39,356 bases of DNA from a virus (Duplodnaviria; Heunggongvirae; Uroviricota; Caudoviricetes): IMG/VR virus record IMGVR_UViG_2671180568_000005; one strand, 5' to 3'. Shown piece by piece: positions 1 to 39,356 of the stretch (its first letter is position 1; every line of letters begins with the position of its first letter). The position numbers and the translations under genes are program-made. The notes beneath the pieces are model-generated. The model did no database searches. It was not told where the DNA came from and saw only the letters and a program-made list of their open reading frames with translations.

Positions 1-87
1 TTACAGTTCCATCGGGTGTGCGCTAAGCTCTTTTCGTTCCCCATTGGGACCCCCTTTTGATTTCTTGTTTGACACTTGCAGTTGCCA
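1..87. repeat. 87-bp segment identical to 395-481 (IS200-like tnpA 5' end plus leader), abutting the 10-N gap
   Basis: Direct comparison of the two stretches; the minus-strand translation ends with the same residues in ORFs 1..489 and 395..583. Confidence 0.8.
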
Positions 88-97
88 NNNNNNNNNN
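88..97. other. Scaffold gap (10 N)
   Basis: Run of n characters. Confidence 0.99.
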
Positions 98-438
98 GTA
101 TCGACGTAGTACCCTCTGCACCAGAACTCCCTGTTCCTGTATTTGAATTTCAAATCACCAAACTGCTCGTAAAGCATCAGACTGCTTTTCCCTTTCAGAT
201 ATCCCATAAAGCCGGATACGCTCATTTTGGGCGGGATCTCCACAAGCATATGGATATGATCTGCACAGCATTCAGCTTCCAGAATCCGTACACTTTTCCA
301 CTCACACAGCTTTCTCAAAATACTGCCTATTGCTCTACGCTTCTCTCTGTAGAACACCTGTCTTCGGTATTTTGGCGCAAAAACTATGTGATATTTACAG
401 TTCCATCGGGTGTGCGCTAAGCTCTTTTCGTTCCCCAT
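98..438 (-). pseudogene. tnpA: IS200/IS605-family transposase TnpA, partial (3' end lost in the gap)
   Basis: Minus-strand translation MGNEKSLAHTRWNCKYHIVFAPKYRRQVFY...HIHMLVEIPPKMSVS...FWCRGYYVD matches the IS200 TnpA HUH transposase; the ORF runs into the N run at 88-97. Confidence 0.85.
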
Positions 439-575
439 TGGGACCCCCTTTTGATTTCTTGTTTGACACTTGCAGTTGCCAGACCGCAAGGTGTTTTAAC
501 AAATCAAAAGGGGTTTTAATAACTGGCTTAAAGCTGAAAGCTTTCCGGAACCCCCAGCCTAGCTGGGGGTTTTCT
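98..575 (-). mobile_element. IS200-like insertion sequence, partial; outer end uncertain
   Basis: tnpA fragment plus leader and a perfect hairpin cccccagcctagctggggg at 551-570 typical of an IS200 end structure; the exact boundary cannot be fixed without a reference copy. Confidence 0.6.
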
Positions 576-584
576 GTGCACAAA

Positions 585-604
585 AAAGCGCCCGCAGGCG
601 CTTT
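585..604. repeat. Candidate attL core: 20-bp direct repeat aaagcgcccgcaggcgcttt shared with 38022-38041
   Basis: Perfect 20-bp identity with the stretch just downstream of serS; it sits about 80 bp from the integrase gene; on the minus strand it forms a hairpin plus T-run, consistent with the displaced half of the serS terminator. Confidence 0.6.
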
Positions 605-687
605 AACATTTCTTGCCCCCCCTGATGATTTACTTATTTTTCAACGAATAAGCCAAAACAGGGGGAACAAATTAACACAAATTATAA

Positions 688-1680
688 CTAATCGATGGAC
701 AGTTTATGGACACTTTCAGCCAGCGGATTAAAGTTGATCGCGTCCTGTAAGAAGTCCGGCGAAAAATGAGCGTACGTCATTGTTTGCTGAATCGTTGCGT
801 GCCCCAGGATTCGTTGCAACGTAACAATATTTCCGCCATTCATCATAAAGTGTGTGGCAAATGTATGACGCATGACATGCGTAGCCTGCCCCTTCGGCAA
901 ATCCGGTTTCACCTCCTGAAGAATCTCCCGGAACTTCAGATAATCAACCTGATACAATAACCCCGTTCGACGGGTTTTAATCAGAGGCACGACCGAATCC
1001 GCCACAGGAACCGAACGGGATTTTCCGTTTTTGGTGTTAAAGAACGTCACCCGGTTGCCAACGATATGCTCTCCACGTAGTTCCGATGCTTCACTCCATC
1101 GGGCACCAGTAGAAAGACACAGAATGGCAACACGACGCGCATCACCCTCCAGTCGCTCAAGAAGCCGTTCAATCTCATCATCAGAAAGAAAGGCCATCTC
1201 TGTGTTCTGAACTTTCAGTTTTCGTATACCGCGTACAGGGTTCGCGTTGTGAAAGACCTCAGCTTCAATCAGCACCGTGAACATGGTAGACAGTACGCAT
1301 AAGTCACGATTAATACTGGACGGCATTAATCCGGCCTGTAATTTCTCTGACCGATATTCAAGCATAAATTTTCGCGTCATCTGACTGGCGCGAGGATCTC
1401 CCATTTCACGAACAACCTTCCCTAGCCTAACCCTGTAGCTATCCCCGTAAGCCTGATTACGCCCATCAAGCATCCACCACGCATCAAGCAGCTCTGATAA
1501 TCGCCGCTGATCAGCTGGCTTAGCCTGCCATGGCTTGTCATGAAAGTTCTGTAACACATACTTCTCAAACTCCTGAGCCTTTGATTTCAGGGCAAAGATT
1601 TTTCGAATCCGCTTTCCTTCCGCCCCCTGCGGTCTGACATCGACCTGATAACGTCCGTCTTTGAGTTGCTTAATCGACAT
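688..1680 (-). CDS. int: P2-type tyrosine integrase
   Basis: Translation MSIKQLKDGRYQVDVRPQGAEGKRIRK...HVMRHTFATHFMMNGGNIVTLQRILGHATIQQTMTYAHF resembles P2 Int; GGAGG lies 8 nt upstream of this ATG. The ORF track's alternative start at 1695 adds 5 codons. Confidence 0.9.
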   Translation of the reverse strand: MSIKQLKDGRYQVDVRPQGAEGKRIRKIFALKSKAQEFEKYVLQNFHDKPWQAKPADQRRLSELLDAWWMLDGRNQAYGDSYRVRLGKVVREMGDPRASQMTRKFMLEYRSEKLQAGLMPSSINRDLCVLSTMFTVLIEAEVFHNANPVRGIRKLKVQNTEMAFLSDDEIERLLERLEGDARRVAILCLSTGARWSEASELRGEHIVGNRVTFFNTKNGKSRSVPVADSVVPLIKTRRTGLLYQVDYLKFREILQEVKPDLPKGQATHVMRHTFATHFMMNGGNIVTLQRILGHATIQQTMTYAHFSPDFLQDAINFNPLAESVHKLSID

Positions 1681-1749
1681 GATTAGCCCCTCCAACGGAT
1701 AAATTAACTAAACACTCCTTGCGATATGTAATTCGCTCAATGTGTAGAG

Positions 1750-2091
1750 TCAGCCAACATTGCGGCCTGATCGGGGTGATTTTTGGGTAATACCGATTGA
1801 AACCTGATCGCCCTCCGACTGAATAGATCCATCAAGAGAGAGAGCCGGAGCAATCTGCCCGGCGACAGGTAGCGTCTTATCTTTTATTAGCCACAGCATG
1901 TATTTTTCAAAGCGATCGACTTGCAGAACCGCCTCAACGATTTTTGCTCTAGCGTTCTTTTGCCCCGATTCGTAATTCCTTATGGTTGCCAAAGACAACC
2001 CAGTAATATCCGCAAACTGCTTTTGTGTTAACCCTTCCGCCTTACGTATCTGACGTAACTTTTTTGCGTAGTCTATTGACAAGATAACCAT
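1750..2091 (-). CDS. Immunity repressor, XRE-type helix-turn-helix (P2 C-like position)
   Basis: HTH segment LTQKQFADITGLSLATIRNYESGQ; divergent from the early operon as in the P2/186 switch; start chosen at the internal Met with an upstream GAGAGG. Confidence 0.75.
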   Translation of the reverse strand: MVILSIDYAKKLRQIRKAEGLTQKQFADITGLSLATIRNYESGQKNARAKIVEAVLQVDRFEKYMLWLIKDKTLPVAGQIAPALSLDGSIQSEGDQVSIGITQKSPRSGRNVG

Positions 2092-2135
2092 TTGAGTATT
2101 AACCTCTCGCACAAAGATAACCTTTTGGTTATCTT
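2076..2135. promoter_or_regulatory. Switch region: TTGACA -35-like hexamer and two direct 9-bp repeats AAGATAACC (2081-2089, 2114-2122) plus an inverted copy (2127-2135)
   Basis: Repeats read directly; the position between the divergent repressor and cox-like genes matches the P2 operator arrangement. Confidence 0.5.
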
Positions 2136-2195
2136 TACAAGCCAAAACAAACCATCACAAGGCGCGACAAGCGCACCAACGCAAGAGGATAACAA

Positions 2196-2717
2196 ATGCG
2201 GGACTTCATTGCCGATAAAGAGTTATCTGACCACCAACCACTTCAGGAAAGTGACGCACTCAGCGGATCCATTGATGCCGCCAACGACGACGAGCACGAA
2301 GAAAACAAGAAAAAGCGTTCCTACAAAAAAGGAGCGACTTTGCGGCTGGATGGTCCGATCGCCGGGCTTTGCTCTCTGGAAAAAGGCGCGGCATATATTG
2401 GGCTAACAAAATCTGCACTGCGCGTAGCCATTCATCGCGGTCAAATGCCGGGACACAAAACACGCACAAACCCGGAAGATGAAAACTCAGACGGAGTATG
2501 GTGGTTTAACGCCAAAGAGTGGGACAAGTTGGCTGATGAGCTACCAGAGCACGAGCCCCCAGAATGGCACAACTGGAAAAGTTACTGGACGTATGACCGC
2601 CAGAAAAGGAAGTTCTCTCCAGCTAATAAAGAAGACTGCCAGACCATTAACGGTAAGCGAGTTTATACAGGCAGAAGCTCAAAACTGGACCAACTCAGAA
2701 ACAACAGAGGCAACTAA
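2196..2717 (+). CDS. Cox/Apl-like excisionase or early regulator (first gene of the early operon), longer than P2 Cox
   Basis: Position; HTH-like segment AAYIGLTKSALRVAIHRGQMP followed by an aromatic WWF motif as in Cox; AGAGGA ribosome-binding site upstream. Confidence 0.5.
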   Translation: MRDFIADKELSDHQPLQESDALSGSIDAANDDEHEENKKKRSYKKGATLRLDGPIAGLCSLEKGAAYIGLTKSALRVAIHRGQMPGHKTRTNPEDENSDGVWWFNAKEWDKLADELPEHEPPEWHNWKSYWTYDRQKRKFSPANKEDCQTINGKRVYTGRSSKLDQLRNNRGN

Positions 2718-2721
2718 TCGT

Positions 2722-3144
2722 ATGAAAACAAACACGTCAGATTTCACAATAACTATTTCAAAAAATGACCAAGCATTAATTGATAACCTGAAATACCTTG
2801 CGGAAAAACATAATAACGGACGAATTGCAATTAATTTACGACACATCACAGGAGTAACAATTGTAACCAGTTACTGGCATCTATATCTAATCGCTAAATC
2901 AGTACTTGAAAACAAAGATTCTGTTGTCAATGGAAGAGATATAGATACTCTTCCTGCACAAATCAAACCGATAGCCTATCAATTGCGTAATCGTTTTAAA
3001 AATGAAGGTGGGATTATATTTGACTTTCCCGCAGCTGTAGCCGTGAGCTTCTCTCGGGGGGATATACTTCACTCATTTCGTTTTGCTCTATCAGGTGACG
3101 AGACATTATGGCAGCTAGAAGATGCCGGGAGCAGCCCGGCATAA
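2722..3144 (+). CDS. Hypothetical protein in AT-rich island
   Basis: ORF of 140 aa starting MKTNTSDFTITISKNDQ; local GC is clearly lower than the flanks; no recognisable motif. Confidence 0.5.
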   Translation: MKTNTSDFTITISKNDQALIDNLKYLAEKHNNGRIAINLRHITGVTIVTSYWHLYLIAKSVLENKDSVVNGRDIDTLPAQIKPIAYQLRNRFKNEGGIIFDFPAAVAVSFSRGDILHSFRFALSGDETLWQLEDAGSSPA

Positions 3145-3150
3145 ATCAAA

Positions 3151-3342
3151 TTAAAAATCAACCAGTTGTGTGACAGGTGGGTATTTACGCTGAATTTTGT
3201 CAGTTACTAACGCCAGTAATATATGAATCTCTGTGTTTAATGCGTCTTTATCACCCGTCGTTTTTACCCTGGGAGGGTTAATGTTATCCAGAGCAGCACT
3301 AAGTTCACTCAACAAATTAACAACTTTTTTATCTTCTGACAT
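3151..3342 (-). CDS. Hypothetical small protein (63 aa), convergent with the 2722-3144 gene
   Basis: ORF in the same AT-rich island, 6 bp from the stop of the convergent partner. Confidence 0.4.
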   Translation of the reverse strand: MSEDKKVVNLLSELSAALDNINPPRVKTTGDKDALNTEIHILLALVTDKIQRKYPPVTQLVDF

Positions 3343-3479
3343 GAAAACCTCTTAACAATTTAATTAAACATAAGCCAGGACCTGAACCGGCCAGTCCAAG
3401 TCCTAGACACACAAAAAAAATACCACAAATCAATACAAGGTGACACGAGTACACCTTACCGAAGGTACAGAGTTTTAAT

Positions 3480-3830
3480 ATGAAACTACAGCGCAATTCT
3501 TCACAGCAGCGCTTCCGCAACGGTGCGGAACGCCATGCTAACCGTTTCGCTACCAGTGCATCACGTAGCAACTCTCGCTACAGCCTGAGCGAAACACACG
3601 CAACGCCGGATGGCTACCCAGTAAAACAAATTGGTGAACACACTTGGCTGATTGAAAAAGCAGGAATCGTGGTTCACAGATGCCAGCGCAACCCATTTAC
3701 CGGAAACCGCATTTTTGCACTGAGCAACGGCGACAATCAGTTCGGGCAGGATTTCACATTATACGAAGCACTTCGCACGGTTGATCGTCTGCTTCACGGG
3801 CAAAGTTTTATTAAACAGGCTGATTTATAA
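3480..3830 (+). CDS. Hypothetical early-region protein
   Basis: ORF of 116 aa, co-directional with the early operon. Confidence 0.5.
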   Translation: MKLQRNSSQQRFRNGAERHANRFATSASRSNSRYSLSETHATPDGYPVKQIGEHTWLIEKAGIVVHRCQRNPFTGNRIFALSNGDNQFGQDFTLYEALRTVDRLLHGQSFIKQADL

Positions 3831-3840
3831 CAGGTGCTTT

Positions 3841-4119
3841 ATGACCAAAGAGCATGCACAAGGTGTATTTATCCGTTTTATTGATTTTCGCGGTGAACTG
3901 TTATTACGCGCATCAGCCATTGACGGAGTTGTTCCATCCGAAAAAAATGCAGCTACTTACGTTTATCTGAACGGCACGCGCCTGACCGTAGAACTTCCGT
4001 ACCAGACTGTACACGAAATCATTAGCGAAGCGGAAAAAGCACGTAAGACTAATGGCGATGAACCCTATATCGAAATTATTTGTATGGATTCAGAAGCAGA
4101 AATTCAGAAAGCAGATTAA
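3841..4119 (+). CDS. Hypothetical early-region protein
   Basis: ORF from the internal Met MTKEHAQG; tight spacing to neighbours. Confidence 0.5.
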   Translation: MTKEHAQGVFIRFIDFRGELLLRASAIDGVVPSEKNAATYVYLNGTRLTVELPYQTVHEIISEAEKARKTNGDEPYIEIICMDSEAEIQKAD

Positions 4120-4130
4120 AGGGCGTTGCG

Positions 4131-4373
4131 ATGGGCAAAGAATATAAAACTCTCATTAACAAAGCACTTGAGCGTTTTTATTTTCGCTTAAGTGCATCAG
4201 GCGCTCATGCTGAACGTGCAGCCCGTGACTCATTGACCAGGGCAATCCGGAGTCTGTATGACGTGGCTTTTTACGCTGATGATCTGGATGCACTTAACGA
4301 ACTTTCCGAGCTGATCTGTGCCGCAGAATGCGGGGAACATATTGAACCGTATAAGCTGGGGAATATCGCATGA
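4131..4373 (+). CDS. Hypothetical early-region protein
   Basis: ORF from MGKEYKTL; its stop overlaps the next start (ATGA). Confidence 0.5.
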   Translation: MGKEYKTLINKALERFYFRLSASGAHAERAARDSLTRAIRSLYDVAFYADDLDALNELSELICAAECGEHIEPYKLGNIA

Positions 4374-4483
4374 GTATATTTATGTCATGGATTGTTCTGA
4401 TTATTTCAGTGGTCTGCGCAATTGGCATTGTGCGAATTATTCATTCAGTAAAAAAGATTGAACGTTTTTTCACTGGTGAATAA
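4370..4483 (+). CDS. Small single-pass membrane peptide (37 aa), MSIFMSWIVLIISVVCAIGIVRIIHSVKKIERFFTGE
   Basis: ATGA overlap with the upstream gene; hydrophobic core followed by a basic tail; absent from the ORF track because of its length. Confidence 0.4.
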   Translation: MSIFMSWIVLIISVVCAIGIVRIIHSVKKIERFFTGE

Positions 4484-4576
4484 CGATACAAATAAAACAT
4501 CAAATTAAATAAGAAAACGTGAAAACCATCCGTATTAACGGAGGTATTCGCACACGCAAATAACGGAGATACAAAA

Positions 4577-4987
4577 ATGCACGCAAAAGAAGAAGGTATC
4601 ATCAGAGCACTGAAAGAAATTTCAAAGACAGAAAACGAAGTAGCGAAAAAAGCCATAGCAAATAATCATATGGACGTCGCAACCCACACACTGATAGTCG
4701 CAAGAGTCACGGCAGAAGCAGCCGAAATTATCGCAAAACAGGATGCTGAACTGGCGGTTCTCAGAACACAACCAGTCACCGGACTGGATTTGTCTAACAC
4801 CGGACGCCTTATTTACACAATTGGCTCGGAGCTACAGCGATACACCATTATCGCCGGGTTACAGGATAAATACCTGATCACTCCTCACCCCATAAGGGAA
4901 TCAGAAATTCTGACAAATCTCCGCCTGATAGAGCGCTCTCAAGTCGCATTCATTGATGACGCACAGTGCACCGTATTTAACGCATAG
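4577..4987 (+). CDS. Hypothetical early-region protein
   Basis: ORF of 136 aa. Confidence 0.5.
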   Translation: MHAKEEGIIRALKEISKTENEVAKKAIANNHMDVATHTLIVARVTAEAAEIIAKQDAELAVLRTQPVTGLDLSNTGRLIYTIGSELQRYTIIAGLQDKYLITPHPIRESEILTNLRLIERSQVAFIDDAQCTVFNA

Positions 4988-5010
4988 AGTTACTGGACAA
5001 AGGGGGCGCA

Positions 5011-5214
5011 ATGGCAATTAAGCATTTTCCCGTCGTTCGCTTTACCTCCAGAGGGCGCGAATACGAGGTCGACGAACGCCTGATTACCACTATCGACAAA
5101 CATCGTTCGGAAAAGGATGCACACCACATCTACCTCACTGACGGCACTTACTTCTGCGCCACTAATGTGGCGCGGGTAAACCTTATCCGACAGGTACAGG
5201 AGCCACGCAGATGA
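5011..5214 (+). CDS. Hypothetical small protein
   Basis: ORF of 67 aa; stop overlaps the next start. Confidence 0.45.
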   Translation: MAIKHFPVVRFTSRGREYEVDERLITTIDKHRSEKDAHHIYLTDGTYFCATNVARVNLIRQVQEPRR

Positions 5215-5477
5215 CCATTCTGGACTACATCGCTACTCATCCGGGGTGTAGCGGCGGAGAGATCGCCGCAGCACTGAATACTCCAACCACAGCCATTAAT
5301 GCTGAGTTACGCCAACTTTGGCGCGGCGGCTTAGTCATCAGAACAAACCGCAGCACAGGTGGTCGCGCTCGCAAAACTGGAGGCCAGGCTTCTTACCACG
5401 TAAACCCGATGCCGTTCGGGTGTAGCAATCCACTTACTCACATGTTTAACCAGCTACTGAAGGAAGCCAGAACATGA
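5211..5477 (+). CDS. Hypothetical protein, possible winged-helix DNA-binding
   Basis: ORF of 88 aa; overlapping stop and start with both neighbours. Confidence 0.45.
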   Translation: MTILDYIATHPGCSGGEIAAALNTPTTAINAELRQLWRGGLVIRTNRSTGGRARKTGGQASYHVNPMPFGCSNPLTHMFNQLLKEART

Positions 5478-5773
5478 GCACCATCAACCACCAGAAGCTA
5501 CGCGAACTGGCATTTGCCCTGCAACGAATGGCAACGCCTCAAAAATTACTGGCATTTCGCGCAATGCTCTCGCCGTCTGCTGTGCTGGCACTGCTGAATG
5601 AGCTGGAGCACGCCAGAACCACGGCTCCTGCCATTCGCCTGACGCTCCATCATGAAATCGCTGATTTCTGCGCGACGTTGGAGGCGCCGGGCGAACCGGA
5701 AACGCCGGAAGCAATACAGCAAGAGCTGCTGCAACGCATTGACAAGGTTTTTGATTTTTTTCTGAACCAGTAA
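5474..5773 (+). CDS. Hypothetical early-region protein
   Basis: ORF of 99 aa. Confidence 0.5.
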   Translation: MSTINHQKLRELAFALQRMATPQKLLAFRAMLSPSAVLALLNELEHARTTAPAIRLTLHHEIADFCATLEAPGEPETPEAIQQELLQRIDKVFDFFLNQ

Positions 5774-6095
5774 GAAACCAGAACATGCACACACAAAAAA
5801 ACCGCTTGCCATGCCGCAATCAGTCAGGTTACATTTCCGCTGCACCTCATAAAACGGGTGCCGGGTTTCGCAGCCCGCTGACAAACGTAGCGCACAACCG
5901 CGCCAGCGGTTTTTTTGTGCGTACTGTATCGCCACGTCTTTTTCGCATCAGAATTATGGTGGGGCGTACGGGGCCGACTTCGGTCGGGCCGGGTTCTGCG
6001 TTTGCCGGTACTGCGAACCTCGTACGTCTCGCCACCCACAGTTTCGCAGCTCTGGATGGTGAGTTTTCAAAACTTACACACGTAGAGGCCACACC

Positions 6096-6326
6096 ATGGC
6101 AAACCGCAAACAGCACCGCGCTATCGCGGAGCGTCGTCACATCCAGACTGAAATCAACCGCAGACTTTCCCGCGCATCACGCGTCGCGCAAATCATGCAC
6201 ATCAATATGCTGCATGAGCGCAGCCACGCACTATCAAACATTTATTCCGCCGCTGTTTTCAGCTATCTGGCGGATGATCTGCACGAGCTTCAACAGCTCA
6301 TCCAGCAGCAAAACAAACTCCATTAA
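6096..6326 (+). CDS. Hypothetical small basic protein
   Basis: ORF of 76 aa with a weak ribosome-binding site; overlapped by an implausible 205-aa ORF in another frame. Confidence 0.3.
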   Translation: MANRKQHRAIAERRHIQTEINRRLSRASRVAQIMHINMLHERSHALSNIYSAAVFSYLADDLHELQQLIQQQNKLH

Positions 6327-6398
6327 TTCCTGTTCCGGGCCTTTCCTGCACCTTGCGGCGGGAGGCCTTCGCACATCTGTAGCAAGAGGATTGCCGCA

Positions 6399-6764
6399 AT
6401 GATTCTCGCCAACGACTTTCTTGAATACCTGCTCAACACAGAACGTGATCTTGCCGCTCGCGTGCGTGATCGTTATGACATGTACCTGAAATCCCTGCCT
6501 GTACCGCAGCTCGCTGACGGAAAAATTGTTATTGATGGTCGCTACATGATCGACAGCCATGAGGGAAATTACAGGCTTTACCGCATTGAAGGTGGCACCC
6601 CGTCCGTTATTGGCATTTACCAGCACCCATCCTCTGCAATCGTCGATGTGATTGCCGACAGCATCCGCATCACACATCGCCATGCCGACACAGAAGACAC
6701 CGTGCTGGAAATTCAGCGGCTGGCTACAGTCTGCCGCGACACCCTGAATGGCATGACGAAGTAA
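6399..6764 (+). CDS. Hypothetical protein immediately upstream of the replicase
   Basis: ORF of 121 aa. Confidence 0.5.
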   Translation: MILANDFLEYLLNTERDLAARVRDRYDMYLKSLPVPQLADGKIVIDGRYMIDSHEGNYRLYRIEGGTPSVIGIYQHPSSAIVDVIADSIRITHRHADTEDTVLEIQRLATVCRDTLNGMTK

Positions 6765-6770
6765 ATCACT

Positions 6771-9593
6771 ATGACGGCAGAGTACATCAGGGACTGGCAG
6801 CAACCGCGCCACGCAGTGGGGCGTGAAGGAACGGGGATCCCCGCTCCTGAATCCGCGCTTTCCTCCTGGCTGGATGCCTACCGGGCAGAGAACGAGCGCT
6901 GCCAGGAAATGGCTGATGCGGCGTTCTCCGCCACACCGCTGGGCAACCTGATTAATAAAAGCCTGGACGCACAGGAAAAACAGGACAAAACCATCACACT
7001 GGCAGGAGACGCCAGAAAACGGGCACGCGGCGCGGTGGATGAAGCCATGGCCTCGCTGCGCCTGCTGCCGTCCTATCTGCGCGATCCGCTTATTCGCCAC
7101 CTCTCCTTCCTGCGCAAAAAACAGGAAGCCGATCGCCGGAAAGGCAAAAAGAGCTGGCAGGCGGAACGCTATGCACGCGGAACCCTGCGCAAAATATTCG
7201 AACGTCTGGATCGCACTGACAGACGCTGGCTGACACCGGGTTATCGCTCCCTTGTCGGACGCGAACGCCTGGACGATTTGCTTTACCTGCCGCAGCTCAA
7301 CAAACACCAGATACAGACGCTGGCCACCATGACGGCGGCGATGTTCAGCAGCACCTTCGAAAAACTCTGCGATGGCTTTGGCGCGACTGATGGCGAACTG
7401 ACCATGGATGTAACGCTGAAGGCGTATCAGATGCTGGCCCGCATGGCGTTACACCTGCACGCCATGCCTCCACATTATGACGCACTGACAACAGACAAAG
7501 ACCGGAGGAACGAACCGGACACGGAGCTGCTGCCGGGCGCAATCCTCCGCCTGACCTGTGCGGAATGGTGGAAACGCAAACTGTGGCTGTTACGTTGCGA
7601 GTGGAGAGAAGAACAACTCCGCGCCGCCTGTCTGGTTTCCAGAAAAACATCGCCCTATCTGAGCCAGGGCGCGTTAAGCGAGTTTCGCGCACAGCGCGAG
7701 AAAACACGCGATTTCCTGAAAAGTTTCATGCTGGAAAACGAAGACGGGTTCACGATTGATCTCGAGACAGTGTATTACGCGGGAGTAAGTAACCCGGTTC
7801 ACCGTAAGGCAGAAATGATGGCCACCATGAAGGGGCTGGAACTTCTGGCCGAAGCCCGTGGCGACAAAGCGGTGTTTCTGACTGTCACCTGCCCGTCAAA
7901 ATACCACGCCACAACAGAGAACGGTCATCCGAATCCCAAATGGAACGGGGCCACCATGCGCGACTCCAGCGATTACCTGGTTAACACGTTTTTTGCAGCG
8001 GTCCGCAAAAAACTGAACCGCGACGGCCTGCGCTGGTATGGCATCCGCACGGTGGAGCCTCACCATGACGGCACCGTGCACTGGCATATGATGGTCTTTG
8101 CTCATCCGGAAGAAATCGACACCATTGTGTCCCACACCCGCGATATTGCCATTCAGGAAGACCGCCACGAGCTGGGCAATGATATTACTCCGCGCTTTAA
8201 GGTGGAGTATGTCGACGGCTCAAAAGGCACACCAACCAGCTACATCGCCACCTACATCGGAAAGAACCTGGACAGCCGCGCCGTGGATGGCATCGACCCG
8301 AAAACGGGCAAGCCACGCGTTGACCACGAAACCGGAAAATCAATGGCCGAGAGCGTGGAGCGTGCCATCGGCTGGGCGCGCCTTCACCGGGTCCGCCAGT
8401 TCCAGTTCTTTGGTATCCCCTCCCGTCAGGTGTGGCGTGAACTGCGTCGCCTTGCCAGCCAGATGGCACGCAACCCGGAAGGACCGCAACGGCTGAAGGA
8501 TGACGCAATGGACGCGGTTCTTGCTGCCGCTGATGCCGGATGTTTTGCCACCTACATAGAGAAACAGGGCGGCGTACTTGTTCCACGCAAAGACTACCTG
8601 ATTCGCACCGCCTACGACCTCGCAGATGAGCTGAACGATTACGGCGAACAGAGCGTACAGATTTACGGGATCTGGTCGCCGCTCATTGGGGTATCTTCCC
8701 GCGTATGCACGCATCCGGATAACTGGAAGCTGGTAAGACGCAAACCGGAAGCGGAAGACAGCGCCCGCGAAAATGGTTTTGACCTTCAGGGCGGCCCTGC
8801 CGCCCCTTGGACTCGTGGCAATAACTGTCCCCGTGTACAGGAAACGGACAACAACGGGACAGAACAGCCGGAAGAACGGCCAGCACCGTGGCCGCAGCTC
8901 CCTGACGGCGTTGAAGTGAACGAATGGATGCGCTCACTGAAACGGCACGAACGCCGGGCGCTGATGCGTTCGCTTCGTGACAAACAGGCAAAAAACAGCA
9001 GTGATGAAATGCAGAGCTGGACACAGAGCCGCAAACAGCAGCGGCCTTTGCCTGATAACCACGAATTACTCGCTAAAGAATGGCGGGAGTCTGCCGAATC
9101 TCTCGGCCTGCATATCGGTGAACAGCAGATGCAGCACCTGTTACGGGGCGGCAGTCTGTACGTTGACGGCAGCATCATTGCACCGCAGGGATTTGAAATT
9201 GTACGCAAACCGGATACCCGACCGGACAGCCGGATCACGCAGCTCTGGCAGCGCCTGAGCCGTAACCACGGCGTAAGCAGCACGGAGATCCGCCATAACC
9301 CGGTCGCCAGCTATCTGGAACAGCTGGGGGCATCAGACCCCGAAGCCGCCGCACGCCTGGCATCCACACTTCAGCAAGACCAGAACACCATGAAAACACC
9401 CGTTACCGTGCTTTCTGACATGCTGCGCGCCATCCGCGACGCAGAGCACGCACAGAGAATCAGTGAAACCACTGAACGCGCCCGCCGCAAAGCAGACCTG
9501 CTGCGAGGTGGCCTGACCAGTGGAAACAAAAAACAGACAGAAACGGGATTCACAAATCCCGTAAATGAGCAAAAAACGCGCCGCGATATATGA
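6771..9593 (+). CDS. A: Rolling-circle replication initiator (P2 gpA-like HUH endonuclease), 940 aa
   Basis: HUH motif TVHWHMMVF and catalytic tyrosine pair SYIATYIGK; position after the early genes. Confidence 0.85.
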   Translation: MTAEYIRDWQQPRHAVGREGTGIPAPESALSSWLDAYRAENERCQEMADAAFSATPLGNLINKSLDAQEKQDKTITLAGDARKRARGAVDEAMASLRLLPSYLRDPLIRHLSFLRKKQEADRRKGKKSWQAERYARGTLRKIFERLDRTDRRWLTPGYRSLVGRERLDDLLYLPQLNKHQIQTLATMTAAMFSSTFEKLCDGFGATDGELTMDVTLKAYQMLARMALHLHAMPPHYDALTTDKDRRNEPDTELLPGAILRLTCAEWWKRKLWLLRCEWREEQLRAACLVSRKTSPYLSQGALSEFRAQREKTRDFLKSFMLENEDGFTIDLETVYYAGVSNPVHRKAEMMATMKGLELLAEARGDKAVFLTVTCPSKYHATTENGHPNPKWNGATMRDSSDYLVNTFFAAVRKKLNRDGLRWYGIRTVEPHHDGTVHWHMMVFAHPEEIDTIVSHTRDIAIQEDRHELGNDITPRFKVEYVDGSKGTPTSYIATYIGKNLDSRAVDGIDPKTGKPRVDHETGKSMAESVERAIGWARLHRVRQFQFFGIPSRQVWRELRRLASQMARNPEGPQRLKDDAMDAVLAAADAGCFATYIEKQGGVLVPRKDYLIRTAYDLADELNDYGEQSVQIYGIWSPLIGVSSRVCTHPDNWKLVRRKPEAEDSARENGFDLQGGPAAPWTRGNNCPRVQETDNNGTEQPEERPAPWPQLPDGVEVNEWMRSLKRHERRALMRSLRDKQAKNSSDEMQSWTQSRKQQRPLPDNHELLAKEWRESAESLGLHIGEQQMQHLLRGGSLYVDGSIIAPQGFEIVRKPDTRPDSRITQLWQRLSRNHGVSSTEIRHNPVASYLEQLGASDPEAAARLASTLQQDQNTMKTPVTVLSDMLRAIRDAEHAQRISETTERARRKADLLRGGLTSGNKKQTETGFTNPVNEQKTRRDI

Positions 9594-9645
9594 AGCGCGC
9601 ATAAAACAGGCAAAAACGGGATTTCAGAATCCCGTAAACGATTAA
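9533..9645. repeat. Two copies of a ~40-bp unit containing the palindrome aaacgggatt-N5-aatcccgtaaa (9541-9565, 9615-9639): candidate parC-like centromere or operator
   Basis: Read directly; located immediately upstream of the ParM-like gene; the first copy lies within the 3' end of the A coding sequence. Confidence 0.5.
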
Positions 9646-9669
9646 TTAATCAACATAAGGAAAAGCGAC

Positions 9670-10629
9670 ATGAAAATTTGTATCGATGACGGCTCCACCA
9701 ACATCAAGCTGGCATGGACTGAGAACGGCGAACGCCGCAACGCCATCAGCCCGAACAGCTTCAAGTCGGAATGGTCTGCGCCGTTCGGTGGCACGCAGCC
9801 CGCGAACTACATGCTTGATGGCGTGCGCTATGGTTTTGATCCGGTCAGCGATCGCTTTGTCCAGACGACTGACACGCAATACCAGTACAGCGATGTGAAT
9901 GTCATTGCCATTCATCACGCGCTGGTCAAATCAGGCATCACGCCACAGGAGGTGGATGTGGTTGTCACCCTGCCACTGAGCGAGTATTTCGACACAAACG
10001 CACAGCCGGACATAGCCAACATCAACCGCAAAAAAGCGAACGTTATGCGCCCGGTGGAGTACCAGAACGGCGAAGCATTCACTATCCGTAACGTACGGGT
10101 TATGCCTGAATCCATTCCGGCTGGCTTTAAGGCACTGGCTGACATGAGTCCGTTTGAATCCCTGCTGATTGTGGATTTAGGCGGAACCACGCTGGATGTG
10201 GCAAAGGTTCAGGGACAACTGGCAGGTATCAGCCAGGTGTTTTGCGATCCACACGTAGGCGTTTCCCTGATGGCCGATGCCGTACTGTCGGTGATGGCCA
10301 CTAACGGTATGCGTACCAGTCACCACATCGCCAATACCATTATCGAACATCGCCATGATGAAGCCTGGCTGCGCCAGCACATCCACAATGACGCGCATTA
10401 CGCCAGCCTGATGGCGGTTATTCGTGAAAAGGAAGAAACACTGAAACAACGCGTGATCCGCGCGCTGGCGGGTTTTTCGGGTTACGGGCGGGTGATGGTT
10501 GTCGGTGGCGGGGCAGAGATTGTGGCACCCGCTATCCGCGAAGCCTGCGGAGTTAATGCGACTTTCATCGCGGACGGGGTGCCACAGTTTGCTCTGGTTA
10601 ATGGGCTGTACGCAATGGGCAAGGAGTAA
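9670..10629 (+). CDS. parM: ParM/StbA-family actin-like segregation ATPase
   Basis: N-terminus MKICIDDGSTNIKLAW...ISPNSF...YSDVNVIAIHHAL matches the ParM phosphate-1 and adjacent motifs; DLGGTTLDV phosphate-2-like motif. Confidence 0.8.
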   Translation: MKICIDDGSTNIKLAWTENGERRNAISPNSFKSEWSAPFGGTQPANYMLDGVRYGFDPVSDRFVQTTDTQYQYSDVNVIAIHHALVKSGITPQEVDVVVTLPLSEYFDTNAQPDIANINRKKANVMRPVEYQNGEAFTIRNVRVMPESIPAGFKALADMSPFESLLIVDLGGTTLDVAKVQGQLAGISQVFCDPHVGVSLMADAVLSVMATNGMRTSHHIANTIIEHRHDEAWLRQHIHNDAHYASLMAVIREKEETLKQRVIRALAGFSGYGRVMVVGGGAEIVAPAIREACGVNATFIADGVPQFALVNGLYAMGKE

Positions 10630-10633
10630 ACCA

Positions 10634-10945
10634 ATGACGACACCAACCAGACGGATAAGTTTCTATCTGAAGCCCGCCGCCGTCAAGAACGAAGGCGAAG
10701 CATGCGCCTGGCTGGACAGCCTTACACCAGAAGCCCGCAAAAGTGGTCAACGCGTGGCTTTTCTGGCCGGGCTGGCACTACTGAAAATGAATCCGGCAGA
10801 GGCTTACCGACTGGCTGCATGGGCTGATGATGAGGCGTTATCAATGACACAAACCAGGACAGAACGCCCCGCGTCACAGCCAGTATCAGCCGCACAGATA
10901 ACCAGTCAGATGGCCGGAAATATCCGGGCGTTATTTCCCGAATAA
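10634..10945 (+). CDS. parR: ParR/StbB-like centromere-binding adaptor
   Basis: RRISFYLKPAAV...LDSLTPEARKSGQRVAFLAGLALL...IRALFPE parallels R1 ParR (ribbon-helix-helix N-terminus, conserved C-terminal tail); AAGGAG ribosome-binding site; 4 bp after the parM stop. Confidence 0.7.
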   Translation: MTTPTRRISFYLKPAAVKNEGEACAWLDSLTPEARKSGQRVAFLAGLALLKMNPAEAYRLAAWADDEALSMTQTRTERPASQPVSAAQITSQMAGNIRALFPE

Positions 10946-10951
10946 CACAAC

Positions 10952-10977
10952 ATCAGGGCGCATCCGCCCTGATGACT
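10952..10977. promoter_or_regulatory. Perfect 10-bp-stem inverted repeat catcagggcg-catc-cgccctgatg between parR and the next cassette
   Basis: Read directly; no T-run follows, so it may be an operator or a terminator. Confidence 0.4.
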
Positions 10978-11008
10978 TTAACCCGGGAGCATAAACAAGG
11001 GGGACACA

Positions 11009-11341
11009 ATGCAACACATTGACAGAGAAAAAGCGCAGCGACTGATTGAGCGGATGGAAGCGCTGGCGAAAGAAGAAAATGTCAACATCCAAAAAATAGC
11101 TGAATGTGGCCAGATAGTTCTTCGTCGTGAAAAAGACCTCAAACAACTGATGTCTGGCGAAACCAGCAAAACATGGACTTCAGGCAAGGAGACGGTTTAT
11201 TGCAGCTTCTGCAATAAATCCCAGTACGAAGTCACAAAGGTGATTGCCGGACCGTCTGTTTACATCTGCAATGAGTGCGTGGATTTGTGCAATGAAATTA
11301 TCAGGAAAGAAGTGACAGACAAAAAGGAAAAAAACGCATGA
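11009..11341 (+). CDS. Small protein with a ClpX-type C4 zinc-binding domain
   Basis: C-terminal [39 protein letters not shown] is nearly identical in pattern to the E. coli ClpX N-terminal zinc-binding domain ([37 protein letters not shown]); no AAA+ module follows. Confidence 0.75.
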
Positions 11342-11652
11342 ACAGAAAACAGAAACAAGAGTTGAAATACTTCTTACGTAAAGAAATTGCCAGGCTTGAA
11401 GATGCAGAGTCACAATCATCAGAAATTCCGTTCGGAATGGATATCAACGACGCCCGTATGCTCCAGGCATACCGCATAGCTCAGGCTGCACTACAGGCAA
11501 AACCGTCAGATGGACTGGTTAGAGCGGTGCGTTTCTATGAACAGGTAAAGCGTGAGAATCCGCCAGTCGAAACCGGAGCATGGAAAGACGCTGTTGACTG
11601 GGTGCTCAAAGAGGCTTGCCAGTCTGTAAACATTGGCATCAAAGGAGAGTGA
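11338..11652 (+). CDS. Hypothetical protein (104 aa), translationally coupled
   Basis: ATGA overlap with the upstream gene; ends ...IGIKGE. Confidence 0.5.
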
Positions 11653-11654
11653 GA

Positions 11655-12146
11655 ATGCAAATTTCACCGGTTACTCTTCGTGTTGCGAAGGCGTTTATAT
11701 CCAGACATCACCGACACAATAAACCCCCGGTGGGGCATAAATTCAGCATTGGTCTGAGAAATGATGCCGGAGAATTGATAGGTGTGGCGACAGCCGGTCG
11801 ACCTGTTGCACGACATTTGGATGATGGATTAACGCTTGAAGTAAATCGCACATGTACCACAGGAGAACGCAACGCTAACAGCGCGCTTTATGGTGCTGTC
11901 TGGCGGGCAGCAAAAGCTATGGGTTATCAACGTTGTATTACGTACACCCGGGCAGATGAATCAGGAGCATCTCTTCGCGCAGCTGGTTTTGTTCGTGTGA
12001 AAGCGCTTCCTCCAAGAAAAAGCTGGGCGGAATCAAGCGTCGCCCTGCGGAGTAAACGCGATCCAGTCGGAAACGGTGGTGTTCCTCGTGTGCTCTGGGA
12101 AATCAGGATAATGAGTACCACTGGTATTCGCATCAAAGGAGAGTGA
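11655..12146 (+). CDS. Hypothetical protein (163 aa) with an HHRH basic patch
   Basis: Start at the ATG after the repeated junction gcatcaaaggagagtga; ends ...IRIKGE like the preceding gene. Confidence 0.5.
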   Translation: MQISPVTLRVAKAFISRHHRHNKPPVGHKFSIGLRNDAGELIGVATAGRPVARHLDDGLTLEVNRTCTTGERNANSALYGAVWRAAKAMGYQRCITYTRADESGASLRAAGFVRVKALPPRKSWAESSVALRSKRDPVGNGGVPRVLWEIRIMSTTGIRIKGE

Positions 12147-12147
12147 T

Positions 12148-12411
12148 ATGGCAACTTTGACAAAAAAAGAACGGGCATGGTTGAACGAATTACAGGACGT
12201 TCTTGATCGCTGTCCATCACCGAAAAAAATTGGTTTTTACACCATTGGCGATAAAAGCATTTACCTGTATGACCTACGCCGCATGGATGAAATCATGGAG
12301 GCTCTTGATAATCGTTCGTCAATGGATTGGTGTGTTGCTGTCCATGATATGAATGCAGGGTTTGATGAAAAGATTTTGTTCCCCTCATCAGTTGAAAGCA
12401 CAGCAGGATAA
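12148..12411 (+). CDS. Hypothetical protein (87 aa)
   Basis: Follows the second copy of the 17-bp junction repeat. Confidence 0.5.
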   Translation: MATLTKKERAWLNELQDVLDRCPSPKKIGFYTIGDKSIYLYDLRRMDEIMEALDNRSSMDWCVAVHDMNAGFDEKILFPSSVESTAG

Positions 12412-12445
12412 GGACCCAGCAAATATACACAACCTATAAAACACT

Positions 12446-12468
12446 AAAGCGCCTCAGGGGCGCTTTTT
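12446..12468 (+). terminator. Rho-independent terminator aaagcgcctcaggggcgcttttt
   Basis: GC-rich hairpin followed by a T-run after the 4-gene cassette. Confidence 0.6.
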
Positions 12469-12471
12469 GTT

Positions 12472-12498
12472 TGCACAAAAGTGCACAAATTTGCACAA
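12472..12498. repeat. Three copies of TGCACAA phased at 10 bp (12472, 12482, 12492); a fourth at 12564
   Basis: Read directly; helical phasing suggests a protein-binding array. Confidence 0.5.
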
Positions 12499-12997
12499 TT
12501 TTTTTGAACGACTTTTTACCCTTCCGGCCCGCATGGCGGCTGGATCCGTCAAGGATCCGTGCGTGCACAAAAAAACGCGCTTTTTCTGCGCGCAGGTGAC
12601 GGGGGAACAGCCCGCGTTTCAGGGGGTAAATAGCATTCCCTGAACGATGTCGCAGAGACACAACAGAATGGCCATATTTCTCACGCTGAGCATGAAAAAG
12701 GCGTGAGGGCTTTTGATTTGATGGGGTGAAAGGTAAGGCCGTCAAAATCGCACTGAGGCAGCGAGAACATACAGTCAACGCGGTGGAATTGCGTAAGAGT
12801 CTGACCGTCGATGGTGGCGATAAACTGGAAGGCGTCGTGAAATTATCTGATTGATACAGGAGCTGGAGAGCCGGGGCATAAATTTTTTATGCCCCGGCGA
12901 AGCAGCAGACAAGCGAAGCGCGTCAGCGATACGGCACCTTGCCGACCATACTTCATAAGTGCAAAATACGAGCAAAGAAATCAATGGAGGCTGTCTT

Positions 12998-13522
12998 ATG
13001 GTCATTAATTACAAGCAGTTAAGAGAAAAACGGGAGCAGGTAAAGGAGAGCTTTCGCCGCAATGAAGATCTGACCCCGCTTGTACGCCTTGCCCAGGGCA
13101 TTGTTGATGCTTATGAAATCTCGCTGGAGCTGCCATCACAGACCTGGACAGATAGCGACGGTAATCGCCAGCATTACGTTTCATGCGGACTGGAAGCAGC
13201 CGAAGGATTTCGCAGAATGCCTTTATCCCAGATCCCTGCCGCTACCCCCAAAGCATGGGGCAGCAATGATGAGCGAAAACTGACTTTTAGTATTGAAACG
13301 GTGGTTGACGACACACCTGGCGAAGTCGCGTTCGTACACACTCCTGTTTCGATCGCAATGTATAACGATGAAATACAGGTTCGCGTTAATAATAATATCG
13401 TGCCACTTAAAGAAGGTAATTCACCCTACACCACCGTTTGTGAAGCCATTCAATATTACGTTCTCTCTGAAATTGATAATCTCAAGCCTGACGGCACCCA
13501 GAAAATGGTTCAACTCTGGTAA
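12998..13522 (+). CDS. Hypothetical protein (174 aa) between the structured noncoding region and the portal gene
   Basis: GGAGG 7 nt upstream of the ATG; followed by a bidirectional terminator. Confidence 0.5.
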   Translation: MVINYKQLREKREQVKESFRRNEDLTPLVRLAQGIVDAYEISLELPSQTWTDSDGNRQHYVSCGLEAAEGFRRMPLSQIPAATPKAWGSNDERKLTFSIETVVDDTPGEVAFVHTPVSIAMYNDEIQVRVNNNIVPLKEGNSPYTTVCEAIQYYVLSEIDNLKPDGTQKMVQLW

Positions 13523-13523
13523 A

Positions 13524-13555
13524 AAGGACAGCCCCATCACGGGGCTGTTTTTTCA
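13524..13555. terminator. Bidirectional terminator hairpin (cagcccc-atca-ggggctg) flanked by A and T runs
   Basis: Read directly; overlaps the stop of the portal gene. Confidence 0.6.
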
Positions 13556-14583
13556 TCAAGAAGAGCATAAGAGTTAAAACGGATCACCTCTTCGCCAAGC
13601 CAGTCATTGATGTGCTTCATAGCCTCCATGACGGGCATCAGCTCGTTAATTGCGTAAACCCGCGCTGCCTTCTCCACATCGCCAAACGCACTTTTTTCGC
13701 CCGGCATCGCCCCCATCAGTTGCGGCGGAACGCGGTGCGCAGCCAGCACATCATCACGGGATGCCGCCTTAACATTCATGAATTCATCTTTTGCGGTGAT
13801 CTGCTGGAACGGCAAAATTTGCACCCCCTCTTTGCCCCCGTTGGGCGCATGAATGAGCACGTTTTTAAACGCACCACCACCACGTGCCCCCTGTAGCGTT
13901 TCTTTCAGGGAGTCCATGCTTTCGCGGTTTACCTGCGCTGCACCGATGTAGATGATGCACCCGGCGTGGGATCCGTTGTCGTAGTACAGTTTTCTGAACA
14001 TGTCCGCCGAATGAGAAAGGCTGGCCGAGAGTAATGCGCCAAGATATTCCGGCATGCCGTAGATTTCCTGGTTAATATCCGGATTCATCAGGTGGCACAC
14101 TTTGCCAGGACGAAACTGAAACGCGTCCTTGCCATCCTGCACATACCACCATGATTCAAGATCGCTTCCGCGTCGCATGTATTTCGCCAGGGCGTGCCGT
14201 AATTTAAGCGGTTCGCCGAGCATATTGCTTCGAAGCTCAAGGAATGCGTTACCGAACACAAACCAGTCCAGCGCCAGCGCCGAGAAATCCTGCCGGGAAA
14301 GCAGCGGGTGCGGGATGTAGCAACCGAGTAATACATTGCGCTTAAAGTAAAGCGCAGACTGATGCCAGGACGTTTGCCGGGCTGCTCTTGCCAGACCGTA
14401 CCAGTCCACCGGGGTTTCATACCACCGCCCGTTATCAGCACAGTACATATTGTCCAGCAGGTCATGCCCGGTCAGGCGATAAGGACCATCAAATGTGAAT
14501 GCACTGAGCGATGATTCTTTCCTGAGCGCATCAGCGAGATCAATGCGTGAACTCATGCGCACTTTTTTATTTTTTCTGCTCAT
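13537..14583 (-). CDS. Q: Portal protein (P2 gpQ-like)
   Basis: Size, position and divergent Q-P / O-N arrangement; start overlaps the terminase stop (ATGA). Confidence 0.85.
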   Translation of the reverse strand: MSRKNKKVRMSSRIDLADALRKESSLSAFTFDGPYRLTGHDLLDNMYCADNGRWYETPVDWYGLARAARQTSWHQSALYFKRNVLLGCYIPHPLLSRQDFSALALDWFVFGNAFLELRSNMLGEPLKLRHALAKYMRRGSDLESWWYVQDGKDAFQFRPGKVCHLMNPDINQEIYGMPEYLGALLSASLSHSADMFRKLYYDNGSHAGCIIYIGAAQVNRESMDSLKETLQGARGGGAFKNVLIHAPNGGKEGVQILPFQQITAKDEFMNVKAASRDDVLAAHRVPPQLMGAMPGEKSAFGDVEKAARVYAINELMPVMEAMKHINDWLGEEVIRFNSYALLDEKTAP

Positions 14584-16334
14584 CAGAACTCCATAACCGT
14601 GAAACGCTCGTTTTCTCCTTCGCCGCCAATTGGTTCGTTAATGACAGCAAGCATGGTTGCCCACGCAAGGTCGCCGTGGCTGATCCCCCTCGCGCGGTCC
14701 GTTTCGTAAGTGATAAAGCCGCCCGGTGTTTTCACCTTACGCACGGCGTTAAAGGCTGCGACCAGCTCGCGTTCGGCGCGATCGTATTCCCACCGCCCGG
14801 CACGCATTATTTGCAGCATTTTCAGTACCAGCGACCGTTTTGATGACAGCGTGAAGGTGTACGGAATAGCAGCAGGGAAAAACCGTTTCACTATCTGATA
14901 AACAGCCTCCCCGTTCCCGCCTGTCACATCAATGCCGATGTGTTCCACGTTGTAGCGACACGTGAACTCTTCAATGACTCTGGCCTGTTCTTCAAACTCC
15001 AGCCCCTGAACGCGTCGCGTCTCCACCGTTCGAAAACGGCCTCCAGGAACAGCCGGAGGAACCACCACGGACACAGCGCCGCTGTCGCCGTTTCCACTGC
15101 TGCCGTTTGCGTCATACCCAATCCATACCGGACGATTCCCCATCGGGCGGGGAGCAAAAGGTTTCCAGTCTTTCCAGTCGTCGTATCCGTCAACACCACA
15201 GCCAATCAGGATATTCAGGTTAAATGCCGATTCCCCTTCGCGGACAAACTCACACATATAGAGATTGAGGAACTCGTCTTCGGTGTTTTCATCACGAATT
15301 TCATCAATATCGGTGTGTTTCCAGCCGTGATTAACCACATCTTCCAGCGTGACAATTTGCCGCCACGTCCGGTCAGGGCAGATAAGCCCGTTATGCAGCG
15401 TTTTCCAGTCCACAGAAAAACGCTGGCGTTTATGCGTGGCCTTTTTCTCGTTCCAGCGGTCGCCGTTCCAGTAGGCGTATGCCTCGTGCGTTTCGGTGGA
15501 TGGCGTGGAGAAGTAGGTGCGCCGCAGTCCGCTGAGGGTTGCCATAGCGCCAGCCACCTTGCGCAGTTCAGCAAAGCGACTGACCCAGAAAAATTCATCA
15601 AAATAAAAATTGCCCGTATAGGACTGTGCCGACGCAGCAGAAGTGCCGAGAAAATGCAGCTCTGCGCCGTTGGAGAGGATGATTTTATCGCCCCCTTTCA
15701 GCTCCACATCAACTTCAGCCGCAGCCTTCTGAATAATGCTTTTAAACTGGAACGCCTGACGACGCGACGCAGACAAAAAAATCTGGTTACGCTGGTAAGG
15801 TTGCGCCACATCGTCACGCAGCGCCATCAGCAGTGCTTCCTGTGCAAAATACCAGGTCGCCCCAATCTGTCGGGATTTCAGGATCATCCTGTTACGTATC
15901 CCGGCTTCCCTGCAAAGGGTCAGGGAGTCAAACCAGCCCCGCTGATGCCACTCCAGCCTGCTGATGATTTTTTCCCGCAGTGCGGCAATCTGTTCCGGCG
16001 TGAAATGATTTTTGAGTTTTTTCGCCCGGCCTTTCTTTCCTGTGGCCGTCGCATCCGGCTGGCCATCATGCAGTTTTTTAAGCTGCCGGGTCAGCAGGTC
16101 TATTTCCTTAAAGTCACCGCCTGTTTTATTCTGTTTTTCAGTAAGCTGGATGAGGCGCGCATCGATGGACTGCGTGACACGCTGCACGGGTGGCGTTTCA
16201 TCCCACTGGTCGCGTTTTTTCCACGCATAAATCGTGTTCGGGTTTATTCCCATCAGACGTGATATTTCTGCGGGCGGATAACCCTGCCAGTAAAGTTGCC
16301 GCGCACGCTGGCGCACAAAAGCGTCCTGAATCAT
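14583..16334 (-). CDS. P: Terminase large (ATPase) subunit (P2 gpP-like)
   Basis: 583-aa ORF beginning MIQDAFVRQRARQLYWQGYPPAEISRLMG; position upstream of the portal gene. Confidence 0.85.
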   Translation of the reverse strand: MIQDAFVRQRARQLYWQGYPPAEISRLMGINPNTIYAWKKRDQWDETPPVQRVTQSIDARLIQLTEKQNKTGGDFKEIDLLTRQLKKLHDGQPDATATGKKGRAKKLKNHFTPEQIAALREKIISRLEWHQRGWFDSLTLCREAGIRNRMILKSRQIGATWYFAQEALLMALRDDVAQPYQRNQIFLSASRRQAFQFKSIIQKAAAEVDVELKGGDKIILSNGAELHFLGTSAASAQSYTGNFYFDEFFWVSRFAELRKVAGAMATLSGLRRTYFSTPSTETHEAYAYWNGDRWNEKKATHKRQRFSVDWKTLHNGLICPDRTWRQIVTLEDVVNHGWKHTDIDEIRDENTEDEFLNLYMCEFVREGESAFNLNILIGCGVDGYDDWKDWKPFAPRPMGNRPVWIGYDANGSSGNGDSGAVSVVVPPAVPGGRFRTVETRRVQGLEFEEQARVIEEFTCRYNVEHIGIDVTGGNGEAVYQIVKRFFPAAIPYTFTLSSKRSLVLKMLQIMRAGRWEYDRAERELVAAFNAVRKVKTPGGFITYETDRARGISHGDLAWATMLAVINEPIGGEGENERFTVMEF

Positions 16335-16488
16335 TGCTCCCCCTGAGTAATTACAGGAAGATTACCCGCGCGCGAAACCGTTCTCCTTACCCCCCTGTTC
16401 TGGCCGTTTTCTTACAACAAAAGCCCTTTGTATCAGCCTGTTACGCTTTGCCATCATGACTGAAGAACCAGTCAGAGGGGCAAAAACT
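16335..16488. promoter_or_regulatory. Divergent late-promoter region between P and O
   Basis: Position only; a clean Ogr-type TGT-N12-ACA element was not found by eye. Confidence 0.35.
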
Positions 16489-17325
16489 ATGGCTAATGAA
16501 AAAAAGACATCCCGCAAAAAGTTTCGCGTGGCTGTCTCCGGATCAACTGTTGATGGCCGCGAAATCAGCCCGGTACATCTGCGTGAAGCCGCCGAGAACT
16601 TCAACCCGGATGTTTACGCTGCCCGCGTGAACGTTGAGCACTATCTCTCGCCATGCCCGTCAAGCGAATTTTCCGCAATGGGCGATGTCACCGCGCTGAG
16701 TACGGAAGATATTACGGAAGGCCCGCTGGCCGGACGTACTGCGCTGTATGCAGAAATCGAACCGACCGAGCGCATGAAGCAGCTTGTCGCTGACGGCAAG
16801 AAAATCTATTCCAGTATCGAACTGCACCCGCAGTTCTCCGTTAACGGGCGCGCCTATCTGGTCGGGCTGGCGATGACCGACACCCCGGCAAGCCTGGGCA
16901 CTGAGCGCCTGAAATTCACGGCACAGCAACGTCAGGCGGTGATGACGTTCAACAGTATCCAGGGTGAAGCGCCGCTTATCTCCGAAGCCATTGAGTCTGA
17001 AATCATCGAAATGGCAGAACAACGCCAGGAAGAAGGCACCCAGTGGTTTAACCGCGTAATGGGGATTATTGGCCGTGGCCGCAAAGCGGATGACGCCAGT
17101 TTTTCCCGTATTCAGGAAGCGGTGGAAGGCGTCGCAACGTCACAGGCCGACATTATCGACCGTTTTAATGTGCTGGAAGCCCGCCATAAGCAGGACCATC
17201 AGAAAATCACGTCACTGACCACAGAGCTGACAGCATTGAAGGAAAAACTGCGCACGCAGGACGGCGATCCGCAGAACCGCTTCACCGCAACGGGCGCAGC
17301 CTCCGACCAGCTGGCTGACTTCTGA
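16489..17325 (+). CDS. O: Capsid scaffolding protein (P2 gpO-like)
   Basis: Start at MANEKKTSRKKFRVAVSGSTVDGREISPVHLRE, parallel to the gpO N-terminus; GAGGGG ribosome-binding site. Confidence 0.85.
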   Translation: MANEKKTSRKKFRVAVSGSTVDGREISPVHLREAAENFNPDVYAARVNVEHYLSPCPSSEFSAMGDVTALSTEDITEGPLAGRTALYAEIEPTERMKQLVADGKKIYSSIELHPQFSVNGRAYLVGLAMTDTPASLGTERLKFTAQQRQAVMTFNSIQGEAPLISEAIESEIIEMAEQRQEEGTQWFNRVMGIIGRGRKADDASFSRIQEAVEGVATSQADIIDRFNVLEARHKQDHQKITSLTTELTALKEKLRTQDGDPQNRFTATGAASDQLADF

Positions 17326-17348
17326 TAAGACAAAGGAGCAAATTTTTT

Positions 17349-18401
17349 ATGAATCTGGTGATGTCAGATATTACCCGCAACAAGCTGGGTTGCTATATGG
17401 CGCAGCAGGCGTCGCTTAACAATATCCCGGTATCTGCACTGGTATCGCGATTTACCGTGGAACCCGCGGTGCAGCAGCGTTTTGAAAACGCCTCAAAGGA
17501 AAGTACCGAATTTACGAAAAGAATTAACGTGATCGGCGTGACCGACCAGAAAGGCGAAAAAATCCTCCTGGACACCACCGGGCCAATTGCGCGCACGAAT
17601 AGCAGTTATGACGGCATCAAACGCCGTAACCCGAATAACGTGATCGATATGAAGTCTCGTCAGTACCAGTGCGAACAGGTGAACTACGATACCTTTATTT
17701 CGTACCCACAGCTTGATACCTGGGCGGCCCACAGCGATTTTCAGTCCCGTATCAGTACACAGATCGCCCGGCAGGTAGCGCTTGATCGCATCATGATTGG
17801 CTTTAACGGCACATCCCACGCCTACGAGTCTGATTTTCACACCAACAAGCTGCTTCAGGACGTTAACGTGGGCTGGCTGGAGCACATCAGAACCGATGCC
17901 AGCGAGCGCGTAATGAATGACGTGACGCTGACCTCCCGCAACATGGACAACACTGTGGCGCACGCGGGTAAGTATGCGAATGCCGATGCTCTGGTACAGG
18001 ATGCGCGCTCATCCCTGCTGGATGAATGGCACAAGGAAGCTGACGACCTCGCGGTGATTATGGGGCGCAACCTGTTTAACTCGCTGCGTCTGCCCGTGCT
18101 GAACAGCATCAGCGGCCAGAATCCCAATGCGGAATTACTTGCCGGGCAGCTCATCCTGTCATCGCGCACCATTGGCGGGCTGGGCGTGTTCCTTGCGCCG
18201 TTCTTCCCGGATGCAACGATGCTTATCACCTCGTTCAACAACCTGTCGATTTACTGGCAGAAAGGTTCAATGCGTCGCCTGATGAAAGACGAGCCGGAAT
18301 ACAACCGCATCGCCACCTACCAGTCCATCAATGACGCTTATGTCGTTGAAGACTATGGCAAGTGCGCAATGATCACTGGCCTGAAGTTCGCCGACAGCTA
18401 A
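17349..18401 (+). CDS. N: Major capsid protein (P2 gpN-like)
   Basis: 350 aa; conserved blocks such as FTVEP, GEKI, MIGFNG, VGWL, FFPDATMLIT, NLSIYW, YVVEDY. Confidence 0.85.
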   Translation: MNLVMSDITRNKLGCYMAQQASLNNIPVSALVSRFTVEPAVQQRFENASKESTEFTKRINVIGVTDQKGEKILLDTTGPIARTNSSYDGIKRRNPNNVIDMKSRQYQCEQVNYDTFISYPQLDTWAAHSDFQSRISTQIARQVALDRIMIGFNGTSHAYESDFHTNKLLQDVNVGWLEHIRTDASERVMNDVTLTSRNMDNTVAHAGKYANADALVQDARSSLLDEWHKEADDLAVIMGRNLFNSLRLPVLNSISGQNPNAELLAGQLILSSRTIGGLGVFLAPFFPDATMLITSFNNLSIYWQKGSMRRLMKDEPEYNRIATYQSINDAYVVEDYGKCAMITGLKFADS

Positions 18402-18446
18402 TCAACTCACGGCGGGCATCATGCCCGCCTGTAACGGAGAGAAAAA

Positions 18447-19247
18447 ATGATTACTCCTGCACAACAACACTGGCAGAACGTGATGGCACAGCGCGCAGGC
18501 CGGGCGAATGAAGGTGTGGACCACGCCGCGCGTACCGCGCATGAAGAGGTGCTGTATCGTCTGCGTCTGGCACAGGCCAGGCTAAAGGGCGTACAGGCCA
18601 GAAGCGCGAAAGCCGCCATCAAAAAAGAGTTGTTGCCGGACTTTTCCGGCTGGATTGAGGGAACGCTGGAGACTGACGGCGGGCAACAGGACGAAGTAAT
18701 TGCCACGCTGATGGTGTGGGCGATTGACTGCGGCGATCTTCCGCTGGCGCTGCGTATTGGTGCATATGTGGTCCGTCACAACCTCATCATGCCGGATAAC
18801 TTTGGCCGTACTGCTGCCACGGTACTGACCGAAGAAATCTGTAATCCGGTACTGACGCAGGCCGGGACGGATGCCGACGCGGATTTGTCCGCCTTTATCG
18901 AACCACTGGACACACTTTGGGAGATTGTCACCGACCAGGACATGCCGGACGAAGTGCGCGCCAAATTATGCAAGGCGTGCGCCTTTGCCCGCCGTGGCCT
19001 GACCGATGCGGACAGCATGGCCTCATCACTGAAGCTGCTACGCGAAGCAATGCACCTGAACCCGAACGCAGGTGTGAAACGCGAGATTGCAACCCTTTCC
19101 CGCGCCCTGAAAAAAGCCGATTCCACAGCCGCACCAGAAGATGCCAGCACACCGCAGGCGCAGGACGAAAGCAGCAAAAGTAAAAAGACAACGCGGAAGC
19201 CTGCAACACGAAAAACCACCGCGACGCAGAAGGCAAAGCGCGGTTAA
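18447..19247 (+). CDS. M: Terminase small/endonuclease subunit (P2 gpM-like)
   Basis: DMPDEVRAKL and KKELLP blocks shared with gpM; basic C-terminal tail. Confidence 0.8.
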   Translation: MITPAQQHWQNVMAQRAGRANEGVDHAARTAHEEVLYRLRLAQARLKGVQARSAKAAIKKELLPDFSGWIEGTLETDGGQQDEVIATLMVWAIDCGDLPLALRIGAYVVRHNLIMPDNFGRTAATVLTEEICNPVLTQAGTDADADLSAFIEPLDTLWEIVTDQDMPDEVRAKLCKACAFARRGLTDADSMASSLKLLREAMHLNPNAGVKREIATLSRALKKADSTAAPEDASTPQAQDESSKSKKTTRKPATRKTTATQKAKRG

Positions 19248-19348
19248 CGACTGACCCCGTCAGCGGGCGGCGTGCGCGGTGTTCCGGTTTGACTCCGTGA
19301 CCGTTTACACCGCGCACCCACCGCCCGATTTTTTCAGGAGTGAACCCC

Positions 19349-19843
19349 ATGAGTATGGTTGCCAGAACCAACCCCGGACCCGCAGAGGACGACATCACCG
19401 ATACCGATGATGGTGATACCCGTATTTCAGCGGGTGCATTCTGGCCGGATATTGTGCTGCGTGAGCTGCGTCTGGCGGTACGACTGCCGGGCCGTGTGAC
19501 CACCTCCCGCCTGCTGCATACCGCCACCGGGGCCGTGGCACACGTTACCCGCGAGCTGGAAGCGTGGCAGCAGGAACAGCAGGCGGCTGGCCATCAGACG
19601 CTGGCCGATGTTCCGGCACCCGTAATTAACGGAGAAAGCGTCAATCTCTGGCACTGGCGCAATGCTGTTTATACCGCCACGCGCGCCCTGATTCTGGAGC
19701 GTTATCGTGATGCAGACACAACGGACAAGGGCGACCGCCGGGCGGACGCTCTGGATATACAGACATCGGATTTGTGGCGTGATGTGAGCTGGGCCATCTC
19801 TGACATTCTGTGCCGCCCGCGAATCTTTGCGGAGTTGTGCTGA
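19349..19843 (+). CDS. L: Head completion protein (P2 gpL-like)
   Basis: Position after M; start at the ATG with CAGGAG 8 nt upstream (the ORF track's 19340 is a GTG). Confidence 0.7.
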   Translation: MSMVARTNPGPAEDDITDTDDGDTRISAGAFWPDIVLRELRLAVRLPGRVTTSRLLHTATGAVAHVTRELEAWQQEQQAAGHQTLADVPAPVINGESVNLWHWRNAVYTATRALILERYRDADTTDKGDRRADALDIQTSDLWRDVSWAISDILCRPRIFAELC

Positions 19844-20043
19844 TGAAAGTGAAGGCACTGGAAGGCGACACCGTGGATTCGCTCTGTTTCCGGTACTACG
19901 GCACGACGCAGGGCGTCACCGAAAAGGTGCTGGATGCTAACCCCGGACTCTGTCAGCAGGTATTTCTGGACGCCGGGCAGGAAGTGGAGATGCCGGAGCC
20001 GGAGAAGAAGAAACGAGAAATGATTCAGTTGTGGGGGGAGTAG
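19843..20043 (+). CDS. X: Tail protein X (LysM-like, P2 gpX-like)
   Basis: 66-aa product MKVKALEGDTVDSLCFRYYG; start overlaps the L stop. Confidence 0.8.
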   Translation: MKVKALEGDTVDSLCFRYYGTTQGVTEKVLDANPGLCQQVFLDAGQEVEMPEPEKKKREMIQLWGE

Positions 20044-20045
20044 CA

Positions 20046-20369
20046 GTGAGCACCATTCAAACAGGGATCACAGAGCAGGTTATTGCGTGGCTCTTTGACC
20101 ACCTGCCAACGGTGTATGCAGTAGGCGCGGCGGTCAGCATTTCCGCGCTGATGAGTCTTTATGACGGACGAACACTGGTTCAGACCGTAACGGGATCGCT
20201 GGCGTGCGGCGTTCTTGCCATGGCCGTGGCCGGGTCGCTGCGCTTCTTCGGGATCCCTGAGGATGCAGTGACGTTTTTTGGTGCCTCAATCGGTTTTATG
20301 GGCGCAGAGAAAGCACGCGACAAGGTTATTGCAATATTTGATCGCAGGGTGAAGGAGAGGAACGAATGA
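20046..20369 (+). CDS. Putative holin
   Basis: Membrane protein with two hydrophobic segments, immediately upstream of the endolysin; GTG start with GGGGGAG upstream (alternative GTG at 20031). Confidence 0.6.
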   Translation: MSTIQTGITEQVIAWLFDHLPTVYAVGAAVSISALMSLYDGRTLVQTVTGSLACGVLAMAVAGSLRFFGIPEDAVTFFGASIGFMGAEKARDKVIAIFDRRVKERNE

Positions 20370-20758
20370 GCAACACATTTAAATTCAGCAGCCGGAGCGA
20401 AAAGAATTTGCAGGGTGTAAATCCTGATCTGGTGAAAGTGACCCGACGGGCGCTGGAAATCTCGGAAGTGGATTTTGGTATCACCGAAGGATTGCGCAGT
20501 CGTTATCGTCAGAAGCAGCTCGTGACCACAGGCAAGAGCCAGACCATGAACAGTCGCCATCTCACAGGGCATGCCGTGGATGTTGTGGCTTATGTCGGCA
20601 ACCAGGTGTCATGGGAATGGCCGCTGTACGAAAAAATCGCAGCAGCATTCAGACAGGCCAGCCAGGAACTGAATATTCCGGTGGAATGGGGCGGCGACTG
20701 GAAGACCCTGAAAGACGGACCGCATTTTCAGTTACCACACGGAGCCTATCCGGCATGA
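20366..20758 (+). CDS. Endolysin, peptidase M15 family (L-alanyl-D-glutamate endopeptidase type)
   Basis: Motif SRHLTGHAVDV (metal-binding His/Asp of M15 peptidases); position in the lysis cassette. Confidence 0.8.
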   Translation: MSNTFKFSSRSEKNLQGVNPDLVKVTRRALEISEVDFGITEGLRSRYRQKQLVTTGKSQTMNSRHLTGHAVDVVAYVGNQVSWEWPLYEKIAAAFRQASQELNIPVEWGGDWKTLKDGPHFQLPHGAYPA

Positions 20759-21150
20759 AGCTCTGGCCCACGCTTGGCGTCGCTTTCCTTCTGATTACAT
20801 CCATGCGTCTGTCGTGGTCGCTGGGCCGGGAGAACGCCAGAAACGAAGCGCAGGCCAGCACCCTGAAAAGTACCGTCGACACACTGAATATCATCAGCGC
20901 CGGGGTACAGGATATGCAGCAGGTGCTGGCTCAGCTCCGCGCGGAAAATCAGCAACGCAATCAGGACGGAGAGGTAAGACGTGAACAGCTACGCAACGAT
21001 ATTGCAAAAGATGAATGCGCCCACGCTTTGCCTGACGCTCGTTTTACTGACAGGTTGCGCAGGCACGCAGAACGAGCCAGGGCCAGCGCCGTCAGTCCGG
21101 CTTATACCGCAGACGCTGACCATGCCGGTAACGCCTCCCCCCTTCCCTGA
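20755..21150 (+). CDS. Rz-like inner-membrane spanin
   Basis: N-terminal transmembrane segment LWPTLGVAFLLI followed by coiled-coil-like sequence. Confidence 0.7.
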   Translation: MKLWPTLGVAFLLITSMRLSWSLGRENARNEAQASTLKSTVDTLNIISAGVQDMQQVLAQLRAENQQRNQDGEVRREQLRNDIAKDECAHALPDARFTDRLRRHAERARASAVSPAYTADADHAGNASPLP

Positions 21151-21292
21151 CCCACCCACATGGGGAAACCTCGGAATATGGGGCGACCGCCTTCTGGATG
21201 CACTGGAAACCTGTAACGCGGATAAACGGGCCATTGCTGAACTGGATAAGAGAATAGCCGAACCGACACACCAGACGGGAGTAACACAATGA
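21011..21292 (+). CDS. Rz1-like outer-membrane lipoprotein spanin, overlapping the Rz gene out of frame
   Basis: Signal peptide with lipobox LLTGC and a proline-rich mature region; starts inside the Rz reading frame. Confidence 0.65.
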   Translation: MNAPTLCLTLVLLTGCAGTQNEPGPAPSVRLIPQTLTMPVTPPPFPDPPTWGNLGIWGDRLLDALETCNADKRAIAELDKRIAEPTHQTGVTQ

Positions 21293-23169
21293 CCAGTAAG
21301 AACTTTGCACTGATTACAGCCATGACACAGGCTGAACTGACTCAAAAGGTGAATGAACATCTTGCGAAAGGGTGGCATCTTCAGGGGGAGACGCGGGTTG
21401 CCTACGAACCCGGCACCCCGTGGTATCTAATGCAGGCAATGGTGGCCGATGGCACTACAGACATCTCACCTGATTCCCCCCAGCACGGCAGCGTGCCGGA
21501 GTGGTATTACGTGGTGGTACTTGCTGGTCAATCCAATGCCATGTCATATGGTGATGGAATGCCGCTGCCGGATTCTTACGATGCGCCCCACCCACGCATT
21601 AAGCAACTGGCCCGTCGCAACACAGTGACTCCCGGTGGTAAAGCATGCGCATTTAACGACATCATTCCGGCAGACCACTGCCTGCATGATGTTCAGGATA
21701 TGAGCGCACTGAATCATCCGAAGGCAGACCTGAGCAAAGGGCAGTACGGCTGTGTCGGCCAGGGCTTACATATTGCCAAAAAACTGCTCCCGTATATCCC
21801 GAATAACGCGGGGATCCTGCTGGTACCATGCTGCCGTGGTGGTTCGGCATTCACTCAGGGCGCGGAGGGAACATTCAGTACGACCACGGGGGCCAGCCAG
21901 GATTCGGCGCGCTGGGGTGTGGGTAAACCGTTATATCAGGACCTGATTGCGCGCACTAAAGCTGCATTACAGAAGAACCCGAAAAATGTGTTGCTGGCGG
22001 TGTGCTGGATGCAGGGCGAATTTGACATGAGCGCTGCCACCTACGCACAGCAACCGGACCTGTTCACGGCCATGCTGAAGCAGTTCCGTACTGACCTTTC
22101 CGGATTTAACGCGCAGTGCCATGGCGGCAGTGCTGCAGTTGTACCGTGGATTTGTGGCGACACGACGTATTACTGGAAAAACACATACGGCACACAGTAT
22201 GACTCCGTCTACGGCGCGTACAAAAACAGGGAGAGCGACAACGTTTTCTTTGTGCCGTTCATGACCGACGGTAACGGCAACAACACACCCACCAACTTAC
22301 CGGCAGAAGACCCGGATATTGCTGATGCAGGTTATTACGGCGCGCAATCCCGTAGTAATGGTAATTGGGTATCGTCAAATCGTCCGACACATTTCAGTTC
22401 ATGGGCGCGCAGGGGCATTATTTCGGATCGCCTGGCAACCGCTATTCTGAACGCAGTTGGTCGAACCAGCGCCTTCATCAGCGGTACCGCACCGGAGATT
22501 AAACCCTCNNNNNNNNNNNNNNNNNNNNNNNNNNNNNNNNNNNNNNNNNNNNNNNNNNNNNNNNNNNNNNNNNNNNNNNNNNNNNNNNNNNNNNNNNNNN
22601 NNNNNNNNNNNNNNNNNNNNNNNNNNNNNNNNNNNNNNNNNNNNNNNNNNNNNNNNNNNNNNNNNNNNNNNNNNNNNNNNNNNNNNNNNNNNNNNNNNNN
22701 NNNNNNNNNNNNNNNNNNNNNNNNNNNNNNNNNNNNNNNNNNNNNNNNNNNNNNNNNNNNNNNNNNNNNNNNNNNNNNNNNNNNNNNNNNNNNNNNNNNN
22801 NNNNNNNNNNNNNNNNNNNNNNNNNNNNNNNNNNNNNNNNNNNNNNNNNNNNNNNNNNNNNNNNNNNNNNNNNNNNNNNNNNNNNNNNNNNNNNNNNNNN
22901 NNNNNNNNNNNNNNNNNNNNNNNNNNNNNNNNNNNNNNNNNNNNNNNNNNNNNNNNNNNNNNNNNNNNNNNNNNNNNNNNNNNNNNNNNNNNNNNNNNNN
23001 CACGGTTACTCCGAAACTGAATGGAGTGGCTGGCCCGGCATTCCAGGTCATAAAAGACAGTCTGACACTGGGGCTGAATGCGCTGACGTTAACTGATATC
23101 ACTAAAAATGCCGCGTACGGCGTCGATATCGGCAGCCTGGTGCTGGAAATCAATAATCCCGCAGTATAA
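21289..23169 (+). CDS. NanS-p-like sialate O-acetylesterase (DUF1737-like N-domain plus SASA/SGNH domain); interior replaced by a 492-N gap
   Basis: N-terminus ITAMTQAELTQKVNEHLAKGWHLQGE and esterase block VVVLAGQSNAMSYGDG (GQSN motif); residues encoded by 22509-23000 are unknown. Confidence 0.65.
   Translation: MTSKNFALITAMTQAELTQKVNEHLAKGWHLQGETRVAYEPGTPWYLMQAMVADGTTDISPDSPQHGSVPEWYYVVVLAGQSNAMSYGDGMPLPDSYDAPHPRIKQLARRNTVTPGGKACAFNDIIPADHCLHDVQDMSALNHPKADLSKGQYGCVGQGLHIAKKLLPYIPNNAGILLVPCCRGGSAFTQGAEGTFSTTTGASQDSARWGVGKPLYQDLIARTKAALQKNPKNVLLAVCWMQGEFDMSAATYAQQPDLFTAMLKQFRTDLSGFNAQCHGGSAAVVPWICGDTTYYWKNTYGTQYDSVYGAYKNRESDNVFFVPFMTDGNGNNTPTNLPAEDPDIADAGYYGAQSRSNGNWVSSNRPTHFSSWARRGIISDRLATAILNAVGRTSAFISGTAPEIKPXXXXXXXXXXXXXXXXXXXXXXXXXXXXXXXXXXXXXXXXXXXXXXXXXXXXXXXXXXXXXXXXXXXXXXXXXXXXXXXXXXXXXXXXXXXXXXXXXXXXXXXXXXXXXXXXXXXXXXXXXXXXXXXXXXXXXXXXXXXXXXXXXXXXXXXXXXXXXXXXXXXXXTVTPKLNGVAGPAFQVIKDSLTLGLNALTLTDITKNAAYGVDIGSLVLEINNPAV
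22509..23000. other. Gap (492 N) inside the esterase gene
   Basis: Run of n characters. Confidence 0.99.
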
Positions 23170-23192
23170 GGAAGAGCAGGAGAGCAAAACAG

Positions 23193-23660
23193 ATGCTTAA
23201 GACAAACAGTCTGCGAGAGTCCATGCTTCATGGATGTCGGTGGTGCCAGGCTAATCCCGAGAAATTCACCATTTTCGTGGAGAGCGGCAACATTGAAACG
23301 ACCGGAGAAACCCCATCGTTTGTTTACCGCTATCAGATGGTGATGTTTGTCATGGATTACGCCGGGGAGCTGGACGACCTCACGCTGCCGCTGCTGGCGT
23401 GGTTATCCGAAAATCAGCCACAGTTGTTGCTCAACCCTGAGCGTAATCAGGACATCAAATTCTCCGCCGTTATCAATGACGATGACAGCGCCGATCTCCT
23501 GTTTACGCTCCCCCTGCGGGAACGCGTTCGCATCACGCGCAGCAGTCAGGGCACACCGCAGGCAGAACACCTGTCGGAGCCAAAACCCCGCCTGCCATCT
23601 TCCGAAGGCGACTGGTCGCATGTATTCCAGGATGTGACGTGGGGTGAAAGCGATGGATAA
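23193..23660 (+). CDS. R: Tail completion protein (P2 gpR-like)
   Basis: MLKTNSLRESMLHG...LPLLAWLSENQPQ parallels gpR. Confidence 0.8.
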   Translation: MLKTNSLRESMLHGCRWCQANPEKFTIFVESGNIETTGETPSFVYRYQMVMFVMDYAGELDDLTLPLLAWLSENQPQLLLNPERNQDIKFSAVINDDDSADLLFTLPLRERVRITRSSQGTPQAEHLSEPKPRLPSSEGDWSHVFQDVTWGESDG

Positions 23661-24288
23661 GGCATTCACCAGCGTGGATGAAACCTTTGAGGCTATCCGC
23701 GACAGCCTGAATCAGCAGGCCATCAATAACATCGCCAGAAAGCTGGCACAGGATTTACGTCGCGCCCAGCAGGCGCGTATCCGGTCACAAAAAGCGCCGG
23801 ACGGGACCGAATGGACACCACGCAGACGCCGCGTAACCCGGATACAGGAGCGCATTCGCTTTATCTGGAATAACGAAGCACGCACGCTGAAAAACTGGCA
23901 TCACGACACGGGGAAATACGGGCGAACCATTACCGGGTGGGATGAGGATAAAAACAATATCCGCACGTTTTACCGGGATGACATCGACCGTTTTCTGGAA
24001 ATACGCACCCGGCGCATCAACCAGGACAGCACAAAGCGCGTCCCCATGTTCGTAAAACTGCGCACCGCCCGCTACCTGAAAGCCCGTGCAGATGCCTCCG
24101 GTGTGACGGTGGGTTACAGCGGCGTGGCCGCACGTATTGCACGCGTTCATCAGTTCGGTGAGCGCGATCAGGTTGCGCCGGGCATTTTCACCGATTACCC
24201 GGTACGTGAGCTGTTGGGTATCAGCCAGGCAGATGAGCGCCTGATTTATAACACGGTGCTGGGCCGGATTGCGGAGGCTGTACGGTGA
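23644..24288 (+). CDS. S: Tail completion / virion morphogenesis protein (gpS position)
   Basis: Position between R and V; PDGTEWTP block. Confidence 0.6.
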   Translation: MKAMDKAFTSVDETFEAIRDSLNQQAINNIARKLAQDLRRAQQARIRSQKAPDGTEWTPRRRRVTRIQERIRFIWNNEARTLKNWHHDTGKYGRTITGWDEDKNNIRTFYRDDIDRFLEIRTRRINQDSTKRVPMFVKLRTARYLKARADASGVTVGYSGVAARIARVHQFGERDQVAPGIFTDYPVRELLGISQADERLIYNTVLGRIAEAVR

Positions 24289-24866
24289 GCGCAGAACTCA
24301 TGCGACTGCTGAGCAACATCATCCGCACCGGGATCATCTCTGAAGTTGATGAGAAGTCCTGGCGCGTGCGCGTTCGCAGCGGCGAACTGGAAACAGGCTG
24401 GTTGCGCTGGAACACCACGCGCGCGGGAGCCTTCAATGTGTGGCTGCCGCCATCACCAGGCGAACAGGTGGTAATTGCCTGCATTGGCGGCAACCCGGAA
24501 ACCGCCATGATAATTGGCAGCCTGTGGAGTGATGCCAGTCCGGCCCCCGGCAAAAGCCTGAAAGAAATCGTGGTCAGCGCGCCGGATGGCGCGGTGTTCC
24601 GCTACGACGCAGACGCTGGCGCACTGAGCGCCAGCGGCATGAAAACAGCCACCCTGCAGGCATCCGTCAGCGTGACACTGGATACGCCCGTCGTGGAATG
24701 CACAAACCTTCTGAGAACAGCGACGCTTGACGTCACAAAAGGGGGAAAGATGAGCGGCAATATCACGCACAGCGGCGGCAACTTCACCTCAAACGGCATC
24801 ACAGTGCATACGCATAAACACGGTGGCGTGAAAGGCGGCAGCGATTCGACAGGAGGCCCGCAGTGA
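24285..24866 (+). CDS. V: Baseplate central spike (P2 gpV-like)
   Basis: 193-aa ORF with a glycine-rich C-terminus, immediately upstream of W. Confidence 0.85.
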   Translation: MSAELMRLLSNIIRTGIISEVDEKSWRVRVRSGELETGWLRWNTTRAGAFNVWLPPSPGEQVVIACIGGNPETAMIIGSLWSDASPAPGKSLKEIVVSAPDGAVFRYDADAGALSASGMKTATLQASVSVTLDTPVVECTNLLRTATLDVTKGGKMSGNITHSGGNFTSNGITVHTHKHGGVKGGSDSTGGPQ

Positions 24867-25213
24867 CAACCCGCTACACAGGAATGAATCCGGACGGGAC
24901 GGGAAACCTGAATGATATGGAGCACCTGAAACAGTCAGCCAGGGACATCCTGACCACCCCGCTGACCAGCCGGGTTATGCGACGGGAATATGGCAGCCTT
25001 GTACCTGATTTGATTGACGAACCCATGAATAACACCACGCGTCTGCAATGCATGAGTGCTGCCGTGATTGCGCTGACACGATGGGAACCCCGCATTGCCC
25101 TGGACGCCATCGACGTTGTCTGGAAAGCGGGAGGCCGCGCCGGGGTGACGCTGTCGGGCACTGTCATGCAGACCATGCAGAATGTTGAGTTAACCATCAC
25201 GCTGAGGGAGTAA
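24863..25213 (+). CDS. W: Baseplate wedge protein (P2 gpW-like, gp25 fold)
   Basis: MTTRYTGMNPDG...SRVMRREYGSL...WEPRIAL matches gpW blocks. Confidence 0.85.
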   Translation: MTTRYTGMNPDGTGNLNDMEHLKQSARDILTTPLTSRVMRREYGSLVPDLIDEPMNNTTRLQCMSAAVIALTRWEPRIALDAIDVVWKAGGRAGVTLSGTVMQTMQNVELTITLRE

Positions 25214-25216
25214 ATC

Positions 25217-26113
25217 ATGCCTGCTGTTGACCTTTCCCAGTTACCGGAACCCGCCATCATCGCGAAGCCTGATTTTGAGGCAATTCTGGCTGACACAAAG
25301 GCCATGATGATTGCGTCCTATCCTGCCGAACAGCGTGAAGCCGTCTCCGCCGCGCTGGAGCTGGAATCGGAACCCCTGAACGTTATCGCCCAGACAACAG
25401 CGTTTCGTGAAATGCTGTTACGCCAGCGGGTCAATGAGGGTGCACGCGCCTGCATGTTAAGCCACAGCGCCGGGACAGACCTGGACAACCTCGCGGGCAA
25501 TATGAACACAAAGCGCCTGGTTATCACTCCGGCAACGGATACCACCGACGCGGTGATGGAAAGCGACACATCGCTGAGACTGCGGGCGCAACGGGCGTAT
25601 GACGGTCTGAGTGTTGCTGGCCCGTCAGGCGCATACGAGTATTTTGCACGCAGCGCCAGCGGTCTGGTACGCGACGCGCGAGCCATCAGCCCGTCTCCGG
25701 CCAACGTGACGGTTTCCATCCTGTCCACTGAAGGCGACGGCACAGCAACGGAGGCGTTGCTTAATACCGTTCGCGCCGTTCTGAATGCAGAGGATACCCG
25801 CCCGGTGGCCGACCGCCTGACCGTACAGAGCGCCAGAATCGTGACATGGCGGCTGAATGCAAAACTGTACTTTTACCCCGGCCCGGAATCCGAACCTATT
25901 CTGGCCGCGGCTGAATCGTCGTTCAGGAAGTGGCTGGCTGAGCAGGGGCTTATCGGTCAGGACGTGGCGTTGTCCGCCATTGCTGCCGCACTGCATGTGC
26001 ACGGTGTGCAACGCGTGGAGATAATCGAACCCACACAGAATATGGCCATCAGCGACATACAGGCGGCGCGCTGTGAGTCATTCACCATCAGCGAAGGTGG
26101 ACGCAATGAGTAA
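25217..26113 (+). CDS. J: Baseplate protein (P2 gpJ-like)
   Basis: 298 aa; position and size. Confidence 0.85.
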   Translation: MPAVDLSQLPEPAIIAKPDFEAILADTKAMMIASYPAEQREAVSAALELESEPLNVIAQTTAFREMLLRQRVNEGARACMLSHSAGTDLDNLAGNMNTKRLVITPATDTTDAVMESDTSLRLRAQRAYDGLSVAGPSGAYEYFARSASGLVRDARAISPSPANVTVSILSTEGDGTATEALLNTVRAVLNAEDTRPVADRLTVQSARIVTWRLNAKLYFYPGPESEPILAAAESSFRKWLAEQGLIGQDVALSAIAAALHVHGVQRVEIIEPTQNMAISDIQAARCESFTISEGGRNE

Positions 26114-26714
26114 TTCGTTGTTACCACCATCAGCCAGCAATTTCATGCGTTGTGCCGAAGCCGTCGGAACACGCATTACAGACATTCCGGTAGACCTCAA
26201 CACGCTGTGGTCGCCGGACACCTGCCCGGTGCATCTGCTGCCTTATCTCGCCTGGGCGTTTTCCGTTGACCGCTGGGATCGCAACTGGCCGGAAGAGACA
26301 AAGCGACAGGTGATTCGTGATGCATGGCTGATACACCGACACAAAGGGACCATCAGCGCACTGCGAAGAGCCGTGGAGCCTCTCGGCTACCTGATTGAAG
26401 TAAAGGAGTGGTGGCAACTCAACGAGGAGCCGGGAACATTTCGCATTGTTGTCGGAGTACTTGATCAGGGCATCACCGATGAAATGTATCAGGAACTTGA
26501 GCGCCTTATTGCGGATGCAAAACCAGTAAGTCGCCATCTGACGGGGCTGGCGATCAGCCTGAGTGTGAACGGAAAGATTTTCGTTGGTACGGGATGCTAT
26601 CACGGCGATGCCCTGACGGTTTATCCCTACACCCCGGAGTCCATTATTGTCGAAGGGGATTATTTCCCTGCCCCGGCCATTCATTTAATTGATAATCTGA
26701 GAGTAAACGCATGA
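26106..26714 (+). CDS. I: Baseplate/tail protein (P2 gpI-like)
   Basis: MSNSLLPP...LWSPDTCPVHLLPYLAWAFSVDRWD parallels gpI. Confidence 0.85.
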   Translation: MSNSLLPPSASNFMRCAEAVGTRITDIPVDLNTLWSPDTCPVHLLPYLAWAFSVDRWDRNWPEETKRQVIRDAWLIHRHKGTISALRRAVEPLGYLIEVKEWWQLNEEPGTFRIVVGVLDQGITDEMYQELERLIADAKPVSRHLTGLAISLSVNGKIFVGTGCYHGDALTVYPYTPESIIVEGDYFPAPAIHLIDNLRVNA

Positions 26715-28440
26715 CAGTGAAATACTACGCCATTCTGACTAATCAGGGCGCGGCACGACTGGCTAACGCGACGATGCTCGGCAGTAAGCTGAATCTGACG
26801 CGAATGGCCGTTGGTGATGCAAATGGTGTGTTACCAACACCAGACCCTGCACAAACAAAACTGATTAACCAGAAACGCATTGCACCGCTGAATCTTCTGA
26901 GTGTTGACCCTAACAATCAGAGCCAGATTATTGCGGAGCAAATCATCCCTGAAAGCGAGGGTGGATTCTGGATCCGTGAGATTGGTCTTTATGATGATAA
27001 AGGTGTACTCATTGCGGTGGCAAACTGCCCGGAAACGTACAAACCGCAGTTGCAGGAAGGCAGTGGACGCACCCAGACTATCCGCATGATTCTGGTTGTC
27101 ACGAACACCGAAGCCATCACGCTGAAAATCGACCCGTCTGTGGTTCTGGCAACCCGCAAATATGTGGATGATAAAATATCAGAGCACGAGCAGTCACGAC
27201 GTCACCCGGACGCCTCGCTGACCGCAAAAGGCTTTGTTCAACTTAGCAGTGCCACGGACAGTCAATCAGAAACTGAGGCTGCCACGCCGAAGGCTGTGAA
27301 AATCGCGTATGATCTGGCCCGGGGAAAATACACAGCCCAGGATGCAACAACGACCCGTAAAGGGATCGTACAACTGAGCAGCGCCACCAACAGCACCTCT
27401 GAAACGCTGGCCGCCACACCAAAAGCCGTCAAGGCTGCATACGACCTTGCAGCCGGCAAGGCGCCCGTCAGCCACACTCACCCGTGGAGTCAGATAACGG
27501 GAGTGCCTGCTGCCTCGCTGACGGCAAAAGGCACCGTACAACTGAGCAGTGCCATCAACAGCACGTCTGAAATACTGGCCGCCACACCGAAAGCGGTCAA
27601 GGCTGCATACGATCTGGCAGCCGGCAAGGCGCCCGTCAGCCACACTCACCCGTGGAGTCAGATAACGGGAGTGCCTGCTGCCTCGCTGACGGCAAAAGGC
27701 ACCGTACAACTGAGCAGTGCCATCAACAGCACGTCTGAAATACTGGCCGCCACACCGAAAGCGGTCAAGGCTGCATACGATCTGGCAAACGGAAAACAAC
27801 CGGCAGATGCCACGCTCACTGCTCTGGCAGGACTTGCCACTGCAGCAGATCGGTTGCCTTATTTTACCGGAGCAGACCGCGCAGCGCTGGCAACCCTTAC
27901 AGCTATTGGTCGCGCTATTATCGCTAAGGGCAGTATAAAAGATGTCCTCAATTACCTTGGTTTNNNNNNNNNNTTGGTTTGGGGGAAGGCTCTGCATTGC
28001 CTGTTGGTGTACCGGTTCCATGGCCCACCGCCACACCGCCAGCAGGCTGGTTACAGTGCAACGGAGCTACGTTCACCAAAGAACAATATCCTGTTCTGGC
28101 CAGAGTCTACCCGACCCTCCGTCTTCCCGATTTGCGCGGTGAGTTTATCCGTGGATGGGACGGTGGTCGCAAGGTTGATACCGGGCGTGCGCTACTTTCA
28201 TTTCAGGAAGGGACTATCGTATCCGGTTTTGATGATAATGATAACGGAGATATCAGTTCGCTCGGCTCTACACAATACGGATTTGGTGACGCTTTAACCT
28301 CTAATCAACTGGGGGTCTTAAATGGCAAAAAGTGGATATTTGATGCATCCTCTAAAGGTGCACAAAGATATGACTGGTGGGCTTATGTATCAGCTCGCCC
28401 CCGCAATATCGCATTTAACTATATCGTGAGGGCGGCGTGA
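26711..28440 (+). CDS. H: Tail fibre protein (gpH-like): constant part fused to a variable tip; reading frame apparently broken by the 10-N gap
   Basis: N-terminus MTVKYYAILTNQGAARLANA; repeated fibre motif TAKGxVQLSSA...TPKAVKAAYDLA; after the gap the frame 27979..28440 continues with GEGSALPVGVPVPWPTATPPAGW and ends NYIVRAA. Confidence 0.75.
27451..27786 (+). repeat. Perfect tandem duplication of a 168-bp (56-codon) unit inside the fibre gene
   Basis: 27451-27618 repeats at 27619-27786; two older diverged copies of the motif lie upstream. Confidence 0.85.
27964..27973. other. Scaffold gap (10 N) at the constant/variable fibre junction
   Basis: Run of n characters; ttggttt is present on both sides. 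Confidence 0.99.
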
Positions 28441-28446
28441 TACCGT

Positions 28447-29061
28447 TCAACTGGCAAGTGCCAGTGGTGCTTCCGGCCAGCTGATTTCAGGTGCCGTGCT
28501 GATATCCAGTGCGTTCAGCTCGTCGATATAATCCAGCACGGCGTTCAGTTTTGCCGTTTCTTCTGGTGTCAGACTGCGACCAGCACGCAGTTTGAGGTTG
28601 ATAAGATCGACGGACGCCATCGCCTGTTTCACCCGTTGCTGGCGTTGCTGTCTGGCAACCTCCAGTTCTGCGGTTCGCTGCCGTTCAGTATCGGTTACCC
28701 ACGCCTCACCGTTCCAGGTATCCCATGGCGTGGCTGGCTGTTTTGTGGTGGTGTCCGCCGGGTAATCACCCGGTTGGGTAATCAGAACGGGGTTACCGTT
28801 CTCCGTGCTGTATACCGTCTCGCCGCGGTGATCAGGCACATGCTCCCACCCGTTCAGCGTGGCAGTCCGGCAAACCACGTAACCCGAAATTGCCTCCGGC
28901 GGTGCATCGGCGCACGAATGTGCCGGAGTACCCACCCCAAGGGCGAGATACTCCACAGAGGATGAGGTGTATTCCCGGGTTTCCTCGTCATAGTGATATA
29001 CAGTGATATCGCCCGCTACAGTGGCGATACCGTTTTCATCCAGAACTGCAGTGTTACTCAT
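28447..29061 (-). CDS. Tail fibre assembly chaperone (Tfa/gpG/Mu U family)
   Basis: 204 aa with a C-terminal ...LDYIDELNALDISTAPEISWPEAP tail typical of Tfa proteins; adjacent to the alternative fibre tip. Confidence 0.75.
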   Translation of the reverse strand: MSNTAVLDENGIATVAGDITVYHYDEETREYTSSSVEYLALGVGTPAHSCADAPPEAISGYVVCRTATLNGWEHVPDHRGETVYSTENGNPVLITQPGDYPADTTTKQPATPWDTWNGEAWVTDTERQRTAELEVARQQRQQRVKQAMASVDLINLKLRAGRSLTPEETAKLNAVLDYIDELNALDISTAPEISWPEAPLALAS

Positions 29062-29630
29062 TAAACTGCCCTCACAATGTAATTAAGTGCAATGCTACGG
29101 GGTCTGACAGTGATACCCTTCGCATACCCGCTTCTGATAGAGGTCAGAATAGTAGCCTGCATACCATTGTCTGACATTGCTATGACAGGATCGCTGAATG
29201 TTGTCCCGTCCGGCATTTTAAAGCTGCCCTCACGAAGGTCTGTAATGGAATCTTCATTGTTGAATCCCATGCCGACTATCCCCGAGGTTCCCGTAGTGTC
29301 CTGGTTATAATAATCCAGCATTGCTGTTCTTAACAGCGTTGCCCCTTGTGCGGACAGCAACTTACGTCCTGTATCAACTTTGCGCCCGTCATCCCATCCA
29401 CGGATAAACTCACCGCGTAAATCGGGAAGACGGAGGGTCGGGTAGGCTCTGGCCAGAACAGGATATTGTTCTTTTGTAAAGGCGCGCCCGTCGCACTTTA
29501 ACCAGCCTGCTGGCGGTGTGGCGGTGGGCCACGGAACAGGCACACCAACGGGTAGCGCCGAGCCTTCTCCTAAACCAACGTTTTCGTTTTTATCCCTACC
29601 TATACCAACTCTGTATTTTTCACGAAACAA
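29061..29630 (-). CDS. Alternative tail-fibre C-terminal cassette, promoterless and on the opposite strand
   Basis: Shares GLGEGSALPVGVPVPWPTATPPAGWL and the C-terminal NYIVRA motif with the tip at 27979-28440; begins with TTG and has no independent ribosome-binding site. Confidence 0.7.
   Translation of the reverse strand: MFREKYRVGIGRDKNENVGLGEGSALPVGVPVPWPTATPPAGWLKCDGRAFTKEQYPVLARAYPTLRLPDLRGEFIRGWDDGRKVDTGRKLLSAQGATLLRTAMLDYYNQDTTGTSGIVGMGFNNEDSITDLREGSFKMPDGTTFSDPVIAMSDNGMQATILTSIRSGYAKGITVRPRSIALNYIVRAV
29565..29590. promoter_or_regulatory. Candidate right crossover site for the invertase (ttctcctaaaccaacgttttcgtttt), mirrored across the gap at about 27955-27990
   Basis: AAACC/GGTTT half-site pattern reminiscent of hix/gix/cix sites; position immediately upstream of the invertase gene. 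Confidence 0.35.
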
Positions 29631-29644
29631 AGAGGATGTTTTTT

Positions 29645-30244
29645 ATGCAAATTGGCTATATTCGTGTGTCAACAAACGACCAGAACACGGATTTACAACG
29701 CAATGCACTGAACTGCGCAGGATGTGAACTGATTTTTGAAGATAAAATCAGCGGAACGAAATCAACCAGACCGGGATTGAAAAAACTGCTCAGAACGCTA
29801 TCAGAAGGAGATACGCTGGTTGTCTGGAAGCTGGACAGACTGGGCAGAAGTATGAAACACCTGATCACGCTTATTGAGGAATTGCGGGAAAAAGGTGTTA
29901 ATTTCCGTAGTCTGACGGACAGCATTGACACGTCAACACCCATGGGGCGTTTCTTTTTTCACGTCATGGGGGCTTTAGCCGAAATGGAACGTGAATTAAT
30001 TGTAGAACGTACACTGGCTGGGCTGGCAGCAGCACGCGCACAAGGACGCATTGGCGGACGTCGCCCGAAGTTGACAAAAGAACAACACGAGCAAATAGCG
30101 AGGCTGATTAAAAACGGTCATGACAGGAAACAACTGGCGATCATTTACGACATCGGCATATCGACGATTTATCGTTATCACCCTGTAGGCGATATACAGG
30201 CTGAAGAAACAACCAGGCAGACTCAGGAAAATGAAAACCGCTAA
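29645..30244 (+). CDS. Serine DNA invertase of the Hin/Gin/Pin/Cin family
   Basis: MQIGYIRVSTNDQNTDLQRNAL...VVWKLDRLGRSMKHLI...GRFFFHVMGALAEMERELI with the catalytic Ser in YIRVST and a C-terminal HTH. Confidence 0.9.
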   Translation: MQIGYIRVSTNDQNTDLQRNALNCAGCELIFEDKISGTKSTRPGLKKLLRTLSEGDTLVVWKLDRLGRSMKHLITLIEELREKGVNFRSLTDSIDTSTPMGRFFFHVMGALAEMERELIVERTLAGLAAARAQGRIGGRRPKLTKEQHEQIARLIKNGHDRKQLAIIYDIGISTIYRYHPVGDIQAEETTRQTQENENR

Positions 30245-30263
30245 TCTGACCATTAGCGGTTTT
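30234..30263. terminator. Bidirectional terminator hairpin aaaaccgctaat-ctgacc-attagcggtttt between the convergent invertase and U genes
   Basis: 12-bp perfect stem flanked by A and T runs. Confidence 0.65.
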
Positions 30264-30270
30264 GCGTTAA

Positions 30271-30765
30271 TCAAAACAGCCCTTTAACAGAGCTGGCCGC
30301 GCTGTTGAGGGATGATGTGACCTTATCTTTGAAGCCGGACAGCATATCACTGAACGATGAGGATTGCAGACGCTCCCGCAAATCCTCATCACAGCGTTCA
30401 AGAGTCAGTGAAAATTCTATCTTTTTCGCCTTACCATAGCGATCAAACTCGGAACGGGTCGTATTCGTTTCAGTCAGTACATACATGCCGTAAATCTGCC
30501 CGACACCATCAATCAGAGGCCAGGGGCGTCCTGTATATGCCTGCGTGGTCAGCAACGAAAGCGACACTTCGCCACCTGTAATTTCAGGATAAAGCACGCC
30601 GGAAAGCACGATGCGATCATCACCTGCACCGATATACTGCCAGCTTGCTGAGCGGTTTACGCGCTCATTTTTCACATGCCGCCAGCTTTTGTTTTGCTGT
30701 AACTGCTGATGCGGCAATGTGCGCAGCTCAAAAACAAACATGCCGTAGATCATCATCATGGCCAT
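30271..30765 (-). CDS. U: Tail protein (P2 gpU-like)
   Basis: FVFELRTLPHQQLQQNKSWRH...RIVLSGVLYPEITGG parallels gpU. Confidence 0.8.
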   Translation of the reverse strand: MAMMMIYGMFVFELRTLPHQQLQQNKSWRHVKNERVNRSASWQYIGAGDDRIVLSGVLYPEITGGEVSLSLLTTQAYTGRPWPLIDGVGQIYGMYVLTETNTTRSEFDRYGKAKKIEFSLTLERCDEDLRERLQSSSFSDMLSGFKDKVTSSLNSAASSVKGLF

Positions 30766-30771
30766 GACTCC

Positions 30772-33588
30772 TCAATCTTTATCGTAAAAACTGCCACGCC
30801 CGGCACGGGCACGCCGTTCCATTTCTGCCCTGACCATTTCACCGACCAGTTTCGCCAGTTCGCGGGGATTCTGCGTAACAACGTTATGCAGATGAACATG
30901 AATTTCACCACCAAATCCGGAGGCAACAGGCTCCCGGTTACGGGAAGTTACAGGAACTGATGCCACTGGAGATCGTATGGCCTCCGCCACCGGGCGGGAG
31001 CTGGCCGCAACAACAGGGACCAGCGCCGGAGGCAGCGGAGCCGGGACCACGGGAGTGATATTCATTGCGGGGGCAGGCTTACTGACCTGTGCAATCTTCC
31101 GCTCCTGCCACTCCCCACGAACAGCAAGTGCGCGGGGCAGGTTCTTAAAGACAATATCGCCGGGGCCAATACGTTTTTTTGTCTCATCAACCAGCTTACC
31201 TGTGTTATCAGCAATTTTGCTGAGTCTGCGCAGCGTACCGGTATTGCTGTCTGTGAGCGGTTTGTTGTCTTTGGGTTTATCACCTCCGGTGCCATTGCCA
31301 TTTTCCACAGGCTTCGGCGGATTGATTTTCGCCAGGTCCCCCTGAAGTAAGGCAACCTTGTCCTGAAGAATGGCCGCACGCTGTGCGTCTTCGATTTTCT
31401 TGCGCGCCCTTTCCGCTTCATCCGGAAGGACGCCAAGTTTTTCAAGTATCCACGCCAGCGTATCCAGCAACATTTTTGCAGGCGTCAGAACAAGTTGTAA
31501 CGCACCGCCAAGAACGTTACCGAATATCTCGCCAGCACTGGTACATTTATCCAGCGTTTCCTTGCTGGATTCCATCGGTGACAGCAGCGATTTAAACCAG
31601 TTAAACACCTGGCTGATCCCGCTTCCGATTGCGTCAAAAACAGGACCAAACCGTTCAAAGGTTTCGCGCAACGGGTTCAGCCTTTCCATAATCCCGTTGA
31701 ACACCCCGGCATAAAACGCCTTAATGGGTTCCCAGTATTTCCAGATGAGAACCGCCGCAGCCACAAACGCAGCAGCAATCAATCCGACCGGACTGAACAG
31801 CGCCCCGATAGCGCCTCCCAGCAAAGAAACGGAACCCGTCACCATTCCCCACAGCGCAGGCAACACCCTGACGACATTCATTGACCGGGTAAGAATGTCA
31901 AAACCAAGACGCAGGGTGGCCAGCTTCCCGTAAAGCACCCCAATAACCAGCGACAACGAGCCAATCGTTGCAGTCATTGCCAGCAACGCACCGCCTGCTA
32001 TCAGTAGCTGGCGCGTCAGTACCGGATGGGCCTGCGCCAGCGAGGTGACTTTTTCAAGCACCCGCGTGAGCCACTGCGTGACAGAACGCAGCGGACCGTC
32101 AACCAGATCACTGATGCGAATACGAAGACCTTCCCATGCGCTGTCGAGATTTTTCAGGTCCCCATCAAGATTATCGGCCATTACTTTTGCAACGCGATCG
32201 GACTCTCCCCTTGCCCCCTGCAATTCTCTGGTCAGTTTTTGCAGCTCTCCTGAACCAGCCGCCGCAACAAGCGTCTGCAAACCAACGAACGCCTCTTCTC
32301 CGGCGATGTCCTTGAAGAAGGAGACCTGGTCCACCTGTCCGTATTTTTGTGTCGCCTTATAGAGATCAAGCAGCACATCCTCCATCGGGCGCATTTTGCC
32401 TCTGGCGTCAGCAACTGACACCCCCAGCTCTTTCAGTGCATCAGCCGCAGCTTTTGGCGGTGATGCAAGGCGGGACAGACTTGCGCGCATGGCCGTACCA
32501 GCATCGCTTCCGCGAAGACCATTATTGGCAAGCATCCCGGCCATGGCTGCCGCTTCTTCAAGACTGATACCAAGTTTTGCGGCAACCGGACCGGTATACT
32601 TCATGGTTTCGCCCAGCGCGCGTAAATCAGTATTGGTCCGGGTGAATGCCGCTGTCAGCGTATCGCCAACCCGGTCCATTTGATCGGCTGTCAGGTTGAA
32701 CTGTGTGAGGATATTGGAGCCTATATCCGCCGTCTCGCCGAGTTCGACGCCACCTGCCAGCGCCATATTAAGAACACCGGGCAATGCGGCCTGAATGGCC
32801 TGCGGAGTAAAACCAGCCATTGCCAGAAAGCTCTGTCCACTGGCGGCATCACTCGCAGTAAACTGTGTTTCAGAGCCAAGTTTTAACGCCTGCTCACGCA
32901 GCGCCTTAAACTGCGGGCTGTTTTTGTCGATTCGCGTCAGTGCCTGAACGCGGGACATCTCTTTCCCGAACCCGATCGCAGGCTGCAAAAAACGCCCGGC
33001 AGCATAGCCGCCAGCCGCTGCCGCACCAATTGTCAGCGCACCACCTGTTTTCAGTTTTCCCGCGGTTTCCTGCGCGCGCGAATACCGCTCACGCGCCCGC
33101 GTTACACGCGCAAGCGCCTGCCGTTCGCGTTCAAGCTGGTTGTTGTACTGTTCGGTGCGTCTGATGGCCTGCTGGATGGTGTTATCGCTGCCTGTCAGGG
33201 AAATGCCGTGGCGTTTCAGCTCTCCGCCAAGTTCCCGCATTTTCTGAATTTCCCGTGTGCGCGATTCATTCAGGCGTTCAAGCCGGGTGCTTAACTGCTG
33301 CATCAGCTTTTGTTGTTTTTCGCTGAGCACTGTACCCGTGCGTTGTAACTGATTAAGGGCGTTAAGCTGGCGTCGTGCTTTCACGATGCCCGCATCCGCT
33401 TTACTGACAGCGTCACGGGCGCGCTCAAATGAACGCGCCTGACGCTCGAGATTTTTGATCGCCCCCTGCGTTCGCTGGATGGAGTCACCAAACTGCCCCA
33501 TCAGGCGGCGGGCGTTTTCGGCAGGCCGGGTCAGCCTGTCAACGGCGCTGAAAGCGACCCGGATATCAAGAGTCTTCATTGTCTGCAT
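30772..33588 (-). CDS. T: Tail tape measure protein (P2 gpT-like)
   Basis: 938 aa, coiled-coil and Gly/Ala-rich transmembrane-like middle; position between E and U. Confidence 0.85.
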   Translation of the reverse strand: MQTMKTLDIRVAFSAVDRLTRPAENARRLMGQFGDSIQRTQGAIKNLERQARSFERARDAVSKADAGIVKARRQLNALNQLQRTGTVLSEKQQKLMQQLSTRLERLNESRTREIQKMRELGGELKRHGISLTGSDNTIQQAIRRTEQYNNQLERERQALARVTRARERYSRAQETAGKLKTGGALTIGAAAAGGYAAGRFLQPAIGFGKEMSRVQALTRIDKNSPQFKALREQALKLGSETQFTASDAASGQSFLAMAGFTPQAIQAALPGVLNMALAGGVELGETADIGSNILTQFNLTADQMDRVGDTLTAAFTRTNTDLRALGETMKYTGPVAAKLGISLEEAAAMAGMLANNGLRGSDAGTAMRASLSRLASPPKAAADALKELGVSVADARGKMRPMEDVLLDLYKATQKYGQVDQVSFFKDIAGEEAFVGLQTLVAAAGSGELQKLTRELQGARGESDRVAKVMADNLDGDLKNLDSAWEGLRIRISDLVDGPLRSVTQWLTRVLEKVTSLAQAHPVLTRQLLIAGGALLAMTATIGSLSLVIGVLYGKLATLRLGFDILTRSMNVVRVLPALWGMVTGSVSLLGGAIGALFSPVGLIAAAFVAAAVLIWKYWEPIKAFYAGVFNGIMERLNPLRETFERFGPVFDAIGSGISQVFNWFKSLLSPMESSKETLDKCTSAGEIFGNVLGGALQLVLTPAKMLLDTLAWILEKLGVLPDEAERARKKIEDAQRAAILQDKVALLQGDLAKINPPKPVENGNGTGGDKPKDNKPLTDSNTGTLRRLSKIADNTGKLVDETKKRIGPGDIVFKNLPRALAVRGEWQERKIAQVSKPAPAMNITPVVPAPLPPALVPVVAASSRPVAEAIRSPVASVPVTSRNREPVASGFGGEIHVHLHNVVTQNPRELAKLVGEMVRAEMERRARAGRGSFYDKD

Positions 33589-34104
33589 TCCCGCTGCGAA
33601 GTGCCGCCCGCTCGCGCCAGCTAACCACTTCGCCGGGCGTCATCATGAAGATTTCGGCGGGCGACCAGTTAAAAATGGCGGCAATATCCGCCACCAGATC
33701 TTCGATGTGCTCAAAGCACACCAGGGTGATTACGCTGCCGTCTCCTGCACGCTCTTCGCGCCAGAGTCTGGCTCGCTCATAAAATTTACAGCCACAGCGC
33801 ACAACTGAATAAAATCGCGTGACGACATTTTTTTAATCATCACTTCATCCAGTCGTGGCGAGGTCACGCGAGGCAACAGCGTGAACATGGTATCCGCTTT
33901 CAGATTCAGCACATCAGACAGCGACAGACCACGCAGGGATCCCGCCTGCTCAATAGCCCCGGTGATCTCCACATATGTGATTTTTTCGCCACCACGCTCA
34001 ATTGGCCGGGAAAGTTTTACACCACGTTCGACAGCCATATCCTCACCTGCCGTCACATCATCCGCTACGGTGTTATTCCGGGTTTCAGTATCGATATCTT
34101 TCAT
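33566..34104 (-). CDS. Tail assembly chaperone E+E' made by programmed -1 frameshift at AAATTTT (33781-33787)
   Basis: The E frame (33730..34104) and the overlapping -1 frame (33566..33802) meet at a canonical X_XXY_YYZ heptamer; arrangement as in P2 E/E'. Confidence 0.6.
33730..34104 (-). CDS. E: Tail assembly chaperone (P2 gpE-like), zero-frame product
   Basis: 124-aa ORF directly upstream of the tape measure gene. Confidence 0.75.
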   Translation of the reverse strand: MKDIDTETRNNTVADDVTAGEDMAVERGVKLSRPIERGGEKITYVEITGAIEQAGSLRGLSLSDVLNLKADTMFTLLPRVTSPRLDEVMIKKMSSRDFIQLCAVAVNFMSEPDSGAKSVQETAA

Positions 34105-34159
34105 CAGTTGTCTCCTTTTCAGTCAGAGGCGACGCACTGCGCCGCCTGCATATTACTTA

Positions 34160-34672
34160 TCAGCCAAGCCCAAGCGCGGAACGAATGCGGTCAGGCACAA
34201 TGTCCTTGCCGTCCTTCCGGTAGATGTGGTTCAACAGGTCGATTTCCCACAGCGGGCGATCGTTAACGCTCAGCTTGTAGTAGGTGTTTTTGACAGCGTA
34301 AGTGTGTGATGTGGCTTCGCCCTGTTTGGCCTCCCCCATATCAATTTCCGTCACACGCCCGCGCATCTCGATTTCATACAGATCGCTTTCTGCATCGGTG
34401 TAGTATTCACCCGCAAAACGCAGCAGCGTGCCGTCAATCGTGCCGCCATATTTAAGGAACAGCGCACGAACAGCTCCCCCCATAACAAAACTCGCATCAA
34501 GCGCGGAGTCGTCCAGACCGAGATCAATACTTACCGCCCCCATCATGCCACCACCACGATAGCTGTCGGTTTTGCGCGTCAGTTTGGGCGGCGTGACGGA
34601 CGTCACCTTACCCACTTCGTTTTCACCATCCACAAACAGCGTAAAAAAGCGAAGATGTTTTGGTACAGCCAT
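34160..34672 (-). CDS. FII: Tail tube protein (P2 gpFII-like)
   Basis: 170 aa; position after the sheath gene. Confidence 0.85.
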   Translation of the reverse strand: MAVPKHLRFFTLFVDGENEVGKVTSVTPPKLTRKTDSYRGGGMMGAVSIDLGLDDSALDASFVMGGAVRALFLKYGGTIDGTLLRFAGEYYTDAESDLYEIEMRGRVTEIDMGEAKQGEATSHTYAVKNTYYKLSVNDRPLWEIDLLNHIYRKDGKDIVPDRIRSALGLG

Positions 34673-35856
34673 CAGGCACCTCCCAGCACCGCAAATGCGG
34701 GACCAAAGAATTCATCAGTAAACGACTGGTAAAGCTCCATGTCTTCCAGCGGCGGAACGGGCGTATATTTGTAGCGAATACGCACACGCCCCTGACGTAA
34801 ATTCGTGGTGCTGTTATCCACGATGTCATACCAGCACTCCGCGCCAATCAGTTTCCCGGCAGTAACCAGTGAATCCAGTTTTGCCCTGATGGCACTGATA
34901 ACATCCTTCACGTTCGCAGGCGTCAGTGGACTGTCGATGGTTTCAAACTGCGCTTCCGCAATTGAATCAGCCAGCACCTGTGCGGTTCGGGTATACACCT
35001 CAAAGATGTAGGCGTTCGTTTCCGGTGTGCGGTTGCCCCAGAAGCGGAACCCGTTACGACGAATAATGGTCGTGATTTCTTTGTTGTTGAGGCTGTTGGC
35101 ATCACTGTCTTCGGCCTGTAACGACCAGAACACATGCCTCGACATCCCCAGCACATTTTTAACCGGAACGTTGGACAGCGATTTGTGCCAGCCCTGCTCA
35201 TGGTCAATGTACGCACGAAGGCCGCACGCATAAGCAGGCGCGGGGAACGTTTCGTTTTTGCCACTTTTCGGGTTGTAGGCGATGAAGTCAGGCCATAAGA
35301 GCATCACCTCACGTTCGTTGAATTTCTGGCGGTAGGTAATCGCCTCAGCCATCGTGTTACAACCATGACATGCGGCATACACAAACGCGCGCAGTTTACC
35401 CGCAATCACGCACAGGGATTTTGTCACCGCCTCCGTGTCCAGCTCCGGCGCGGCCAGAATACGCGGACGGTATCCGATGCTTTCATCCTGCTCTGCAACA
35501 AGCAGCGCATACATCCCCGTATAGCTGCCGTCAGATTCAGAACCACCGATAACCAGTTGATCCTGCGTCTTTCCGTTTTCTTCTTTGTGTTCAGCCACGC
35601 GAACGACGATCACCTTTGTGCTCACCTGGTCTGCGATGGCCTTAAGCGCACGATAAAGCGTCCCCGTTGTCCCGCATTTTCCCAGCACGTCATTGACGCG
35701 GGTCAGCAGTGTGGGCTTGTTCAGCGGGAACAGCTTCGCGTCCGCATCATCCGCCGTTGCCACGATACCGATAACGCTGGAATCAACATCATTAATCGCT
35801 GTTACCAGGTCGGTACTTTCCGTAACACGGGCACCATGAAAACGAGTTTCACTCAT
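34672..35856 (-). CDS. FI: Tail sheath protein (P2 gpFI-like)
   Basis: 394 aa; AAGGGG ribosome-binding site upstream. Confidence 0.85.
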   Translation of the reverse strand: MSETRFHGARVTESTDLVTAINDVDSSVIGIVATADDADAKLFPLNKPTLLTRVNDVLGKCGTTGTLYRALKAIADQVSTKVIVVRVAEHKEENGKTQDQLVIGGSESDGSYTGMYALLVAEQDESIGYRPRILAAPELDTEAVTKSLCVIAGKLRAFVYAACHGCNTMAEAITYRQKFNEREVMLLWPDFIAYNPKSGKNETFPAPAYACGLRAYIDHEQGWHKSLSNVPVKNVLGMSRHVFWSLQAEDSDANSLNNKEITTIIRRNGFRFWGNRTPETNAYIFEVYTRTAQVLADSIAEAQFETIDSPLTPANVKDVISAIRAKLDSLVTAGKLIGAECWYDIVDNSTTNLRQGRVRIRYKYTPVPPLEDMELYQSFTDEFFGPAFAVLGGA

Positions 35857-36013
35857 AGCTTCAGCCCCTTGTATCCGTTAAATGATTCGGCAACAATCAT
35901 CACCCACCACGCGCGTAATCTCACCCCTGCGCCGTTCTCCCGCCACGGCGACAACAAAAAGCAGTAACCCCCTCCGCACGCACATGCGACCATGCCGCAC
36001 AGGGAGGGAGCAG
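35857..36013. promoter_or_regulatory. Divergent intergenic region between FI (minus) and D (plus); presumed late promoters
   Basis: Position only. Confidence 0.3.
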
Positions 36014-37123
36014 ATGACCGACACCACCATGCAATTGCTCAGTCAGGGCACAGACCCCGTGAAAATGCCGGATTTTGATATTCTCGCGGAGGGTAAAACG
36101 CTGTCAGGCGTGGCAGAGTGCCTGATGAGCCTGTCACTGACCGACAACCGGGGATTTGAGGCGGACCAGCTCACCATCACGCTGGATGATGCGGATGGTC
36201 AGTTGCTGCTACCGCCACGGGGCGCGCGCCTGACGGTTCTCATTGGCTGGAAAGGAGAACCGCTGACAGAAAAAGGCACTTACATTGTTGATGAAATCGC
36301 TCACGAAGGACCGCCGGACAGGCTGACGGTTTCAGCCAGAAGCGCAGATTTTCGGGATGAATTTAACGTTAAACGTGAGGTGTCCTGGCATGATGTGACC
36401 GTTGAGCGCGTGGTATCCGCCATCGCTCATCGGTACGGTCTGAAACCACAAATCAGCGAAATGCTGATGGATATTGAAATCGACCACGCTGACCAGACCG
36501 AAGAAAGCGACATGTCCTTCCTTACGCGCATGGCGGAAATGCTGGGCGCAATCACTACGGTAAAAAGCGGTAATCTGTTATTCATCATGCCAGGCGGTGG
36601 CGTGAACGCACAGGGCCAGCCGTTGCCCTCGTTCGCCATCACGCGCAGCAGTGGCGATCACCATCAGTTCCGCATTGCTGACCGCGAAGCGTATACGGGG
36701 GTACGCGCTTACTGGCTTGATCTTAATTACGGGAAAAAGAAAAAAGTCAGCGTGAAACGCCGCAAACCGCCAAAACCCAAAAAGGAGAAAAGCAGCAGCC
36801 GTGAAGGTGATTATATGGAAGGCGCGGAAGGCAATGTGTTTGTGTTACGCAAGACCTATCAGAACGAACAGGCAGCAAGACGCGCAGCGGCGGCAAAGTG
36901 GCAGCAGCTACAACGCGGAGCCGCATCATTCTCCATCACGCTGGCGCGTGGACGTGCAGAACTCTACCCCGAAATGCATGGTACGGTAACAGGATTTAAA
37001 AGCGAGATTGATAATCAGGACTGGATCATTGCAAAAGCCGAGCACACTATTGATAACAGCGGCTTTACCACGCAGCTTGAGCTTGAGGCAAAAATCCCGG
37101 AATGGATAGCGGAAACAGAGTGA
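36014..37123 (+). CDS. D: Tail protein D (P2 gpD-like)
   Basis: Start at the ATG 6 nt after GGGAGGGA; the ORF track's upstream extension from 35882 is probably not translated. Confidence 0.8.
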   Translation: MTDTTMQLLSQGTDPVKMPDFDILAEGKTLSGVAECLMSLSLTDNRGFEADQLTITLDDADGQLLLPPRGARLTVLIGWKGEPLTEKGTYIVDEIAHEGPPDRLTVSARSADFRDEFNVKREVSWHDVTVERVVSAIAHRYGLKPQISEMLMDIEIDHADQTEESDMSFLTRMAEMLGAITTVKSGNLLFIMPGGGVNAQGQPLPSFAITRSSGDHHQFRIADREAYTGVRAYWLDLNYGKKKKVSVKRRKPPKPKKEKSSSREGDYMEGAEGNVFVLRKTYQNEQAARRAAAAKWQQLQRGAASFSITLARGRAELYPEMHGTVTGFKSEIDNQDWIIAKAEHTIDNSGFTTQLELEAKIPEWIAETE

Positions 37124-37165
37124 GCAACTTAGAATAGCGGCAGCACCACGTTAAGGGAGGTCGCT

Positions 37166-37426
37166 ATGTTCCGTTGTCCGCTTTGTGGCGCATCTGCCCG
37201 TATCCGCACCAGTCGTCCGGAAAATGATTCAAACACCGTGCGGCAAAAGTATTACCAGTGTAACAACCTGGAATGCGGCGTATGCTTCTCAACACTGGAA
37301 GCTTTCCATAAATTCACATCAAAACACGCCTCCGCCGTTCACTCTTCAGAAGGTATCCCGTGGCATGAGCTGCCAGCTTCACACAGGGGAAACAATCAGA
37401 TGAGTTTGCCTTTACCTCAGAACTAA
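37166..37426 (+). CDS. ogr: Late-gene transcriptional activator, Ogr/Delta zinc-finger family
   Basis: MFRCPLCGASARIRTSR...YYQCNNLECG with the Cys-X2-Cys...Cys-X4-Cys arrangement of Ogr. Confidence 0.8.
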   Translation: MFRCPLCGASARIRTSRPENDSNTVRQKYYQCNNLECGVCFSTLEAFHKFTSKHASAVHSSEGIPWHELPASHRGNNQMSLPLPQN

Positions 37427-37617
37427 CAGGCAGAATTGCCGGATTAACAAAAAAGCGATAGATTACGCGCGGGTGCCTTTCGGCTGATGGTCGGAGGGAA
37501 TACCCGAAGGCCAGATGTGGAAAGGCCCCGGAAAACATTTCTGTTTAACCGAGGCCCTAACATATCTACCTTAAGCAAGTGATAGGTTAGCGCCTCTCCA
37601 ACAAAGGAGCAAGCGCT

Positions 37618-37758
37618 ATGTCGCAAAAATCGCTTACGGCCATCACGTTCTGCGTGACGGTAATCCTCATCATCTGGATGCTACACGGTTCGCTGTGTGA
37701 AATACGGATGAGCTTCTGGGGAGCGGAGTTTGCGGCGTTCTTACAGTGTAAGCAGTAA
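37618..37758 (+). CDS. hok: Hok/Gef-family type I toxin (46 aa)
   Basis: MSQKSLTAITFCVTVILIIWMLHGSLCEIRMSFWGAEFAAFLQCKQ: transmembrane segment plus the SLCEIR and E-AAF motifs of Hok/Gef. Confidence 0.75.
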   Translation: MSQKSLTAITFCVTVILIIWMLHGSLCEIRMSFWGAEFAAFLQCKQ

Positions 37759-37852
37759 GGAAACCGCGACGGGGAAGGCAACTTCCCCGTCAATCGGTTG
37801 CCAGGGTAAAGGTCGAAAAGGCACCCTATTTCCAGTTGACGTGAACAACAAG

Positions 37853-37885
37853 CCCGCAGCGTAAAAACTGCGGGTTTTCTTTTTG
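37853..37885 (+). terminator. Rho-independent terminator (cccgcag ... ctgcggg followed by a T-run)
   Basis: Read directly downstream of the hok-like gene. Confidence 0.6.
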
Positions 37886-37916
37886 GTTCCCTCACTCATG
37901 AGGACACCAAAAAACA

Positions 37917-37948
37917 AAGCCCACAGCATAGAAGCTGTGGGCTTTTTG
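37917..37948 (+). terminator. Second terminator hairpin (gcccacagc ... gctgtgggc followed by ttttt)
   Basis: Read directly. Confidence 0.6.
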
Positions 37949-38021
37949 CATTCAAAGATGGACGTTATATGGACACTTAAAAATAAAATCCATTTATTTT
38001 CAAATGATTAAACCTCTACTT

Positions 38022-38041
38022 AAAGCGCCCGCAGGCGCTTT
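38022..38041. repeat. Candidate attR core (identical to 585-604), forming the serS-proximal terminator hairpin
   Basis: Perfect 20-bp direct repeat, 22 bp downstream of the serS stop. Confidence 0.6.
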
Positions 38042-38063
38042 TTAGATTCAGAAAAATTGGGTA

Positions 38064-39356
<1,293 letters not shown>

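Follow-up and report, generated by a model that had tools for sequence, protein, structure and literature searches.

Comparison with Described hok/sok Systems

Closure of the mRNA by pairing of the 5′ element tac with the 3′ element fbi has been described as the defining feature of hok mRNAs (PMC9841398). In the hok/mok/sok system of plasmid R1, a transient 5′ hairpin is known, and mok, which starts at nt 116–118, is needed for toxicity (PMC9841398). The translation of mok was reported to be an absolute requirement for hok in R1 (PMC4147584; PMC9841398). In E. coli K-12, the Hok peptides have 49–50 aa, and hokB and hokC possess an annotated mok ATG. Furthermore, hokW-sokW from the Sakai prophage Sp5 is an experimentally supported hok/sok system that is also prophage-borne (PMC8621323). 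In addition, the text of a 2026 preprint by Escalera-Maurer et al. presents cluster 72 as a high-abundance Hok cluster; that study considered coding sequences only and explicitly set aside mok, Sok and the mRNA ends (10.1101/2025.08.07.668861).

The locus analyzed here was located at 37436–37884 of a viral DNA of 39,356 nucleotides (IMG/VR record IMGVR_UViG_2671180568_000005), the whole of which is called the window below. Judged from its sequence, it is very probably a functional hok/sok-type type I toxin–antitoxin cassette of about 400–450 bp, a moron between ogr and attP. It resembled R1 in the peptide with SLCEIR and AAF, the tac/fbi closure, the alternative tac/ucb pairing and the 5′ metastable hairpin (PMC9841398), and also in a predicted antisense RNA, encoded in cis, that would target the leader about 30 nt 5′ of the hok Shine–Dalgarno sequence (SD). 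Compared with R1, the window locus was on a prophage and not on a plasmid, the two peptides shared 30% identity, and mok was absent; the leader had 147 nt, whereas hok of R1 starts at nt 174–176. Unlike hokB and hokC, the locus had no annotated mok ATG, and it differed from the K-12 loci in its shorter peptide (46 aa) and its prophage location. HokW, with 51 aa, belongs to the HokD cluster (35_712) and was 30% identical to the window peptide, and the hokW leader (GGGUGCUUGAGGCU...) is of the hokC/D type. The locus is already known, being annotated in RefSeq and catalogued in PHROGs and in the preprint, and it is of an ordinary kind except for the conserved absence of mok.

Prophage Context

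The features that delimited the prophage were as follows:
585–604, unstranded: attL core, the twin of the attR core, adjoining the integrase gene
38022–38041, unstranded: attR core (= serS terminator), defined by the 20-bp exact repeat and the empty-site boundary at 38022

The window was 100% identical to the chromosome of E. coli PCN033. Judged from these ends and the gene order, this strain carries the cassette within a P2-like (Xuanwuvirus/P88-like) prophage, where it is flanked by ogr and attR. The annotated genes followed the order phage late control D, ogr/Delta, the Hok/Gef gene and then serS on the opposite strand. A 20-bp exact direct repeat, AAAGCGCCCGCAGGCGCTTT, was found at 585–604 and 38022–38041, and the left copy lay beside a tyrosine integrase gene (688–1695, − strand) in which the integrase domains were found. 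Moreover, the core E. coli homology resumed at 38022, and the homology of the serS flank began there in most of the 5425 E. coli genomes. Because of the repeat and this boundary, the cassette was assigned to the prophage, at a distance of about 140 bp from attR, which agreed with the position at the prophage edge given in a preliminary description of the sequence. Packaged P2-like phage genomes, such as P88, carried the same cassette with 95% identity, and the locus in strain UTI89 was 98.5% identical.

Hok Peptide and Family Assignment

37618–37758, + strand: hok CDS for a 46-aa Hok/Gef peptide (evidence from Pfam, RefSeq, phrog_251, the family peptides and dN/dS)

The 46-codon gene encoded the peptide MSQKSLTAITFCVTVILIIWMLHGSLCEIRMSFWGAEFAAFLQCKQ, with a hydrophobic stretch at residues 6–22, SLCEIR at residues 25–30 and EFAAF at residues 37–41. 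The Pfam profile HOK_GEF (PF01848) matched residues 7–44 over profile positions 5–42 of 42, with 30.1 bits (E 3.7e-7) against a gathering cut-off of 22, which assigns the peptide to the family. The Hok/Gef segment and the two motifs that had been read from the letters alone were thus confirmed. The residues conserved in more than 80% of 1,264 Hok peptides are M1, C16, T18, L30, C31, E32 and E41 in the Hok R1 logo numbering (10.1101/2025.08.07.668861), and all seven were found in the window peptide, as M1, C12, T14, L26, C27, E28 and E37. In RefSeq, the gene (141 nt, in E. coli PCN033) is WP_000078920.1, "Hok/Gef family protein". Together with the dN/dS values given below, the sequence comparisons showed that the window gene codes for a membrane peptide of the Hok/Gef family and that purifying selection acts on it.

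The closest named paralogue of the window peptide was HokA of K-12, with 43% identity, and the HokA equivalog model NF007290 was its best NCBIfam match. The score for NF007290 was 35.8 bits, below the cut-off of 89, and the Hok subfamily model NF007279 gave 23.6 bits against a cut-off of 73. Since these cut-offs were missed, the window Hok was not considered a HokA; a separate Hok cluster is the best assignment for it. The family phrog_251 matched the full peptide length (E 2.5e-23). It is named "MokW-like host killing" and listed as a moron in PHROGs, and it is the same family as cluster 72 of Escalera-Maurer et al. The name is misleading, for the protein is a Hok and neither a Mok nor HokW. 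The phage-record label "MokW-like" was likewise rejected as a sign of a Mok or of a HokW orthologue, being a PHROG label for a Hok, while HokW is in another cluster. A search with the PADLOC defence models gave no match.

Within cluster 72, peptide 72_1621 corresponded to the window peptide with V15A, and 72_1589 to the Stx-phage form in L003/L012. Both were cloned and tested for toxicity, and the three constructs that the text of the preprint names as non-toxic include neither of them (10.1101/2025.08.07.668861). The consequences for the annotation of the gene itself are therefore small: it had already been called, its family is catalogued, and it is toxic according to the text of the preprint.

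Distribution and Conservation of the Cassette

Cassettes were gathered from E. coli genomes, IMG/VR, Salmonella and E. albertii with a retrieval pattern that fixed tac and ucb. Relatives with roughly at least 70% identity were present in 1,751 of 5,426 complete E. coli genomes, with up to 9 per genome, and all of them were annotated as Hok/Gef. The family comprised 76 unique mRNAs with 22 distinct peptides, which were all intact (46–48 aa), and the dN/dS values relative to the window ranged from 0.03 to 0.52. The cassettes were found after ogr in P2-like prophages, after lom, and, in lambdoid prophages, between gpJ and the tail fibre. When one genome per species was searched with a strict leader pattern, only 4 loci were found (Salmonella, E. 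albertii and two likely contaminant contigs); this pattern was too strict for defining the taxonomic range. In strain JNEC-KY174, three tandem cassettes were observed at the serS-proximal end of another prophage.

An alignment of 49 sequences was used for the conservation and pairing counts. The full-length fold paired 90.1% of the alignment cells, compared with 39–44% when the partners were slid by 1–3 columns, and 26 pairs had changes on both sides. The slid control was regarded as fairer than a shuffle control, because the relatedness of the sequences inflates the latter. The invariance of tac and ucb was given no weight as independent evidence, because the retrieval pattern had fixed both.

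Promoter and Extent of the hok mRNA

The predicted signals for the sense transcript and the hairpins downstream of hok were as follows:
37436–37464, + strand: hok promoter, with −35 TTGCCG (37436–37441), a 17-nt spacer and −10 TAGATT (37459–37464); +1 is G37471
37471–37884, + strand: hok mRNA, predicted from the Rfam model start, the fold (z = −8.4) and the hokB 3′ layout
37850–37884, + strand: intrinsic terminator T1, from the terminator scan
37916–37948, unstranded: bidirectional hairpin T2, which lies in the attP arm beyond the conserved cassette and has no family homology

The hok −35 element was the exact start of homology among cassettes from unrelated prophage contexts, and the −10 element was kept as TAGATT, TACATT, TAAATT or TAGAAT across contexts. 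The promoter agreed with 8 of 12 sigma-70 consensus positions. A generic sigma-70 scan of 37300–38100 with a threshold of at least 9/12 reported no promoter, and the hok and Sok promoters were therefore assigned by homology. The predicted +1, G37471, was 7 nt downstream of TAGATT and coincided with model position 1 of RF01794.

RF01794 is the hok-mRNA sense model; it matched hokC and hokB of K-12 on the hok strand, in the same orientation as in the window. It matched 37471–37628 (+) end to end with 47.9 bits (E 2.9e-9). The relatives had scores of 42–51 bits, compared with 118 and 110 bits for the leaders of K-12 hokC and hokB. The gathering score of 59 was not reached by the window leader; a scan of the whole window at the gathering threshold did not report the locus, which was found in the E-value mode only. 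The covariance-model search proposed in the preliminary description thus gave a full-length match that nevertheless stayed below the gathering score. Because the RNA part of the cassette scores too low for the default Rfam threshold, about 1,750 complete E. coli genomes lack annotation of Sok and of the mRNA elements.

The leader had 147 nt (37471–37617). A structured leader of about 180 bp had been proposed earlier; its structure was supported by folding and by the family alignment, but its length had to be reduced. The 3′ end of the mRNA is predicted either just past fbi (about 37833), as in the layout of K-12 hokB, or at the strong terminator, whose last position is 37884. The terminator T1, with a hairpin at 37850–37877 and a T-run on the + strand, was kept in P2-like contexts, and other hairpins were present instead in lambdoid contexts. 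The T2 hairpin (37916–37945) was called on the − strand by the terminator scan, and it was regarded as bidirectional because a T-run is also present on the + strand. The two tandem terminators that had been noted after hok were both found.

Folding of the mRNA

The elements of the predicted fold were as follows, all on the + strand:
37471–37485: tac GGGUGCCUUUCGGCU, the partner-switching 5′ end, with fbi, 37494–37505 or ucb as partners
37494–37505 (nt 24–35): segment that tac pairs with in the 5′ metastable hairpin, from the minimum free energy (MFE) fold of the truncated RNA
37517–37529: ucb-like element GUGGAAAGGCCCC, alternative partner of tac
37551–37561: GAGGCCCUAAC, positional analogue of the mok SD (GAGG) of hokB/hokC, from the K-12 comparison
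37585–37596: dcb-like element GGUUAGCGCCUC, forming two exclusive helices, with 37551–37561 or with the hok SD arm
37588–37617: hairpin sequestering the hok SD AAGGAG (37604–37609), −12.3 kcal/mol
37620–37627: start-codon-proximal helix arm, with its partner at 37729–37736 inside the FAAF codons (helix 8, 95.1% paired)
37762–37799: 3′-UTR GC hairpin (core 37768–37777/37782–37791), a 10/10 inverted repeat
37793–37808: 3′ arm of the second long-range helix, with the leader segment 37567–37583 (the Sok-tail target) as partner
37811–37826: fbi GGUCGAAAAGGCACCC, pairing with tac

The mRNA of 414 nt (37471–37884) had a predicted folding energy of −178.8 kcal/mol, with z = −8.4 relative to shuffles. 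In its MFE fold, nt 1–15 were paired with nt 341–356 (37811–37826); the cores GGGTGCCTTT (37471–37480) and AAAGGCACCC (37817–37826) were complementary at 10 of 10 positions, and 5 further pairs extended them. The layout was close to that of K-12 hokB, which has the same GGGUGCC start, its fbi GGCACCC at nt 351 (nt 350 in the window), and the same 3′ succession of GC hairpin, fbi and U-rich tail (CUUUU in hokB). The fbi GGCACCC was conserved, and the tac/fbi helix (helix 1) was 90.6% paired in the 49 relatives; in 8 pairs the 3′ side alone varied, and it stayed compatible with pairing. The tac element itself was nearly invariant in the family, as retrieved with the pattern that fixed it. A second long-range helix (helix 6; nt 97–113/323–338) was also present in the full-length MFE fold, and 7 of its 14 pairs had changed on both sides. 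These models showed that tac/fbi and the second 5′–3′ helix allow the mRNA to close on itself, with the hok ribosome-binding site and start codon then paired.

Besides the long-range closure, the alternative tac partners of the R1 paradigm were found, namely ucb and the 5′ metastable hairpin. The 5′ hairpin (nt 1–35; −17.9 kcal/mol) was the MFE structure after the removal of fbi. The ucb-like segment GAAAGGCCCC (37520–37529) was 90% complementary to 37472–37481, and its pairing with tac was present in the RNAalifold family consensus; this helix was 99.3% paired in the family, in columns that were almost invariant and partly fixed by the search pattern. The segment 37551–37561 had two alternative partners, ucb and 37585–37596. 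The helix with the latter, dcb-like element occupied RNAalifold columns 86–98/122–133, with 87% of the cells paired.

The SD hairpin (helix 7) was paired in 94.1% of the cells across the family, with one-sided wobble changes. For the start-codon-proximal helix (helix 8), TTTGCGGCGTTCTT was invariant at synonymous sites despite dS above 1 between clades. The 3′-UTR GC hairpin (helix 15), upstream of fbi, had compensatory double changes in 5 of its 10 pairs, and by analogy with the R1 model it is likely to be a stop for 3′ exonucleases. This hairpin and the second long-range helix had the strongest support of all helices in the alignment. The fold-back elements that had been anticipated in the leader were thus recovered by the profile search, by folding, in the 49-sequence alignment and in comparison with the K-12 loci.

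Predicted Antisense Sok RNA

37515–37576, − strand: predicted Sok-type antisense RNA (about 60 nt), with a 5′ tail, a GGCCUCGG...CCGGGGCC hairpin and UUUCC at a putative 3′ end
37584–37612, − strand: predicted Sok promoter, with −35 TTGCTC (37612→37607), a 17-nt spacer, −10 TAACCT (37589→37584) and 7 nt to G37576

The promoter on the − strand was convergent with that of hok. Its match to sigma-70 was poor (6/12); its complement on the + strand, AGGTTAGCGCC...CAAG, was invariant in all 49 sequences. The layout was identical to that of sokB (TTGCCG, 17 nt, TAAGAT, 7 nt, G), where the G is the annotated 5′ end of SokB. In addition, the window −10 element (TAACCT at 37589–37584) was homologous to TAACC of sokW, in which a −10 mutation (primer YO-421) abolished the antitoxin activity (PMC8621323). 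The predicted RNA folded with −27 kcal/mol (z = −4.65) into the architecture of the annotated SokC and SokB, with a single-stranded 5′ tail, and its hairpin contained a U-G wobble on the − strand that corresponds to a C-A mismatch on the mRNA strand. Accordingly positioned like the K-12 sokB promoter and the SokB fold, this leader promoter, homologous to those of sokB and sokW, would give an antisense RNA of about 60 nt similar to SokB and SokC. The earlier suggestion of a Sok-type antisense promoter in the leader is therefore upheld, as a prediction, by the positional homology with sokB, sokC and sokW and by the fold.

Absence of mok and Control of hok Translation

37562–37584, + strand: hypervariable would-be mok start and target of the Sok 5′ tail, with no start codon; conserved less than any other part of the leader

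The distance from CCGAGGCC to the annotated mok ATG is 7–8 nt in hokC and hokB, and Sok starts 8–10 nt inside mok there. The window had CCGAGGCC-CTAACAT-ATC, with ATC at the place of the mok ATG. No ATG, GTG or TTG frame overlapped the hok start in the window in any frame, and a canonical start (ATG/GTG/TTG) 4–13 nt past GAGG was absent in 75 of the 76 unique family mRNAs. The missing mok-like frame mentioned in the preliminary description is thus a trait of the family as well as of the window. Given that the window and 75 of the 76 members lack a mok start, hok translation is probably controlled independently of mok. The leader frames from ATG37487, ATG37515, GTG37517 and GTG37579 were considered as substitutes for mok and rejected, as they were not conserved.

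It is about an even chance that Hok cluster 72 is a naturally mok-less hok/sok lineage, in which Sok and 3′ processing gate the hok ribosome-binding site through competing helices. These may be GAGGC/GCCUC on one side and GCGCC-CUCC/GGAG-GCGC on the other, with no translation of a leader peptide. Following the R1 paradigm, the full-length mRNA would be closed, stable and inert. Slow 3′ trimming to the GC hairpin would remove fbi, and the leader would then refold. Sok would bind the exposed target at 37517–37576, and RNase III would cut the duplex. When the supply of Sok ends, by loss of the prophage DNA or by induction, Hok would be translated and the inner-membrane potential would collapse. 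In the absence of mok, the refolding itself would free the hok SD, with GCGCCUC (37590–37596) pairing with GAGGC (37551–37555) instead, and the binding of Sok at 37517–37576 would release GCGCCUC and sequester the SD again. Without constraints, neither the full-length nor the truncated RNA opened the SD hairpin in its MFE fold. A truncated fold constrained to the GAGGC/GCCUC helix was 1.9 kcal/mol above the MFE, and there the SD hairpin was open and the SD almost free. The opening of the SD is thus put forward as an inference from a near-optimal fold, as the MFE keeps the SD closed. If this mok-less scheme is true, the mok coupling that is "absolutely required" in R1 would be dispensable in the family. 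The subfamily keeps every RNA switch element of hok without a mok start, and it therefore offers a natural test of leader-ORF coupling.

Canonical, mok-dependent control, in which a leader ORF from a non-canonical or distant start opens the SD hairpin, was judged unlikely. Its candidate starts are AUC/AUA at 37562–37566 behind GAGG, and AUG37515/GUG37517 behind GAAGG, with stops just 5′ of the SD hairpin at 37572–37574, 37580–37582 or 37588–37590. The GAGG that is the mok SD in hokB and hokC is retained, and AUC 37564 is in frame with hok, like mokC with hokC, with a UAG stop (37588–37590) at the foot of the SD hairpin. However, the leader varies most at the position of the mok start, and the candidate ORFs were conserved in neither frame, length nor end point. 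For the distant start, GAUGUG and the upstream GAAGG were invariant, and an ORF starting before nt 60 reached the hok SD in 21 of the 76 mRNAs; yet these motifs sit in ucb and in the hairpin of nt 18–43, a structural context that is enough to account for their conservation. In about a quarter of the members, ORFs that start at the invariant GAUGUG (nt 45–47) extended to the hok SD, with varied frame and length, which is about the share expected by chance for some 34 codons, and some members had AUG-UGA at nt 45.

The requirement for mok in R1 also bears on the view that the locus is a decaying relic, in which the loss of mok made hok untranslatable and which hitch-hikes at the prophage end. 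Several K-12 hok loci have been inactivated by insertion sequences, and the tandem copies beside serS in another strain could be leftovers of this kind. Such decay is nevertheless highly improbable here: all 76 unique copies had an intact ORF, dN/dS was well below 1, and the SD AAGGAG was conserved with its 8-nt spacing. Moreover, both promoters, tac, fbi and ucb were conserved, the helices showed compensatory changes, and the cassette had spread between unrelated prophage types.

Possible Role in the Prophage

The documented roles of hok/sok are retention by post-segregational killing, help with lysis at induction and exclusion of other phages. The addiction or anti-excision role proposed for the locus would be one of these three, and the sequence features do not discriminate among retention, lysis aid and phage exclusion. 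A role at induction, in which early membrane damage would lead to earlier lysis and more burst release and the lysogen would not be stabilized, is possible but rather doubtful. In the hokW-sokW system of Sp5, mitomycin C removed the sokW RNA, HokW accumulated in a RecA-dependent manner, and the deletion of hokW-sokW halved the phage release (PMC8621323). The presence of the cassette in packaged genomes such as P88 is also in line with this role. However, HokW is in a different Hok cluster, its phage is lambdoid and its regulation is different, and the window showed no link of Sok transcription to a P2-type repressor or to SOS. A module that is hard to lose would fit both its location beside attR and the tandem copies in JNEC-KY174; the latter, which agree with a module that tends to stay behind, are an anecdotal observation.

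Constraint and Variation within the hok Cassette

The codons for the FAAFL motif of hok (TTTGCGGCGTTCTT, 37727-37741) carried no synonymous-site change in the 49 aligned cassette sequences of the family, among which dS exceeded 1. These codons are the pairing partner of the start-codon region of hok. Their synonymous invariance, together with this pairing, therefore indicated a constraint of RNA structure within the hok coding sequence. Within the leader, variation was greatest at 37562-37575 (alignment columns ~95-110), the segment facing the 5' tail of the predicted antisense RNA Sok, and up to nine family cassettes were present in one genome. The variable segment and the number of cassettes per genome suggest that the pairing specificity of Sok and hok has diversified.

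Related Cassettes in Other Records

Three family hok cassettes were found in tandem in strain JNEC-KY174 (NZ_AP045170.1, 10943-12281 of record L139), flanked by serS and the end of a prophage other than that of the window. Such tandem groups have been described as hok 'islets' (Escalera-Maurer et al., bioRxiv 10.1101/2025.08.07.668861). The three cassettes may be the leftovers of repeated integrations at one att site.

The exact E. coli-type hok leader was also present in an 857-nt contig of Xanthomonas pisi and in a 226-kb contig of Vagococcus sp., the latter being 92% identical to the window. Both are probably contaminated or mislabelled assemblies and not genuine hosts. In Stx-type phages (Lyz12581Vzw, 2867-3268 of record L003), the hypothetical CDS annotated 3' of hok begins at the ATG within the fbi element (GATATGGCACCC). 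In these phages, a candidate start codon is overlapped by fbi.

Hairpin and att Core

The attP arm contains the following element:

37916-37948, both strands, hairpin with a perfect 12-bp stem and a T-run on each side

The hairpin lies outside the conserved hok cassette. In the circular phage, it falls downstream of int on the minus strand; because of this position it could act on int, in termination or in retro-regulation in the manner of lambda sib. The att core of the P2-like prophage (AAAGCGCCCGCAGGCGCTTT, 585-604 and 38022-38041) is the intrinsic terminator hairpin of serS, and the serS terminator is therefore restored at attR upon integration.

Other Elements of the Window

Three further elements were recorded:

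1-489, minus strand, IS200-type Y1 transposase ORF, directly outside attL
448-571, STnc490 RNA of the IS200-type element (146 bits), directly outside attL
5842-6039, plus strand, adjacent isrK and C4 antisense RNA (Rfam, gathering-level, 69.6 and 80.4 bits, respectively)

The isrK/C4 pair, located in the early region of the P2-like prophage, is a c4-like immunity RNA of the P1/P7 type. A run of 10 N was observed at ~88-97.
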